From positions 30,442,001 to 30,506,000 of the forward strand of contig OZ116705.1 in NCBI GenBank assembly GCA_964199315.1: a stretch of DNA of 64,000 nucleotides, read 5' to 3'. This document shows, piece by piece, positions 1 through 64,000 of this stretch. The DNA is from Orbicella franksi. Lineage: Eukaryota. The position numbers and the translations under genes are program-made. Under the pieces are notes generated by a model. That model was not told the DNA's origin. It saw only the letters and a list, made by a program, of their open reading frames with translations, and did not search any database. The first letter of the stretch is position 1. Each line of letters opens with the position of its first letter.

Positions 1-290
1 ATATCAAACACGAAAGACAGTGTTTGACCACATTTCCAAACACCGAGAAGAGAATTGAAAATAAGACGCGCAGCGGAGTATTTTTGATGAGCTTCGAGGT
101 GTTTGGAAATGTAGCCAAACACTGTCTTGAGTGTTTTATGTATCTTCGCAATCGAAACTAAAACTGAGGAGAAAACGGAGAATTAAAATCGTAAAAATCT
201 CTGCTTATTAAGATCAGATATCCAAACACCGTCACGGTCATAATTTCCTTTGTTTAAACTTGACGAATTATTTATGAGTTTGAGAAAAAA
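1..290. mobile_element. Palindromic MITE-like repeat fragment, within an intron of the PDI gene
   Basis: Internal inverted repeat gacagtgtttgaccacatttccaaacacc ... ggtgtttggaaatgtagccaaacactgtc. Non-coding. Confidence 0.5.
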
Positions 291-609
291 ATTGATTACT
301 AAGCATTTGTTCCAGCCAAAATAAGTGGCCTGAAGAACGGCGTGGGTGTATAAACGGGTTGGTCATAAGGGAATCACTTGCCCACTTCCGAGTTGCCTTT
401 TGCCTCCATGAATTGTGCGAAACAATTCATATGAAAATATGTCCCCCTACAGGTTCAGTTTAATGCAAACTTATTCTCATATGATAGGTTTTACACGAAG
501 ACTCGTTTTGAAAGAGAGGCACAGGGTAACTTAGAAATAGCTTGTTGATAAAAAAAAAAAAAAAAAAACTTCATGATTTGTAGTTGCGACTTTGTTCTTA
601 TATTCACAG

Positions 610-1894
610 GTGTATCCATTGTCAAAAGCTCTCGCCAGTTTGGGACCAGTTGGCAAACAAATGCGCGGACAGGGCGTCTGGACCAAGAATTGCTAAGGTT
701 CGTGAGTTATTTCCAATATACTATTTTGCTGAAAAAAAATATGCGATGAACGATTTGGTAATGACTGCCAAAACCATAGTCCTAGACCAAAACCAAAGTA
801 ATCTCTTCTGACCAATCAGAGCAAATGTTAAAGGCGTGCTGGACCAATCAGAATTCGAAGCAAAACAAGCAACCAATGATAGACGCAGCCCGGAGGTGGG
901 GGGAACTCCTATATAAAAAGGCCGGGGATGCTGGTCGTGTCGCTTAGGGGTTTAAATCAAAGATTCTGGTCTCACTCAGGGTGTTGAGGACAAAACGACA
1001 CTATTTTTAGTTGTCAAAGTATCAGATATCCTATGCACTGCATAGCGATTTATCCGTTGGACAGCTTTATTTAGCCTCTGAACTACTGGGGCTTTTGTGA
1101 AAAGGCATCTTCAGAACTTATGTATCACAAGGCATGGCAGGGCAGGTTTTAAGTTGGCTTTGAGCCTTAACCTTCACATTGCATTAAAGTCTTGCTAGAG
1201 TGTCCAGTATCTCATGATAAAATTACAACATGGATTGCGCCACAAGCAGCAATTTAGAAGCGATAGATCAGTTTGATCAAGGGAGCTTATGTATCTTAGG
1301 CCTTGCTGCTTGTAGGATTTCTTATTTGTAAATTAGACCTTTTCTTGCTATCAGGTTGATTGCTCAGAAGAAGCTGAACTTTGTCAGAGTTTTGGGGTAA
1401 GTTGTTTCGAAATCAGTCTTTTTAGTTGGGAGTTGCACTACTCGGGAGTTGCACAAGAATAAACCGCTGACGTCAGCCCAAGAGTATGCGAAAGCTACAC
1501 TTAATGCTGGGTTAATTTCGCGATCGGAATCGTCGAGAAAATCGCTGCCTTGCGAAAATATTTCAAGGTGTTACGATATGTATAGAATTTGCTTCTTCTT
1601 AGTACCACGAAAAAGATGCTACCCAGTAATTTCGCTGAGAAGTTCATAAAACTGCAGAAATGAAAGTTCCTTCTAATCCCAGATTAATTTAGTAGTGCTT
1701 TCAACAACCAGCTGGTCATGGAAATTACCGTTTTTGCTTTGTGCTGACTTGTTCTCTTTCCCTGTGCTTTGCAGATCAGTGGTTACCCGACGCTTATTCT
1801 GTTTCGCAGAGGAACTCAGAAGCAGGAGTATCGCGGACCAAGAGATTTGGACAGTCTGTACAACTTTGCTGTCCAGCACCATGATGAGTTGTAG
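610..1894 (+). CDS. TXNDC5: ER protein disulfide isomerase, TXNDC5/ERp46-like (last three exons; 5' part lies outside the window)
   Basis: Exons 610-697, 1355-1396 and 1775-1894 with GT-AG sites and consistent phase. They splice to CIHCQKLSPVWDQLANKCADRASGPRIAK-VDCSEEAELCQSFG-ISGYPTLILFRRGTQKQEYRGPRDLDSLYNFAVQHHDEL*. This gives a thioredoxin fold (CxxC, AKVDC, GYPT cis-Pro loop) and an HDEL ER-retention signal. The symbol is the best PDI-family guess. Confidence 0.8.
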
Positions 1895-2552
1895 CTCCTA
1901 GGATGTAGCCAATAACCAAGCAGAATATAATTTATGTCTCTACCGTCGACCAATCAGATGCGTCGGTATATAGAGCGTGTACCCTGATCGGGGAAGATAT
2001 GCAGTACGCGAACCAGAAACTGTCGCAAAGAAAATAGTGAAGGAATAGTGGTAGTTATAGGAAGTGGTCGCGTTTCGTGGAAATGCCTTCGTCAGGCACA
2101 AAACTTTGCTATAGTAATGCATTGTTTAGAAACATTTGTACAGGAAAAAATTCTCTTTCAATCATTGTACTTACATCGAGATGAACTAAGTCGTGCAATC
2201 TGATTGTTAAGACGTGTTCCACGAGCAGTGAAAAACAAGGTGTCAGTAATGACTCGGGGATGAAGATAGAAGAACGCATAGGAAAACACTTTCGCCAAAA
2301 ATTAAGTTTATTCTGGAAACGTAAATTTACATTCTCTAAGTTCTCCTAAGTCTTCACTACACCTTTTTCAGAGTGTTTTAACAGGTTAACAGTTACCATG
2401 ATACAGCAGCTTTCCATCATTGCGACTTGACACAACTTGACACGTGACCCGAAACAAGCTGACCGCACGACTAAACAAGGCGGGCTCAAACAAAGGTATT
2501 GGTTTCTCAAGAAACTTTCGGGTTGCGACAGCGGGAACTGATGAAACACTTA

Positions 2553-2860
2553 GGCGGCGTCCACACTGCGCCTTAGAAATTTGAAAACGCAGCTTTACTT
2601 CTACGGTGAGGTCTACCGTCCACACTAATCCGTCACGAAAACGGAGCTTTTCGAAAACGCTCTTCAAACCGGAGGATATTGAAAACGCCGGCTTTTCGTT
2701 TTCGTGTTGACGGAAAACATGTTGACAACAGAGCTTTTTGAAAACGATGGTGTCACGATTATAATTTATTTTCCCTGCCCGACTTCTCCTCAAACGCAAA
2801 TCCAAAATGATGGGCGATTGTTGCGTTTTTAAATTCCTCCGGCGTGTTGTGGACGGGCCC
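2553..2860. mobile_element. MITE with GGCxxCGTCCACAC-type TIRs (PIF/Harbinger-like)
   Basis: Ends ggcggcgtccacact ... gttgtggacgggccc, flanked by TA/TTA. A related copy lies at 58405-58752. Confidence 0.55.
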
Positions 2861-4134
2861 TTAAATATGTATCAATTTGAAGTTGACAAGGTAAATTAAC
2901 TACGGTGGCCAGGTTACCTTGATTATAAATATCTAGGGACTTAAATAAATCTACATGTGTTTTTAATCGGTGAAGACTGGATGCTGATTGCTCAATGTTG
3001 AATTAGAGCTTCGCCAGAATTAGCGTCAAAATATCTTTGACGTTTTTATGTTATCGATGATTTATGTTTTTCATTCACTGTCCTCTTTCATTTCCGACTA
3101 CTGCCGAGCGCGCGGTTCCGTATTAGCGAACCATACTGAGTAAGAAGTCTCATGATACGAAACAGTGCTCGGCAGTAGTCGGAAGCTGGGAGGAGCCGCC
3201 GAACACTTGATTGACGGTAGCGAAAAACGCATTTTTCGGTTGAGCTTTGAATTCTAGAGTCCGCATGTTATTGAAAGGCGCAGAAATGGTTTTACTTTGG
3301 CGGGAATAACTGAGTATTCTTCGTCACTTAACAACACTTTCTCGCAAAATGTCAAAGTGGCGATACAACTTCCCCGCGAGCAAACAGTCAACGATGAACA
3401 AACCACTGATTTCCTGTAATGACGATTTAACCAAAAGAAAGTTAAATAACGAAACAGATAAACTTCAGTGTTCGCTGAAGACTATACAATGCAAACCTTA
3501 CAGTTGTTTCAGAACTGAGTTAATTGAAACGAGAGGGATGCTAAGGAAAATACCTTACATTTAAAATCCATCAAATATTTCGCTAACACGCGATTGGTCT
3601 AAACGCGTCATGTGACTGAGTATGCTCCAGTTAAAACTGGGAAATATCCGAGTGATATTCCTCAGTTTTCAAAGTCCGCGTGTTGCGTGAATATTTGAAG
3701 CATAATAAACACAATAGCCTCCATTTGACTTTCAAAATACGCTGAAATATTTGCCCGTGGACATTATCTGTTCCTCGAAGCTCACAGTTTTCATCAGATT
3801 ATGTCCACAGACAAATATCCGAGCATATTTTCGCAGCAAATGAAGGCTATTGTTTATATAAATATGAAAGAGAGTACATCGTAAATAGGTTATCTTGAAC
3901 TGTTAAAATAAACTCTTAAATTGAAGTCTCAGGCTTTCATATAATCATAATGCTATTAATAAATAAGACCTTCTTACACTTACTGTACAAATCAAAATAT
4001 ACCATACAATCAATAATATTCGAAAAAGTGGTATCCTTTTGTATGGAAAGACTACCTTAAATCTTTCATCTTAGGGTATAACCATAAGCGGTTATACGCA
4101 ACGTCATGACTGAAGACTGTATGAAATCCTAACA

Positions 4135-4560
4135 CCCTGTTGTAAGACCATTCAAATGAAAGCTATTGAGCAGTACTATCATGTGGTACTGTTTACTATA
4201 TTGAACAAGGTGTAGCCTGCGAGCAGGCTCACGTTGGAGCACAAGCGCGCGCGGCGTAGCGGCAAGCGCGAAATTGAGCGGCGCCTCTTCAATAGACTCC
4301 TTCCCGCCGGATCGCTTTGCTCTTCACCGTTCGCGCGTGTGACTCAAAGGTGAGCCTGCTCGCAGGCTGTACAAGGTGGTTCTAACTTTTTAAGTCTGTG
4401 GATGAAACCTGTGTGTGACCATTCAAATGAAAGCTTCTGAGCAGTACTTTAGTGTGGTGCTGTATTTTATGCTGTACAAGTTGGTCCTAATTTTTAAGCC
4501 TGTTGATGAAACCCTAGTGTGTGACCATTCAAATGAAAACTACTGGGCAGCACTTTCATA
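4135..4560 (+). repeat. ~106-bp degenerate tandem repeat (tgaccattcaaatgaaagctattgagcagtactttcatgtgg...) interrupted by a MITE
   Basis: The same unit recurs at 23065-23540, 48620-48930 and partially at 49130-49180. Confidence 0.8.
4213..4369. mobile_element. Short MITE with TAGCCTGCGAGCAGGCT TIRs
   Basis: tagcctgcgagcaggctcac ... gtgagcctgctcgcaggctg; GC-rich interior; sits inside a 106-bp repeat unit. Confidence 0.65.
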
Positions 4561-5080
4561 AGCTACATAACAATTTGCACTTGTGAAATTCTGAATTTGA
4601 TTTTTGGCACTATTCGAAAGTAGAGACAAATGAACTGAAACTAACCAACACCTAATGAATATTACCGTTTGGAAGAAACAAGCATGCAGGTGTGATAAAA
4701 AGCTATCAGGGACATTTAACAGCGTGACTGAAGAGTCTCGTGGTTCGATTCCTGTCACGCGACTTAAAATATTTTACACTGTAAAAAATCAGCTCTTTTC
4801 GAAAAGAATAGTAATTTATTACTCTTGCCTTGTTTTCCTAACCTTGGTGCAGGTGCTGTCATCTCATCACGCTAATAACGGTGAAATCCCGAGTATTATT
4901 AAGCCTGGATTTTTCCAACCAATTTCCGGTCCTCTACCAGTCACGCAACACCTCGAAGAAACTGTGACATGGCTTCCAGGATGCCAGGTCACACTTAAGA
5001 GCGTGACGTTTCTAATAAAAGAGATGACTAAAAAATTGTGTATTGCTACTAATTGTCGGTGTTTAAGCGACCCACGTTCT

Positions 5081-8000
5081 CTATCTCGAGGTGTTCGGTT
5101 GTTCTTGGCTGGCTTTTCGTTCCTCTAGTCTTGCAAGTGCCGCATGGACACGGAAACTTAGCCTGTTCTCAAAGTCATACCCGCTAAAGGTATCCTGTTG
5201 TAAAAAAGGACAGATCGGAAGAAAAAAAAAAAACATTAAAATTAGATTGGTTATTGAATAAACTAGCCTGAAATGTCGGTCATCTCCCGCCCCGGGTTTC
5301 TCCTACCCGGGGGTAATGCTGAGGGCGCGAGAAAACTGACATTTCAGACTACATTGCTTGCAAAAAAATTTCGGACGTTTAATTTTCGAACTCTTTTTAT
5401 CTCATTTCGGACAAATTTCGGACGCTTCACTGAAACATAGCTGAAGTACATTTAAGTCACCAAACACGATTTAGACTGAAATAAAATCTGCGAAAATGAT
5501 AGTTATACTGCATCCTCAAGGTTTTACAGATGCACCGACGAGAAAAGAAGACGAATTTTATCAAGCCGTTACGTATCTCATGTGTTCTCTCAACTAGGGT
5601 TCGCTCCGTAAAGGAAACTAAGAGTTTTGGAGCTGCTTCAGAGTTAAATTCTGTATTGTAAATATTTCGGACACTTAAAAATTTCTTTACGCAAAGGTTG
5701 ACTTGTGGCAAGTCTAGGGTGGACTGACTGTCCCGTGGATAATAGACTGCTGGCAGTCTGTTTATCTCTCGAAATTCAGCAGAGGTTATGAGGAATGACG
5801 CTTTAGCGTAAAGGGGAATGGGACGAGACATGGGCGCCTTCTTCCCCACTCGGCAACCGCCATACTGCCCTTTTGCGTTTGCAATGACTAAACACTCGTC
5901 TAAGTGACCCTAAGAGAAAAAAACTGGCCGCCAGAAGACTACGTGGATAATGACATTAAGTGTAAAGTATGCACGAAAAAGAGTTCTACTTACCTTGACT
6001 CTTTTTAGTAGTTCTTCCCCTTTCGCGCTCATCTGAAAGTTCAAAACGTGTTTTTCTATGAGCATGGTTTCATTTGAGGATATGTAATAGCTTAAAATTC
6101 AAAAGCACTTTGCTTACCTTTTCATCCTGTGCATAAAGAACACCAAGTTCATAAGTAGCGAACGGAGGCACGTGAGGGTCTGGGGGACTGCGACCAGATT
6201 TGACCGCGGCATCCTGGAAATGCTGCCAATCAAACAAACACAATCGCACTTAAATGGCTTTTTTCGAACCACGTTGGTTTATACAGCCGCTGTCAGCCAC
6301 ACAGCTGCCGCTCAACTAGAGAGCAAGTTTGAACGGTCTTAAAATTTCGCTTCAATTTTCAGTCGTAACATTAAAAAAACGTACATCTATCATTCTAAGT
6401 TGCACCTACCTTGACAGCCATGTCAGTTTTCTTGAGGACTCGACAAGCTGACCCTTGAATAAGACACTTGAGAGGAATCAGATTCAAACTGACTTCACTG
6501 GCCTCTAGCGCTACAGAAAAAATAAAACAAATTAAGCAAATTTCACGTTGTTTCGTGTACTTGGAGTTGACAGGCGCTTCCTTTCGCGCGCTTAACCAGA
6601 AACATTCCATTCAGGTGACGTAGCTCTTTCGTGATCCGCCTCTGATTGGCTCTCGAATTTTCGCGCGTAAATAGCAACCAATCAAACTGTGAAGCTACGT
6701 TATCACTATTGTACGCGAAGGAGACAAGGGGTGCTTACCATTTACAAAAACCATCCGGTTGGAAATTTCAGGCATAAACATTAAACAATTAAATTGAACA
6801 TTGCGGGAGAGGGAATCGCTATAAAGTATATCCACATCAGCTAGAGAGACTTATAAGAGCAGAAAAATAGCATCAACCCAAATCACAGCCGATATTTTCT
6901 GAAGCTTCCCAAACGGAATGGCGCGAACCATTTTATTTTCCAACTGGAATTTCCGGTTTTCCCATGTAAATGGTAAGTACCCAAGTTCTCATGAAACTAA
7001 AATGTAAGTGGAAAATTCACCGTCATGGTTCGCGTGTTTTAAATCCACAACAACCCAGAATTTGGTCACTTCACGCTGTTTTGCAGAGCGATTTTAAAAG
7101 GTACCGATATGTATCTCGTGCTCATGCGGAGGCATTTTGCTGCCAACCAAAACCTAAAATTAGCGATATTTCACATCGCCGTAACAGTCTCCCTGAGCTT
7201 CCTAGCAAGTTTGAAGCCATTTCAATGCGTAGCATTTCTGCTGAGACACCGAATACGTGACGAAACTCAACTTGCGTCACGTAACACTGAGTGACCACAG
7301 GATATAGTGGGCTGAACAAAGGAAAGACTTACCAGAAAGAATCCTATTTAAGACAGTTTCGCTGCACGTGTAGAGCGCTCTCCAGACATACAGGAGCTCT
7401 AATGCAAGTAACAGACAGTCAGCTTCTGACGGAGGAGATTTCTTGTACATAGCAGCCTAAGAATAAAACACAAAAAACACTATGAGGAGCTTTTACAATG
7501 ACGTGATTAGATCATTAACCTCAGAATCTCGGTTAATAACTTACACAACTCGCTTAATTTTTTTTCAGTCTATGACGTGTTACAAATCAAGGCTTGGCAA
7601 CCAGCCCAACACATCTTTACCAACACCCAATCAAAATGACGACGTCATTCACACAGCCAATCAGATGTCACAGCTGCCAGTGTACCTTTCCCTGCCACTC
7701 GATTCACGTGACTTTTCCCGCGCTTTTCCAAAGTTTTGATTTGTCTGTTACGCCGTCACCTCCGGTGTGATTGGCTGTGATTCCTTTCGTTTGCAACAGT
7801 AATCATGAAAAAACCGCACCAACTGAAAAACAGCATGTTTATTTATTGCAGAAAGCTCACCTTCCTAACAATAAACTGCTCCAGAGGCGTTTTCTTCTTG
7901 ACAAATTTAGGGACTGATTTAAATTGCGCTTGAGCCTCTGTTGTGCTTCCTAAAATTCCTATAGTGACTGGACAAGAAGACAGCAACAATAATCTGTATC

Positions 8001-11000
8001 AGCAATTGAAGTAAATGGTGCAAAATTCAAGAGTAAACGAGGGCTGTCCAATTTACCAATTACCAATCAATCACATCAATAACACGACGCGAAGTCAGCA
8101 AAGAGGGCGGTAAAATACTCCATCAGAAACATGTTATTGACACGCACGTGGCTTGGGTGTCCAATTACAGCAAACCTAACTGAAAAGCTGTCACGGGACA
8201 GCGATGTGATTGCGCTACGTTACTGTCTGATACCACTGAAATACCAATCATTGGTCCGTTCTCCTTTTAAAGATCAGCTATGGACTGGATCGCTCCGGTC
8301 AGAGAGAATCCATTCCCATCTCTCATGAGGTTGAATTGTCTGTCCGCGAAAGAGAACTCGAGAAGGGGCTTTCTGTTACAAAGTATGAATCAAGGTAAGT
8401 GGGGAAGACAGTCAGAGTAAAAAGGGGTTGGAGCGAAATAAGACCCTGGCCGAGTTATGCGATGGAGGGAGCCATGGATTCATAGAGAAGTGAGCGAAGA
8501 AAACAAGAGAGTTATTAGGGAAATGATGGGGCAAAGAAAGAATTGGTATAAAGTAATATGGCTTGGATAAATAGGGTCTAAAAAGACTATATGGCACAGT
8601 CAAAACACCGCTCGGTCTTTAGGTACCTCCGTTTGAGTGTTACATGTTTTCGCGTATAACGCTTTATCTTACCTCCACAGAGATAAGCATAATAACTTTG
8701 CGACCACTTGGATTCTTCTTTGAGCCTGAAAATAGCAAAAGGAATGGTGTAAATAACGAGTTAAGGCACTCAAAATAGATTGGGCGAGTATAGACATTTA
8801 AGAAACTATTTATGTTTTCTACTTTCGTCCACACGTATAAGGAGAAAAACAGAAGGAGTAAAAGTTTATAATTGCTTGAGATAGATCTTTGTCCTCTCCG
8901 TGTGTATGAAAGAAAGCAAAGCTTTTCAAAAACATAATATCGAAACATACCTTAGAAATGCTGGCAGAGCGTATTCCCACTCAAGTCTTAACATATGACA
9001 CCAACCTAAAAGACCAAATACTGTATGAGACTACATAAGACAACTTTCTCTATCTGTCATCACCGATCCTTGTAATCGCTGTAAAGCATCAGAACACATG
9101 GAACCAGCGGAAAGCGCGAGAAGAGTGGCAAAGCGCGGGAAGACTTACAAAGCGCGGGAAAAGTGACAAAACACGGGAAAAGTGACAAAGCGCGGGAAGA
9201 GTGACGAAGCGCGGGAGAAGTGATAAAGTGCGGGAAAAGTGACAAAGGGCAGGAAGAGTGACAAAGTGCGGAAAAAGTGAGAAAGTGCGGGAAAATTTCC
9301 AAAGCGTGGGAAAATTGTCAAACCGCAGGAAGAGTGACAAAGCGTGCGAAAAGTGACATAGCGCGGAAAAATTGACAAAGCGAAGGAAATATGACAAAAT
9401 GCCGGAAAAGCGACAAAAGGCGTGATTCAGGTGACAAACGCAACTGAGGTCACAATCAATCTTGTGTTTGCAAACGGTTGGTTGAAAAGACGAGAACTTT
9501 ATTCTAATTGGTCAGAGCACACTATACGTAGTGTTGAACCAATCATAAGTTCAGCAAAACATCTCAAATGCTTTACAGTTCCCAAAATTGTTTGCAAAAA
9601 AGCACAGACAAAAAAATGAAACTAAAAAATACTTCCAACCACCACTCACCTATTTCATATTGACAAATAAGAGCTATTTCCTGTTGTTCAGCTGCAGAGC
9701 GCATGGCTTGGTGAAATTCATCCAAAGCCTCTCCAATATGACCCTGAATAATAAAACAGAGTATTGAACCATTCTTATTACTAGACCAACCAAAATGAGA
9801 CTCTGGGCCACAAAATTCCTTTCATGATCTCAAAGACCCTTATGCACTCACACAAACCTGTTGATCAATATCTTTCTCTTTATCAGTTTTTGTTAGAATA
9901 CTTTTTATAGAGATACCAAAACCACAAAAATCCTGTTGGCCACATAGGCACTTAAACAGCCAGATGAAGTTAACTCAAGTACGCTTGCAACTATGAATCT
10001 TCTTTTCATTAATGGTCACATATCGTTTCTTTTGAGTAACATGCAGATTGCTCTGTTAACTTAAACTACCTACCTTGAGTCTCGATACAAGCCCTCTGAA
10101 GAAGAGAAATACGGCAGAGTTTGGGTATTCTTGGTAAGATTCTTCCAGGATAGCAGTTGCATTGGCCAGACCTGTGAGCCAGTTGAAAACACATTGATTG
10201 TTTTAAAGAAAATAAGATCCAAACAGCAACAATTTATTATCTGAATCCACTCAAGAGATCATACGTAACCCTCAGTATTATATGGTTAAGAAAACTACTT
10301 CATTGTGATTGGCTGACAGCAGGCCAATTTATCATTAATTTTTAATTTGCACTGCAGTGCAAATGAACACACTCACATTTGTAATTTTCTCAAACATGTT
10401 ATAAACAAGTAATCACATGAAAGCTTGGTTAATTAAGGATCTACATGTACACTAAAGCGTAATATTTGAAAATTCCTTGAAAGTGCACTCTCCTTAAAAC
10501 TCATTAACTTTTGAAACACATTCATTCATATGGTTACCTACAGGTATTTTATTCCAGATGGCAAAACAGTTTAACAAGTTAGTCGTAGTCCTTTTACAAA
10601 TACAGATATGAGACGGCATATTTAAGAACAAGACATACCTTCCTCGTTGCTGCCCTCATCAAGAGCAACAAAGGGTCGAATAACAGCATGATACCAGAGC
10701 AAGGTGAGCCTGAAATTAAACAAATGTCCATGAAACTTGTAACATGGTAAACAAAAGTCTAAGTTCAAGCCCAGTGGCCTGCCAGGCTTGTGCTTACCTC
10801 TGGGTTTTGTAGCATGAAGCAACTAGAAGTATTTCCACTCCCCCCTGGATGGGATGGTAGTCTCGTTACCCTCAGCGTTACATTTGGCGCTACCTATTTA
10901 TACATACATGAACACCTTGGAGGAGAGAGGCACTGTGAGAATAAAGTGTCTTGCCCAAGAACACAATGCAATGACCCTGGCCAGGGCTCGAACCTGGATC

Positions 11001-14000
11001 CAGAGTCCAGAACACTAACCATTAGGCCGTCACGCCTACCACCGCAAAATCTTGTAACATATGCTAACTTAATTTCATGTCGGCTGAAAACAGTACTAAC
11101 AGTTGTATCTCTTTTACACATTCTGTGTATGTCTAAATCACCCTAGGAAGTAAAATTCCACCCAAAATACATGTAGCTATATGGAGCAAAGATAACTGTA
11201 AGTTCAATAAGATCTTTCATCGGCATCACTTAAAGTCAAACCAACCTTGCCACAGGTGCTTTCATGTCTTCACTCTGACTAGCTAAGTTCAATGCCTGAA
11301 TTCCAACATCTCTGTTTCCCGAGAAACCAAGAAGATGGCAGAATTTTAGCAGCTTCGGTGGCACTAGTGAGATAGCCAAATGAAACAGACCATAGCCGCA
11401 TGATACAGCAGACTGAAGGTGCTTCAGTGCCTCAGGGCTGACTACCCCAGGTGAAAGTTTGCTGTCTGTCTCCTCATGAATGGTAAGACCATCTAGTGGG
11501 GATACCACATCCTCTGGGTCCAGGGGTGAGACAACGCCTGTTCCTTCAGACTGCAAGTAGAGGACAAAACAAAGAGAAGTGGAAGTTGTAGCCAGAGACG
11601 GACCCAAGTGTTTGAAGAATGTACCAGCCTTTAGATATTAATAATTACAAAATACCTCATCAAGCGCTTCCTCAACATCATCCGGACCAGACTCCAAAGT
11701 TCCATTCTTGTCACATCGCAATTCAGGGGCCCATTCTAAGAATGGTCCACCGATGGCACTTATTTCACAGTAACATTTGTCATACAGTTTCCATGCCCTT
11801 CGCATCAGATATCCACCTTTGATGTAATCTGTGATGCCTGCAATTAAGTAGCGAGTTACTTATCACTTCAGCAATGAGTTAATTATTGACTAAATGGTAG
11901 GGCTGAATGGTAGGGCTGACTGAATGTAGTTCCAGAAAATATCCATACCTCCCCCACCCCTCTGAAAATTCTGATTGAGCTTCATACATTTCTTTAAATT
12001 TCTTGGTCTTACAGAACCCCCACCCCCCCAGGAAATTCCAATCCCTTCTGTGGGGGGAGTATGGATATTTTCTGGAACTGAACATTTCATGAAAAAAAAT
12101 ACCTAACATGATACTATCACTTGAAATCTGGTAACCAGGCTGGCTCAGTTAACAGGACAAATTAGGGAATACTGTATGTGAGATTTCAGCCTGGTCAACT
12201 GGGAGGAAATTCAAGAAACAAAGCCAAAATGTTGCCTCTTAAACTTGTATCATTCACGACTATCATAGCTTTGTAACTCTTGTAACCTAACTAAGAAAGG
12301 TAATTCACATACTTCTGGAGTGGAAAGACAAAAATTATGCCATTCTGACCACTACATGTTTCAAAAGCGAAGCTATTTTGTCAAAAACATTTTGTCTCAG
12401 TCACCCAGGCTTGAGTGTTCATATAGGAAAGTTTTCATCCGGGTTACAGAGATCTCTGTTGCACAAACCAAGATCTCGGTGACTGGGCCAACTCAGCTTC
12501 TCATATGAACACATTGAAATTTTTACAAAGGAAAGAGAGGCAAGGTGACTTCTGGAAAACTGAGCCAGCCCGGTTTACCTAGCTCATATGAAGAGGCCCT
12601 TAGCAGCACACACTAATTGTACCTTGTTTGAGGAATGTCAGAAGAGCCATGTAAAGCTCACAGTCAGCATACAAAATCTGCCTCATCAGCATCTCGTCCA
12701 GCCCCAGCGCTGCACCCTTCCGAGCATTTTCCACATAGCAAACTCTCTGTGCTCTCTTGAGGTTTTCAAGAGCTCTGTCCAGCTGGTCATCTTCAAATGT
12801 AAGAATGGCTTGCTGGTGGACAAAAAATGTTGTAGGGACATAAATTATTTATTACATTAAAATACTCATGGAGTAATGCAATATTTACATGAAGAAATAG
12901 GTCTTCTGAAAAGGCAGTTAGAGCTCTGTGCACCTGGACCTCTAGTAAGGCAGCACTGTAAGCTTGAGGATTGATTATGTATTCTGTATATTAATACAGC
13001 TATGTAGAGATAACAAGTTGGAGCCGGGGGTTTCATTAAGGGCTGCACACTAAGCAAATTGACCAGCTGCGAGGGTGATTTGGTCTGCCTGGTTTGATCA
13101 TGACCATCTTGAGGAAAGTTTTTCTTATTTATAAAGAAGTTCAGTTCAGAAACTTTTGCCTTCCTGTGAAAACCACTTGCCCTCCTGGTGAAAACATTAA
13201 TGAAATCCCTGCTTGGAGTGAATTGCAGTCTCACTTACCACAAAGTCAACCATTCCAGATCCAGCACTCATAAGTGGAGAGCCATCACTAACAACAGCAA
13301 AAAAACAACATTTATTTCATATTATACTGGATTAAAAACAATTCTAGAAACAGAATCCATGGTAAAAACAATGAAAAAAAGGTTGATGTTTGTTGAACAT
13401 TCAACATTTCTTCTGAAAGATATTAAATGATATTTATCATTGTGACACTTTCTCTAAAACAACAGCCAAACCTCCCAAACAACTAACTCTTGCGTGCAAC
13501 CAAAGCCTTGAAACTCTTCAATTTCCTTAGTTGTAACTAAATTACCAAATAATTGTACAAATTGTTTTTAATGTAAACTATAGCCAGGGACAATTATGAA
13601 GGATTGTTGAGTATGAAAACTTCACGTCATTTCACTGTTAACATACTGTAGGAATGATAAGCCATATGGTTCTCATCCTGACAGACTTAAAAAAATTACC
13701 ATAAAATTCAGGAAAAAAATGAAATTTACCAAAAGGTCACTTCAGACATGATTTCTTACGAGGACATTTTTAACAATTCTTTTAGCAAGAGTTTTACAAT
13801 AGTTTATTTCTTCAATAAAATTAATAAAAATGTTTGTATTAGTGACAAAAGAATTTAAATGACAAAAATACCAACTATGGTTTTGTAAATGAAAATCAAT
13901 CTAGTTGACATTATTATGTTAAACAAAGCAAACATCAGCTAATTTTAGTGATTAAGGGCAAATAAGGGACCTGAAAGGTCTTTCAAAACCTGTTGACCGT

Positions 14001-15525
14001 GTTTCCAACTTCTTAACTGATGAATGTATTAAATAATTATGTCCTAAGAAATGAAATTTCAGAGAAATTCTCATTGGTAAGTATTAACTGAAGGAAGATA
14101 TTTATTTTATTTCTTGTTCTCACTTTTTTTGCAAATCTGACCAGAATATAATCCCAAAATTAATCTTTGATTACTTGGAGCTTTTATGGTTACATTCAAT
14201 AAAATAGGTGGAACTTTCAACTTCCCCTTAAACACTCACACAGGTAGGAAACATTAAAAAACGTTGCTTTTGCAAACATCCAAACAGAAGGTTCATGTAA
14301 ATTGATGCAAGATTTGTTCCTAATCATCCTAGTCCAAAGAAAATCACATTTTCAATGAAGACCTTATCTTGCAAAATGTTTTGGCATTAGGCAGAGCAAA
14401 AACAAACTACTGTATCTACGAACTGCATGGATTAATAAATAATCTACTTGTTTAAATCATTTTATTGTTATCAGATGCTTCATGACTAAAACAGTAAATG
14501 TAGGCAGACAATTTTCTTGGAAACGTTTTTTTGTGATTACTCTATAATCTATGCAAACTCTCATCATTTAATTTGCTTTCCTTGAATTTAATCGCCTTAA
14601 AAATTTCACACCGTTTTAACCAAATAAAATTACTTTAAATTTCGCTGAAGATATTTACCAAACGTTGAATCCTTGAAATATTTGTAAATTTATGTGCAAA
14701 AGATTTAATAGTACTAAGCTTTAGGCAGTTCAGATGTTATCTTTTTGCGTGTAAGCGACGCGTAGGCATGAAAATAAATGCTAATTCATGAATTTTTTAT
14801 GCCCTATTGCGAAAACTACTTCTTGGCGATTCCATTTCAAGATGAGGTTGCAAAACACGATACCAAAATTTCCCGCTGTTAAATGTTTTGTCTCTGAATA
14901 TCAAGATTCTAGATAAGCAGGTCCCTTCCGTGTTTAACGTCGTAGCTTTTAAGGTTGTATTCGCTCATGAAATCCTCCCCTTCTTCAAAGTACATGTACC
15001 CAATAAAGCTTGGGGATGGCGGCACGTTAATTCACAAGCTGAGGTTTTCCGGAAAACTAAACTATTGCGATCAAATTTTCACTCCGATAGTAATTTGCCC
15101 TCCCAAAAGGGTTTTAAACCGAAGTTTAAAAAATCTAGCCCATCAAGTGCGGCATAGAATATGTTTAAGAAACACCCAGAATTGAATAGTATGCATAAAA
15201 ACACCGGTTCTTACGCGTAAAATATCTGGAGCTGCATGCAGACGGCAGTCGAAATAAACAAAACATACTTCGTGCACAAGGAGTTAGCCAGCACGTGTGT
15301 ATTTATTACAAATTAGATAACACAAGCGGATTACTGAGAAACAAAACGCAGTTAACAACACACATTTAGGGTGATATTATACCTGTGACTTCGAAAAAGC
15401 TTTTGTGATTCTTCAAAGCCATTGTTTAACAGCAGATTTATCCCATCTCTCGCGAGGCCATGATATTCCCAAAAGTCTGACGTCTTCGAGGTCTCATCTT
15501 TGCACTCATTCCTGGAGGGATTCAT
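5081..15525 (-). CDS. TTC39C: Tetratricopeptide repeat protein 39C-like, 16 coding exons, 609 aa
   Basis: Exons: 15383-15525, 13239-13287, 12623-12812, 11656-11837, 11246-11550, 10639-10709, 10074-10171, 9650-9743, 8951-9005, 8673-8725, 7861-7967, 7333-7456, 6410-6510, 6118-6222, 5994-6032, 5081-5194. All introns are GT-AG, phases are consistent, total 1830 nt. Motifs GINLLLNNGF, YIKGGYLMRRAWKLY, LLWYH, ESKWSQSYYAYL and FSGYDFENRL match TTC39C. Confidence 0.93.
6729..6982. mobile_element. MITE with GGGTGCTTACCATTTAC TIRs
   Basis: gggtgcttaccatttac ... gtaaatggtaagtaccc, with the 3-bp flank aag on both sides. Confidence 0.55.
9098..9440 (+). repeat. Degenerate 19-20 bp tandem array (gtgacaaagcgcgggaaaa) in a TTC39C intron
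   Basis: More than 15 visible units. It explains the three overlapping low-complexity minus-strand ORFs at 9060-9397. Confidence 0.85.
10755..11040 (-). mobile_element. tRNA-derived SINE, diverged copy
   Basis: Colinear with the well-preserved copy at 37082-37383. Confidence 0.8.
11925..12084. mobile_element. MITE with TGTAGTTCCAGAAAATATCCATAC TIRs
   Basis: tgtagttccagaaaatatccatac ... gtatggatattttctggaactgaaca. A related fragment lies near 20330-20430. Confidence 0.6.
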
Positions 15526-15782
15526 AAGGTCAGCACTGCTGTGGTTATTTCAATAAATGCATGCGGGCTTGGTCAAGGAAACGCTGAGAATCAACATACA
15601 TCTCGCGCCATGTTTTGATTTTGCACAATTTTCTTGTGAGAAGCTAAGAAGTGCAAGGCGTCCTTTGATTGGCCGGCTGATTCGCATGAGTGAGTCCGGA
15701 AAAAGCCGAGCAATTTCCGAGTTTATCCGAACACATCACGATTTCAGCGAAATTATTATGGGATACACGTGCAATATTCAAG
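15526..15782. promoter_or_regulatory. Putative bidirectional promoter and 5'UTRs shared by TTC39C and UQCRB
   Basis: Only 257 bp separate the two divergent start codons. The region is GC-richer, with a reverse CCAAT box (gattggcc, ~15667) and an ETS-like ccggaa (~15696). Confidence 0.7.
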
Positions 15783-16231
15783 ATGGCGTCTGTCGCTCCG
15801 AAAGTGGGAAGGCAGTTGTCCTTCACGAGAAAGGTTTGGAATGCATTCCACGACTGGTACATTAATGCCTGTGGTTACAGACAACTTGGTAAGTTTTTCT
15901 GTTAGAAGATCGATCGGTTTTATTAAAAACCTCCGTCTTTGATCTCTTTTCTCGGGCTCAAAACTAGTCGACTTTTAGGGTATTATTTACGTAATTTCAG
16001 CTAGCATAATTTAGGTCTTTCATTGTAATGACAATAATAATACCATCAAGAGCATATTTATTAGATGTGTTTTCTCTGTTATTAATCTCCCAAGGGAAAA
16101 CATGGTTTGTTGAAATGCTTTTTCTACATTGTGGAACACATTAATTACATGTGACTTTCCCAACGCGCAATATCCAATTTTATTATATGGCTAGCTCCGT
16201 GAGCGGGCAAGATGAATCGAATCCTGCGCTG

Positions 16232-16262
<31 letters not shown>

Positions 16263-18572
16263 TATCTTGCCCGCTCGGGACTACCCGCCGTGTCCCACAA
16301 GAAAAGTTTCCCCGAAAGCCATATAATAAATCCTTTATTGACCAAGCTTGTTCGGTCAAGATGGCTGGATGTTGGCCTCGTTCTTTTTTTGCGTGTTTTT
16401 GGACCTCGACTCCGTCTCGGTCCATAAACACGCAAAAAAAGAACTTGGCCAATATCCAGCCATCTTGACCTCACACTTGGTCAATAACCCATACATATTA
16501 TGAGCTTATGTAATCTTGACCTGACACCGTTGTAGTTAAAAAACTGTTAAAATACAATTCAACGAAGTACAAATACTTATATTTGACAAATGATTTCTTT
16601 TATTACTCCTTATCAGTCACATATTTTCAGGGCTGCCGTTAAGTTTCGAGTTACCTGTATCCTTAATCTTCACACCTGTAACAAACTTGTCACTTTGTGG
16701 ACTAAATTGTATCAACAAAGGGCAATTTCACTCACAACATCAAGGGCTTATCAACTATACTCAGCCATAACAGGTGTTACAGGTTACAACCCTTGGTGAC
16801 GACCCTTATATTCTTTGCTGAAGGATTTACTGTGTATAAATAAACTTACCATTAGCATTACCAGTCCTGATTTTCACAGAGTAGCTGAGGATGAAGTGGT
16901 GGGTAATATCAACAGGGGAGGGGGGGAATCTAGTGTCAAAATTCCATGATGTGTCAGATAGTAAATATAATCATTGCCCTCTACTTCACTGCATGTCTCA
17001 CTAATTTTTTTGCATTCAATGTTATATTTCAGGTCTTCGCAGAGGTGATCTATTAAATGAGGATGATCCTGATGTGATTGAGGCCATAAAACGTCTTCCT
17101 TCTGAAGAGTTCAATCTGAGACAGTTTCGTGTGAAGAGAGCACTTGATTTGTCAATGAAGCATCAAATTCTGCCAAAAGATCAGTGGACAACAAAAGAAG
17201 AGGTGAAACTTTACAATGATTTTTGGTCTTGGGAATAATAATTTATAGGAGAGTCTTCTGACATCATTGTTTACATTTTTCCTCATTAACATACAACTTT
17301 GTGCAGAGAAGGCATCACGCTAGACACAAATTGACCACAAACATTTAAAGAGCTTGTGAAACTTAGTATCTGGTGAAATTTTTGGCTTTTTGGGTGTAAT
17401 ATTCGAAGAGAAATTGGCTTTCAAAAACTGCAAAATTTCTGGGTGGCAAAAGCGCTCGTGAGCTCATACACTCTTTGTAAGATTTTGAGTTTTTAACCCG
17501 CATTGCATGAAAAGTATTCAGTACATGGGACTCAAACTCCTTGGGACAGTTAATCGTGCTGTGCCCTTTCAATATTCAGAACTAATGTTTTTGTAGTTCC
17601 TTAAAAAACTGTATTGCTTATTCTTATGCTTACAAGGCAAATATTGTAAACAAAGACTCTACCATACTGACTTCAGAGTATCAGTATGAAATAACCAGGT
17701 GTTTTGTAGGGTCTGTGAGGTGGCATTGACTGGCTATGAGGATGAATTTGCCTGCCTGGTTTAACCATCTAGATAAAGTTTTTTGTATTAGGAAGTTCAG
17801 TTCAAAAAGTTTTGCCCCCCGCCCTGTGAAAACCAGTTGCCCTCCAGCTGAAAACCTTATTGAAACCCGTCTCCCATGTAAACCCATACAAAACAAATGA
17901 TTAAACTTTTAGAGATACATGTAGACTGTGTTTATTAGACCCTATCTGTGGAATTGAACTACATAAGGTTATTCTTTTACTACTGATTTGTGTGAGACAC
18001 TTTTTAGAAGCCATTAAATATAGACTTTTTCAAAAATCAACTTTGTAAATGTATTGGATAGCAGCTCCCCAATGACTCACTTGAGTAGCTTGATACCCTT
18101 TGAGAGGACATCTGAACAAACCATAGACATAATGCCCCTAGCCCCAAAACAATAAATTTTACAGGGGTTTCATTAACCTTTTCGGCAGTGTGGCAACTGG
18201 TTTTCACAGGCAGGCAGAACTACTTGGACTGAACTTCTTTACAAGAAAACGTTTCTGCTAGATGGTCAAACCAGAAAATTGCCCTTGCAACAGTCAATTT
18301 GCCCAGTGCCTGGCCTCAATGAAACTCCTGATAATAATAGCTGCCAACAAGCAAGAGAATTACAGGCTTAGGAGAGCTTCTACACTTGTGAAATAAATTG
18401 TTGTCATTTTTATAGTCCCTTTGAGTATTTCCATGTTATCTAGACTTTTCAAACTTTTATTTATTATTTTTACTTTTATTTCTATTTCATTTAGGACACC
18501 ATGTACCTTCAACCTTATCTCGATCAGATCAAGAAGGAAAAACTAGAGCGAGAAATGTGGGACCATCAGTAA
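15783..18572 (+). CDS. UQCRB: Cytochrome b-c1 complex subunit 7 (ubiquinol-cytochrome c reductase binding protein), 3 exons, 117 aa
   Basis: Exons 15783-15888, 17033-17202 and 18495-18572 give MASVAPK...[34 protein letters not shown]...[21 protein letters not shown]...[28 protein letters not shown] at 18749. Confidence 0.95.
16170..16500. mobile_element. Palindrome-rich interspersed repeat in UQCRB intron 1
   Basis: cccgagcgggcaagatggagctatcttgcccgctcggg hairpin, plus inverted gtcaagatggctggatgttggcc / ggccaatatccagccatcttgac arms. Confidence 0.6.
16628..16806. mobile_element. Short CAGGG-ended MITE-like element; homologous copy at 48128-48317
   Basis: Colinear core cacctgtaacaaactt...aattgtatcaa...aacatcaagggc...tactcagcc-taacaggtg is present at both loci. 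Confidence 0.6.
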
Positions 18573-21500
18573 CATCCCATGGGATGTTTATCCGCGTTCT
18601 TAGCAGAATTTATTCTTAAATCTTGTGTAAATGACATTCAGTTGTGGAACAAGTTGTGTGAACTGAAATATAATTTGTGCCTCAGTTAAGATTTTTCTTT
18701 GTAACTTTGATGTGTTAATTGACTAGGTTACATTTTTGTGCATGTTGGAATAAAGAATTCCAGATTTCAATATTATGTTGGGTTTTTTTTTTCTTTGTTC
18801 AGGAATGACGTGACGCCCCCTTCCTTTATGGTTTGCACTTTCTCTTACAAGTCCTACCAGAAGCATATCACCAAGTCTAGGTGATATGCTTCTGGTACTA
18901 CTGATTCCAAGTGTCCTACGAAATCGCTCTTTTTTCAGGCCATTTTACTTACTGGTTAATAGTTTCAGTTGTGGGTCAACTAACACAAGTGATCTTGTGA
19001 CGATAAATTTCATGATCATTATTTTGATTTTGCTACCTGTGGATTTAGCTAAGAGGTCACCTGTTTTGTCAGTCACAGGTCTAGACTCGTGAGTCAATGA
19101 TTCACTGTTCAAATTTGCACGCTGGTTAGGCTGAATAGGACTCCTAAATAGTACTTCAGTTAGCTTAGATAGGACTTAAGTTAACCTGCATTATAAACAT
19201 TACTTCTGATGGCCTAAATGAGCACTTACCGGTACCCCTGTAGGTTATCTGCAATTTATTAGTGCTCTTGTTAGGTGATATAACCCTCCAGTCAGTCTGC
19301 ATATCACTCTGGTTAGTGTAAATATTCACTCAGCCGAGCCTGGATAATACTCAGGTTAGCCTGTTTGAGTTTTATACTCAATAAGGGTGCAAGTTACATA
19401 AAAGATAATACTTACTCTTTCCTCCACAATTTCTGTTACAAGATGCCAGACAGAGGCCACCTTATCCATGTGCTCTGCTAGTCGGTGCAGTATGAATGGC
19501 ATTAGCCCAAAGAACAGGGAGTGGGAAAAAAGATGAGGTTACCTTTGTCTTTTGCTCTACACTTCTCTCACTACTCCCGAACGCTAGTAGCATGACTAAC
19601 TGCCTAACTGAGTAGTAGTATGCAAGTTTTATAATCAGGGAAAATTTCAGCTTGATGAAAAAAATACAACAAGAGATATAGCTGCCCAACCATAATTCTA
19701 TTTTACATTCCTGACCCAGGCCTTAAACTGCTTGAGTTTATGAATCTTGCAAATGTTTTAAGCCTGCAGGGTGGGTAAAAAGAAAGAAGAACACTGAAAA
19801 TGTCCGGCAATATGAAACACTAAAAGTTCAAGACATTTATTGACAAAAATTACTGCACAAGAGTACATTTTGAAACTTACTTAAAATCCACATGATTTAC
19901 ATTGTGTGTAAGTTATATTAAACTTTATTGATACGCTTTTTGATACTAGTTTAGGAAAGTTTAATTTTAACTCTACTTAGAGCAGAAAATCATGATTGCT
20001 TGGAAGTATTCTGCAAATAATTGTAATTTTTCAGAACTGTTAGGAAAATGAATATTAGCAAGGTGGACATGGGACAGGAATTTAGTATTCATTCCACACA
20101 TTTTTCAAAGATAAAATACTGCTTATTAACCTTTCATGCAATACAATAAACAACATTATTTCATGACCAAGACAGTTGGCAGGGCCAATAACTCAAATCA
20201 ATCAACCACATTGTTTTATTACTGGTCCAATATTTTCTACAAATCAGTCAATCAACAACTTAAGAAATACACCAATAAACATCTTAGCCCTGTGGGCCAT
20301 GCTAGCTTGAGACCCTATATAAAAGAATGTGTAATCCCAAAAATATCCATACCCCTCCCACATAGGGTTTTTGTTTTTACCCCCACCCACCCCCCTTCCT
20401 GAACTAGACAATCGAGGTAATCCCTGGAAAATAAATATCCAAGAAGTGCAAGTTCACTTTGATTCTCCTGGTTTTATAAAAATCTCCAAATACACATACT
20501 TTGATGGTTTTACATGATTTACAAAACACCCTGAAAGAAAGCGCACACTAAAAGCTGTATTTCTATGACTTGATAAAAACACAGAACTAGCAGGAGTTGT
20601 TGACGTAATAATGGCACAAGTAAAGAGAATTTACATTTTGACGATCAAAGTAAACAAGTTCTTTCCTTTTTTGATTGCGTTGATTTCTCAAATAAATAGA
20701 ACACATGTTCTCTGTGTTTCTATCTAGTCACAGAATCACTCGAGAAAGTTTGGGAGAACTTAAAAAAATAGCCTATCAGCTCATGTTCCCACAGCATTTC
20801 TTGCTCTGCCAAACTTCCACTCGTGTTTCCATAACTTGATAGAAAAAACGGACCATGGGCATTCTAAAGTATTTTTCTGTGCCTTACAGAAATGAGGCAA
20901 TATGGGGCAAACAACAAATAACGGGAGAAATCATGTAAATATTGACGCATTGTTACAGTAACTATAAAACCGTCAAACTAGAATTTATAATAATTCTTTT
21001 ACATTCTTGCTAGTTAGCTCCACAGTGGGATACTCTGTGTAATACATGTGTGAGACACTACAGTGTAACATGCTCTCATAAATTTTTTATGTGCTATCTT
21101 AACACTATGATAATTTTATTGTCAAATGATGTAATAGTGGAACTCATACTTATTGACCAAGTACACATGCTCAAAGACTGATTTGACCAGGAATGAAGAC
21201 AGAATAAATTTTGTAACAAATCTTTCTGGACCGCAAAAAGCAGCCAATATGAGACTACGAAAATAACAATCATAATTATTAAAGTTGTGTTTACATTTAG
21301 ACCACACTCTAAGAATGCCAGCAATCTTTCTAGATGATCAATTCCAAACAATCCCCTTGTAATACAATTAAAAATACTGTGGAATCCCGATTTTTGAACC
21401 TCCAAGGGAAATGAAAATTGGTTTGAAAAATCACCTAGTTTGAGAAATCTGGAGTAAACTTGCAGTGTTCTACTGAGGGAAGTAAAACAGGTTTTGGTTC

Positions 21501-21618
21501 AAGTTATCATGAGGTTTGAACAAGTGAAGATCTGAGAAATCGGGATTCCACAATAAGTTGCAAGATTGTTTTACGGTAAATTAAAATAATTTGATCACCC
21601 TAGGTAGCAAAAACTTGG

Positions 21619-24600
21619 TTAACAACAGCCTGTCTTGTGTGGTTCAGCGGAAGGAATATTCTTAAATTCCTGTGAGCTTGTCACTGATGTACTGTTTGTT
21701 AATGTTATTGAGTCGGGGTCCTTTGGAATACTGTCAAAGTTATTTGCCTTTTCATTCTCTAGAATCTGCAAGGAGAAAGATCAAAAACATTCACTTTCTA
21801 TCAATCAAGAAACAAACTGACAAATTAGAGGTAAAGTCTGCATGTGAGCTAAGTGACCCATCAGGCAGGAGCTTATTCCAGTTTCTCTAGCATGAAGCGA
21901 CTAGGAGTATTTCTACTCTCCCCCTCCCCCCCCCCCCCCCCCCACCAGGATATCAAGATGCAAAACTGTGATGAAGCACCTTTAAAGGTCTACAGTAAGA
22001 TTACAGTGTCATGGCTAAGAACACAACACAAGTTTTAAAAGAACTGTGCTCTGGTCTGAAAACCATGCACGTTAGCCCAGAGGTTTATCAATATTCTCAT
22101 GTACCTTTGCCACAAGATATTTTGCTGCCTCAGAAATGTTTATGTCCTCTTTGGCTGATGTCTCAAACCAAGTATTAAACCCCTTGTCTGAACAATATTC
22201 ATCCATTTGACTTGCATTGTTAACTAGACCCTCCTTGGCTTGATCGCACTGCAGGAAAAAAGAAAATATTGTGATCAACAACAAACTTTTCTTGTGTTAC
22301 CTGACAACGTGATGACGGGCATGTTTAAAACAAGAAATGGTGAAAAAGCACTACGGTTAGCCTATAAAATATCACTGACCTGACAGCAGTTAGCTCTCTA
22401 TGATAGTTTGGGTTACCCTTACAGACACCCGCATCCCACATTGACTCTTAATCATAGCACCATCATTTCGTAATTTTGCCATTTTGTGTTTTAAACACAC
22501 CCTGTGATGACCTATCGATTAAGGGATGACATAAACAAGCTAACACTTCCATAACCCTGCCCTGATTATTTGAGAAAGATGTTGCACCACAAAGCCAAGT
22601 TGTGAAACAGCCTAGCATCCAATTTGCTACAAGCGTAATTATCCCTAAATATTTTCAAACTAAACCATGTCATTAAAGTTTTTGATAGAAATTTTACATG
22701 GTGTCCATGTAAAGCAGCTTCTATTTCTTTAATTTTGTCCTTTTATATTGAAATTTTTTATCATGTTAAAATAAAATTATTAATCTATCTATCTGAACAT
22801 CTCCTACACATATGAAAAGATTCCCCGAGTAAACAGAATACTGGCAGTCTCTGCATGCTCCATTCTACCCTCACATGAGAGATTCAACGAGAAGAAAAAT
22901 TACAAAATGATGATCTAGTCCAGCAGTGATCCTTGTACTAGCATTGAATGGTTATTGTGTGAAAGAAATGGGTAACTTACTAACAGACACAATTAGTAAA
23001 AGTTGCTGACACAAGACACCAGTCGAGTTACCTGATGTAATTTGTTATTCACTGCCTATGTGGATAAAACCCTAGTGTGTAACCATTCAAATGAAAGCTA
23101 TTGAGCAGTACTTTCATGTGGTACTGTTTACTATGCTGTACAAGGTGGTTCTAACTTTCAAGTCTGTGTAAATCCTAGTTTGACTTGAGAAACAAGAAAA
23201 AAACTGGGTCAAGTGTCATCTTGCAGTAGCTCGCGGGAGTGTTACTGATGATGAAACAAAAGACAAAAAGTTATATTGTCACCAGTAACAATCCCAGAAG
23301 CGATTAAGATAAAGATCACCCTAGATTTTTCTTGTTTCTCAAGTGGCAAATTCAGATGAAAGCTATTGAGTAGTACTTTCATGTGGTACTGTTTGTTATG
23401 CTGCATGTGGTGGTTCTAACTTTTAAGTCGGCAGATGAAATTCCTGTGTGTAACCATTTAAATAACAGCTATTCAGCAGTATTTCATGTGGTATTTGCTT
23501 TTCATTATGACGTACACGGTGGTTATAATGCTTACATCTGTGAGTGAATCCTACTCTGTGGAATTCTTAAATTCTTAAATGAGCAGAACTTTCTTGTAGC
23601 ATTACTGTGGAACTTTGAGAGTCAACAAACCTTGTTTGCTAATAGAACAACAGGAATTGGAGCTCCATTAGGAAGCATAACTTTACCATCCAAGTCATTC
23701 TTCCATTTCTGCACAGCTTCAAATGTAGACGCTCTTGTGACATCAAACACAATGAAAGCTCCAACCGCCTCCTTATAATAAACCTGCCAATTAAATTAAT
23801 TCTGCATGTTTTATATGTACTATGTTACCATTTCCTCTTAATAATTACATTATGTTAAAGTTGTCTCTTCAAACTCCCAGATGTGGAATTCCGTAGCTGA
23901 ATTTGATCATCATGTGATCAAAAATTGACCAATGAAAAATTGACCAGCAAAAAATGGAAAATGAAGATTGTCTCCAAGCCTAAGCTACAGTATACTTATA
24001 GAAGCTAGGTGTCACTGGATGGGCTGCTCCTAGACAGTAAAAATTGGTTGCATGTGGCCTTTGTAGTGTGAGCAGGTGGCTCCTGTCATGCAGAAACCAG
24101 AAATCATGTAATCATAGACTACGAAGCTATGATTGTTATAGGGTTTTCTAGCATGTTTCAAAATCCTACCATATTTTTGTGCTGTACACAATTGCAAAGA
24201 AGTTGTCTAATTGAATAAATATACACAAAACAGTTTGTGTCAAAGAGTTGCTATACATTTGTTACATATACAGCCAGGTTGTACCATTCTTAACAAGACC
24301 TTGACTTCTGTCTTTTGAATAAGAGATTACTGTGGTAAAACTTACTCGTGTCATGTTCCCAAATCTTTCTTGTCCTATTTCCAAGAAATAAAATCAAACC
24401 ATGTTATAACATTGCTCACAAAGCCACACTGTCAAAGAGGGTGGCAAAGGGTTTATGCAAGACACATGATGAGGGCTAAAATTAGCGTGTGATGCGTGAA
24501 AGTAAATGTGGCTGAATGCATATGTGATGCATGAATTTTGTTGAAATTTGTGCATGAAATGGGGAGACAACCTCCATTTTCTGCCCTTATCAAACCCAAA

Positions 24601-25725
24601 ATGGCCAGAGCTATTCTTCTTAGTTCACCCTGTTTGATTGGAAAACATCGTAAGGATTCTGTTTTACAACAGTTGGTCAAACTAGTCAACCTGATAAAAT
24701 GGAAAGCAACCTTAGTGACGTTGGAGATGGGTTAAGGTCACACTCGCCGAAAGCTGGAACGCCTAGGGTAAGAGGAAGAAGGGATGGCCAACAAAAACAT
24801 GGCAGTGGGGCCTGGGAGCAGACATTAGGAGATCAGGGCTGAACAGGAGTCAGCTAGAGAGACCCAGGACAGAGATGACTAGAGGACTCTTGTTGGCCAC
24901 CTATGCTCCAGGAGGGGTACTAGGCGCAAGTATCTATAGTGAGTCATGTTACGTTTTTGAGGACCCCTTTAATACCGACACCCACCCCCAAGCCCCCCTA
25001 AATCTGACCTCATTTTACAGCCAGCGGGGGGGGGTTAGATCTGGGGGTTCCATTGTGTTAATCAAGTAGACATTTATGAAAGTCATACAAAAGGATGTGA
25101 CAAAAGTTTACCTGCAATATCCCATAGCTGTAAACGAACAAGTGTATCAGTGTCCCAGTTTATAACCTTGAGCGCGAAATCAACTCCAATGTATTCAAAG
25201 TCAAGGTCAACAACAACAACAAGTTAAACAATAAATAACAACAGCGGCATCTTTGAGCTTGATTTCATGTCAGGTGCGACCATTAATCGAGTTAATAAAT
25301 TGATGGGGGAAAGCCTGTTTCTGTATAGGGTGATTAAAATTTCTACAACGGCCGAAATCATGCTAGGGAAAACTAGAAATATGCAGACATCGAATAGCTA
25401 CAACTAATTGACCTCATCAAGCTTGTAACTAACTAAAGAAGACAAGCGTTGACTGGACAACATTTGGAAATTTTTTTAAGAAAGGATATTGTAGCTCTGT
25501 AGTGTACAGAGAAAAATTGATGAACATAGCGCTTAATGATGCTAGTTTTTCCAACACCGAGGTCTCCTATTACCAAAACTTTGAAGAGAAACTCCTTCTT
25601 CTCCCCGGACGATTCCTGCGAAAGAGAGAAAAAAAACAATCAAAAATTGCCTCCCAGCCCCGCTGAATATTGTTGTCAATCGTTTGTAAAGTATTGTTTT
25701 TGAAAAAGTACATCGAACGTACCAT
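21619..25725 (-). CDS. RAB32: Ras-related protein Rab32/Rab38-like, 7 coding exons, 226 aa
   Basis: Exons: 25723-25725 (ATG only, least certain), 25490-25615, 25112-25190, 24346-24374, 23631-23783, 22105-22248, 21619-21765; total 681 nt. Motifs: GDLGVGKT P-loop, subfamily-diagnostic DFALK and WDIAGQE, NKCD, ETSAK, C-terminal GCC prenylation site. Cannot distinguish Rab32 from Rab38, which is a vertebrate duplication. Confidence 0.92.
21829..21930 (-). mobile_element. SINE 3' fragment
   Basis: ggtaaagtctgcatg...tctagcatgaagcgactaggagtatttctactc matches the SINE tail. Confidence 0.75.
23065..23540 (+). repeat. ~106-bp repeat array with an inserted MITE (23183-23344)
   Basis: Repeat units as at 4135. 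The insert has TIRs acttgagaaacaagaaaaa ... tttttcttgtttctcaagt. Confidence 0.7.
24735..24930 (+). mobile_element. Degenerate 3' end of an RTE-clade LINE
   Basis: Frameshifted pieces (G-R-R-x-G-W-P-T-K-T-W, QLER, QDR, ending ggccacctatgctccagg) resemble the RTE ORF C-terminus GRPxxTWRR...QLERxAQDRxxWRxLVxxLC. Confidence 0.55.
25191..25489 (-). other. U12-type (minor spliceosome) AT-AC intron in Rab32/38, 299 nt
   Basis: 5' site ATATCCTTT at 25489-25481, branch motif CCTTGAC at 25206-25200 and terminal AC at 25192-25191. Removal restores YRAT-IGVDFALK. Confidence 0.92.
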
Positions 25726-26502
25726 AATCAGCTGTAGAAAGTGTAAATATAGTCACTCGTAATAGCCGTACATCAGGAGGAAGCCACCATGTTGTCATGT
25801 GATTGTACGCGATATATTACTGTATTTGATTGGTTGGAGAATTTCGGAGGCAAGAGTCTGGCAGTTATAAGCTTGTTTTTTATTGGCCTGTGAAGATTTT
25901 CGCGATTCCACGAAAATATTCGAAAATATGCGAAATTCCACGACTTTCGCGAAATCCGTAGACCATATAGACCGAACAATTCTGCGAGATTTCATTTTAA
26001 TAAAGCGTTCTGCCTTTTTTTGTAAGTTTAGTTGCTAGAACAAGGAAAAATTCTGGCGGGGGCAGGGAGGGTGGGGGTGGATATAGTCATGGGGTACTTT
26101 GAGATATTTTGTATTGCCGATCGAGAGTGCTCACCCTCATATTTAATTTACACTAAAAGTTGCAAATTGCAAAACGGGTTCTATTACGTGAAACTCAAGC
26201 ATACGAATGCTTTTCAATAATGTTACGCTAAATGTTTGTCAGAAAATGTCAGTTGTTCGAATTTATTACTCAGCCCTTGACCAAAGTCAAGTATTTTAAT
26301 AAAATATGTACTTGTTGTTCGGTAGTTTTCTACCATCCTGCTTGCATTACTGCCAAAATGCTAGAAACGGAAGGTGCGAAAAAAGCTTGTGCTCTATAAT
26401 TTTCAGCCTCAGCAAATTTCAATTTAACTTTCCATTATTATTTAGCAGACGGAAGCGGGATTTTTTTGTAGCTGTAGAAAGCGTTTCTGTTTCAAGATAT
26501 AT

Positions 26503-26636
26503 ATGTTATTTGCCGGCTTATGGTCGGTCCGTATGGTGAAAAACTGTGACCGAGGTCTTGAAAATGCGGCAGCATTTTCAAGCCCGAGGTCACAGTTTTT
26601 CATCATACGGACCGACCAAGAACCGGCAAATAACAT
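26503..26636. repeat. Near-perfect 134-bp palindrome (foldback/MITE arm)
   Basis: atgttatttgccgg...gaaaatgc ggca gcattttc...ccggcaaataacat. A single arm recurs at ~51330-51400. Confidence 0.8.
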
Positions 26637-28727
26637 GTTTCAGTTTTTTTTTCCTGCAGTAAATTGGTTTTACAGATTACAAATGCGTTTGTTTACGCAA
26701 CTCTTGTCATTGAATCGGCTTGCGCGCCGTCTACTAACGATTTGTAAAAAATCTCGGCAACGAACGAGTAACTCAGATAGTAGACAAAGAAAGATGTATT
26801 AAAGAACAGATTTTTTTCGAACTACTTTATGTTAGTTGCATTTATTTCACCAGTTGAGTTCTCCAAAATTGTTTTTGCGGTGTGAAATTTCGTGCGAAGT
26901 TTGAAGTTTTACTACAAAAACAATTTCTGTCAGTCGTTGCTTTTAAAATCACTTCGTCACTTTTCTACCGTAAATTGAATAGCAGAAAGCGAGGAAATTC
27001 GTTAAGTGTATTCCACAGAAATTCTTCAAAATACAGCAACGATCAGAGAGGTAAACTCGACTGAAATTGACTCAAATTTTACGGCGAGGGAAACACAGGA
27101 TTACGCGCCATTACAGCGCCAAGCTACAAACAATTAAGCAAACTCTCACAACTTCAAAACACTCAATTGAATTTACTTACAGTGACTTTCCTTGCCATTT
27201 TAAAGTGAACAGAGATAAACTTGCGTTGACTAATCATCGATGGACGTGTAAGAAAGGCAAAAGATTGACGATTACCGCTAACTTTTAGGAGCGAAATTTA
27301 GGCAGCGGGAAAAAAATCCGGCCCGTGGGCCGTATCGTAAAAAGTTGGACCGGTCACATGCGTATGATTAGCCAATCAAATTTGAGGATTTAGGATTCCG
27401 GCCAGCTCAGATGCTTGAGAAAAAAAATAAGAAACCTGTTTTTCAAGTCAAATTAAAATGATGACATATCTCAAATAATATAGTTTTGTTTTCTCTTTCA
27501 AATAGCTAAATCCCCAACTAAAAAGGAAAACGTTCGTGCGAGTAGAATTTCGAATTTCTTCCATAAATAGCGACAGCAGATAATCATATTCAAGTTCAAG
27601 ACTTGATTGGAAACTTTGAATACAACTACCATGATTCCCTTAAGGCGGGTTTCACAGAGGCAGTTGGGAATTCGCATTGTACGTGATAAAAAATATTATT
27701 TCCATCTAGATGAAAACGAACACAAACAGAAACAACAGCAGCACGTTATTTTCACCCTGCTCTATTTTATTGCTACAAGCTTTTGTAACGGTGTGTCTGA
27801 CACTTGTAGTTATTTTCTACGTTAGCACTCTCAAAATACAATTAATAATTACTATAAACGAATGGGAAAAAATGCCTTCTCTATGTTATATTCTTTATCT
27901 ACTTTTTCTAAATCCAATTTACTTGAATAAAATGGGAAATCAAAACCAGCTGGAATCATGTAACTTGCAACTTATCCTGGTATGATGCTCGTGCAATTCA
28001 ATCAATTGAAACTCAGTAACAAGATTCTTCTTCTTAAGGGATAATTTAACGGTTCAGCGCAAGTAGAAGTTATAGCGTAAAATAAACTGCTACCTTGTTC
28101 ATTTTTTACTGAACCACATGTAGTTCAACAACTACAGACTATGATTTATGAAACCAGAATGACTGATGCCCAAATTTTACTCAAGATGTGAACGGATTTA
28201 TTGAGCAAAACTTCGAATTCAGTTTACTAATTAACGTTAATTAAATTTTTCATTCGGCCGCTAGGGATTTACCCTGGACACACACACGTGTTATCTATCC
28301 GATTGGTGGATTAACAACATATGTATTAATTAAAACATAGAGTAAGAAATTCTAATGACAAACATTACTCCTATCACCGTGTTACTGTGACTGAGGTGAA
28401 AGTCTTAAAGGAAATTCAGTTCTCGCAGAAGTCATTGGCTCGGCAAACGTTATAGATTGTTATAACACGGAGCCACGAAACCATACCCTTTAACGGCAAT
28501 TACCAAACAAGTAAGCTCAAAGTAAACTGTTTGTCTTAGACTAAGGATACGTGACTACTCGATTTTGTACTAACCTATTGATTGACACATCATCGGTGAT
28601 ATTGAAATTTTCTGATTATATTGCGTCATAATTTACCAACAGTTTTTATATACCCTTATATAATTGCAAAGGTTTAATTGTTCTGTACAGGGTGCGTAAA
28701 ACTAAGACTGCAAGCTCCACGATTTCT

Positions 28728-30102
28728 TCAGGTAGTTTCATAGAAGACTTCGACTTCGTCAGGACGGTAGTAGGGACTACCCGCCAGGAATGATCGTGTG
28801 AAGGAGGATCCGTAACTGTTGCCAGGTGGCGGGCTGTAGGTGTGTCCAAGGTTCACGGCGTGTGAGTAGGTTCCTGATGCCGCGTTGTTGCTAATGTAAA
28901 TATCGTGTCCTCCTCCAAATGTTGGTCCATAGGAAGAACAGCTGTAGATGGAATAGCTTCTATAATAACTATACTTTCCTGTCTGATCTAGCTTTAATGG
29001 CTGCCAACCAGGCTTATTAACCAATGAGAAGAGAAAGGCTGCTGAATCGTAGCGATATCCACAACTGTAACCTAATTTGAAATACACAATGAAAAAAGAA
29101 GTCCAGCATTAATGATGTTTACTGACACTTTGGACAGTTTAGTAATGACGTATTACCGTCAGCGTTCATTTGATTGGCTCACAAAATTTTACTCTTATTC
29201 GTAGCTCGGCATTATTTCTTGTAGTGTTAATCTTAAGCTGTCTGGTTCCTGTATGTTAAATGTCTCCTGAGTCTTTAATAATTTCAATTCTGGGATAAGC
29301 AAGCCCGGTGGGAGACTGGAAACAGCTGCCCTGATTTCAGACTGAATATAATTTCCATGCCCTGTTTTATAAATTTCATAAAATTAATATCGAGTTGTCA
29401 AGCCGGCTGTCAAATAGCCAGGAACACCAAGGCGTTTTTAAAAAATGCAAGTGTTTCTATCGGCCTGTTTATCTCGATGAGTTATCCAGAAAATTCGTAG
29501 TATCATTGACTTATTTGCCTTTCTTTGGTATTACCCTTTTTTGTTTCCTTGCTTAATTATTTGAAGCGGTTGTACCGCTTCCTATAAAGTTCTTCCATCC
29601 CGATATCTCCCTAAAACCGTCACGAATCAGAAAATTGCGCGTAAACACAGCAAGGATTACACCATAGAAGTAAGATAAGGCATTTTTTAAAGAATTTTCT
29701 AGCACTTAACTATCCCAAACCATATTGTAAATATTCCCTTTTTTAAATTCTTTTTGAAACTCTTATCCCATATTTCTCCGTGACCGCTGTTGCGAAATAT
29801 GATCATGGCCGACTCACAGCTTGAGCTTGGGTCGCCTGTGATAAGATCAAATTGATCACGTCACTTACTCCATGAGACACTTGTGTATCCTCCAAAAATA
29901 TATTTTCCAACACGGATGATTGTGACAGTTGGACCTTTGCCGTCACAGTATGAATGGAAGGTATAGGAAGACCAGCCATTTACAGTTGCCCGGTAACAGC
30001 GATTCCAGTAAGAAGATTGGCGAGTCACAGGCTTCAACCATTTATCCAGCCATGTCAAAAAGTTTTGGTTGTTTCCCACAATGCTGGAATATTTAAGACC
30101 CG
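28728..30102 (-). other. TLDc domain (last two exons of the multidomain gene)
   Basis: [39 protein letters not shown]...AFLFSL...[13 protein letters not shown]...EVEVFY are TLDc hallmark motifs. Confidence 0.85.
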
Positions 30103-33100
30103 CTGCAAAAATAACATATAAGAACGTTCTTTGGATCCATTTTGTACCTATCATTTGTTTTAGTGGACCATGTTGAAAGTTGGTTTTGCTAAGAGTTAAT
30201 AACACTGTCATCTTCACCAGTTATAAGGTGACCATCATTGCTTACACCGTAAATGTGACGCTAACTAAACTGGATGTTCTGTTTGTTGGAAACATATTTT
30301 ATATGTGGTCGTTATATGCCACTGTGCAACTTAAAATATTTTTTATCTGGAATATCACTGCCTACATTTTGGGTCGCAGAGATCAATACTCTCAATAGAT
30401 GATTTTAAATCCTGAACAGGAAAATATTCGGAGAGTATTTGTCAGGAAAACGTCATATCATTACCAATGCTCCACGCCGACCTCAGAATTCTCAATGGAA
30501 AAACCAGCGGCAGATAAAGTCACGAAATTTGACAGATTTTTTAAATATTTAAATTTTGAAAAAAAGCTATTAATGGTTTAAGTCCACGTGGGCTGTTTCC
30601 GCTCCACACCCCACCGCTGTCCTTTCTAAGTGCGGTTAATGTTAATGTCAAAGCGTGTCTGTGGTCGCGAGGAGATAGCAAACAACATTAATGACTCGCG
30701 TTTTCTTTTAATTGCAATAGCAACAGACCTTGCAATATGACAAACTGATCCAAGGTGGAAACGAGAATTCTGATTGGTCCCTGAGCGGTCCGAGGTTTGC
30801 ACTACTGACCGCTAAGACGCACCATTCACGAAGTAGTTTTGGCAAATTGCTTTTCTTGGAAGCATTTCACAGAAGACAGCAGTTTGTAATTAAGACAAAA
30901 TCTCAGGGTCTTTTTTTGTTTGTTTTTTGACATCATATTTGGTGGACAACTTGAGCTTAATTCCGACCGCTGCAACATGAATTGAAGTACAATCAACGTG
31001 AAATACTCACCTGCCGCGGTGTACCTGCAGGTTTTTCCGTCTCCTGATAAAGGATGGTTACACGTACATGTGTAGGATCCTACAGTGTTCGTACATGAAG
31101 CTGAACGGTGGCAGTCGTGTACACCGCTGACACACTCATCGATATCTGTGGGTAATAATGAACAGGGAAGAAGAAAGAAAACAAACATAAATTATGTTAT
31201 ACTTTGTCACAAAAAGTGTTTTATTGTCTAAAGTAAGAAGCTTTCGTTGGTAGTACTTTAGTAGTACTTTATCGTAAATTCTATAGCACGTGTCGTGAAT
31301 AGAGGCTTACCATGTCTATTAATAAATCTCTCAAGAGAAACAATCCTTGTTGTAGAGCGTTGTCATGGCAATCATATTGCTGTTCCTGGTCACATGTTTG
31401 CATATCAAAAGATCCCGTTTTTCAAAGAACGTATGAGAAATGTCATTTTTTGGGGATCTATAGTTTATACCCTTGAGGTTTTTTCCGTGAATAGAGCAAG
31501 AATAAACATCCACTCTTTTTTTATGTTACATCCAAAACGAGAGTGAGCTCATTAAAAATCATAAATATATTTTACATACTATAAATTGGTTACCGTGTGG
31601 CACGACATTTTTGGAGGAGTTTAATTTTTCGGATCGGCGATACTTTTTGCTTTTTTTTTGCGGGAATTATTTCTGGGATTGTGAAAGACTGGATATTCGT
31701 GCTGGGTATTCGTGAATTTTGTAATGTTGAGAAAGTGGCATTTGCTGCGTTTTTTTGTTGCACTTTACGGTAAGCTGTAAAGCGCGGTAAGGCGCGGTAG
31801 ACTCATGTATGGTTAATTACCTCGTCTCAGGATCGAGCGGCCCGGATTCGAGACCTGACCGGAGACACTGCGTTGTGTTCTTCGACAAGTAACTTAACTT
31901 CTCCACCAAGGTGTTTAAATGGGTACCGGCGAACTGAATAGTGGGGTTAACCCTGCGGTGGACTAGCCTCCCGTAGAGGGGGGATTACAAACATTCGTTG
32001 TTGCTTCTTGCTACGCGGAAACTGGGATAAGCTCCGGCCTGATAACATGGGCCACTTGGCTCGTACGCAAACTTTCCCTTCACGGCAATCAAGTAGCCAG
32101 TCACTCTGGAACAATTACATCCTGCCCCAGTCTGGCTGGTAGTGCCTTCAGATGATCTTTTTCTGTCAAGTTTTAGCAACTACACCTGTCGTGTACCACT
32201 GGCAATTTCATCGTTTTATTTAAAGACGTTTTAAATAAATGGCATCAACAAGATTCTGCATGTGAGGCTTGTTTGTATAATTTCGACAATGGAGTAAAAT
32301 TTTGTTTGCGAATTGTGGAAAAAATGCAACTTGAAAATTGCAAAAATTAGGACCAGAAAAAATTTCGTCCCATACTGTGGGCGTATAGCTTGATTTTCAT
32401 GTGGTATCATTTCATTTCGCAGTATTTTTTTAGTTCTTGTTAAGCAGATATAACTTACCAGTGCAATTTTTGCCATCTCCTGAGTATCCAGGTTTGCACG
32501 CGCAAGTGTAAGATCCACGAGTATTGTTACAAACAGCATTCGCATTACAGTTATGAGAGTTTGAAGAGCACTCATCTATGTCTAAAACAAGATTAAAGGA
32601 GTAAATATGGATAAACGTTGAGTTGTCGTTAGTCTGACCATTTCACAGAGACTAAAAAAGAAGCACACAGCTCTCTGATTCATTCTCTGTTTTTGGATGA
32701 TTTATATTACCCTGGTTATAAACCACTGGCGCAGGCATCGAAACTATTAAAAAGTAAAGCTACTACAGGGTTGAACCTTTTTTTCTATCCGCCTTCTCAT
32801 TACACAAGAGCGGTTGATTACAGTTTCTTTTAAACCTATCAATCCAGGAGAAATTTCATAGTTGTTGAAAATAAAGTGAAATTGTTATTAAATTCAGTAT
32901 CCACATCGAATATTGTTTGTTTCAGTATTGCTTGATTAGTAGTATCAACATCTAATGTTGTTTGTTTGATGGTTGGTTGGTAGATTTCTTACCATTACAA
33001 GTTTGTCCGTCTCCGGTATATCCAGCTCTACACTTACAGGAATATGAGCCCACGGTATTCACACAATCTGCATTCACGTCACAGTTATGAGTGTTGGTGG

Positions 33101-36100
33101 AGCATTCCTCCAAATCTGCAACAATTAAATTGGGAAAAAATGAAATAGTCATCAAATAAACGAATAATGTTTAAAGTATTGCTTTGTAAGAAATTATTTT
33201 GAAAATGAACCATGGATTTTTTGAGGGTGCAAGATTATCCTGGCTAAATTCTGGGAGTCTACCATGTTTTTTTATAAGTAGATTACAATGTAGTTTAACA
33301 GCATTAAGCAAGAGATTAATCACCTGTAAAGCAAGTAAAGTTGAAGCATTTATCGCATGGCACGTCATTCCAAGTGTATCCATGCCTCACGCCAAGAGTG
33401 TGCACACAGTCTCCGTTGTTCCAGTTGTTTGGTTGCTGTGGAGCCCAGAACCTAAAACTGCTAATTTCTTTGTTTGTCCACACAAAAGAGCCTTCAACAC
33501 TGCGGTCATTCAGCCCTATCCATGATCTATCGCCAGCATGACGGTGCTGAATATATACGTTTTCCTCCTGGTTGTGCACTGTAACCAGATCAGAGTTCAT
33601 CTCAGAACAGTTTGACTCAGCAGTCAACCATGTTGCGCATGCGGGGCTTGAAAAGTAGCAATAACCACCAAAGTAAGTCCATCCTGGCTGGCAAATGTCT
33701 GTAGATGTAAACAACAATAAATCCATAAAAAGTAAGAGAAATCATTAAGAGTGTCTTGAATGTTTTTAAAGGAAATAGTTGTTTGTCATATTTCTGCAAA
33801 GCCTTCAAATGTTTTGGCATTTTTACTCCTGACTGAAACATTGGACGTCATTTGCCATGAAATTAACTTCTAACAATCAAATTCAAGAAATGGCCGGATA
33901 AAATCCTATTTTTAACAGTGTAAGTGACAGAAGTTACTAAAATATGACTACTAAAAGAGCTAAACTACTGATTTAGACATTAGTAAAATTAACAATGAAT
34001 TATTTTGTCTGTACCTGACAGGACAGTGTATGAGATAGACAGTGGATCATACTTTGTGTCGTACAACTCTTTTAAACAAACTCGCACACCGGTCGTATTG
34101 ATGTACTGCAAAAAAAAAAGAACAAAAATAATCAGTGGTCTTCTAAACTGAAGTCGAAAAGATAATTTTCACAACGCTCACGGTGATATTCTGAAATATT
34201 ATTTACTCTTCGGAAGAAAAAGCAAACTCATACCTCCCTTGGGTTTTCGTTTTAGTAAGACATATCAACATTATATCATTTGCATCTTGTAGGTATCCCT
34301 CAACTTTCTGTACAACAGGAAATGTTTTTGTCGATTTTGACTTCGGTTGTCTTGAAGACGCCATCTTGTATTTTACGATTTTCCCCGCATTCAATTTGAT
34401 GGAAAATAACGGATGTAAAAGGGTACGATACTAATTCTGCATTGATGTTCCCCCTTAAAAAATTGGAAAAAACCAAGAACTCTTTCAAATAGACGAAATT
34501 TGGTTCGACTGGCCTGTCAAAAATGCAGTTGCTATGGAAATGCCCAAAGACGTGAAGAAACAGAATTACCTCCACCCAAGCAGTTATTCCATTGTGTAGT
34601 GGTTGTCGATTTCCACCGCTAGACGAATGGTTCGCGGAAACGAACACATTCGGGGTGCTGTTGTACTTTTCAGTAAAGCGGATATCCTAAAGAAAAACTC
34701 TCATTAAGCAAGCAGGGTGTTATTCAACTTTGGCCACTAGCAAACTGAATTTTATAATAACCTACTGAGTGAGTATTGTTTAAATTGACACTGTTCTGTA
34801 GGATCTGTACACTAACTCTTAAATTTTTGAAAAAGTAATTCTAAGCAAGCTCTCTAGTATACGTAAGACGAAAAAGATACCAACCTTGCAGTAGGCATTG
34901 TTGTAATCTGCAGGTGGATGTTGGGCGTTAGCAAAATAGACTGAATCATGTTCTGTAAAAAGAGGCTTGTGGAGAGAAGAAAATGCCAACCATTTCTAAA
35001 AGACAAAAATAAATAAATGTTAACTAGAAAATTGAGATGGGAATAGTATTTTTTCGAAAAATTAAGTGAGATAGCCATAACCAAACGTCTAAATCAACAT
35101 TCTATTTCTTCTTAATATGTGCCGATGTTAAAGTATGCTAGAGACTTAGCTACTAATGCTAAAGACCAGTGTTAAGAGGCTAAAGTAAGTGATAAGGATC
35201 TCTCAATACCTAATGTTTGGTACATAAAAAAGGTGTAGACACTTACAGCATAAACATCGTCGTGAGATCCTGCGTAGTTCTGAAGCTCTCTCAAACAAAC
35301 TTTAAACGAGGATTGCGTGACGTCTTCAATCCACACACTCGCAGCGTCACGCTTGAGTCCTGCACGATAGTGCGCTGCGGTAACAAACACTGAAGGTGTC
35401 ACTGAAAACTTTCCCTGCATAGAAAACAAACAAAACACAAGCTGTTACTGTTGATGTTCCACTTACTCATGCTACTACTGTTGTTGTTGTTACCTTAGTA
35501 CTGTTTAACATTAGCGAAGATTTGAAAATCTAGTGATGGCTAATGCTCTAATGGCTAAGTGATAGGTGACATTTTAGGTCCATTAGTCCAAAGGAAATCA
35601 TGTCATATTGAAATAAATCCGATGACTGTAAACTACTCGAAATTGTTCTTCGGGAACTTGAGTTGTAAAATGAAACGAGAAAGTACTTACCGATGGAAAA
35701 TTGACAGATTTACAAGTCGTCCCAGTCCACCATTGTGATATCCGTACTTCCCCGGCAACACCACCCACTGGAGCCCCTTGGTACGCCATCCAATCAACTG
35801 TCACGTTAGCTTTTGATTTCCGCTCATTGTAGCCTGCCGCCATCACACACGCGGTGAATCGATCATAACTGACATTCTCAACCCACGACACAGCGGCATC
35901 ATGTACATATGACTTGTCACTGGTGTCAACATGATTGACAGTGATCTGAACTTCAAGTGGTTTGTAAGGATAAAACACATAAGGCTTGAGGCGAATTACT
36001 TCACAATGAGAATATCCCAGTGAAGGAATGTGTGGCATGTGACGGCGACCTCGCTGGAAAGGAAAACCTTTAAAAAAAAGAACAGTACAAAACACTAATC

Positions 36101-39100
36101 AGTACAAACGATTTACACTACCCAGGTTTTTTCATCGTAATCATCATTATCCTCTTCGACATTGTCAGAAATTTCAGCCTAAAAAAATTTCTAACCTTCA
36201 CAACTACCAGGGTGTTGCACAGAGAAATTCAGTCGCTGAATGCACATTTCCTGTCGAAACAAACACTCATTGTCGTATGTTGTGCCATTTGGTGAGCAGA
36301 CTGGTTCTTGGTAGGATGGACAACTGTCAACAGCAACGCAGCGAGCATCATTTGGTCCAAACGCTTTACACAGGCAATGATAATGACATGTCACGTCGAT
36401 GCAAGGATCCAAGTCTGGCGGGAGATATAAACAATCAGAGCAATTGTGAAGAAAGGATTTGATCTTCTAGTACACGCTTGCTTGATAGTTATCCACACTT
36501 CCGTCTTCCCTGTGTGGGTTTGCAAGGTTTTATAAATATTATTGCAATGAGCAACACCGCTGAGGGGTAAAGAGAATGTTAAATATACCAAGTGATTTTT
36601 CTATCTCCAGATGGAATCTTTTTGCCTACCTCCAGTGACCATGTAGTCGACAGTGATAACATCTTTATTGTTGGCGTCGCTGTCGTAATTCTTCACACAC
36701 ACTTGTGCATCAGTTGTAGATGTATGCTGAATAAAACAAAAAAGAATTAAACCCGGCCTGGTTCATGTTGTTATAGTACGCCAGAAAAGTATTTTTAAAA
36801 AAAACTGATATAAACGAAAGTTACAGTGAAACAAAAACTCGCTAAAATCGCTTTGAAACGGCCCCGAAACAGCGTAGAAACACAAGTCACAAACAGAAGA
36901 GTTCAAGTAATCGCTTTTATTTAATTTTGCTTCCATACGTCGAGCTGTTATATGCGAATGTTACATTCCCATATATACTGTTATATTTACGTTGTTACGC
37001 AATGTCATATAATGTTCACGGGTCCCGAGGAACTTGGGAAATTTGTGCCATTACCTGATGAGTGTTTGCTAAACTCACAAAAGGTAAAAGGTAAAGTCTG
37101 CATGCGAGCCAAGTGGCCCATCAGGCCGGAGCTTATCCCGGTTTCTGTAGCATGAAGCGACTAGGAGTATTTCTACTCCCCCCTGGATGGGATGCTAGTC
37201 CATCGCAGGGTTACCCCCAGCATTAAGTTCGCTGGTACCCATTTATACACCTGGGTGGAGAGAGGCACTGTGAGAGTAAAGTGTCTTGCCCAAGAACACA
37301 ACACAATGTCCCCGGCCAGGGCTCGAACCCGGACCGCTCGATCCGGAGACGAGCGCACTAACCATGAGGCCACCGCGCCTCCCAAACTCACAAAAACATC
37401 ACAAGAATTATTCCTTACCTCAACCCAAGCGGTGACAGCGTTACAACGTGACCCAGAAAGATTAGCATTGTTGTTGTTGTCAGTGCGTTTTGGCGTCACT
37501 AACACAACAGGACGAGCATAAAATGGTTTTGTAAAGTTCACTGTCTGCAATGTAAAAGAAAAAAATAATTTAATATCGACTGTATTCCCGCGAGACTCTT
37601 TTAGAGGTAAGGTTGATAAATAATCTGGATTGGTATTTATAATGCGCTGATTCCAGTGTTTGGATTCCAAATCACAGCGGCTTTGACTTGAACAGGGCCG
37701 ACCTGCACCGTTTACAACGGTCTTCATGATTGGCCAAGCGAGACAATAGTTATACAACACAAACAATGCCCCTAGCCCTAGAAACAAAAGAGGTACAGAT
37801 TGACAAGAACGAATCAAAACAGAAGTTTTAAAGAGGTGCAGGTCATCTGTTTGAACAAGAGGAAAAGTATGTTTGATTGGGTCTCAGAAACTATTTATGA
37901 CAAATTTTGTGGGCCCACAGTTCAAATAGTTACATGTTAACAGTCAATTTTAACTTCCTCCATTGTAATGAAAGCATTGCTGTTGTTGTCCTTTTGATGC
38001 CCTATTATAAAGAGGATTTAGATAAGAAACAATAATGCCGCGGGCTGGCAATAATTATTCTTACTTGACAGAAAGCGTAGTTATCCTGATCAGATGGTGA
38101 GTTTGTATTGGCAAACACGAGACTGTCGGTTATGGTAAAATTGTCAACACTCAGATTTGTAAATGCCATCCAATTCTGCAGAACAAATAAAAGATATTGT
38201 ATTTAAAACCTGCCAATTATTCAAGAAATAAAAACATGCACAATTAAGGACTGTTTTAACCAACGTACAAGAGTACATGAAATTATCAGCAAGATACGCA
38301 AACCCAGTAAGATGTTGATAATTTGCCTTTTTTCAGAAAAAAAAATCTATAAAAGAAGCAACTCTCCTTGTGTATGCATTCAGCTGCTTCCAGTCAACGG
38401 TTTCTAACACATGATTTCTACAAGTAGCTTGAGGTTTATTAAAGAGCTAACAAAAACATATTTTCTCTGTATTGTTTTCTTTTGAAAGCCAACGATTGAT
38501 GTTTCGTACTGGTGCAAAAAAGACTCATTTGGAACAGCTTGAAAATGGAAGATGATCGGGCACGTCACATGGGAAGTTGACCTCTGATATATTTGGAACA
38601 TCGTAACGCATGTAAATATTTCAGAATGCTGTTCTTTAGTCAGGGGTCATCATGGTTTTCATTCAACTTTGATGAAGTGCATATCTTTGGCAGAGCGTAG
38701 TTGATTAGAATGACAAGTGACAGAAAACGAAATTTAAATTTACTCACTATCTTAATGCCTTTATGGAGTCCATCGAAAATCTTTGCTTGTCTGAGACAAA
38801 TTTTGAAATTGTCCACGCGCAACTCCTCCACCCACACGGCCATGGCATCTTGAGGTCTCTTAGGAACTTGGTGACTAGCAGTTACAAATATGGTTGGAGG
38901 AGTAGAAAACCGCTGAAATGATATAATGAGAGAAGTTAAGACTAGTAAATTAATCGAGTGCATGCCTTGGTGAATGACCGCATGAACAGATCAGCGAACA
39001 TGTGAATGATCAATAATGAGAGAATGCGTGAATGCTTGCTTGAGCCTTCAAATGTTCTTCAACTTACAGACATTTTAAAAATACAAAATGCCTCAAATAA

Positions 39101-42072
39101 CAAATTAATATTTAATAGTGAGTCACGTTACACGCCGCAGAAAGTGTAAATATTTTCACAATCAGAGTCCGCCGAGGATATTTTAGTTATTCAAAAAGGG
39201 AACAATACGCTTAAATCCGAAAACTACTAATCAGCTTATTGTTAAGCGGTTTTGATCTTTTGCATTAGGAATATTTGCGTTTGATGAGGAAAAGTAATCT
39301 TTGTAGTTAGTCTCAATTGATAAATTAAAAACGCTGTTTAATTTCAACAATTTTCAACATAGTGACATTAAACTCACGTTTTTCGATTGCATTGAAACAG
39401 TTTTCTGTTCAAGCTTAGCCTTATGTTGCTCGGTAACTTTATTTAAATTACAAGGCAATTGTTCTACTTGAGGCAACTTCTCTTCAAGAGAGGCGGCTTT
39501 TTAGTGTTTTTCTTCAGTTATTGAGGAATATTCCGTATTTAGATATTTATCCTCTGATGCTATTTGTTTCGAATACTTTCTGCTGAGCAATCACGCTATA
39601 TTTTAATGGTCAGCGTTTGCACAAGTCACGTTTTAAAAGGACAGATGATCGACAATTTTCAGCAAAGAAAATTGATTGCCTGACTCGTGATTTCCACGTT
39701 AAATTTCGCGCGAGAAACCGATATCGCACAAATCGCGAAGTGAAGCGAGCTCGAGAAAGCGAAGCGAGAAAACGTTGACTGATATTCAACAACGTCCGGC
39801 AAACAGTTTTAAGTAAGAAATATTTTTACACTGAAATTAAAATTTCAATACCAGCTAAATTTTCAGCGTTCAAGTTCTTCGAAAGAACAACGAGTACTAG
39901 GCAAGATGTATTTCTCGCAGCAGAAAAGCTTTCTGAGAACTGCCGTTGTGCCATATTGCAAGTTAATAGATATATTTAGTGGGGAGTTGTTAAACAATGC
40001 CCGGCCAGTAAACAGTCAACTGAGAGCTCTCGCTGTAAATCACAAGTGATTGTTGCGTTGACTGCTGGTGGCGAAGCAGGCCCGCTGTTGACATCGCAAT
40101 TTGTCGTAAACCTTGGGTGGAGCCGGAGCCGCTTCTAGTGTACGCAGTAGCGCTAAATGCAAACCCAGCCACCTTGTTTGACATACTTCGTCGTTTTTCA
40201 AGAGGCTGTAACTTAAAATTGAATCTATGTTAGCTTGACCTGTCAGCTCCGAGATTTTAAGCGGAAGAAAGCCGTCGCGTAGGCTTTTAATATGACTGCA
40301 GTTTTACGGTCGCCAGAGTTTGTGAATTTGCCATCCAAGGACGCGGTTGAGGCGATGGCCTTCGTCTAGTTTGCAAGTGTATTTCAGCCGAGAGGTGACA
40401 TCTTATACAAGATACTTGGTGATGGTTTCTTAACTGAAACATTGTGACCCTTATGGGATGGCCTACATACTCAAAATGAATACTGTACTGTAGCTGTGCT
40501 TTTCTTAGTAGTTGGTGAGGTAATGTTCGCCTTGAAAGCTGCCATTTCGTCTTCTACGCATGTCCAATTGGCACTGGAGCTTCCTCGGCTGCCAAACTTT
40601 GCCTTGCGGATTTCCTTCGTTTCCTTCGGCCGTTTTCTTGTCCAAGCCGTTATGATTTTGTCGTTTTCTGGTACTCGGAATCGTAAGCGATTTCTTATGT
40701 CTCTCTAAAAAGTTGTACTTCAGTTCAAAGCATGGAGAAACTTCACTTTCACTTTGAAAAAGACTTGTGCTTGTTTTTAGCTCCGTAGATTGCGGCAATG
40801 ATTTTGCAACATGATTAAAAGGTCACTTTCGTTTTTTTTTGTCGCATCGGTGAACGATCACGCAAACTCTCGTTTTTAGAGTCGTAATTTCACGCTAAAT
40901 ACCTCGCCTTGGTAGCCAAGACCGGCGCTTTTGATGCTGTAAACAACCTCGTTACATAAAGTAAAGCTCTCTTCGCACTAATTCCTTTCAAAAATATTAG
41001 CAACTTTTTGACAAATTCTGCACACAAAAAAGACTGGCAAACCGTTTTAGGCAGTTTCTGCCAATATTTGGCAGCTTTTTGGCATTTGTTTGTTTGTCTT
41101 TTTTGCATTTTTTAAGGAATTTCTGAGTGTATGGCCAGGTTTAATTCTTTGATCGACAATTTCTACACACTGTTTCTTCATCTTTTGTCATACTGACTAG
41201 ATTAATTCGTATACTGCAATCATCATTTTTTAGGGTTAACTGACGATATTCATATTTTGTATTTTGTATTTTTTCTTTCTAACATTCACATCCAAAGTCA
41301 GGGCTCCCTATTTCATGAACTTTTTATATATCTCTTTACTTTCTAAACCACTTAACAAAACAAATTCTAACCTGCTGGAAATCGATCCTCTTGCATTCCG
41401 TTCCAGTTGTCCAAGAGTTTAAGGATGTGGTGCCAGTTTGAGATCCATTAGGTTTCGTTTCAAACGCAAGATAGTTTACCTCAATGGACTTGTTTGAACC
41501 GATGGCAAATTCTAGAACACAGACTGTAAATTCACTCGCTTTAACTTCTTCTACCCAGACTGCAGCGCCGTTCCGAGGGGTTTGGCTCTTCACGGTATGG
41601 CCAACTGAGGCGAGAACCGTTACTTGCTGTCCGCCGTAAAATGGCGTTTGGAAGTAAATCTTCTTACAACCGAACAGCCCTGGTGAGCTTGTTGTTACGT
41701 TTTCTTTTCCGGCCTTGAATCCGAGTGCTGTAAAGGAGTAAATAAAACTTTTTTCTTCAAAATGATCGCACTTACAAAGTTTTAACTGAATGCACAACCG
41801 ATATCCTAGGAATGGACATGTTGATTGCTTTAGTAAGAGATTAAATTCTCAATTTCCTTGATCTGTGCGCCCCTCCCCCATCTTTCAGTTCGCTTCTTCT
41901 CTGATCAAAAACACATAAAAACGCCTGAGCTTGCCGTGAGAAGTTGAATTAAGGTTTACATTCAGAGAATGCAACTGAGAGTAGATACCATACCTTCAGT
42001 GGCTGGAGCACCCAGGCAAACCAACAAAACAATGAGAAAGAAGTGCATCGCGTATTGGTGCTCAGACGACAT
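28728..42072 (-). CDS. Predicted secreted multidomain protein, 18 exons, 1116 aa: signal peptide, 3x H-type-lectin-like, follistatin/Kazal, 3x H-type-lectin-like, C-type lectin, 3x cbEGF, TLDc
   Basis: Exons: 41994-42072, 41372-41727, 38748-38912, 38065-38175, 37419-37544, 36630-36726, 36196-36414, 35691-36067, 35247-35414, 34885-34995, 34570-34686, 34015-34105, 33324-33698, 32993-33115, 32459-32581, 31011-31145, 29869-30102, 28728-29071. All GT-AG, phase-compatible, 3351 nt, no internal stop. N-terminus [27 protein letters not shown] is signal-peptide-like. Confidence 0.85.
31011..33115 (-). other. Three calcium-binding EGF exons (phase 1-1)
   Basis: DLEEC/DIDEC starts, six Cys each, and the NTxGSYxC hydroxylation consensus. 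Confidence 0.92.
31789..32080 (+). mobile_element. tRNA-derived SINE, full-length diverged copy
   Basis: Colinear with 37082-37383 in the opposite orientation. Confidence 0.8.
33324..33698 (-). other. C-type lectin domain exon
   Basis: [44 protein letters not shown]. Confidence 0.92.
36196..36414 (-). other. Follistatin-like/Kazal module exon
   Basis: DPCIDVTC...[22 protein letters not shown]...HPGSC. Confidence 0.88.
37082..37383 (-). mobile_element. tRNA-derived SINE, near-intact, with a CORE-like segment
   Basis: Minus strand: A-box-like TGGCCTCATGG, B-box GGTTCGAGCCC, CORE-like TTCTTGGGCAAGACACTT and an (ACCTTTT)n tail. Five copies occur in the window. Confidence 0.85.
39990..40710 (-). 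mobile_element. Decayed, internally deleted Crypton-like tyrosine-recombinase transposon in intron 2 of the lectin-TLDc gene
   Basis: Frameshifted peptides [22 protein letters not shown] (N-terminal part) and [22 protein letters not shown] / [26 protein letters not shown] / [10 protein letters not shown] resemble the YR catalytic end FTNHSxRKT...TGHxNxxSxxxY. Confidence 0.6.
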
Positions 42073-42875
42073 CTTGCTCCGACTGAAAGGGAATTTCACC
42101 CCGTTGATGCATATTATAATGCTCCCAAGGGCAATGCGTGACTGGTATGTACCTGTTTGGACATGTCGAATTATAGGATATCACCAAATTGAAAACAGCT
42201 TGTTCACAAAAATGAGTTATCTTGGGGGTGACACATATAAGTGACGAGGTGGAGGATGTCAGGCAGAAGGAAAATGACCAGTGTAAAAAAAATATGGAGG
42301 ATTCCTTAGAAATCGACGATAGTTCTCCTATCCGAGGAGCGTATTTTATTTCCATCAATTTGCAATACAAGTATTGTTTTAGATAACACTGAACTGATCA
42401 TTATCGCTGTTGCTTTGTGAATGAAAACTACCGACCCCACCCCATGTCATCTCTCCCCAGTCCCCCGAGTGCCCCCGTATCCTCCACAAGAAACCAAAAT
42501 TAAGTTAATCAAATTTTCCAGTTTGAACTTTACACATTTCAATTCTGATCGATTAATGTTCGGTTTTCGCTTTTCTAATTTATGCTTTGTAGCGAATTTT
42601 CAGTTCATTTCAATTTTGAATTGTTCTCATGCCAGTTTAACTTCAACCCAGTTATAGAGTAGATTTTTGTCGTATTTTACCTTATCTTTTTAAAGAGGAA
42701 AACTCGTAAAGTGACTAGAGATTTGAAAGCTTCGTAGGCGTTCTCTTCCATCATTTTCTTGTATAGATGATATAATCACCTGAAAAGGGTCGCAAGTTAT
42801 TTCCGTCAGAGTCGCTCATTTATTTTGTTGTGTTAAGACTTGCTTGTTGTTCTTCCTGATCTTAGACCTTCTTAA

Positions 42876-45029
42876 AGTGCACCTAACCCCCAAAATTTTT
42901 TTCGCTAAAACGAATCTACTTGTTATTTGAAATAGTTCAAATTTTTGGATTCCGTTAAATCTTCGATTTTCTGTGCCCCGACGAAATCTCGAAAATAGCT
43001 CCAAAACACCGCCATTTTGTTCACGACCGAGTTTGAGGAGAATGGGTCCAGCGGCTCTTGTGACGTCTACCCAGGAAGGTTGGATATCTCACGTCCTCTC
43101 ATTTCCTTTAGGACGGTGCAATACACATTCGAAAAGTGCGCAGAAATGCCTTCCAGAAGTGCTATCGACTGCTGCAGCAATATCCTAGATCCAAAAAAAG
43201 ATATACTGTACAATTTACTGACGATGATCGGCTAATGGTGCAATAAAGACTTAAACGATGGTTGATTTTGTCGAACCGAAACAAGCGAACTGAATCTGTG
43301 AGAACCATTGAAGAACTGTCACGGGACCTTGTTCCGCAGACTTTCCAGGGGCACCCAACGACCGTTTTCTCTCGAATGCTTTTAAAAGCTGTTTTAGGCT
43401 ATGTGGAGTACTTTTAAAGCTCTGTAGGTTAATTTTAGGTTGCGCTAAAAAAAATTTATCTGTTCGGTTATTCTAGGGGAACTTGAGTATTCTCGAATTT
43501 ATTAGGGCTTTTTTGTCCATTTCCCGAAAACCTTAGGTCTTATCGCCTTTCCGAAAATGATAGCTGACCTTTTTTCGGTACCCAAAACGACATTTTTTAC
43601 AATTCGAAAACAACAGACATTAAATTTCTCATATCACGAAAGTTCGAGGTGACAATTCTCTTAAGAAAATCAGAGGGGATTAAAGGTCTTCCGAACAGAT
43701 AATTTACCGAAACGATCCGTTGGGTGCCCCTGACTTTCGAACGCTATTTTCATAAATTTTCTGCTTAAAGCTAACCAGCAATTTGTAGAAATACTACCGA
43801 CAACCTATATCTTCCAATCCCGCAGTATTTATAACATAACCGGCAAAGTTGTGTGATCCGATCATGATCAAGAAGCGTTATATTGATATGTAAATAGATC
43901 GCAACTGTACGCCGCTAACCAACACTTATTTCTCTTTCGATTTAGATGAAAATCGAAGATTAATCCTTTAGAATTACATGACAACAAAATTGTTAGACTC
44001 ACAGAGTTTTTCGAAGGTTTAGAAATCAGCAGTGCGACAAAGATTCTGTGCAATAGCGTCGAAAATATGACCGCGTAACATTATCCGCGGACCGCTTAGG
44101 GAACACATCCTTTTCGCTTATCCGACGAATTTCACTGCAAACTTTGAGAACAATTTACATTGGTTATTTGGAGTTACGACTTAAAACGTGTGACAATGTG
44201 AAATCGGTAATTGTATGAAATGTTTCCTTCCGCCTTGCTTCCCGCAGCTTCAAAAATACAGGTCCAAACAATACGATTTTCAATCGATCGAAACCAATGT
44301 TTTGGAGGTCATCAAGTCTCGAAAACTGCAACACGTACGTCGCTCTTATAAACATGAAGCATTCAACTGAAAGTAAAACACAAACTGGATTTAACAGAAC
44401 AATCACACCTTGACAAAATACATTCTCGCTAAGGACAAATGTAAACGGGCTATAAACACGCGTGGGAATCTTATGTTTAGTTGACGAAATTACCATCCAA
44501 AGCAATCCTTGAGTTTTCTTTCCTGCGTTTCGTTTGCCTGCCCTTCACTTCGTATCTAGCTTTCCATTCCTAATATACAAGCAGCTCGTCCGCAAAGAAG
44601 TCTTCCCCTTGCTCTCAAAGCACTAAGGAGTGAGTTCACAGTTGTCGAACGTGCTCGATCGAAGTTTATTTCGGAGTCTTCCGAATCGAAACTTAACTCT
44701 GACTCCAGTGACGAAAAAGAAATGATCCTGAGACAAAACTTGGACGTTTTAGTCCCAGAATACATCGGAACGATTAGTTTTGTATTCCATTTTCTCGAGC
44801 AAATACAGAGAGTTGACTGAGGCGCTACTGTGTTTGGTTCCTGGGTAGACGTCATCAGGTACCGCCGCCCCAGTCTCCCTAAAACGCGGTCGTGAAACCT
44901 TCAAGCGCGACTTTGAAAGGGCATAGAAAATCGAGGATTCAACCAAATTCAAAAATGTTTTCGTCCAAATGCTTCAAATCAAGTCTAGATTCGTTTTAGC
45001 GAAAAAAAATTTTGGCGGTTAGGTGCACT
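42876..45029. mobile_element. Non-autonomous Kolobok-like DNA transposon, 2154 bp, TTAA target duplication
   Basis: TTAA|AGTGCACCTAACCCCCAAAATTTTTTTTCGCTAAAACGAATCTA ... TAGATTCGTTTTAGCGAAAAAAAATTTTGGCGGTTAGGTGCACT|TTAA. Weaker inverted similarity extends ~200 bp. A degenerate THAP-like start (MPSRSAIDCCSN) lies at 43146. Confidence 0.8.
43346..43732. mobile_element. Nested MITE with CAGGGGCACCCAACG TIRs and a 6-bp TSD (actttc)
   Basis: actttc|caggggcacccaacg ... cgttgggtgcccctg|actttc. Confidence 0.8.
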
Positions 45030-47475
45030 TTAAGTTCTTCGGTTGTTCTTAATTATTGTTTGAAGACACGCCAGGTCATTACATTAGGAGATGGGTCTGA
45101 ATTGATTGACGTATTTTTTTGGTTAATTTGATCATTTGCCAGTTTGTTCATTGTATACATATATATATATTTTTTTATTTTGACCGAGTCTCGTTTCTTT
45201 TAATTTAGATCGAAGCTAATGGCGGAATTTGCCATTACCTTCCTCTGACGCATTTTGTATTTTGTATTTATTGAAAGCCTTTTGTATAAAATCTAGTTTC
45301 AACTCTGCTAGAAATGTGGACTAACTTGATATATATGTAATCGAACTTTCCGTAAGTGGTGACCCTCAGTGGGGCCACTAAACAATTGAGCTGTGACGAG
45401 GGAGCTTATGCAAGGTTAAAGATTCAGTGTTTGTATGGATCTGAGAAAAAAACCGAGCGTCTACTTACAAGTTGGTATGCAGTGAGATTCGACTCTGATT
45501 AATTGTTGTTATCTTAGCTTATTGTACTTTGGTGATGCACTCTGTACTCGCGTGGACAACTAAACATAATCAGGTGTGTTTTTTGCGGCTAGAGAGGCTT
45601 TGCAGAAGTGTTCGAGGGGAGATTAACTGAATGGTTTTCTATTTCCTTGTTTCTCGGCAGTTGTATAGTTATTTAATTGAAGAATAATTAAATTCATTCT
45701 GTAAGTTCGGGTGGTTTTTGTTTCTTTGTGCACGTGGAAGTTCTTTAAATTTTGCAACAGTAAGGAAGCGTGCCATGAGCGCTCGCCTCTTTAATCTGCT
45801 TTTTTCCCTTTTGTTTTTATGGTAACACATTTTAATCATTCTGTAAAATATTTCCGCAGGAGGGTGATTTTATCTAACCCGTGAAACAACATTTACTGTA
45901 GCAGTAAGTCAAAAAAGTCATAACTAATAAAAGAAAACCATGAAATTTTTATTCAATAGCATCTAATTGTGCAGTAACTATTTCACGGGTTAGGTAAAAT
46001 CACTCTGAGATTGACGCCTTATTGATCCTGAATGCACTTAGAATTATTACGACCGAAAGAATAACAGACACGCTGTGACAGAACAGTCTTTGACCTAAGA
46101 ATGCCCATTTAAGGGCACTTTTCTGAGAAAATATAAAAATAGTAGTCGCAGTTGCAGACAACAGTCTCCTGTGAAGTGATAGAGATACATTTTGGAAGAC
46201 ATTACTGATTTTAAAAGCCGGAAATAGATCATACATTTTCTACGCACAGTGAGAGAAAAGAAAGCACTTTACGCCATCGACTGCATAGCTCAAGGAGTTG
46301 TCGAACTTATGAATACATGTAATTTTTAACTTGATTGAGACCACAAACTGCCAAGGGACTTCCTAGGGACATTTGCTCGTTTGCTCGCTGTAACGTGTGT
46401 TCAGCGATATGATAAAGCTTAGAACTGGACCAGAAGGCTTTTTGTTGTTATATCTCAGCTGAATTTTGAACTGTTACTGAACAGGCAAATCTAGTCTTCG
46501 GACATTTCCGGCTACGGCAGTCAGCTACTAAAAATGTCCTGCAGGAAGAATTTCGAGCAGGCTCAGTTAAATTTCTTTAAGAATTTAGGTAATCCGATCT
46601 ATTGCTCCATCTTTTCTGAATTATCTTTGGCTTCTGTCCAATGAGCGCCCAGTAACCGATTCATGCGCGCGCTCGCGCGCGTTGCTAAAGAGGCGAAATT
46701 TTACTTCCGGCTGCTTACGTCAGCCTGAGCGCGGAAAATAAAAATAACTCAATCAGGGCGCTTATATATATATTTTCCGCCCTGAACTCAATAACTTGTG
46801 AATCCGTTTACATTTTAGATGTATTTTCTTTGTGTTTCACAAGATGCAAATTAAATAACACATTGCAAGCAAAAATAGAACACTAGAAAAACAGAAAGAA
46901 AACAAGTGCAAACGAAGGAGAAAAACTAGCTCCGTGTGGCTCTGTTTGATCTTACCGAAGTGCGCTGGTAGCGTAAGTTGCGCACGCGCTGACAACAACG
47001 TGAAATGACCAAATTCTAGCGGCGTTGTGAAACCGACGAACGTGAACCACGACGGATGAGTCTTAAAATTTATATTTTGAATTTCACGCTGTGTTCCATA
47101 TCCAGTTTCAAGATACTTTTGACAAGAGAAACATGTACAGACTAAATGACTTGAGAGTATCGCGAAATTCGGCTTAGGTAAAATATCTGTAAATTCATTT
47201 TTAATCGACTTTGTACCTATTATCGGCCCTATTATTGGCATTCAATGTCAATGTCAATGTCAGCAGTGAAAAGCTTTTACTTTACCAGGAAAGCTTTTCC
47301 ATTGTTCACTTTATAGACAGTTTCCGTTTGAAACGTCTTAAATTTCTACTGCAGATGTTTTTCTGTTTAGGTTCCAGACCCCCACTGATACAGTATAAAT
47401 AGCTTTCCAAAAATTTTAACGGTGATACTTTTGAAAATGTATGTTGACTAGCATACGAAACGTCAAGTTCATAAA

Positions 47476-47850
47476 ATGCATGTTTTTAAAATATTTATCA
47501 CCGCTGTTTGTTTTACATTTTTAATCAAGCTTCGATGGCTAAAGAGCAAGCTAGAAGCTAATAAGGACTACCATGAGAAGACGTGCCGGCCAGAAGAAGA
47601 CATGTGTATCAGGGTCTGGGAGGATGTAGATAGTCTAGATGAAGAGTGGGTAGGAAAATGGGTGTGCAACATTTGCGGAACCCAAGAGACGTGTGATGAC
47701 GAAAAATCTCATTGCAAAACCCAGAAGAGTAAAAAAGTGCGTAAAGTTGCATGCTGTTACACTGACTTCTGTAACACGGGCTCATCTGTCACCTACAGCG
47801 GTTTCCTGCTGACCGTGAGCTTTGTCCTGGGACTGGCACTACTGAAGTGA
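47476..47850 (+). CDS. Ly6/uPAR (three-finger) GPI-anchored-like protein; terminal exon, 5' structure unresolved
   Basis: ORF has TCRPEEDMC...CCYTDFCN followed by a small-residue linker and a hydrophobic tail (SGFLLTVSFVLGLALLK). The N-terminal CxxC of the fold was not found. Confidence 0.6.
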   Translation: MHVFKIFITAVCFTFLIKLRWLKSKLEANKDYHEKTCRPEEDMCIRVWEDVDSLDEEWVGKWVCNICGTQETCDDEKSHCKTQKSKKVRKVACCYTDFCNTGSSVTYSGFLLTVSFVLGLALLK

Positions 47851-48293
47851 AACGCAAACCAAACCACAGGTCTTTCTTCAGCTAATAGACTATTTTACAG
47901 TTACCTGGTCAAAGACCTGGCCTTTGAATGGCAGCGAGGCTGCAGGTGACCCTATTTAGATAAATACCTTGCTCTTTTTTGGCCTAAATCAAGTCTTTCT
48001 TACGCTAACTGTAGGTAGCATTTGAATGAGAAAAGCAGAGAGGTCTTTATCAATTAAAGCAAGGTCACCTCCAGCCTCGCTTGTATTCACAGGCCAGGTA
48101 ACTAAGCACACAACTGTAGTCCTTCCTCAGTGCTAAGTTGAGTTTTGTCATTAAGTTTGATTCACCTGTAACTTTGATCTTCATACCTGTAACAAACTTC
48201 TTACTTTATGACTGAATTGTATCAATTACAAATAAGTTCACTCATAACATCAAGGGCCCATCAAACATACTCAGCCGTAACAGGTGCTACGGC

Positions 48294-49957
48294 TTACAGC
48301 CCTTGTTGCCAGTCCTGTACAATCACATCTTGTATCCAGGGTGCAACCATTTCAGCGACTTCCTCTGAAGATTACAAAACAAATGCATGTTTCAACTTCC
48401 TTTCAAAAAGACAGATCTCCCCTTCAGGAAACTTCTTTTTCATGTCTTCATAATAGGAGACTGGTGCCCAATGGTCAGTCGCTCCATAGTAAAATATCAA
48501 CTTCTTCAAATTTTGTTCAATCACCTGAGAAAGAAAATTGATAATGTCAGTGCAGAAACAATAGTGTCCATTATTAGTTATTTGCTTCAAGGACTGTATG
48601 GCATCCTAGAGCATTTCTGACCATTCAGATGAGAACTAAGCACTGTGCTGTTCAAGGTGGTTCTACCTTTTAAATCTATGGATGAAACTCTGGTGTATGA
48701 CCATTTAAAGTAAAGCTATTGAGCAGTACTTTCATATGGTACCGTTTATTATGCTGTACAAGGTGGTTCTAACTTTTAATTCTATGGATGAACCCTTAGT
48801 GTGTGACCTTTCAAATGAAAGCTATTGAGCAGTACTTTCATGTGGTGCTGTTTATTATGCTGAACAAGGTGGTTCTAACATTTAAGTCTGTGGAACACAC
48901 TCTTGTGTGTGACCATTTAAAAGACAGCACTTTCATATAATACTATTTGTGTTATTAATATTTACTTTTGCAAAGTGATATTAAATTTCATTCCTTTTTA
49001 TTTGAAATTTGACACTCCAGGAGTGTGCTGTTTTTAAAGTTCCTCTTAATCAGTGTCAAGTAAATGTGTAGATTCTTTTCAGTCTGTTGTGTCTTTGAAG
49101 TTAGACTTCAATAAAAAATGTGAGGATGAAAACTTAGTGTGTGACCACTTAAATGAAAGCTACAGGGCAGTACAACGTTCTCCTAGTCATGTTACATGTT
49201 CAATACTGAAGACGTCATACGGCTCTTCTTGTTGAATAAGGCTGGTATGAGCAGGCTTTCACCTGCTCTCACTCACTCGCGCTGCAAAAAAAAAAAAAAA
49301 ATACATGCTTTGTATTTAGTCACCCTCCCTGCTCTCTAAGCTTCACTTGTAATCAAATCTAAATACCAACTTCTAAAGTGAAATTTCAAAACTTTGTGAG
49401 TGCAAAACGCAGACTGCAGACCGGGATTATTTTATGGCATACCTCTTCATCTGGGTCAACCACCTCTTTCATCTCATCACGTGCCATTGTCAAACAACCA
49501 TTTACAGACTGTGGAGTAAGAAGCTTGAGCACTGAGTCCACCGAGCTCAGCATTAAATTCTTCTTGTTGCTCAACCACCACTGGACAAGTCCTTTTTTAA
49601 CAAACTCAGGTAAACAAGAAAAAGCAGTGACTGCAGCTATTGCAAACCACTTAAAATATGTCACCATCGGAGTAACATATCTGCCACTGGGCGATATTGC
49701 CATTCTTTTGATGGTCGGAAACAATAGAATACTTTTGGTCACATCTGTAGCTCTATTACAGTTTTTAAGAAGGTGAAGTATTATGTAAGCTCCTATAGAA
49801 TGTCCAATGAGTATTATTTTAGATTGTGATGGAATGTGCTCTTCTAAGAATACCTTCTTGTGCGTGATTTGTTCATCAAGACTGAGTGGAAAGCTGTTTG
49901 ATTCAGTTGCATCAATTGGACTTGGATTCGCTGGATAATCATTTGTTGGGGAATGAC
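48294..49957 (-). pseudogene. LDAH: Lipid droplet-associated hydrolase (LDAH)-like; last two exons, premature stop
   Basis: Exons 49443-49957 and 48294-48524 encode EQITHK, LIGHSIGAY (GxSxG), LLFPTIKRMAISPSG, KLIFYYGATDHW and HAFVL. TAA at 48372-48374 is followed by 25 more in-frame codons. Upstream exons (PGNPG motif) were not found. Confidence 0.7.
48620..48930 (+). repeat. ~106-bp tandem repeat array in the LDAH intron
   Basis: About three units, e.g. tgacc at ~48698 and ~48804. Confidence 0.8.
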
Positions 49958-50759
49958 CTGAATAAGGAAATGATGGATACCATAAAATCTCTCATAATAG
50001 GCAGTTCCTATACAATTCTGTAAATCTGTAAGGTATCTATTCCATTTAACATACTTGTACACCCCGCCCCGCCCCCTATTAATAAGGACCTTTTTTCCTG
50101 ACCCTTTCAGACAGTTTTTCCTGGAGTTACCCTTTTCCCCCTTAGGAAAAGAGCCTATTTAACAGTGGGGCTTAAGAAATTTAGCATTTTGCAGTACGGT
50201 CCTCATCAGAAAAAGTATATCCCTATAACCCTGTTGATGATGCAACTTTCTTCACTCTCCCTTAGAAATTTACTCTTGGCATTGTACCCCTTCAGACATG
50301 AACATTTTGAATGATAACCCTCAGAAAATCTTGTCTATGAGTGACCCCCTCAGAAAATGTCATTTCTAGGGAGTGGGGGTTGGAGGGTGGAGTGTGGATA
50401 TAAAATGGAGCAGCCCCTAAAAAATATGAATATATACATACCTATACATATAGTGTTTGGTAAGGCAGGTCTGAATATGGCGGCCTAAGGGCTGGTGTGG
50501 ACCTGCCATAAAATGTAACTAACCTAATATTTTACAAAGAAAGAAAATCTTAAAAAGATAAAATGTGAAATATGCAATATACAAGTTATATGCGATATAC
50601 AATGTACATATTTACAGTTATAATCGTAATGCGCATTTTCGTATTTCAGTGGCACAGTAGAAATTTGTGTACAACGATGCTTCTTCATTCACCCTGACGA
50701 AGACCGACAAGTCGGTCGAAATATAGGTGTTCTTTATAAACGTATGTTATCTTCATTTG

Positions 50760-51310
50760 TGTTTTATATATTGCTTCATGAAAACATCTACACGCATCGG
50801 ATGCTTGTGAAAGATTGTATACAACATACAATGATATACAATATGCAATATTTAATATACAGTAAACAATACATAATAAACAATGCACAACACACAATAT
50901 ACAAATTATATACAACATACAAATATTATATACTATATACTATATACAATATACAATATTACAATTTATAATATAGATAGGACCCTAAGCGTGCTCTGAT
51001 TGGTCAAAAACCCATGTTTTATCAGAGTATAAATCATAGAAAAAGCGTGTTTTATTGTTTTTCGCCCATATCATAAAGCAAACGAAGAAGCCTAAGCCGT
51101 GTATTACACTGTGACACAACACTCCGGACATTTGAGAACACTCGAGAAATCTAGAAAACGCTCGCCTGCAACTCGTTTTTTCTCTACATTTCCCTTGTGT
51201 TCTCAAATGCCCATTGTGTTTTATCACAGTTTAATACACGGCTTAGGCTACAATAATACAACATACAATATACAACATAAAATATAAAATATGAAAATAT
51301 AGAATAATAG
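50760..51310. repeat. AT-rich low-complexity (ATAC/ATAT) tracts flanking an interspersed repeat
   Basis: Repeated acaatata/tacaacata words at 50820-50970 and 51250-51310. Confidence 0.55.
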
Positions 51311-52295
51311 TAATAAAAACGCAGCCTCGGGCAGCATTTTCAAGACCTCGGTCACAGTTTTTCACTCTACGGACCGACCATAAGCCGGCGAATAACATAT
51401 ATTTAGAACTCGTTTAATTTTGAAGGTAAAACGATCGACACCTAAATTTCAGAATCGAACAAACTCCTAATATTCAACGTTTAAGAAATTTTTATTAGTG
51501 AATAGTCCATGTCATATTTTTTTGTTGACCATTTTGCGAGCTGCGCAAAATTTGAGAGGAAAAAAGCCCTGTCTATTGAGATCTGTATTTTTCGGATGTG
51601 GTTTCAATAAAGGAGAATTTTAGCATTTTTGCTGGCGAATTCCGTTCTTTTTCGGAGAGTCCATGTCCGGCAGTCAGAAAATTTTCCATTTGCGACTATG
51701 TAGTTACAAGTATTAAGAACTAACCGTAAACAGGCTAACCGGTATGCCATTCAGGCTAACCGTAGCGACTTTCGCGCTAAACGGAGTGCTTTTCGGCCCA
51801 ACTGGACACCGGAGTATTACACTTCGTTCAATAAAATACTCTATGTCCGTTAGCAGTGAATATCACTCTGGTTAGCCTTTATAATGGCGCACTGGTTCCT
51901 GTTCACGGTAACGCAATGTAATAGGAAAATGTTGTGACTGGCGGGCTCAGATTATCTTAAAAACGTTGCTCTCGGCCAGCGTTTTTCGTTTATGTCGTTT
52001 ATGGATTAAAACTCCTTGTCTATGCTTAGAAAAATTGTTTTTTTTTTACGCGCGCGAGCACTAGCACGAGCAAAACATCAAAGCAGCGTCATAAACGACA
52101 GCATGTCTTTAGTGTGTAGTTTACCATAGAAACCAGCACTTGTGTACGGACAAGCTTGCTTTCATCAAGGAGAGAATTCAAGTAATCTATTCGTTCGCGA
52201 TTGAGTTTTATTTGGTTGCTTCATCAAGATTGAACATTCTGTCTGAGATTAAGCAACAGGTTACAAACAAAGCAAATTTATCTGGAGAAAATAAG

Positions 52296-55200
52296 ATGAA
52301 TGCTAATCCGATTTTGGGATCGGGACTACGATCGAGGAAGCGAAAGGCGAAATCTGAGCCCCTTCCGGGAAAGCGAAAACGGGCAGAGGAAGGGGTGAGT
52401 TAAGATTTAGCTTACGGAATCCTTAAAAGAATGTGTTAACAGACTGAATTAGAATCAATGGCAGAAGCTTAGCTTCTGATCGAGGTAATTAGAAGGTATT
52501 TTAAAATCGATTGAAAGCCACTTTTATACTTGCGAGCCGGTGCGGTACAGGGCGTGTACGAAAGAATGTTTCATCTTTCCACATTTTTTTGGAGCGTTAA
52601 AATATTTGCACAATGCCGGAGAGAGGAGGTTTTGCAATGGTTTCTTAACACCAACTTAAAATTGAATTTTTCTTATATTTTTACAGAATTTCCTCGTCAA
52701 AAGACAATACAAAAGCAGTCCTCGCCTTTCAAGGTAAGAACACAAAACTCAGCCGTCAAATTCTAACAAATATACGCTTCTTTTTTTCTAAATCTTCGCT
52801 TCTTTTTTCTCAGGAGAAACCATTTGAGATGCGAAGGCAAAAAACCAAAGAATACTTATTCAAATAAGAATACACGATGTGATGAATCGTCCCTCGATTG
52901 CGAGGTAAGATAAACTAAAGTTTTTTTTTTCTAGTATCGATGTAAAAAGATGTTTCATACTTCGTACATGCCAGTGCTATTTCTGACATTTGAAAATACA
53001 AGTGAAAGAGGGTAAACCAAGTAAAAACCATCTCTACAACCAGGTTGGTTGTAGAAACTGTGGCTGCTTCCCATACTGGTATAAAGTAAGCTTAACTTTT
53101 AAATAGTCATTTGTAAATTGATCCACATGAAAAAATGCTAGAACAATACAAGATCACTAACCTGAACAGATTTGAACAACTGACGACAGTGAAAAATCAT
53201 TTCGCCATAAAATCCAACCAACAGAACCTTTTTACACTTGCACGAAGCATGATGTCGTAAGTGAGAAAATTCTGCGTAAATGAAAGTTGTTGTAAGCTAA
53301 TAAGTCCAGAGAACTAGTAAAATAACTTCTGCAATTGTGAAGTACGTTCTTACCATCCCAGTCAAAATTTTTCAGGATCCATGCTATTCATGTCGCCGTA
53401 GATATTAAAAACTTTGTCTGATCTGAATGAAAAGCAGTAGCGAAGAACGGGAATTAGCTTTGGCGGCCATGAATTTCTTCGACCTCATGATTCTGTCCAG
53501 ATTCTGTCTAAGCCTTCGAGTCATTTAACATAAACGATCTCAATTAATTCAATTAAAAGCTGAAGTTCAACTTTTACCTTCCTTACAAGCCATAAGCCGA
53601 TTATTTTTCCTTGCCAATGAAACAAAGCCGTTGAATGTTGAAGTACACTTTGAACTTCGTTCTAAGCCAACTAAATGCAGGACGCGAGGCGCTCAGCCAA
53701 TCAGGAACAAAGAAGTCTTAAGATGGACTTCAAGCGGAAGACCAATCAGAATTCAGTAAATTTTCCCCCGTCATTTGAACTTGTTGTATGATGTCAGGCA
53801 CGCTGTTAGAAATGTTTTGAAAACACTGCTTCTATTTTCCTTTGAAATGTCAGCAAAGCTATTCTTTCATTTCGCATTGATTAAGTAAGGTTTCTCTCTA
53901 CAGGGAAGAGGCTTCTTAAACGAGGAAAACCGATCTTTATCAGGATGTTGCACCCCAGAAAAATCCAGTTACGAGAAGCGAGCATCTAGAAAGCGAAAAG
54001 CAGTTTCTGACCCACTTCCGACGAAACGAAAGCGTACAGAGAACAGGGTAAGCAAAACAGAACTCGGTTTGCTGCAGAATACTTAAGGTTACAGTATACC
54101 TTCAGATCGGCAATTTTTTTCAAATTTGGATTTTTGGTTCAAAGTAATGGTCGAAGAGTAATCTCTAATTTCTGAAAACAAAATTGAAAAAAACGTAATA
54201 TTGGCGGAGAAATAGAGGTTTTACGTTATGGCCGGAAGTAAAAGTTCCCTCTTGATTGACAGCCGTATAACGTGTATGCAATCAACCGAGACTACTTTCG
54301 CGGGAATATTACCGATATGGATACCACGAATTGGCTGGCTACTCAGTTAATCAGCATTGTTAATCCAAGCATTTTTCGTATTAGATGTAATTCTATTACG
54401 TTATAAGTAAACATGGACCACGGAAAACTCCGTTGACCAGTTCGAAAAAGCGAAGAATGAATGAAAATACATCAATGAGTGAAGAAGCGAAAGTTGGCCT
54501 CGCGGATGAAGCTACGGACGTATCAAGCGGGCAAAAAGATCGAGTCAAGAGAAGAGAAAGGTTGTGTAAAATTTGGGAACTCGACAGCGATAACAGCGAT
54601 GTTAACAGTGACTCTTTTGTTGAGTTCGATACCGATGAATCGTCCAACTCATTGAGATCCATTGGAATATTATCCATGCACATTTGCTCTGCCGCGCTTT
54701 CTTTAGTTTGTTCTCGTCGCCCAGCTACTCTAGCGTTCGTATCCTTTTTCGTCTTCCCTAATTTGCCAAACCAGCTTCAAGAAAAACCCAGCTACAGAAA
54801 AATTATCTCTCCGCCTTGAGTGCATTGCGAAACGCAAGGGTTTTTTGGAGATTCACACGTGAATTTCACCGCCAGTTAATGGTAGTAAATTTTCCAAGCG
54901 CTGATTGGCTCAGTGATCTGAGAACCCAGTTGAAGGCGTTTCTGGGCGGAGTTTGTTTGCGAAGTAAGATATTTTTCTTAGCGCTGTTTTCTCGAATAAC
55001 TTTTTTCGCCTGAAGCAGACACTTTAAAGAGTTACAACTCAAAAGGAATTTGTTTGTTTGCCTTCAAATTTGGACAGTAGCTAGATTAACATATAAAAAA
55101 CAAAAACGTGTCTGCGAATTGTTTATTTCGAAATATTTTTTCTCCGAGAGCGATTTTTGTACGATCACTTCACATCTTTTAAATCCTATTTCGAAAATGT

Positions 55201-58200
55201 TCTGTAACTTTTTATTGCAATTGAATATGGAAAAACGCAGACACGCTTTTTTAGCGCTTTTTGTCCTGAAACCGAGGAAAAAAATAAATTGGCGAAAAAC
55301 AAAATTCGCTTTGACTTGTAGCTTCCAAAAGGTGATTAGGACGCTTGCATTTAGTGGCCGTGAAAAAATCGGCAATTCATTTTATTTCAAAATTTTTGGT
55401 ATGGTTTGATAGCCAGCTCTATACGCTTTAATTTGATATAGGGGCTTAGGTATCTACAGCTTAAATCGGACGCGTTACATCGCTTGGACGCGAGACACCC
55501 CTGAAGGTATACGGTAACCTTAAGGAAACAATTAAGCTCAATGTTTTAGTTGACAAGGAAGCGAGTACTTCATAAGTTTTTTTGTTATATCCTTACAGGA
55601 TGTTCTCAAAGTACGTCAATACAACAGCAGTTCGAAATTATTGAGGTGAGAGCAAAAACAGCAACCTACAAATTCTGACAAATGCGCTCTTTTATCTCAC
55701 TAATCAAGAGTGTCTTGCATTAACTTTGTTTCTACTTTCTTGCCTCAGAAGAAAGAAATTAAGACGTGAAGGCAGCAGGCCTAAGAATGGTCACCCACAG
55801 CCGAAAAACAATGGTTGTGAATTTTCCCTCGATTATGGAGTACGTACTTTAACTTCAAAATTGCTTTAAATTGCATATCATGTTCGATCTGTAATATTTG
55901 TTCTGTCGTATTGACTGGATAATGTGAATTTTATTCTTTCAGGAGAATGACTCGTTAAACGACGAAAATCGATCACTGCCTGGATGTTACACTCCTGAAG
56001 ATTCCGATTTTGTCGAAGACGTCAAAAATTCAGAACCACCTGAGTATGTCAAGCAACTTGCTAATACTGGTATGTGAAACAGTTTCTCCGGCGTATATTG
56101 CCAATTTTCATCACAAATAACAGCTACTCAACAGACATGATATCAGGGATAAATGAGAACCGAGAAATTAAATGCAGAGGGGTAACCCTGCGATGGACTG
56201 ACATCCTATTCATGGGGAAGTAGAAATACTCCTAGTCGCTTCATGCTACAGAAGCCGGAGATAAACGCCGGCCCGATGGGCCACTAGGCTCATATGCAGT
56301 CTTTATCTTACTTATAAAACAGAAGCGAGGGCCGTATTGAGTGAATATTTTCACCAGGTCTTGACATTTCTGATCGAGCAAAATTAAGCGAGTTCGGTCC
56401 AAAATGCCTATGGTTAGGGCCGATATTCTCCCAGTAAGCGGTCTCAATTAAGCTTAGTTAATCACGAACATACAAGCGTAATAGAACCGTATTCTTATTA
56501 TTTACTTATTTATTTGTAAATTTCAGCTGATTTTGCTAACTTCGAGATAGGCACACTCCTTGGAACTGGTTCATTTGGAGAGGTCGTCGCTGCAACACGC
56601 AAGAAAGACAATGTGCCGGTATGTTCATTTAATGTTGGTTTCTTCTTCATCAAATGATCACCGTGATGATTCGATTTGGAGGGGGACCATGTGCCTTTTG
56701 AGGGAGGGGTGGGTGATTTTGAAAAGCAAATAGCTTGCAAGCAAATCATACTTTATCCAAAAAAATTCATGTACACCACCCTGAATTCCGAAATAAAAAA
56801 TCCACGCTCGTTCAGTGTGCTGATATAAGCATGTTACACAAAAAATATTATGCATACACACGAACAGAGAAAAAAATGTCCTAGTGCATGAAAGCTTTAA
56901 AAGAAAAAAAAACATTCAACTCTGATTGTAGCTAATCACACACGCACACACCTCTCCTCAAAAGTGTTAAATGGCCCACCCCTTAACTCCCTCCTTCCTA
57001 TAAGCGACCCTAAAGCAAACGTGACTTTCAAGACATTGACACAGAATAGATTGATTAAAATAATAAAATACGAAGAGTATGAAAAAGGGTAGTAATTTTG
57101 TTTTGTTTTCAGGTGGCGCTTAAATTTGTAAAGAGGAATTCAGTGTCCGAGTATAAAAAGGTTAGTAACGGTCACAACAACATCAACAACAACAACAGCA
57201 ACAACAACGACGACGACGACGACGACGACAATAACAACAACAAGAATTGCTTATTTTCCGCCTTATTTCGAAAGATCTCAAATTTACCCCAAAGGGGTAA
57301 ATTTTAAAACTAGAAAGAAGAGCAAACTTATATTTCAGCTCCGACGAAGGGCTAAAGCCTTAAACTTCAGCTTTCGCCAGGGATAGCTAAGTATATCAAT
57401 TCCTCACCCTCCCTCCCCTCTCTTGTTATAGCTGAATGGGCGACTGATCCCCGCCGAGGCGTATCTGCAACGTCTAGCACGTCACCGCCACGTCATCAAA
57501 ATCTACCAGCTAATCTTCACAGACGAATTTTACTGTTTCGTAATGGAGCGACCGGAAGAATGCAAGGACTTGTTTGACATTATACAAGACCGAAATAACG
57601 AGAACAAGCCGCTAACAGAGAAAGAAGTTAGGAGGTACTTCGCCCAAATCTTAGAGGCCAACATTAAGTGCGAAGACAGAGGTGTCGTTCATAGAGACAT
57701 CAAACCAGAAAATATTTTGGTGGACATGCGCACTGATGAAGCCAAGTTAATTGATTTTGGGTTGGCATCTGAGATCCAGAGAGAACCTTTCACGACATTT
57801 AGAGGTAAACTGAAATTGTTCCGGAGATGTTCCTTTTAGTTCAAATAAAGGCACTGTGTAGACTTCACAAGAAGGCATTAATTATCTTGTGCGAGTTAAA
57901 ACTTTTAACAATTCGATTATGAGCTCGAGATTTCTATCGCTTAATAGATGACGAGAGCGCAGCCCGAGTCAGCTATCACGCATAGAAATCGACAGCGAAT
58001 AATCTAGTTGTTTTAGAATAAACCTACTAGTCGTTCAAAACGCTAGCTGATTCCTCTTCACAGACACTTCGAAAACACAAAGAAGCGGCCGCCATTTTTG
58101 TAACAACCGCAAACTGCTAGGCTGCTCACTATCTACAACAGAATAGCTAGTGAGTAGCGTAGCCAATCAGAGAACGGCATTCGTGATAGAACGCTGGTAA

Positions 58201-59887
58201 ATTTATACTAAGTTAGAATAGAGCCGCAATGTACGGGCTTTAAACTTCTAACGGGCATAATCTTTTCATTCAACGTATTGTTCGGGCCGCTTTGATTTCG
58301 TGGTGCAAGCCTAGTGAAATTATCGAGACAACCATCTTCAACCTGGTCAAAATTATAACGTCTAGTAAATTAATTGCATTGTGTCGTATTATTTAGAGAG
58401 TTTGTTTAAGTTTTGGTCTCCAGATACGGAAAAATTGCAGCATTTGTTGTCTTAACTACTGTAAATGGTTCAAACAAAACGGACTTACTCCCCGTTAACA
58501 ATACGTCGGAGAGATTTGAAAACGCCGGCTTTGCGTTTTGGTGTGGACGGAAAACAGGAAAAAAGGACCTTTTTGAAAACGATGAGATCACAAAAATCAT
58601 TTGACTTCTCTGTCCGAGTTTTGTTCAAACACAAATCCAAAATGACTGGTGATTGTTGCGTTTTCAACTTTCCCCGGCGTAGTGTGGACGGAAAAGATTT
58701 AATGCGTTTTCAGCCGAAATGAAAACCCCGTTTTCAAATTTGGACGGGGCCTAAATAAATTTACCTGTACTTAGTTAATTGTCATTCACATCAAGGACTG
58801 CAAAACTGTCTTGAAGACTTGGTGGTATCCAAGAGGAACGAAGAAGTAAAATGACCCGATAGGATTAATCACGCTATTATTTCTTTTTCAACCAGGTACC
58901 AATCAATACATGCCTCCTGAATTCATAAAATCAAGGAAATACGACGGCTGCCAGGGCACCGTGTGGCAAATGGGAATCCTCCTGGTAGATATGTTGTCTC
59001 CCGTCGTGACTGCGTTTGAGAAACCTAACCACGCACTTTGCATGGCTCCTAGAGTGCCACAGCAGTTTTCTCCAGGTATTTAACAATTATCTTCCTATTG
59101 GTCCTTCTGAAGTCATCACATCCTCATTGCCTGAGTCCGAGCTTCTAAGAATCACGACCTATAAACAGGTGCAATATCGGAAGTCCATGATTCACGAACT
59201 TCCGGTGAAATCTGAGAAATTTAACTTCCGGTCAAAATCTGCCAAATGTTACTTCAGGTTAGATTTGATAAATCTGATTGGCTGAGAATAACAAAAGGAT
59301 TCTCTGTGTATGCGCAGAACTTCGGGTCCAGGCAGAGGTCACGGTTCTTGGCGCTGATCAAAAGGAACGCTGTCTTAGCTTTTCGGGACGACCTGAGAAA
59401 GAAATCATCACAGTGCTCACGCCATTATGATATTCTGACTTCAAACATGCGCATGCGCAAACGGTCGTTGTCTTCACTAGTCTGTTTCAGAGCCAGAGGC
59501 TCGTGTTACTTAGCACCAAGAAATCGAGACTCTGGGAGAAATCGGAAGGCGAGCTAGCATCACAGCAGTTAATTGCTCTACGCATGTTCCTGAGATGATT
59601 TCAGTACAGTTCCATTCTCATCCCCAGTGCTGCTCGTTTTAAAATGTCGTTCACTGACAACGTGACGAGGCTCTGGGAACGAGAATAGAACAGGCCCCCT
59701 AAAGAAGGGTTAAAAAACAGGGACTCTCAAGGTTTCATTTCCTTTCACTTTCAGTTTAAATATTTCATTTTTTTTCTTCTACACAGAGGTGAAGAATCTC
59801 GTCGCCACACTGTTAAACACAACACCCGACAACCGGCCAACTCTGAAACAAGTTCTACAGCATCCTTGGTTCACCATGACAGACTAA
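52296..59887 (+). CDS. PIM-family-like Ser/Thr kinase with a ~215-aa repeat-derived N-terminal extension, 12 exons, 479 aa
   Basis: Exons: 52296-52394, 52687-52733, 52814-52904, 53904-54047, 55599-55645, 55749-55839, 55943-56069, 56527-56618, 57113-57160, 57432-57804, 58896-59075, 59787-59887; 1440 nt, phase-compatible. Motifs: GTGSFG, VALK, PIM-type hinge MERPE, HRDIKPEN, DFG, GTNQYMPPE, HPWF. The N-terminal exons are less certain than the kinase exons. Confidence 0.85.
54087..55519. mobile_element. Non-autonomous Kolobok-like element, 1433 bp, TTAA target duplication, in kinase intron 4
   Basis: TTAA|GGTTACAGTATACCTTCAG ... CTGAAGGTATACGGTAACC|TTAA: a 19-bp TIR with one mismatch. Confidence 0.8.
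56170..56305 (+). mobile_element. SINE 3' half (5'-truncated)
   Basis: ggggtaaccctgcgatggact...ctcctagtcgcttcatgctacagaa...gatgggccact. Confidence 0.75.
57174..57243 (+). repeat. Compound (AAC)n(GAC)n microsatellite
   Basis: Directly visible 13 nt after the exon 9 donor. Confidence 0.9.
58405..58752. mobile_element. MITE related to 2553-2860
   Basis: Shares gaaaacgccggctt...gtggacggaaaac and ends ggacggggcc|taa. Confidence 0.55.
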
Positions 59888-61695
59888 GCTACTTTCTAAA
59901 ACCTGTGCCTTCTTCATCAACAAGACCCGCTCTAGGGCGTCCACCAAACTTACATCTGTCCGGTTTCAGAACTTATTCACGAGTGAACGTTCATAATTAC
60001 AGACTCCAAACATACATGCCTATATGCCCGACTGTTTGTTGCTTGCTGACAAAGTAGCAAGCAAAAAGACTGTTAACGTTTAAAAGTGTAATGAAGTGGA
60101 GTATGTCTCCAAAGTAAGTCAAGAATTGTTGTTAGATGGTCATGAAATGGAGACGCTTTAAATCGATTACGAGAATATTCAGTTGTATTGTGATACAGAA
60201 TCAGCCTCTAAAAGACTTCTGAATGGTTTGATGTAGAATTGGAGATATCCGTTAAAAGGATCAATCCAATAGTTACACGTAAAGTGAAATGAAAAGCGTC
60301 CCAAAAGAAAAGGATTCTAAAAATAGTTGCATAGTGAAAAGGAGTCTGCCTATAAATATCTTTAATTTAAGATACGATTGAAGGAACAGTGCAGTAATTT
60401 TCATGACAAATAATATGATATTTTCGGACAACCAAGCTAAATTATAAACCTGAAAACGCTGTATAAATCAATTTAAAAAGAAGTATTTATTTAAAATAGA
60501 GCAGTGTCTCAAAGTAATATGGACGAAAATATATTAAGTATTAATTATATGTAAATAAAACAACGTTTTGTTACACTTTAGAGTGCTTTTCAGACGACTG
60601 TCGTAACAAAGTGAAGTTTCAATGACCCATCACAACTAAAGTAGCAAGTTTGGCTTTTGTTACTCGGTCGCGAGTACAGCGCAATCAAAAGCGCACTGTT
60701 CTACTTTTTACGTGTCCATGCATGGAGTTACGGGTACCCTGATATACGTATGTGAGGAACCAAAGGGTAAATGGATTTTAAGCTATTTTGATCTGAAAAA
60801 GCGTATAGATTTTCACCATTTTGGTCTGAAATAGGGTACGTTTTTCCCTCTGGCTTGAAATTGGGTATTTTATTTTGCAAGGAACTATTTTTTCCACATC
60901 AACATCGGCAAATTTGTAGCCCTTCTCAAATGTTGACGGAAATGGAACCCAATTCTGGTTAGCTGCGGTCATATATTAGAGCAGTGTACTAATTTTAGAG
61001 GTCTGAAATGGGGTATCGATTTTTCGCTCAGGTCTGAAATAGGATATGGAAAATTACACATTTGGGTCTAAATAATGATACTGGAGTCCAGATTCGGGCC
61101 ACACACCCTTACCAAAACTGTGGGGAGAACCACCTTATACTCCCCTTCCCCCAAGACGGTTAACAAGCGTGAATATTTGCATGGGAGCTGAAACGACAAA
61201 AGATCACGGTGACAAAAATATCCGAAAGCAATTTGTCGGTTGTTCCAAAGCTTCACTTCTATGTCCCTAGTGCTATGTAAGCGCTAGCTAGCTCACAGAT
61301 TGATCAACTCGAAGTTATTGTTGTAAAATTTCAACTAACTGCGGCGGGTAAATTGTCTTAATTGAGACGGATCAATGTCCTGTTGAACTGCGCACACTCT
61401 TCCCCTTGAAATTGCTGCAAAAAGAACCACATCCTTTTCATACGGTTACAATTTTTTAATATTACTCTACTTCTGCCAGGATATCTGTCCATCTAAGTAA
61501 ACTAGGGGTGATTATAACTGGTTGTCCGTTTACAATTACGAATCGGCTACAAAATCATTTAACATATATGAGGTATTAACCTATATTTTAGTTTCATAAC
61601 TGTGGAAATGTTTGGTTTGACAAACCGATCTAGAATAATGCATCAAACGGATGAGTGAATATTCAAGAGGTTCACGGCTTAGAAATCATGCAAAA

Positions 61696-62253
61696 TCACT
61701 GTACTGCATCACGATGGTCTGTGGATGGTGCAGTTGAATTATAAATTCGATTTAAGCGTTCCATTATTTCTCCGATGATAATGATTTGAGGATGTCCTAC
61801 AAACATGTCCACGTTATGCTTGACAATCTTTCAACAGCAATATTGATACAAAACTAAGTCAACTATATTGTCAAAATCGATAACTGAATACTGCATTAAT
61901 TGTATAAAATCACCCAAACTGAAGTTTATCGGCGACATACCGCAACTGAGATTGACGTTTACATATTTTAAGTTTTTAAATCGGTCTACGATGCTTTTAG
62001 CACAGTTCTTAATCATTTTGTGTCCTCGATGCTGCTTTGTGTTCAAGAAGGCTTGGAAATTCAGAAGTGGTTCTGGACTTGGTAAACGCCAGGATGTGCG
62101 GCTGGGTTTACTGTGACTGTCTTGTGATATCTTTGTGAGATCAAACGAGTACAAGCCTTCTTTGCTTCCTGTCCGGTTGATGGATGCCACAATATCTTAC
62201 TCCAATGAACGGGATGGCACAGTACCATACTTCAGTGAACAGAATAGCCACCT
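61696..62253 (-). pseudogene. Unidentified spliceable coding-like exons with an in-frame stop
   Basis: Exon ~61941-62253 (TAA at 62197-62199) joins exon 61696-61796 through a GT-AG phase-1 intron: ...KNLKYVNVNLSC-GHPQIIIIGEIMERLNRIY...AVQ*. No family recognised. Confidence 0.35.
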
Positions 62254-62374
62254 CTAAAGTGGATGCATGCGTTTAAAGGATTTCCAAGCAATGATTGTCC
62301 AGAAGATTACAGCTTCAGCGAGTTCACTGATCAAGCTAAAATGTCTGAAATTCAACTCAGTTGAGATAAAAGGT

Positions 62375-62745
62375 AGTTTAAGAAAACCACAACTGCAACG
62401 GCAACGGGAACATCGCTAAACAAAAGGTTTAATAAGCAATACAGTGACTTTGCACGTGCGTTATAATTCTTTGTACATTTCTTTGCCATCCTCTGTAAAA
62501 CATCAAAGTGAAATGACCAAATTCTGCGTTGTGTGGATAATGTCAACCACGACGGATAATTTTTGAAATTTATATTTAATTTCGAATTTTACGCTGTGTT
62601 CCATATTCATTTTCGAGTTTTGACGAAGAGAAACAAAGTAAATGACTTGAGAGTATCGCGAGATTCGAAGGTTAGATATAAATTTATTTTTTAATCGACG
62701 TTGTCCTCGGCATCACCGTCGTCGTTACTTAATTAAACTCCCTTA
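62375..62745. mobile_element. Interspersed repeat family, also at ~6990-7135 and ~46930-47215
   Basis: Shared aaatgaccaaattct...accacgacgg...gagtatcgcga-attc...tttttaatcgac. Confidence 0.6.
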
Positions 62746-64000
62746 TGCTTGAGTTAAACTCTTTAAACTAGTATGTACACAATTATTAAAGAAAAACGAA
62801 ACAAGCACAAACAGTTCTGGCCGTATTTAGTTCGAGTACATCTAGCATAACTGTAGTAAAACGATCCTATTCTACTGTGTATAATATTTCTTAGTAATCT
62901 AGACTAGTAGGAAGCAGTACCTTCAAGATTTACTTGGGTAAATATGTCGCACACTGTGTGTGCCTTATAAAACTTCACAATTTCATTTTCAATACACACT
63001 TGCGCCAATGAACATTAAATTTATCATACTGTGTAATCTAGCCTGTGATTGTTTAAGTAAAAAATATGGCACATTGACAGTGCATTACTGTGAAAATAAT
63101 AGCGGTATTTAAAACAGCTCACACTGTCGTTATTGTTTTTTTAGCCTTTAGTTCGTTTCCACAGGCTCAAGGCAATCACTATGAAAGTATTACTTTTTGG
63201 GATAAAAAAATTATTAACAAAATGTCTCCTTATTATATTTTCACAAACATTTGTAAAAATTCCTACGAAAGGCGTTAACCATGGAAGTATTAATTTTTGG
63301 AATAAAAAATCATTGATAAAGTGTGTCGTTATTATTTTTACATAAAATTTTAAAAACATTTCATTCTGTTTTTTTTGGCAAACTTGAATAGATCATCATT
63401 TCCAATATGATATTTCGTAAATCTCGAATGAACACGATTTTCAATATAAAAATCTTCGCCTTAATGTTTTGTTATTATCCGGCTCAGTGTCACTAGCATC
63501 TTGCTTCTTTTTGCTGGTTTCCATCCTAAAACAACACAGGAAAGGCAAAACAAGTCTATATGGAAAATAAAACAGAGAATACAGCACGCTTTTTCAAACA
63601 ACGATTCAGTCTACTAAGTCACTAAATCAATACCATTCTGTACAATGATTATCCATTAGTTTCAAATTGTCTGCAGTTTTAATACATTGCAGAACTTGTT
63701 TGCTCTCCTTGTGCTTAATTCACAGAACGACACTAAGCCAACATAAAATTTACTATATTGTTCATAATCCCTAATACTAAGAATAAATACATCTTGACAA
63801 CCAGATGTTGTTTTTTCAATTTCCATCCACCTTTTCAACGTATGCTATAAAGAAACAACAAACAAATGAAGAGCTTCAACGTTTTCTTCTTTCAAGAATT
63901 CGAAATCAGTGCCAAATAATTTTCCAATAATTTTGTCAAATTGATTCCTGTAAATTTTCGACCAAAAGAAAAAAGCAAGAAGGGTAAAGTTTTCTCCTAA

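Follow-up and report, generated by a model that had tools for sequence, protein, structure and literature searches.

Introns of the U12 type with AT-AC termini are known from human NOP2/P120 and from voltage-gated sodium channel genes, and the evolutionary fates of U12 introns are said to have been treated by Burge, Padgett and Sharp in 1998. Human RAB32, RAB38 and RAB29 (RAB7L1) belong to the same GTPase subfamily and have a common WDIAGQE switch II motif and a C-terminal CC; RAB32 and RAB38 presumably have three exons only. The fates that have been described for U12 introns are a switch of the subtype, conversion to the U2-type, and loss (Bartschat and Samuelsson 2010, PMC2846911). The presence of U12 introns in cnidarians has been known since 1998 (cited in PMC2396436 and PMC2846911). 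Here we describe intron 2 of the single-copy Rab32/38 gene of the coral Orbicella franksi, which very probably is a genuine U12-dependent AT-AC intron. It resembles AT-AC U12 introns in general in its 5′ splice site (/ATATCCTT), in having a TCCTTRAC box 10-15 nt from the acceptor and a terminal AC, in the absence of a polypyrimidine tract, in its phase 0, and in being one among U2-type neighbours. In contrast to the known examples, the host gene is Rab32/38, and the box of the coral U6atac that pairs with the 5′ splice site is of the “CC variant”, which was known before.

A six-frame scan together with the junction sequences revealed a single Rab32/38 gene with seven exons on the minus strand of the window (i.e. 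the whole 64,000-nt stretch of DNA that was analysed), at 21619-25725. The coding sequence of 681 nt encodes a protein of 226 amino acids, which ends with KTGCC. The start codon ATG (25723..25725, minus strand, as all features of the gene) is formed by the last 3 nt of exon 1, and the junction 25723|25615 was present in 22 reads of the RNA run X23. The 5′-UTR reaches upstream to roughly 25790, and an in-frame stop codon is located 8 codons 5′ of the ATG. Intron 1 (25616..25722, 107 nt, GT-AG, U2-type) ends with the exon 2 acceptor ...ctttcgcag. Exon 2 (25490..25615, translation ESSGEKKEFLFKVLVIGDLGVGKTSIIKRYVHQFFSVHYRAT) encodes the part from the P-loop to the switch I Thr (ESSGE...GDLGVGKTS...HYRAT), while exon 3 (25112..25190, translation IGVDFALKVINWDTDTLVRLQLWDIA) encodes IGVDFALK...WDIA(G), which comprises the RabF1 motif as well as the beginning of switch II, and has a GTAAAC donor. 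The remaining exons are exon 4 (24346..24374, 29 nt, (G)QERFGNMTR), exon 5 (23631..23783, VYYKEAVGAF...VVLLANK), exon 6 (22105..22248, CDQAKEG...ETSAK...LVAK), and the coding part of exon 7 (21619..21765), which ends with ...KTGCC and the stop codon TAA (21621-21619); the 3′-UTR extends below 21404. They are separated by intron 3 (24375..25111, 737 nt), intron 4 (23784..24345, 562 nt), intron 5 (22249..23630, 1382 nt), and intron 6 (21766..22104, 339 nt). Introns 1, 3, 4, 5, and 6 are all GT-AG introns, so that AT-AC ends are confined to intron 2. A repeat near 23060-23170 within intron 5 is highly expressed.

The spliced translation contains GDLGVGKTS, YRAT, WDIAGQE, LANKCD, and ETSAK, i.e. 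the complete set of motifs of a Ras-like G domain, including the P-loop GxxxxGK[ST], the switch I Thr, DxxGQ, NKxD, and SAK of Rab GTPases, and its terminus (...KTGCC) provides cysteines for C-terminal prenylation. In comparisons with solved structures, exon 5 gave 82.7 bits for Rab32, 79 bits for Rab38, 62.8 bits for Rab7L1, and 28.5 bits for the next Rab. For exon 2 the order was Rab32, Rab38, and then Rab7L1/Rab29, with other Rabs again scoring far lower and with an alignment to human Rab32 that reached ...HYRAT, and those orthologues that bear names are called Rab-32 or Rab-38-like. As judged from these similarities, the coral protein belongs to the Rab32/38/29 subfamily, nearest to Rab32/38 rather than to other Rabs. 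The gene is single-copy in the coral genome, where the next matches to exon 2 have 47-54% identity and are other Rabs; the coral thus has one gene, in contrast to the human paralogues RAB32, RAB38, and RAB29. The possibility that paralogues share intron 2 was rejected, as an intron at Thr|Ile is absent from all eight of the other Rab loci that were examined.

The original prediction was that the homology stops at YRAT and resumes at IGVDFALK without a GT-AG pair, and this is exactly what the exon translations on both sides of intron 2 (25191..25489, 299 nt, U12-type AT-AC, phase 0) show. No in-frame GT...AG pair that would preserve the homology across the gap between exons 2 and 3 was found. 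The intron interrupts YRAT|IGVDF directly past the codon of the switch I Thr, which is 18 residues past the P-loop Thr and which we take to be the switch I (G2) threonine. It separates the G2 Thr from the RabF1 motif IGVDF, and the splitting of the switch I region that had been proposed is also evident from the Rab32 alignment up to HYRAT.

The intron starts with ATATCCTTTC (longer stretch ATATCCTTTCTT) and finishes with ...GACCTTGACTTTGAATAC. Its 5′ splice site ATATCCTTT (25481..25489) matches the U12 motif /[AG]TATCCTT. As had been predicted, counting back in the sequence leads from the terminal AC (25191..25192) to the box CCTTGAC (25200..25206), with the branch A at 25201, i.e. at −11 from the 3′ end. 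The AC terminus is supported by the sequence, by the RNA junction, and by the introns of relatives. Including the preceding nucleotide, the box (aCCTTGAC) agrees with TCCTTRAC at seven of the eight positions, with an A in place of T before CCTT and a G at the R position. It is directly followed by TTTGAATAC, and there is no polypyrimidine tract between box and acceptor, as is typical of U12 introns. The 5′ splice site motif alone is not unusual in the window, because the octamer [AG]TATCCTT occurs six times, compared with 6.7 times in shuffled sequences. What makes intron 2 significant is that the motif falls exactly on the homology break, that the junction was seen in RNA, and that the signals are conserved in orthologues; the context of the motif, i.e. 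phase 0, the branch box at the right distance, and the matching AC, is likewise supportive. A second U12-like candidate, GTATCCTTT at 4031 on the plus strand with potential CCTTGAC-AG partners at 6011 and 6426, is not flanked by coding sequence on either of its sides and was therefore regarded as a chance match.

Four RNA runs were placed on positions 21400-25900, including the polyA raw-read run X23 and the contig-based runs X10 and X1. In X23, 41 polyA reads (26+15) with 32 different start positions contain a joint between 25188 and 25488 at which 299 nt are left out, and an X10 contig with a depth of 3747 carries the identical joint of exons 2 and 3. These are the transcripts in which the junction GCTACA^ATTGGA, proposed as a check in the original prediction, was found. 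The loose ends of X1 sequences at 25190 and 25488 continue into the sequence of the respective other exon. Intron 2 is thus excised at these boundaries, and the other five junctions of the gene were also seen in RNA at the modelled coordinates. Spliced reads with other boundaries would have spoken against the proposed intron; among the junctions listed for the RNA runs at the 3% threshold, none competes with the one that joins exons 2 and 3. The boundary itself is ambiguous by 2 nt, as AT-AT, TA-CA, and AT-AC ends would yield an identical mRNA, and AT-AC is the probable one, being the reading that fits the consensus.

The genome was searched with Rfam models for the RNA components of the minor spliceosome. 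Genes for U11, U12, U4atac, and U6atac are all present at full length and above the Rfam gathering scores: two genes each for U11 (90.5 and 88.3 bits), U12 (100.3 and 94.2 bits), and U6atac (113 and 110.6 bits), and one gene for U4atac (54.2 bits). The 5′ end of the coral U11 (UAAAAGGGCC) and the branch-binding box of U12 (GUAAGGAAAAU) are canonical and can pair with intron 2's 5′ splice site and its branch-point box, respectively. Both U6atac genes contain GAGCCGAGAGAAGG instead of the Rfam consensus GAAAGGAGAGAAGG, i.e. GCC for AAG at positions 12-14, and no canonical U6atac copy was found in the coral genome. The change affects the AAGGA box of U6atac, and the textbook pairing with the 5′ splice site (partner UCCUU) is weak, −0.9 kcal/mol compared with −8.2 kcal/mol for the equivalent box. 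The idea that this change is a new anomaly was rejected, because it is the known “CC variant”, which Lopez et al. (2008, PMC2396436) reported from a sponge and several protists as well as from cnidarians and Trichoplax. The same 2008 survey did not find minor snRNAs in Acropora millepora (PMC2396436). The stony coral studied here, in contrast, clearly has them, which would mean that the minor spliceosome of stony corals is complete and at work.

The class of an intron does not follow from its terminal dinucleotides alone, and rare AT-AC introns that are removed by the major, U2-dependent spliceosome do exist. Such introns are characterised by 5′ sites that resemble AT[AG]AGT and by a polypyrimidine tract. 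Intron 2, by contrast, combines a perfect ATATCCTTT with CCTTGAC at −11 and lacks a polypyrimidine tract from the box to the acceptor, and its GT-AG orthologues (see below) also have GTATCCTT and TTCCTTAAC, so that removal by the major spliceosome is very unlikely. Even less probable is that the AT and AC ends are an artefact of assembly or sequencing, or that the locus is a pseudogene copy. An unspliced X10 contig (record 15) covers 25161-25498 with one difference, the sole X10 difference listed there being at 25266, and an unspliced X1 contig covers 25161-25517. These contigs reproduce the intron and its ends in agreement with the assembly, which argues against an assembly error at the intron termini, and two other assemblies have the same intron ends. 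A pseudogene is contradicted by a single-copy, expressed gene with all six junctions and an open frame of 226 codons.

The U12-type AT-AC class that had been assigned to intron 2 is thus borne out by two signals that fit the consensus, by the RNA junction, and by the genes for the four minor snRNAs. What was observed directly are the signals and the splice junction, together with the genes for the snRNAs and the introns of the orthologues, and from these we infer that splicing of intron 2 depends on the minor spliceosome. Following the established U12 pathway, the U11/U12 di-snRNP would recognise ATATCCTTT jointly with CCTTGAC, the lariat would be formed by the A at −11, the putative branch point, and U4atac/U6atac.U5 would complete catalysis, whereby the codon of Thr43 would be joined to the codon of Ile44. 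Every functional Rab32/38 mRNA would need the removal of intron 2.

To follow the history of the intron, a search with the open frame of exon 2 was performed, and 120 short genomic ORFs were sorted by the residues after YRAT. Five of them continue with ISF, 26 with VSF or VSL, 21 with V and other residues, and 68 run straight into IGVDF. A read-through into “VS” is not diagnostic of the class, given that Val-Ser is likewise encoded by a GTRAGT donor of the U2-type, and therefore the classes were read from the DNA wherever it was available. Two corals with 98% (L026) and 96% (L025) protein identity to the window have AT-AC introns at the identical codon boundary, namely ATATCCTTT...GCCTTGACTTTGCATAC with 305 nt and ATATCCTTT...GCCTTGACTTTACATAC with 350 nt. 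They have the common tail CCTTGACTTTnnATAC and an invariant branch box. When all three AT-AC introns are aligned, only the two signal blocks are conserved, the interior of the L025 intron having diverged.

Introns of the U12-type with GT-AG ends, GTATCCTT, and a TTCCTTAAC-like box are present at the same codon boundary in five further loci. One is hexacoral-like (L008, 87% identity, GTATCCTTTG...TTTCCTAAC-N10-AG), and one is octocoral-like (L011, GTATCCTTTC...TTCTTTAAC...AG), with an exon 3 identical and an exon 2 nearly identical to octocoral proteins. Two are mollusc-like (L013 and L010, closest to a snail protein with 84-85% identity, GTATCCTT...TTCCTTA[AC]C...AG), and the fifth is from the calcareous sponge Sycon ciliatum (L027, NCBI record, GTATCCTTGA...TTTCCTTAAC-N17-AG), which also has the same seven-exon layout. 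The taxa given for L008, L010, L011, and L013, which are from ENA assemblies, were deduced solely from the similarity of the proteins. In the snail Biomphalaria pfeifferi (L012), an intron at the same position has GTGAGT and a polypyrimidine tract, i.e. it is of the U2-type, and in Blattella germanica (L009) there is no intron at YRAT|IGVDF. Several ORFs of the arthropod type and of the vertebrate type also lack the intron, e.g. P0265 is uninterrupted from Met through WDIAG, and the intron thus appears to be absent from vertebrate-type Rab32/38 genes.

Mapping of the intron position in other animals had been proposed together with the original prediction, and the U12-type intron at the same position in S. 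ciliatum indicates that both the position and the U12 character of intron 2 are ancestral. In the simplest history, the ancestor that sponges, cnidarians, and bilaterians have in common would have possessed a U12-type GT-AG intron. This intron would have switched from GT-AG to AT-AC in the lineage of stony corals, been converted to the U2-type in a snail, and been lost in insects, other arthropods, and apparently vertebrates. The switch, the direction of which is likewise a reconstruction, is placed in stony corals because AT-AC is found in Orbicella-like corals and, as judged from a read-through protein model (P0279), probably in Porites lobata, while a fragment that is sea-anemone-like reads VSL after YRAT. 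The Rab32/38 position shows all three described fates of U12 introns; it is not different in kind, and it spans the range from sponge to coral.

In the mollusc-like locus L010, exon 2 is present as three tandem homologues, each having a GTATCCTT donor of the U12-type and an acceptor that is U2-like, followed by one common U12 acceptor with TTCCTTAAC. This is reminiscent of the mutually exclusive exons of JNK/MAPK8-10, which are based on U2/U12 incompatibility. The arrangement is absent from the coral window, and in L010 it is known from DNA alone. Mutually exclusive exon 2 isoforms in named proteins were considered and rejected, because the isoforms listed for Tubulanus and Branchiostoma differ from one another in regions towards the N- or C-terminus, and a standard exon 2 is contained in all named proteins that were retrieved.

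The RefSeq protein “ras-related protein Rab-38-like [Orbicella faveolata]” (P0274) agrees with the spliced model at 225 of the 226 residues, among them those on both sides of the YRAT|IGVDF join, so that intron 2 is already implicit in public annotation; the intron class is not flagged there. The only difference, V61I, represents an SNP at 25139, with V61 in the window and I61 in P0274, in all RNA reads, and in the other coral and sea-anemone proteins compared. RefSeq models are correct for Orbicella (faveolata), Pocillopora verrucosa, Acropora muricata, and Oculina patagonica. The expectation that predictors restricted to GT-AG introns would mis-model the gene came true in a relative, P. lobata. 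Its protein P0279 (“unnamed protein product, partial”) reads ...HYRAT-ISFARFKSTGKFAEHILFNHSPTY-VINWD..., i.e. it crosses the U12 donor after YRAT (YRAT-ISFARFK..., with ISF being the translation of ATATCCTTT) and drops IGVDFALK. The transcript-derived protein P0280, which is otherwise identical to P0279, has the correct join. A literature search for Rab32 or Rab38 together with U12-type intron, minor intron, or minor spliceosome retrieved no paper, and the apparent lack of the intron in vertebrate-type Rab32/38 means that it is not contained in human-centred lists.

U12 introns are on average slower to splice and more often retained than U2 introns. For intron 2, a read-through yields ...YRAT-ISFLKKISKCCPVNACLL-stop, i.e. 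a truncated product of 61 amino acids, in line with the predicted reading to a stop codon. An unspliced transcript would thus encode the P-loop, followed by 18 junk residues and a premature stop, and the intron-retaining form would probably be subject to NMD. In run X23, the depth in an interior bin of intron 2 (25326-25476) was 2.75, whereas eleven clean bins within introns 3, 4, and 5 had depths of 0-0.09; the exon depth was about 35-48 beside the 41 junction reads. These values, a handful of reads from one run, are suggestive of about 5% unspliced transcripts for intron 2 only, with about 95% spliced, so that removal of the intron was efficient in this RNA. In the contig-based runs, unspliced contigs were present for all introns at similarly low depth (19-57) with no excess for intron 2, and these contigs possibly stem from DNA or nuclear RNA.

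It is therefore worth considering that the U12-type intron 2 additionally acts as a functional throttle, such that slow or conditional minor splicing limits the output of Rab32/38, e.g. under stress via U6atac levels, and that it has been retained since the ancestor of sponges and eumetazoans for that role. The intronic coverage in X23, which was found in intron 2 (2.75) and was ≤0.09 elsewhere, about 5% of transcripts, would fit, as would the conservation of the U12 signals at a single position between sponge and coral, and a mollusc-like gene (L010) that appears to use the same U12 site to organise three alternative exons. However, with about 95% of the transcripts spliced any limitation would be mild, and the contig-based runs have no excess of unspliced intron 2 over the other introns. 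Moreover, a snail, insects, other arthropods, and apparently vertebrates have converted or lost the intron yet kept the gene, which fits a dispensable relic. A regulatory role is thus possible and weakly hinted at, and we consider it unlikely. Still more doubtful is the wider proposal that the intron was kept for more than 600 million years by minor-spliceosome gating of Rab32 output, together with a co-option of this U12 site, in at least one mollusc-like lineage, for three mutually exclusive P-loop/switch I exons. If it were true, the resulting isoforms of Rab32 would differ in their nucleotide and effector properties, and the gating would concern the roles of Rab32 in the biogenesis of lysosome-related organelles and phagosomes, and in corals perhaps of the symbiosome.

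Intron 2 of the coral Rab32/38 gene is an ancient, ordinary minor-spliceosome intron with textbook signals and no new mechanism. For the annotation of coral genomes, it means that the switch I/RabF1 region of Rab32/38 is damaged by gene finders that permit GT-AG introns only, as exemplified by P. lobata, and comparative or functional work on the coral GTPase should use the AT-AC model. For the family, a single codon boundary appears to record retention from sponge to coral, a switch from GT-AG to AT-AC, conversion to the U2-type, and loss, which makes it a handy marker and teaching example.

Two public gene models are damaged, as read from their protein entries, exactly at the YRAT|IGVDF boundary, i.e. 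where the AT-AC U12-type intron interrupts the coral Rab32/38 gene (window 25489-25191, minus strand). In the Porites lobata entry (P0279) the U12 donor is read through and IGVDFALK is missing. In the Dimorphilus gyrociliatus entry (P0321, DgyrCDS8815), YRAT is separated from IGVDF by 26 additional in-frame residues (ILFFKVSIVWEF...); judging from their sequence, these look like a putative short non-GT intron that has gone unrecognised.

The genome of the window contains two U6atac loci, L003 (1501-1628) and L004, located at G000:C3:10958990-10959117 and C3:10892305-10892432, respectively. Their change, GCC for AAG at 12-14, is the "CC variant" already known from cnidarians and others (PMC2396436); that study leaves unexplained how the variant pairs with unchanged ATATCCTT donors.

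A second U12-like candidate in the window (4031-6426, plus strand) comprises GTATCCTTT and CCTTGAC-AG partners 2.0 and 2.4 kb downstream. Because no coding sequence flanks it on either side, it was rejected as a chance match.

Within the Rab32/38 gene itself, the assembly has a C at window 25139 (plus strand), encoding Val61. All RNA reads from three runs have a T (Ile61), and Ile61 is also found in the Orbicella faveolata RefSeq protein and in every other coral or sea-anemone protein compared. Val61 reflects either divergence between strains or species or, alternatively, a rare allele. Short stretches inside intron 5 (23059-23170 and 23363-23513) and intron 6 (21853-22003) reach RNA depths of up to ~100,000 in the contig runs, and are rich in loose ends and "goes back" joints. 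This pattern resembles that of a dispersed repeat, or an element akin to a small RNA, that is abundantly transcribed, and appears to be independent of the expression of the Rab gene.

A related locus outside the window, L010 (7900-13450; ENA ERZ25073814 ctg9301), encodes a Rab32 closest to that of a snail and has three exon 2 homologues in tandem, i.e. AGGGEKKEHLYKILVIGELGTGKTS...YRAT, AFAKKKRLLKLLIIGDPCAGKSS...TKPT, and ASAKKERIVKVLIIGEVCVGKTS...YKMT. Each is preceded by a cag acceptor and closed by a U12-type GTATCCTT donor, and these are the only three donor motifs of this type in 16.3 kb. The IGVDF exon is preceded by one sole TTCCTTAAC-N10-AG acceptor. From its sequence, this layout looks like a candidate set of mutually exclusive exons for the P-loop and switch I, in which U2/U12 incompatibility would enforce the choice.

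Follow-up and report, generated by a model that had tools for sequence, protein, structure and literature searches.

Does this stretch of a coral genome encode one protein that joins secreted lectin modules to a TLDc domain, and what might such a domain do at the end of such a chain? We rebuilt the gene mechanically from the window, by which we mean the whole 64,000-nt stretch analysed (Orbicella franksi, contig OZ116705.1, positions 30,442,001–30,506,000).

An 18-exon multi-lectin gene

The first-pass annotation had read a clean 18-exon frame linking all of the modules below, and the reconstruction reproduced it. The gene lies on the minus strand and runs from an ATG at 42072 to a stop codon at 28728; all introns are GT...AG with consistent phases, and the 3351-nt coding sequence translates into 1116 aa with a single terminal stop. 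An ATTAAA signal lies 50 nt downstream of exon 18. The domain order is signal peptide, three H-type-lectin-fold modules, follistatin/Kazal, three further H-type-lectin-fold modules, C-type lectin, three calcium-binding EGF (cbEGF) repeats and TLDc, laid out as follows.

41994–42072, minus strand: exon 1, start codon and predicted signal peptide (aa 1–26); sole hydrophobic segment (KD 2.04), phase 1 end, GT donor
41372–41727, minus strand: exon 2, H-lectin-like module 1 (aa 27–145); internal similarity to modules 2 and 4, AF2 model
38065–38912, minus strand: exons 3 (38912–38748) and 4 (38175–38065), H-type lectin module 2 (aa 146–237); Pfam in homologues, AF2 model
36630–37544, minus strand: exons 5 (37544–37419) and 6 (36726–36630), H-type lectin module 3 (aa 238–311); Pfam H_lectin E 0.002 for exon 5 alone, AF2 model
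36196–36414, minus strand: exon 7, follistatin-like/Kazal domain (aa 312–384, 10 Cys), phase 1-1; Pfam Kazal_2 E 1.7e-10, Kazal_1 E 5.3e-9
34015–36067, minus strand: exons 8–12 (36067–35691, 35414–35247, 34995–34885, 34686–34570, 34105–34015), second set of three H-lectin modules (aa 385–672); Pfam H_lectin E 6.7e-4 and 0.014, tblastn
33324–33698, minus strand: exon 13, C-type lectin (aa 673–797), phase 1-1; Pfam Lectin_C E 5.1e-17
31011–33115, minus strand: exons 14–16 (33115–32993, 32581–32459, 31145–31011), three calcium-binding EGF repeats; Pfam EGF_CA E 3.5e-12, 9.6e-13 and 1.9e-10
30103–31010, minus strand: intron 16, putative head-swap breakpoint; per-domain identity switch
29869–30102, minus strand: exon 17, N-terminal half of TLDc (aa 925–1003); Pfam TLD E 3.6e-11, 43.7 bits, profile positions 9–76
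28728–29071, minus strand: exon 18, C-terminal half of TLDc (aa 1003–1116) and stop codon; Pfam TLD E 2.6e-7, 31.2 bits, profile positions 79–167

The N-terminus is conserved among family members and is followed by a conserved FKAGK block. Exons 8–12 are paralogous to exons 2–6, with the same exon pattern and phases and with internal tblastn similarity. The translated C-type lectin domain carries QPN and WND motifs. Each of the EGF exons is phase 1-1, the repeats begin D-x-[DE]-E-C, and the EGF_CA/EGF_3 matches on the three exons range from E 1e-10 to 1e-14. Unrelated genes lie on both sides.

Linkage of the exons at this locus is drawn from splice logic and homologues, which leaves room for the fusion to be an annotation or assembly artefact, or a recent nonfunctional chimera whose TLDc exons lie outside the mature mRNA. 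The gene's solitary position would fit such an origin, as would the differing histories of its head (the C-terminal domain) and scaffold described below, which a recent rearrangement would also give. However, all 18 exons are open in frame with canonical splice sites and matching phases, the window has no gaps (N) anywhere, and no remnant of another head was seen in it. Moreover, many annotated homologues have the same junction between the third EGF repeat (EGF3) and TLDc, as does one RNA-derived contig; this 4220-nt Logan contig carries the paralogue P0328, from the H-lectins through to TLDc, as a single unbroken ORF. We consider an artefact most improbable; the gene is real and intact, and encodes a multi-lectin protein, predicted to be secreted, with a C-terminal TLDc domain.

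A LePin-type scaffold

A hydrophobicity scan of the full 1116-aa protein found a sole hydrophobic stretch (aa 10–22) and no further transmembrane-like segment, and the C-terminus (...FYETT) lacks a KDEL-type signal. The signal peptide call combines hydrophobicity and homology. N-terminal hydrophobic segments are present in 14 of 18, 17 of 23 and 11 of 14 TLDc proteins on extracellular scaffolds, compared with none of 12 of the BTB/TRIM/IFI44 type. The mature chain holds 53 Cys and 18 N-glycosylation sequons. The Cys count being odd, one Cys would be unpaired. The protein is thus predicted to be secreted and rich in glycan-binding modules, in line with the earlier proposal of a secreted glycan-recognition protein that has a signal peptide, no transmembrane helix and no ER-retention motif.

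On the window's single exons, H_lectin (Pfam PF09458) scored below threshold (E 7e-4 to 0.014, 16–20 bits against a cut-off of 24) because each domain is split over two exons, and exon 2 alone had no Pfam match. The homologues P0281, P0279 and P0274, whose scaffolds are 84%–88% identical, scored 79.5–91.2 bits, above threshold, and the region equivalent to module 2 in P0175 and P0281 covers H_lectin positions 2–67 of 67. We modelled the three-module unit with AlphaFold on a close homologue in place of the window's spliced protein; the model has 3 × 6 strands (pTM 0.88), and all three modules match the H-lectin fold in VIA-align (Z 8–9.9). Module 1 resembles the lectin-like feet of tailspikes and pyocins (Z 8–9.2; such feet reach Z 8–9.5 over the whole unit), module 2 discoidin I (Z 9.1), and module 3 Helix pomatia agglutinin (Z 9.9) and the coral lectin SLL-2 (Z 8.1). 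A Foldseek search of the whole unit against the PDB returned no H-lectin, the module folds having come from VIA-align; its whole-unit matches were weak and were single-chain pseudo-trimers (the PCSK9 C-terminal domain and herpesvirus dUTPase). Each set of three modules is probably a single-chain pseudo-trimer. Helix pomatia agglutinin, Dictyostelium discoidin I/II and octocoral SLL-2, which binds symbiotic dinoflagellates, have the same six-stranded fold as each module (Z 8.1–9.9). These lectins build their trimers or hexamers from single-domain chains, whereas the window protein has three modules per chain, twice, predicted to pack as one unit.

The scaffold is that of a characterised family. 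LePin (Xe_002591) of the soft coral Xenia sp. is a secreted alga-binding lectin (PMC7332420; bioRxiv 10.1101/2022.12.13.520278), and LePin-like proteins, found in stony corals and anemones, were defined by H_lectin, Kazal, C-type lectin and EGF domains in one chain (bioRxiv 10.1101/2022.12.13.520278). The window protein has all four in one chain, together with the signal peptide and lack of a transmembrane segment also required of LePin-like proteins (judged from the hydrophobicity scan and the conserved N-terminus); membership further calls for a BLASTP match of E ≤ 1e-10 over at least 60% of Xenia LePin, for binding of Symbiodiniaceae and for expression in the endosymbiotic cell lineage, and we liken the window protein to the family by its domain set. 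LePin and its relatives have a signal peptide, no transmembrane segment, H-type lectin, Kazal/follistatin, C-type lectin and Ca-binding EGF domains, as here (PMC7332420; bioRxiv 10.1101/2022.12.13.520278). On the other hand, the published LePin domain lists do not include TLDc, which the window protein adds as a 190-aa head, so LePin function is not transferable to the head; alga binding and an RNAi phenotype are known only for Xenia LePin itself. Of the whole architecture, only the TLDc end is uncharacterised.

The window's own protein was not found in databases (best head identity 77%, best scaffold identity 90%). As had been anticipated, proteins of matching architecture are annotated as uncharacterised in Oculina, Acropora, Pocillopora, Porites, Montipora, Stylophora and Actinia, with end-to-end alignments to Oculina P0175 (64%), Acropora P0226 (46%), Pocillopora P0243 (45%) and Actinia P0319. 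The last of these comes from the non-symbiotic Actinia tenebrosa, and the suggested link to symbiosis is therefore not specific.

A TLDc fold with paired cysteines

Exons 17 and 18 both exceed the Pfam PF07534 cut-off (24.5 bits) and jointly cover positions 9–167 of 170; exon 18 alone matches 1510 library clusters at E ≤ 1e-3. The core motifs are kept (the FHxxCD block, the FGGGxD block and the terminal EVEVF strand). Folding was performed on the head of P0177, which is 77% identical to the window's, and gave a confident model (pLDDT 96, pTM 0.92) whose top 16 Foldseek matches in the PDB are all TLDc, including mEAK7, Skywalker, OXR2 (TMt 0.80) and NCOA7. By this model the C-terminal domain is a genuine TLDc fold, as first read from the letters.

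The characterised TLDc proteins among the PDB matches are all cytosolic V-ATPase partners, as the first-pass annotation had stated. OXR1/OXR2, NCOA7, TBC1D24/Skywalker, mEAK7 and yeast Oxr1/Rtc5 share the fold (TM 0.64–0.80), the Pfam family and the core motifs with the window TLDc, are cytosolic and bind the V1 sector of the V-ATPase. The window TLDc is ∼20% identical to these characterised domains. It differs from them in coming after a signal peptide and disulfide-rich extracellular modules, and its clade has additional paired cysteines. A literature search found no published account of an extracellular TLDc.

The cysteines follow the phylogeny. In an alignment of 62 heads, Cys41 is present in 52, and the ten heads without it are precisely those that fall outside the cnidarian clade. 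Cys87 and Cys125 always come as a pair, in 20 heads. The window head has all four cysteines. As aligned, paired cysteines mark the cnidarian TLDc clade, and BTB-type TLDc domains lack them. Such covariation suggests structural disulfides rather than a reactive thiol, and signal peptide, extracellular modules and paired cysteines together argue for a non-cytosolic compartment. Variability in the head loops exceeds that of the core only moderately, and the alignment shows no striking hypervariable surface.

These features bear on two roles carried over from the cytosolic relatives. The head could still target the V-ATPase or its accessory subunits, being taken up with bound particles and modulating phagosome or symbiosome acidification from the lumen. 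Every solved TLDc complex among the PDB matches is with the V-ATPase, and symbiosome acidification by this pump is important in corals. The known TLDc contacts are on the cytosolic V1 sector, out of reach for a luminal protein, however, and the low identity to V-ATPase-binding domains, the extracellular-type disulfides that the clade appears to have acquired and the presence of the same proteins in non-symbiotic anemones all count against this role, to which we give very little credence. Alternatively, the head may keep an OXR1-type protective role as an extracellular or luminal guard against reactive oxygen species (ROS) in mucus, gastric cavity or symbiosome. It retains the canonical core motifs and fold, and characterised TLDc relatives have been linked to oxidative-stress resistance. 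We find ROS protection decidedly unlikely, given that the fold has no established enzymatic antioxidant activity and binds the V-ATPase in current structures, the cysteine pairs look structural, and the free exchange with lectin-like heads (below) argues for binding.

Exchangeable heads on a shared scaffold

Comparison with homologues shows that the TLDc end is not a singular fusion. In the proteins compared, the scaffold carries at least eight different C-terminal heads, the slot being occupied by D8C, discoidin (F5/8C), fibrinogen-related, CUB/SRCR, pentraxin, olfactomedin, COLFI or TLDc domains. The window scaffold is 84%–90% identical to paralogues with D8C, F5/8C or CUB/SRCR heads; P0274, for example, is 78%–93% identical per domain up to EGF3 and has no TLDc. 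Conversely, P0177 has a TLDc head 77% identical to the window's on a scaffold that is only 46% identical (per domain, 35%–56% in the scaffold and 75%–80% in TLDc). This switch in identity places a putative head-swap breakpoint in the EGF3/TLDc intron (intron 16).

The trees of the two parts differ too. The scaffold tree groups the window with P0308 (CUB/SRCR), P0274 (D8C) and P0281 (F5/8C) at an SH-aLRT of 98, and the TLDc label needs at least four changes on it. In the head tree the closest partner of the window is P0177 (99); both lie in a clade of 22 rows (99) whose members come from H-lectin, collagen/Ig and EGF-only scaffolds alike. The window's TLDc clade also caps collagen-Ig, EGF-only and TSP1 proteins; on these trees, the head belongs to a large cnidarian TLDc clade whose members are found on other extracellular scaffolds as well. 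What is new here is the head swapping, the common head clade and its clade-specific cysteines.

In Montipora, the scaffolds of P0333 (TLDc) and P0365 (CUB/SRCR) are ∼97% identical; we considered whether the two are isoforms of one gene and rejected this, as their scattered substitutions indicate recent paralogues. Mutually exclusive 3' heads at the present locus were likewise rejected: tblastn with 376 proteins found nothing outside the 18 exons, and no alternative head exons (D8C, F5/8C, FReD, CUB/SRCR) or second family member in the window.

The company TLDc keeps in the slot could mean that it serves as an oligomerisation or capping domain, holding lectin chains together or stabilising the EGF stalk with no ligand of its own, comparable to C-terminal fibrinogen-like or fibrillar-collagen C-propeptide domains. 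Two other kinds of head in the slot, COLFI and fibrinogen-related domains, do trimerise; in P0082 and P0042, TLDc comes after collagen triple-helix repeats, a place where one would expect a C-terminal knob that trimerises; and the head core is well conserved. We nevertheless think this rather unlikely, since the TLDc domains among the PDB matches are monomeric V-ATPase partners or crystallised as single domains, the discoidin, pentraxin, SRCR, olfactomedin and D8C heads that share the slot bind ligands, and we found no evidence of TLDc self-association.

A further parallel comes from the cnidarian ficolin-like proteins (CniFLs), a lineage-expanded putative secreted or membrane pattern-recognition family with collagen, Ig and a fibrinogen-related head (PMC5094078). 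Collagen-Ig(-Sushi)-TLDc proteins such as P0082 have the CniFL layout with TLDc replacing the fibrinogen head. The window protein differs from CniFLs in having no collagen, Ig or fibrinogen domain (Pfam), and the parallel is one of analogy, confined to the head slot.

We judge it reasonably likely that the gene encodes a multivalent secreted LePin-type lectin whose TLDc is an exchangeable head for binding outside the cell. Once the signal peptide is cleaved, the mature chain would consist of two compact H-lectin units, each of three folds, with follistatin/Kazal between them, then a Ca-type C-lectin, a short cbEGF stalk of three repeats and a globular C-terminal TLDc head. Multivalent glycan binding, which has been shown for Xenia LePin, would come from the lectin modules. 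The head position is a cassette slot: close paralogues keep the scaffold and vary the head, probably through recombination in phase-1 introns of the EGF stalk; in this gene, a TLDc head and a scaffold from two different subfamilies would have met at the EGF3/TLDc intron. By analogy, TLDc would most likely be a second extracellular binding module, directed at a microbial or algal surface or at a host receptor, because the other heads are extracellular ligand-binding modules and the collagen-Ig-TLDc proteins mirror CniFLs.

More tentatively, and with rather more doubt than belief, we suggest that anthozoans turned TLDc into a disulfide-stabilised extracellular recognition head, deployed combinatorially via phase-1-intron exon shuffling on several secreted scaffolds (LePin-like multi-lectins, collagen-Ig, EGF arrays, TSP1 repeats) and interchangeable with fibrinogen-related, discoidin, pentraxin, SRCR and D8C heads. 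This gene would be one recently assembled combination in a modular innate-recognition repertoire.

With their clean head-swap breakpoints, these genes illustrate well how exon shuffling is still under way. Functional evidence for a part in symbiont uptake exists for few lectins, the LePin scaffold among them. Its relatives have exchangeable heads, of which TLDc is one, and are also present in non-symbiotic anemones; the question thus broadens from a single symbiont receptor to a family of modular recognition proteins, and no single member should be read as symbiosis-specific. TLDc biology is at present framed entirely around cytosolic V-ATPase regulation and neuroprotection; if our reading is true, a large secreted TLDc radiation in corals and anemones would represent a second, extracellular use of the fold and a natural system for finding what TLDc surfaces bind.

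Gene model and domain content

To rebuild the gene, we listed stretches without stops on the minus strand, from 42072 to 28728, and scored splice donors and acceptors. Eighteen exons were joined, with AG...GT at all borders and matching phases, into a coding sequence of 3351 nt (1116 aa) with one stop, at its end. This joining reproduced the exon number and coordinates of the first-pass annotation. The sole hydrophobic stretch lies at aa 10-22, and the start and leader were seen again in family members, with a conserved FKAGK block after them. The next best 19-residue window scores only 0.96, so no transmembrane helix is predicted; both this and the predicted signal peptide agree with what was read initially. 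The mature chain, which ends in ...FYETT, has 53 cysteines; its 18 N-x-S/T sequons all lie outside the TLDc domain.

Pfam, run on translations of single exons, matched Kazal_2 (E 1.7e-10), Lectin_C (E 5e-17), EGF_CA/EGF_3 on three exons in succession, and TLD on the final two exons (43.7 and 31.2 bits, cut-off 24.5; profile positions 9-76 and 79-167 of 170), recovering each of these domains as first described. For H_lectin, the scores of single exons stayed at 16-20 bits, since introns interrupt every domain; homologues taken at full length scored 47-91 bits, and close scaffold relatives 79.5-91.2. We also modelled the first three-module unit on P0274, a D8C-ending homologue 83% identical to the window's protein in this unit (76 aligned sequences; pLDDT 87, pTM 0.88). 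The model has 18 strands, six per module. In VIA-align, module 3 resembled Helix pomatia agglutinin (Z 9.9) and coral SLL-2 (Z 8.1); module 2, discoidin I (Z 9.1); and module 1, lectin-like tailspike and pyocin feet (Z 8-9.2). The whole unit resembles single-chain pseudo-trimers, namely the PCSK9 C-terminal domain and herpesvirus dUTPase, which fits a three-module unit mimicking an H-lectin trimer. In exons 8-12, the second unit, the exon pattern of the first recurs, and a single compact fold is predicted for each five-exon set (41372-36630 and 36067-34015, minus strand). Fold matches for modules 1-3 together with the repeated pattern make "six H-type-lectin-like repeats" a fair description.

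Phase-1 introns flank every module from the Kazal exon on, as well as each five-exon lectin unit as a whole. Such boundaries are what exon shuffling classically requires. The window, checked over its whole 64 kb, had no gaps, and no alternative head exons (a head being the C-terminal domain after the EGF stalk) or second family member were found elsewhere in it. Exons of two other genes were found:

49389-49991, minus strand: LDAH-like (lipid-droplet-associated) hydrolase, Pfam LIDHydrolase E 4.9e-38
57432-57836, plus strand: protein kinase, Pkinase E 3.7e-26

As these neighbors are unrelated, the lectin gene is a lone copy at its locus. A database fragment, P0012, aligned to the intron at 29095-29175 (minus strand), adjoining the acceptor of exon 18 on its upstream side; this is probably a relative's model that retains an intron or was mis-called.

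One scaffold with many heads

Family searches were seeded with one TLDc protein and P0175, a TLDc-ending protein of Oculina patagonica. They returned hundreds of anthozoan proteins with the H_lectin-Kazal-H_lectin-Lectin_C-EGF scaffold, and the architecture is thus shared rather than unique to the window's gene. The window's protein could be aligned along its full length with TLDc-ending models: P0175 of O. patagonica (64%), P0226 of Acropora digitifera (46%), P0243 of Pocillopora verrucosa (45%), others from Porites, Montipora and Stylophora, and P0319 of a non-symbiotic anemone, Actinia tenebrosa. Every one of them is either labelled "uncharacterized", a possibility raised initially, or misnamed (fibrillin, aggrecan). 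No protein from the window's own species turned up in the databases searched. In one homologue, P0328, one unbroken ORF lies on a 4220-nt contig that was assembled from a sequencing run; because this ORF has no introns, the contig was taken as RNA-derived, and the H-lectin-to-TLDc linkage is therefore present in mRNA of a paralogue clade. The TLDc-ending lectin is real by gene model and Pfam, but the first-pass annotation overlooked that this variant is widespread in anthozoans and already annotated in databases.

The same scaffold carries other heads: D8C (uromodulin-like), F5/8 type C, fibrinogen-related, CUB+SRCR, pentraxin, olfactomedin and the fibrillar-collagen C-terminal domain. The nearest relatives of the window's scaffold differ from those of its head.

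Identity of the window's scaffold (aa 27-797) and TLDc head to homologues
Scaffold, P0308 (CUB/SRCR): 90%
Scaffold, P0274 (D8C): 88%
Scaffold, P0281 (F5/8C): 86.5%
Scaffold, P0279 (D8C): 84%
Scaffold, P0177 (TLDc): 46%
Head, P0177: 77%
Head, P0175: 47% (scaffold 73%)

Compared domain by domain, identity switches at intron 16, which separates EGF3 from the first TLDc exon. The scaffold tree grouped the window with P0308, P0274 and P0281 (SH-aLRT 98), so near-identical scaffolds carry four different heads, and the TLDc label requires at least four changes on this tree. In the head tree, the window paired with P0177 (support 99), and the pair was nested in a 22-row clade (99) mixing H-lectin, collagen/Ig and EGF-only scaffolds. 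In Montipora capricornis, heads were exchanged very recently: P0333 (TLDc) and P0365 (CUB/SRCR) have scaffolds ∼97% identical and diverge after the first EGF.

A probably extracellular clade of TLDc domains

The last exon alone retrieved 1510 clusters at E<=1e-3 from a library of 1.84 billion proteins. We modelled the fold on the P0177 head (62 sequences; pLDDT 96, pTM 0.92). Its best 16 PDB matches were all TLDc proteins (mEAK7, Skywalker/TBC1D24, OXR2, NCOA7, yeast Oxr1 and Rtc5), at ∼20% identity and TM <=0.80, and a profile search against PDB sequences gave the same picture. A redox-protective role for the head seems to us quite improbable, and action of a luminal protein on V-ATPase is topologically unlikely.

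In the 62-sequence head alignment, Cys58 is almost universal, Cys41 occurs in 52 sequences and is missing exactly in the ten rows outside the cnidarian clade, and Cys87 and Cys125 co-occur in 20 sequences, neither being seen alone. These four, and no others, are the cysteines of the window's head (aa ~925-1116); we read them as two putative disulfides, with Cys41-Cys58 and Cys87-Cys125 (head numbering) as the predicted pairs. The same kind of TLDc caps collagen-Ig-Sushi proteins (P0082 and many others), EGF-only proteins and TSP1-repeat proteins of Nematostella. Unlike these extracellular-scaffold classes, BTB-, TRIM- and IFI44-type TLDc proteins have intracellular partners; N-terminal hydrophobic leaders were found in 14/18, 17/23 and 11/14 members of the former versus 0/12 of the intracellular types. 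A literature search found no paper on extracellular TLDc.

We consider it rather likely that the protein is a secreted multivalent lectin with an exchangeable binding head, here TLDc, in its C-terminal slot. The TLDc head would serve as a binding module by analogy, because the other slot occupants are all extracellular ligand-binding modules and because collagen-Ig-TLDc proteins mirror the collagen-Ig-fibrinogen layout of the cnidarian ficolin-like proteins (CniFLs; PMC5094078); the extracellular-type cysteine pairs apparently gained by its clade point the same way. That the head instead oligomerises or caps the chain is an unlikely reading.

Relation to LePin and symbiosis

The first-pass annotation was right about the protein and its oddity but overlooked that the scaffold belongs to a characterised family, that of LePin. 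In the soft coral Xenia, LePin marks the endosymbiotic cell type and has, besides a signal peptide, lectin domains of the H and C types, a Kazal module and EGF repeats (PMC7332420). It is reportedly secreted and binds algae, and under its RNAi fewer new alga-containing cells are formed (10.1101/2022.12.13.520278). The window's scaffold is LePin-like in domain content, the level at which the likeness is known. TLDc is unmentioned in the LePin papers and in a 2026 Palythoa preprint, which reports "more diverse architectures" among LePin homologues. Nematostella's nearest LePin relatives were said to be without C-lectin and EGF domains (10.1101/2022.12.13.520278); this is contradicted by current models P0357 and P0359 from this non-symbiotic anemone, which have the full H_lectin, Kazal, Lectin_C and EGF_CA scaffold.

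Two Xenia genes with TLD as their only annotated domain, Xe_000666 and Xe_000739, carry the misnomer prostaglandin synthase, and Xe_000666 has an N-terminus resembling a fibrinogen-related domain. Both are listed among the 'pre-endosymbiotic' state genes (supplementary tables of PMC7332420), and therefore the symbiotic cell lineage of an octocoral may express TLDc-bearing proteins, possibly secreted ones.
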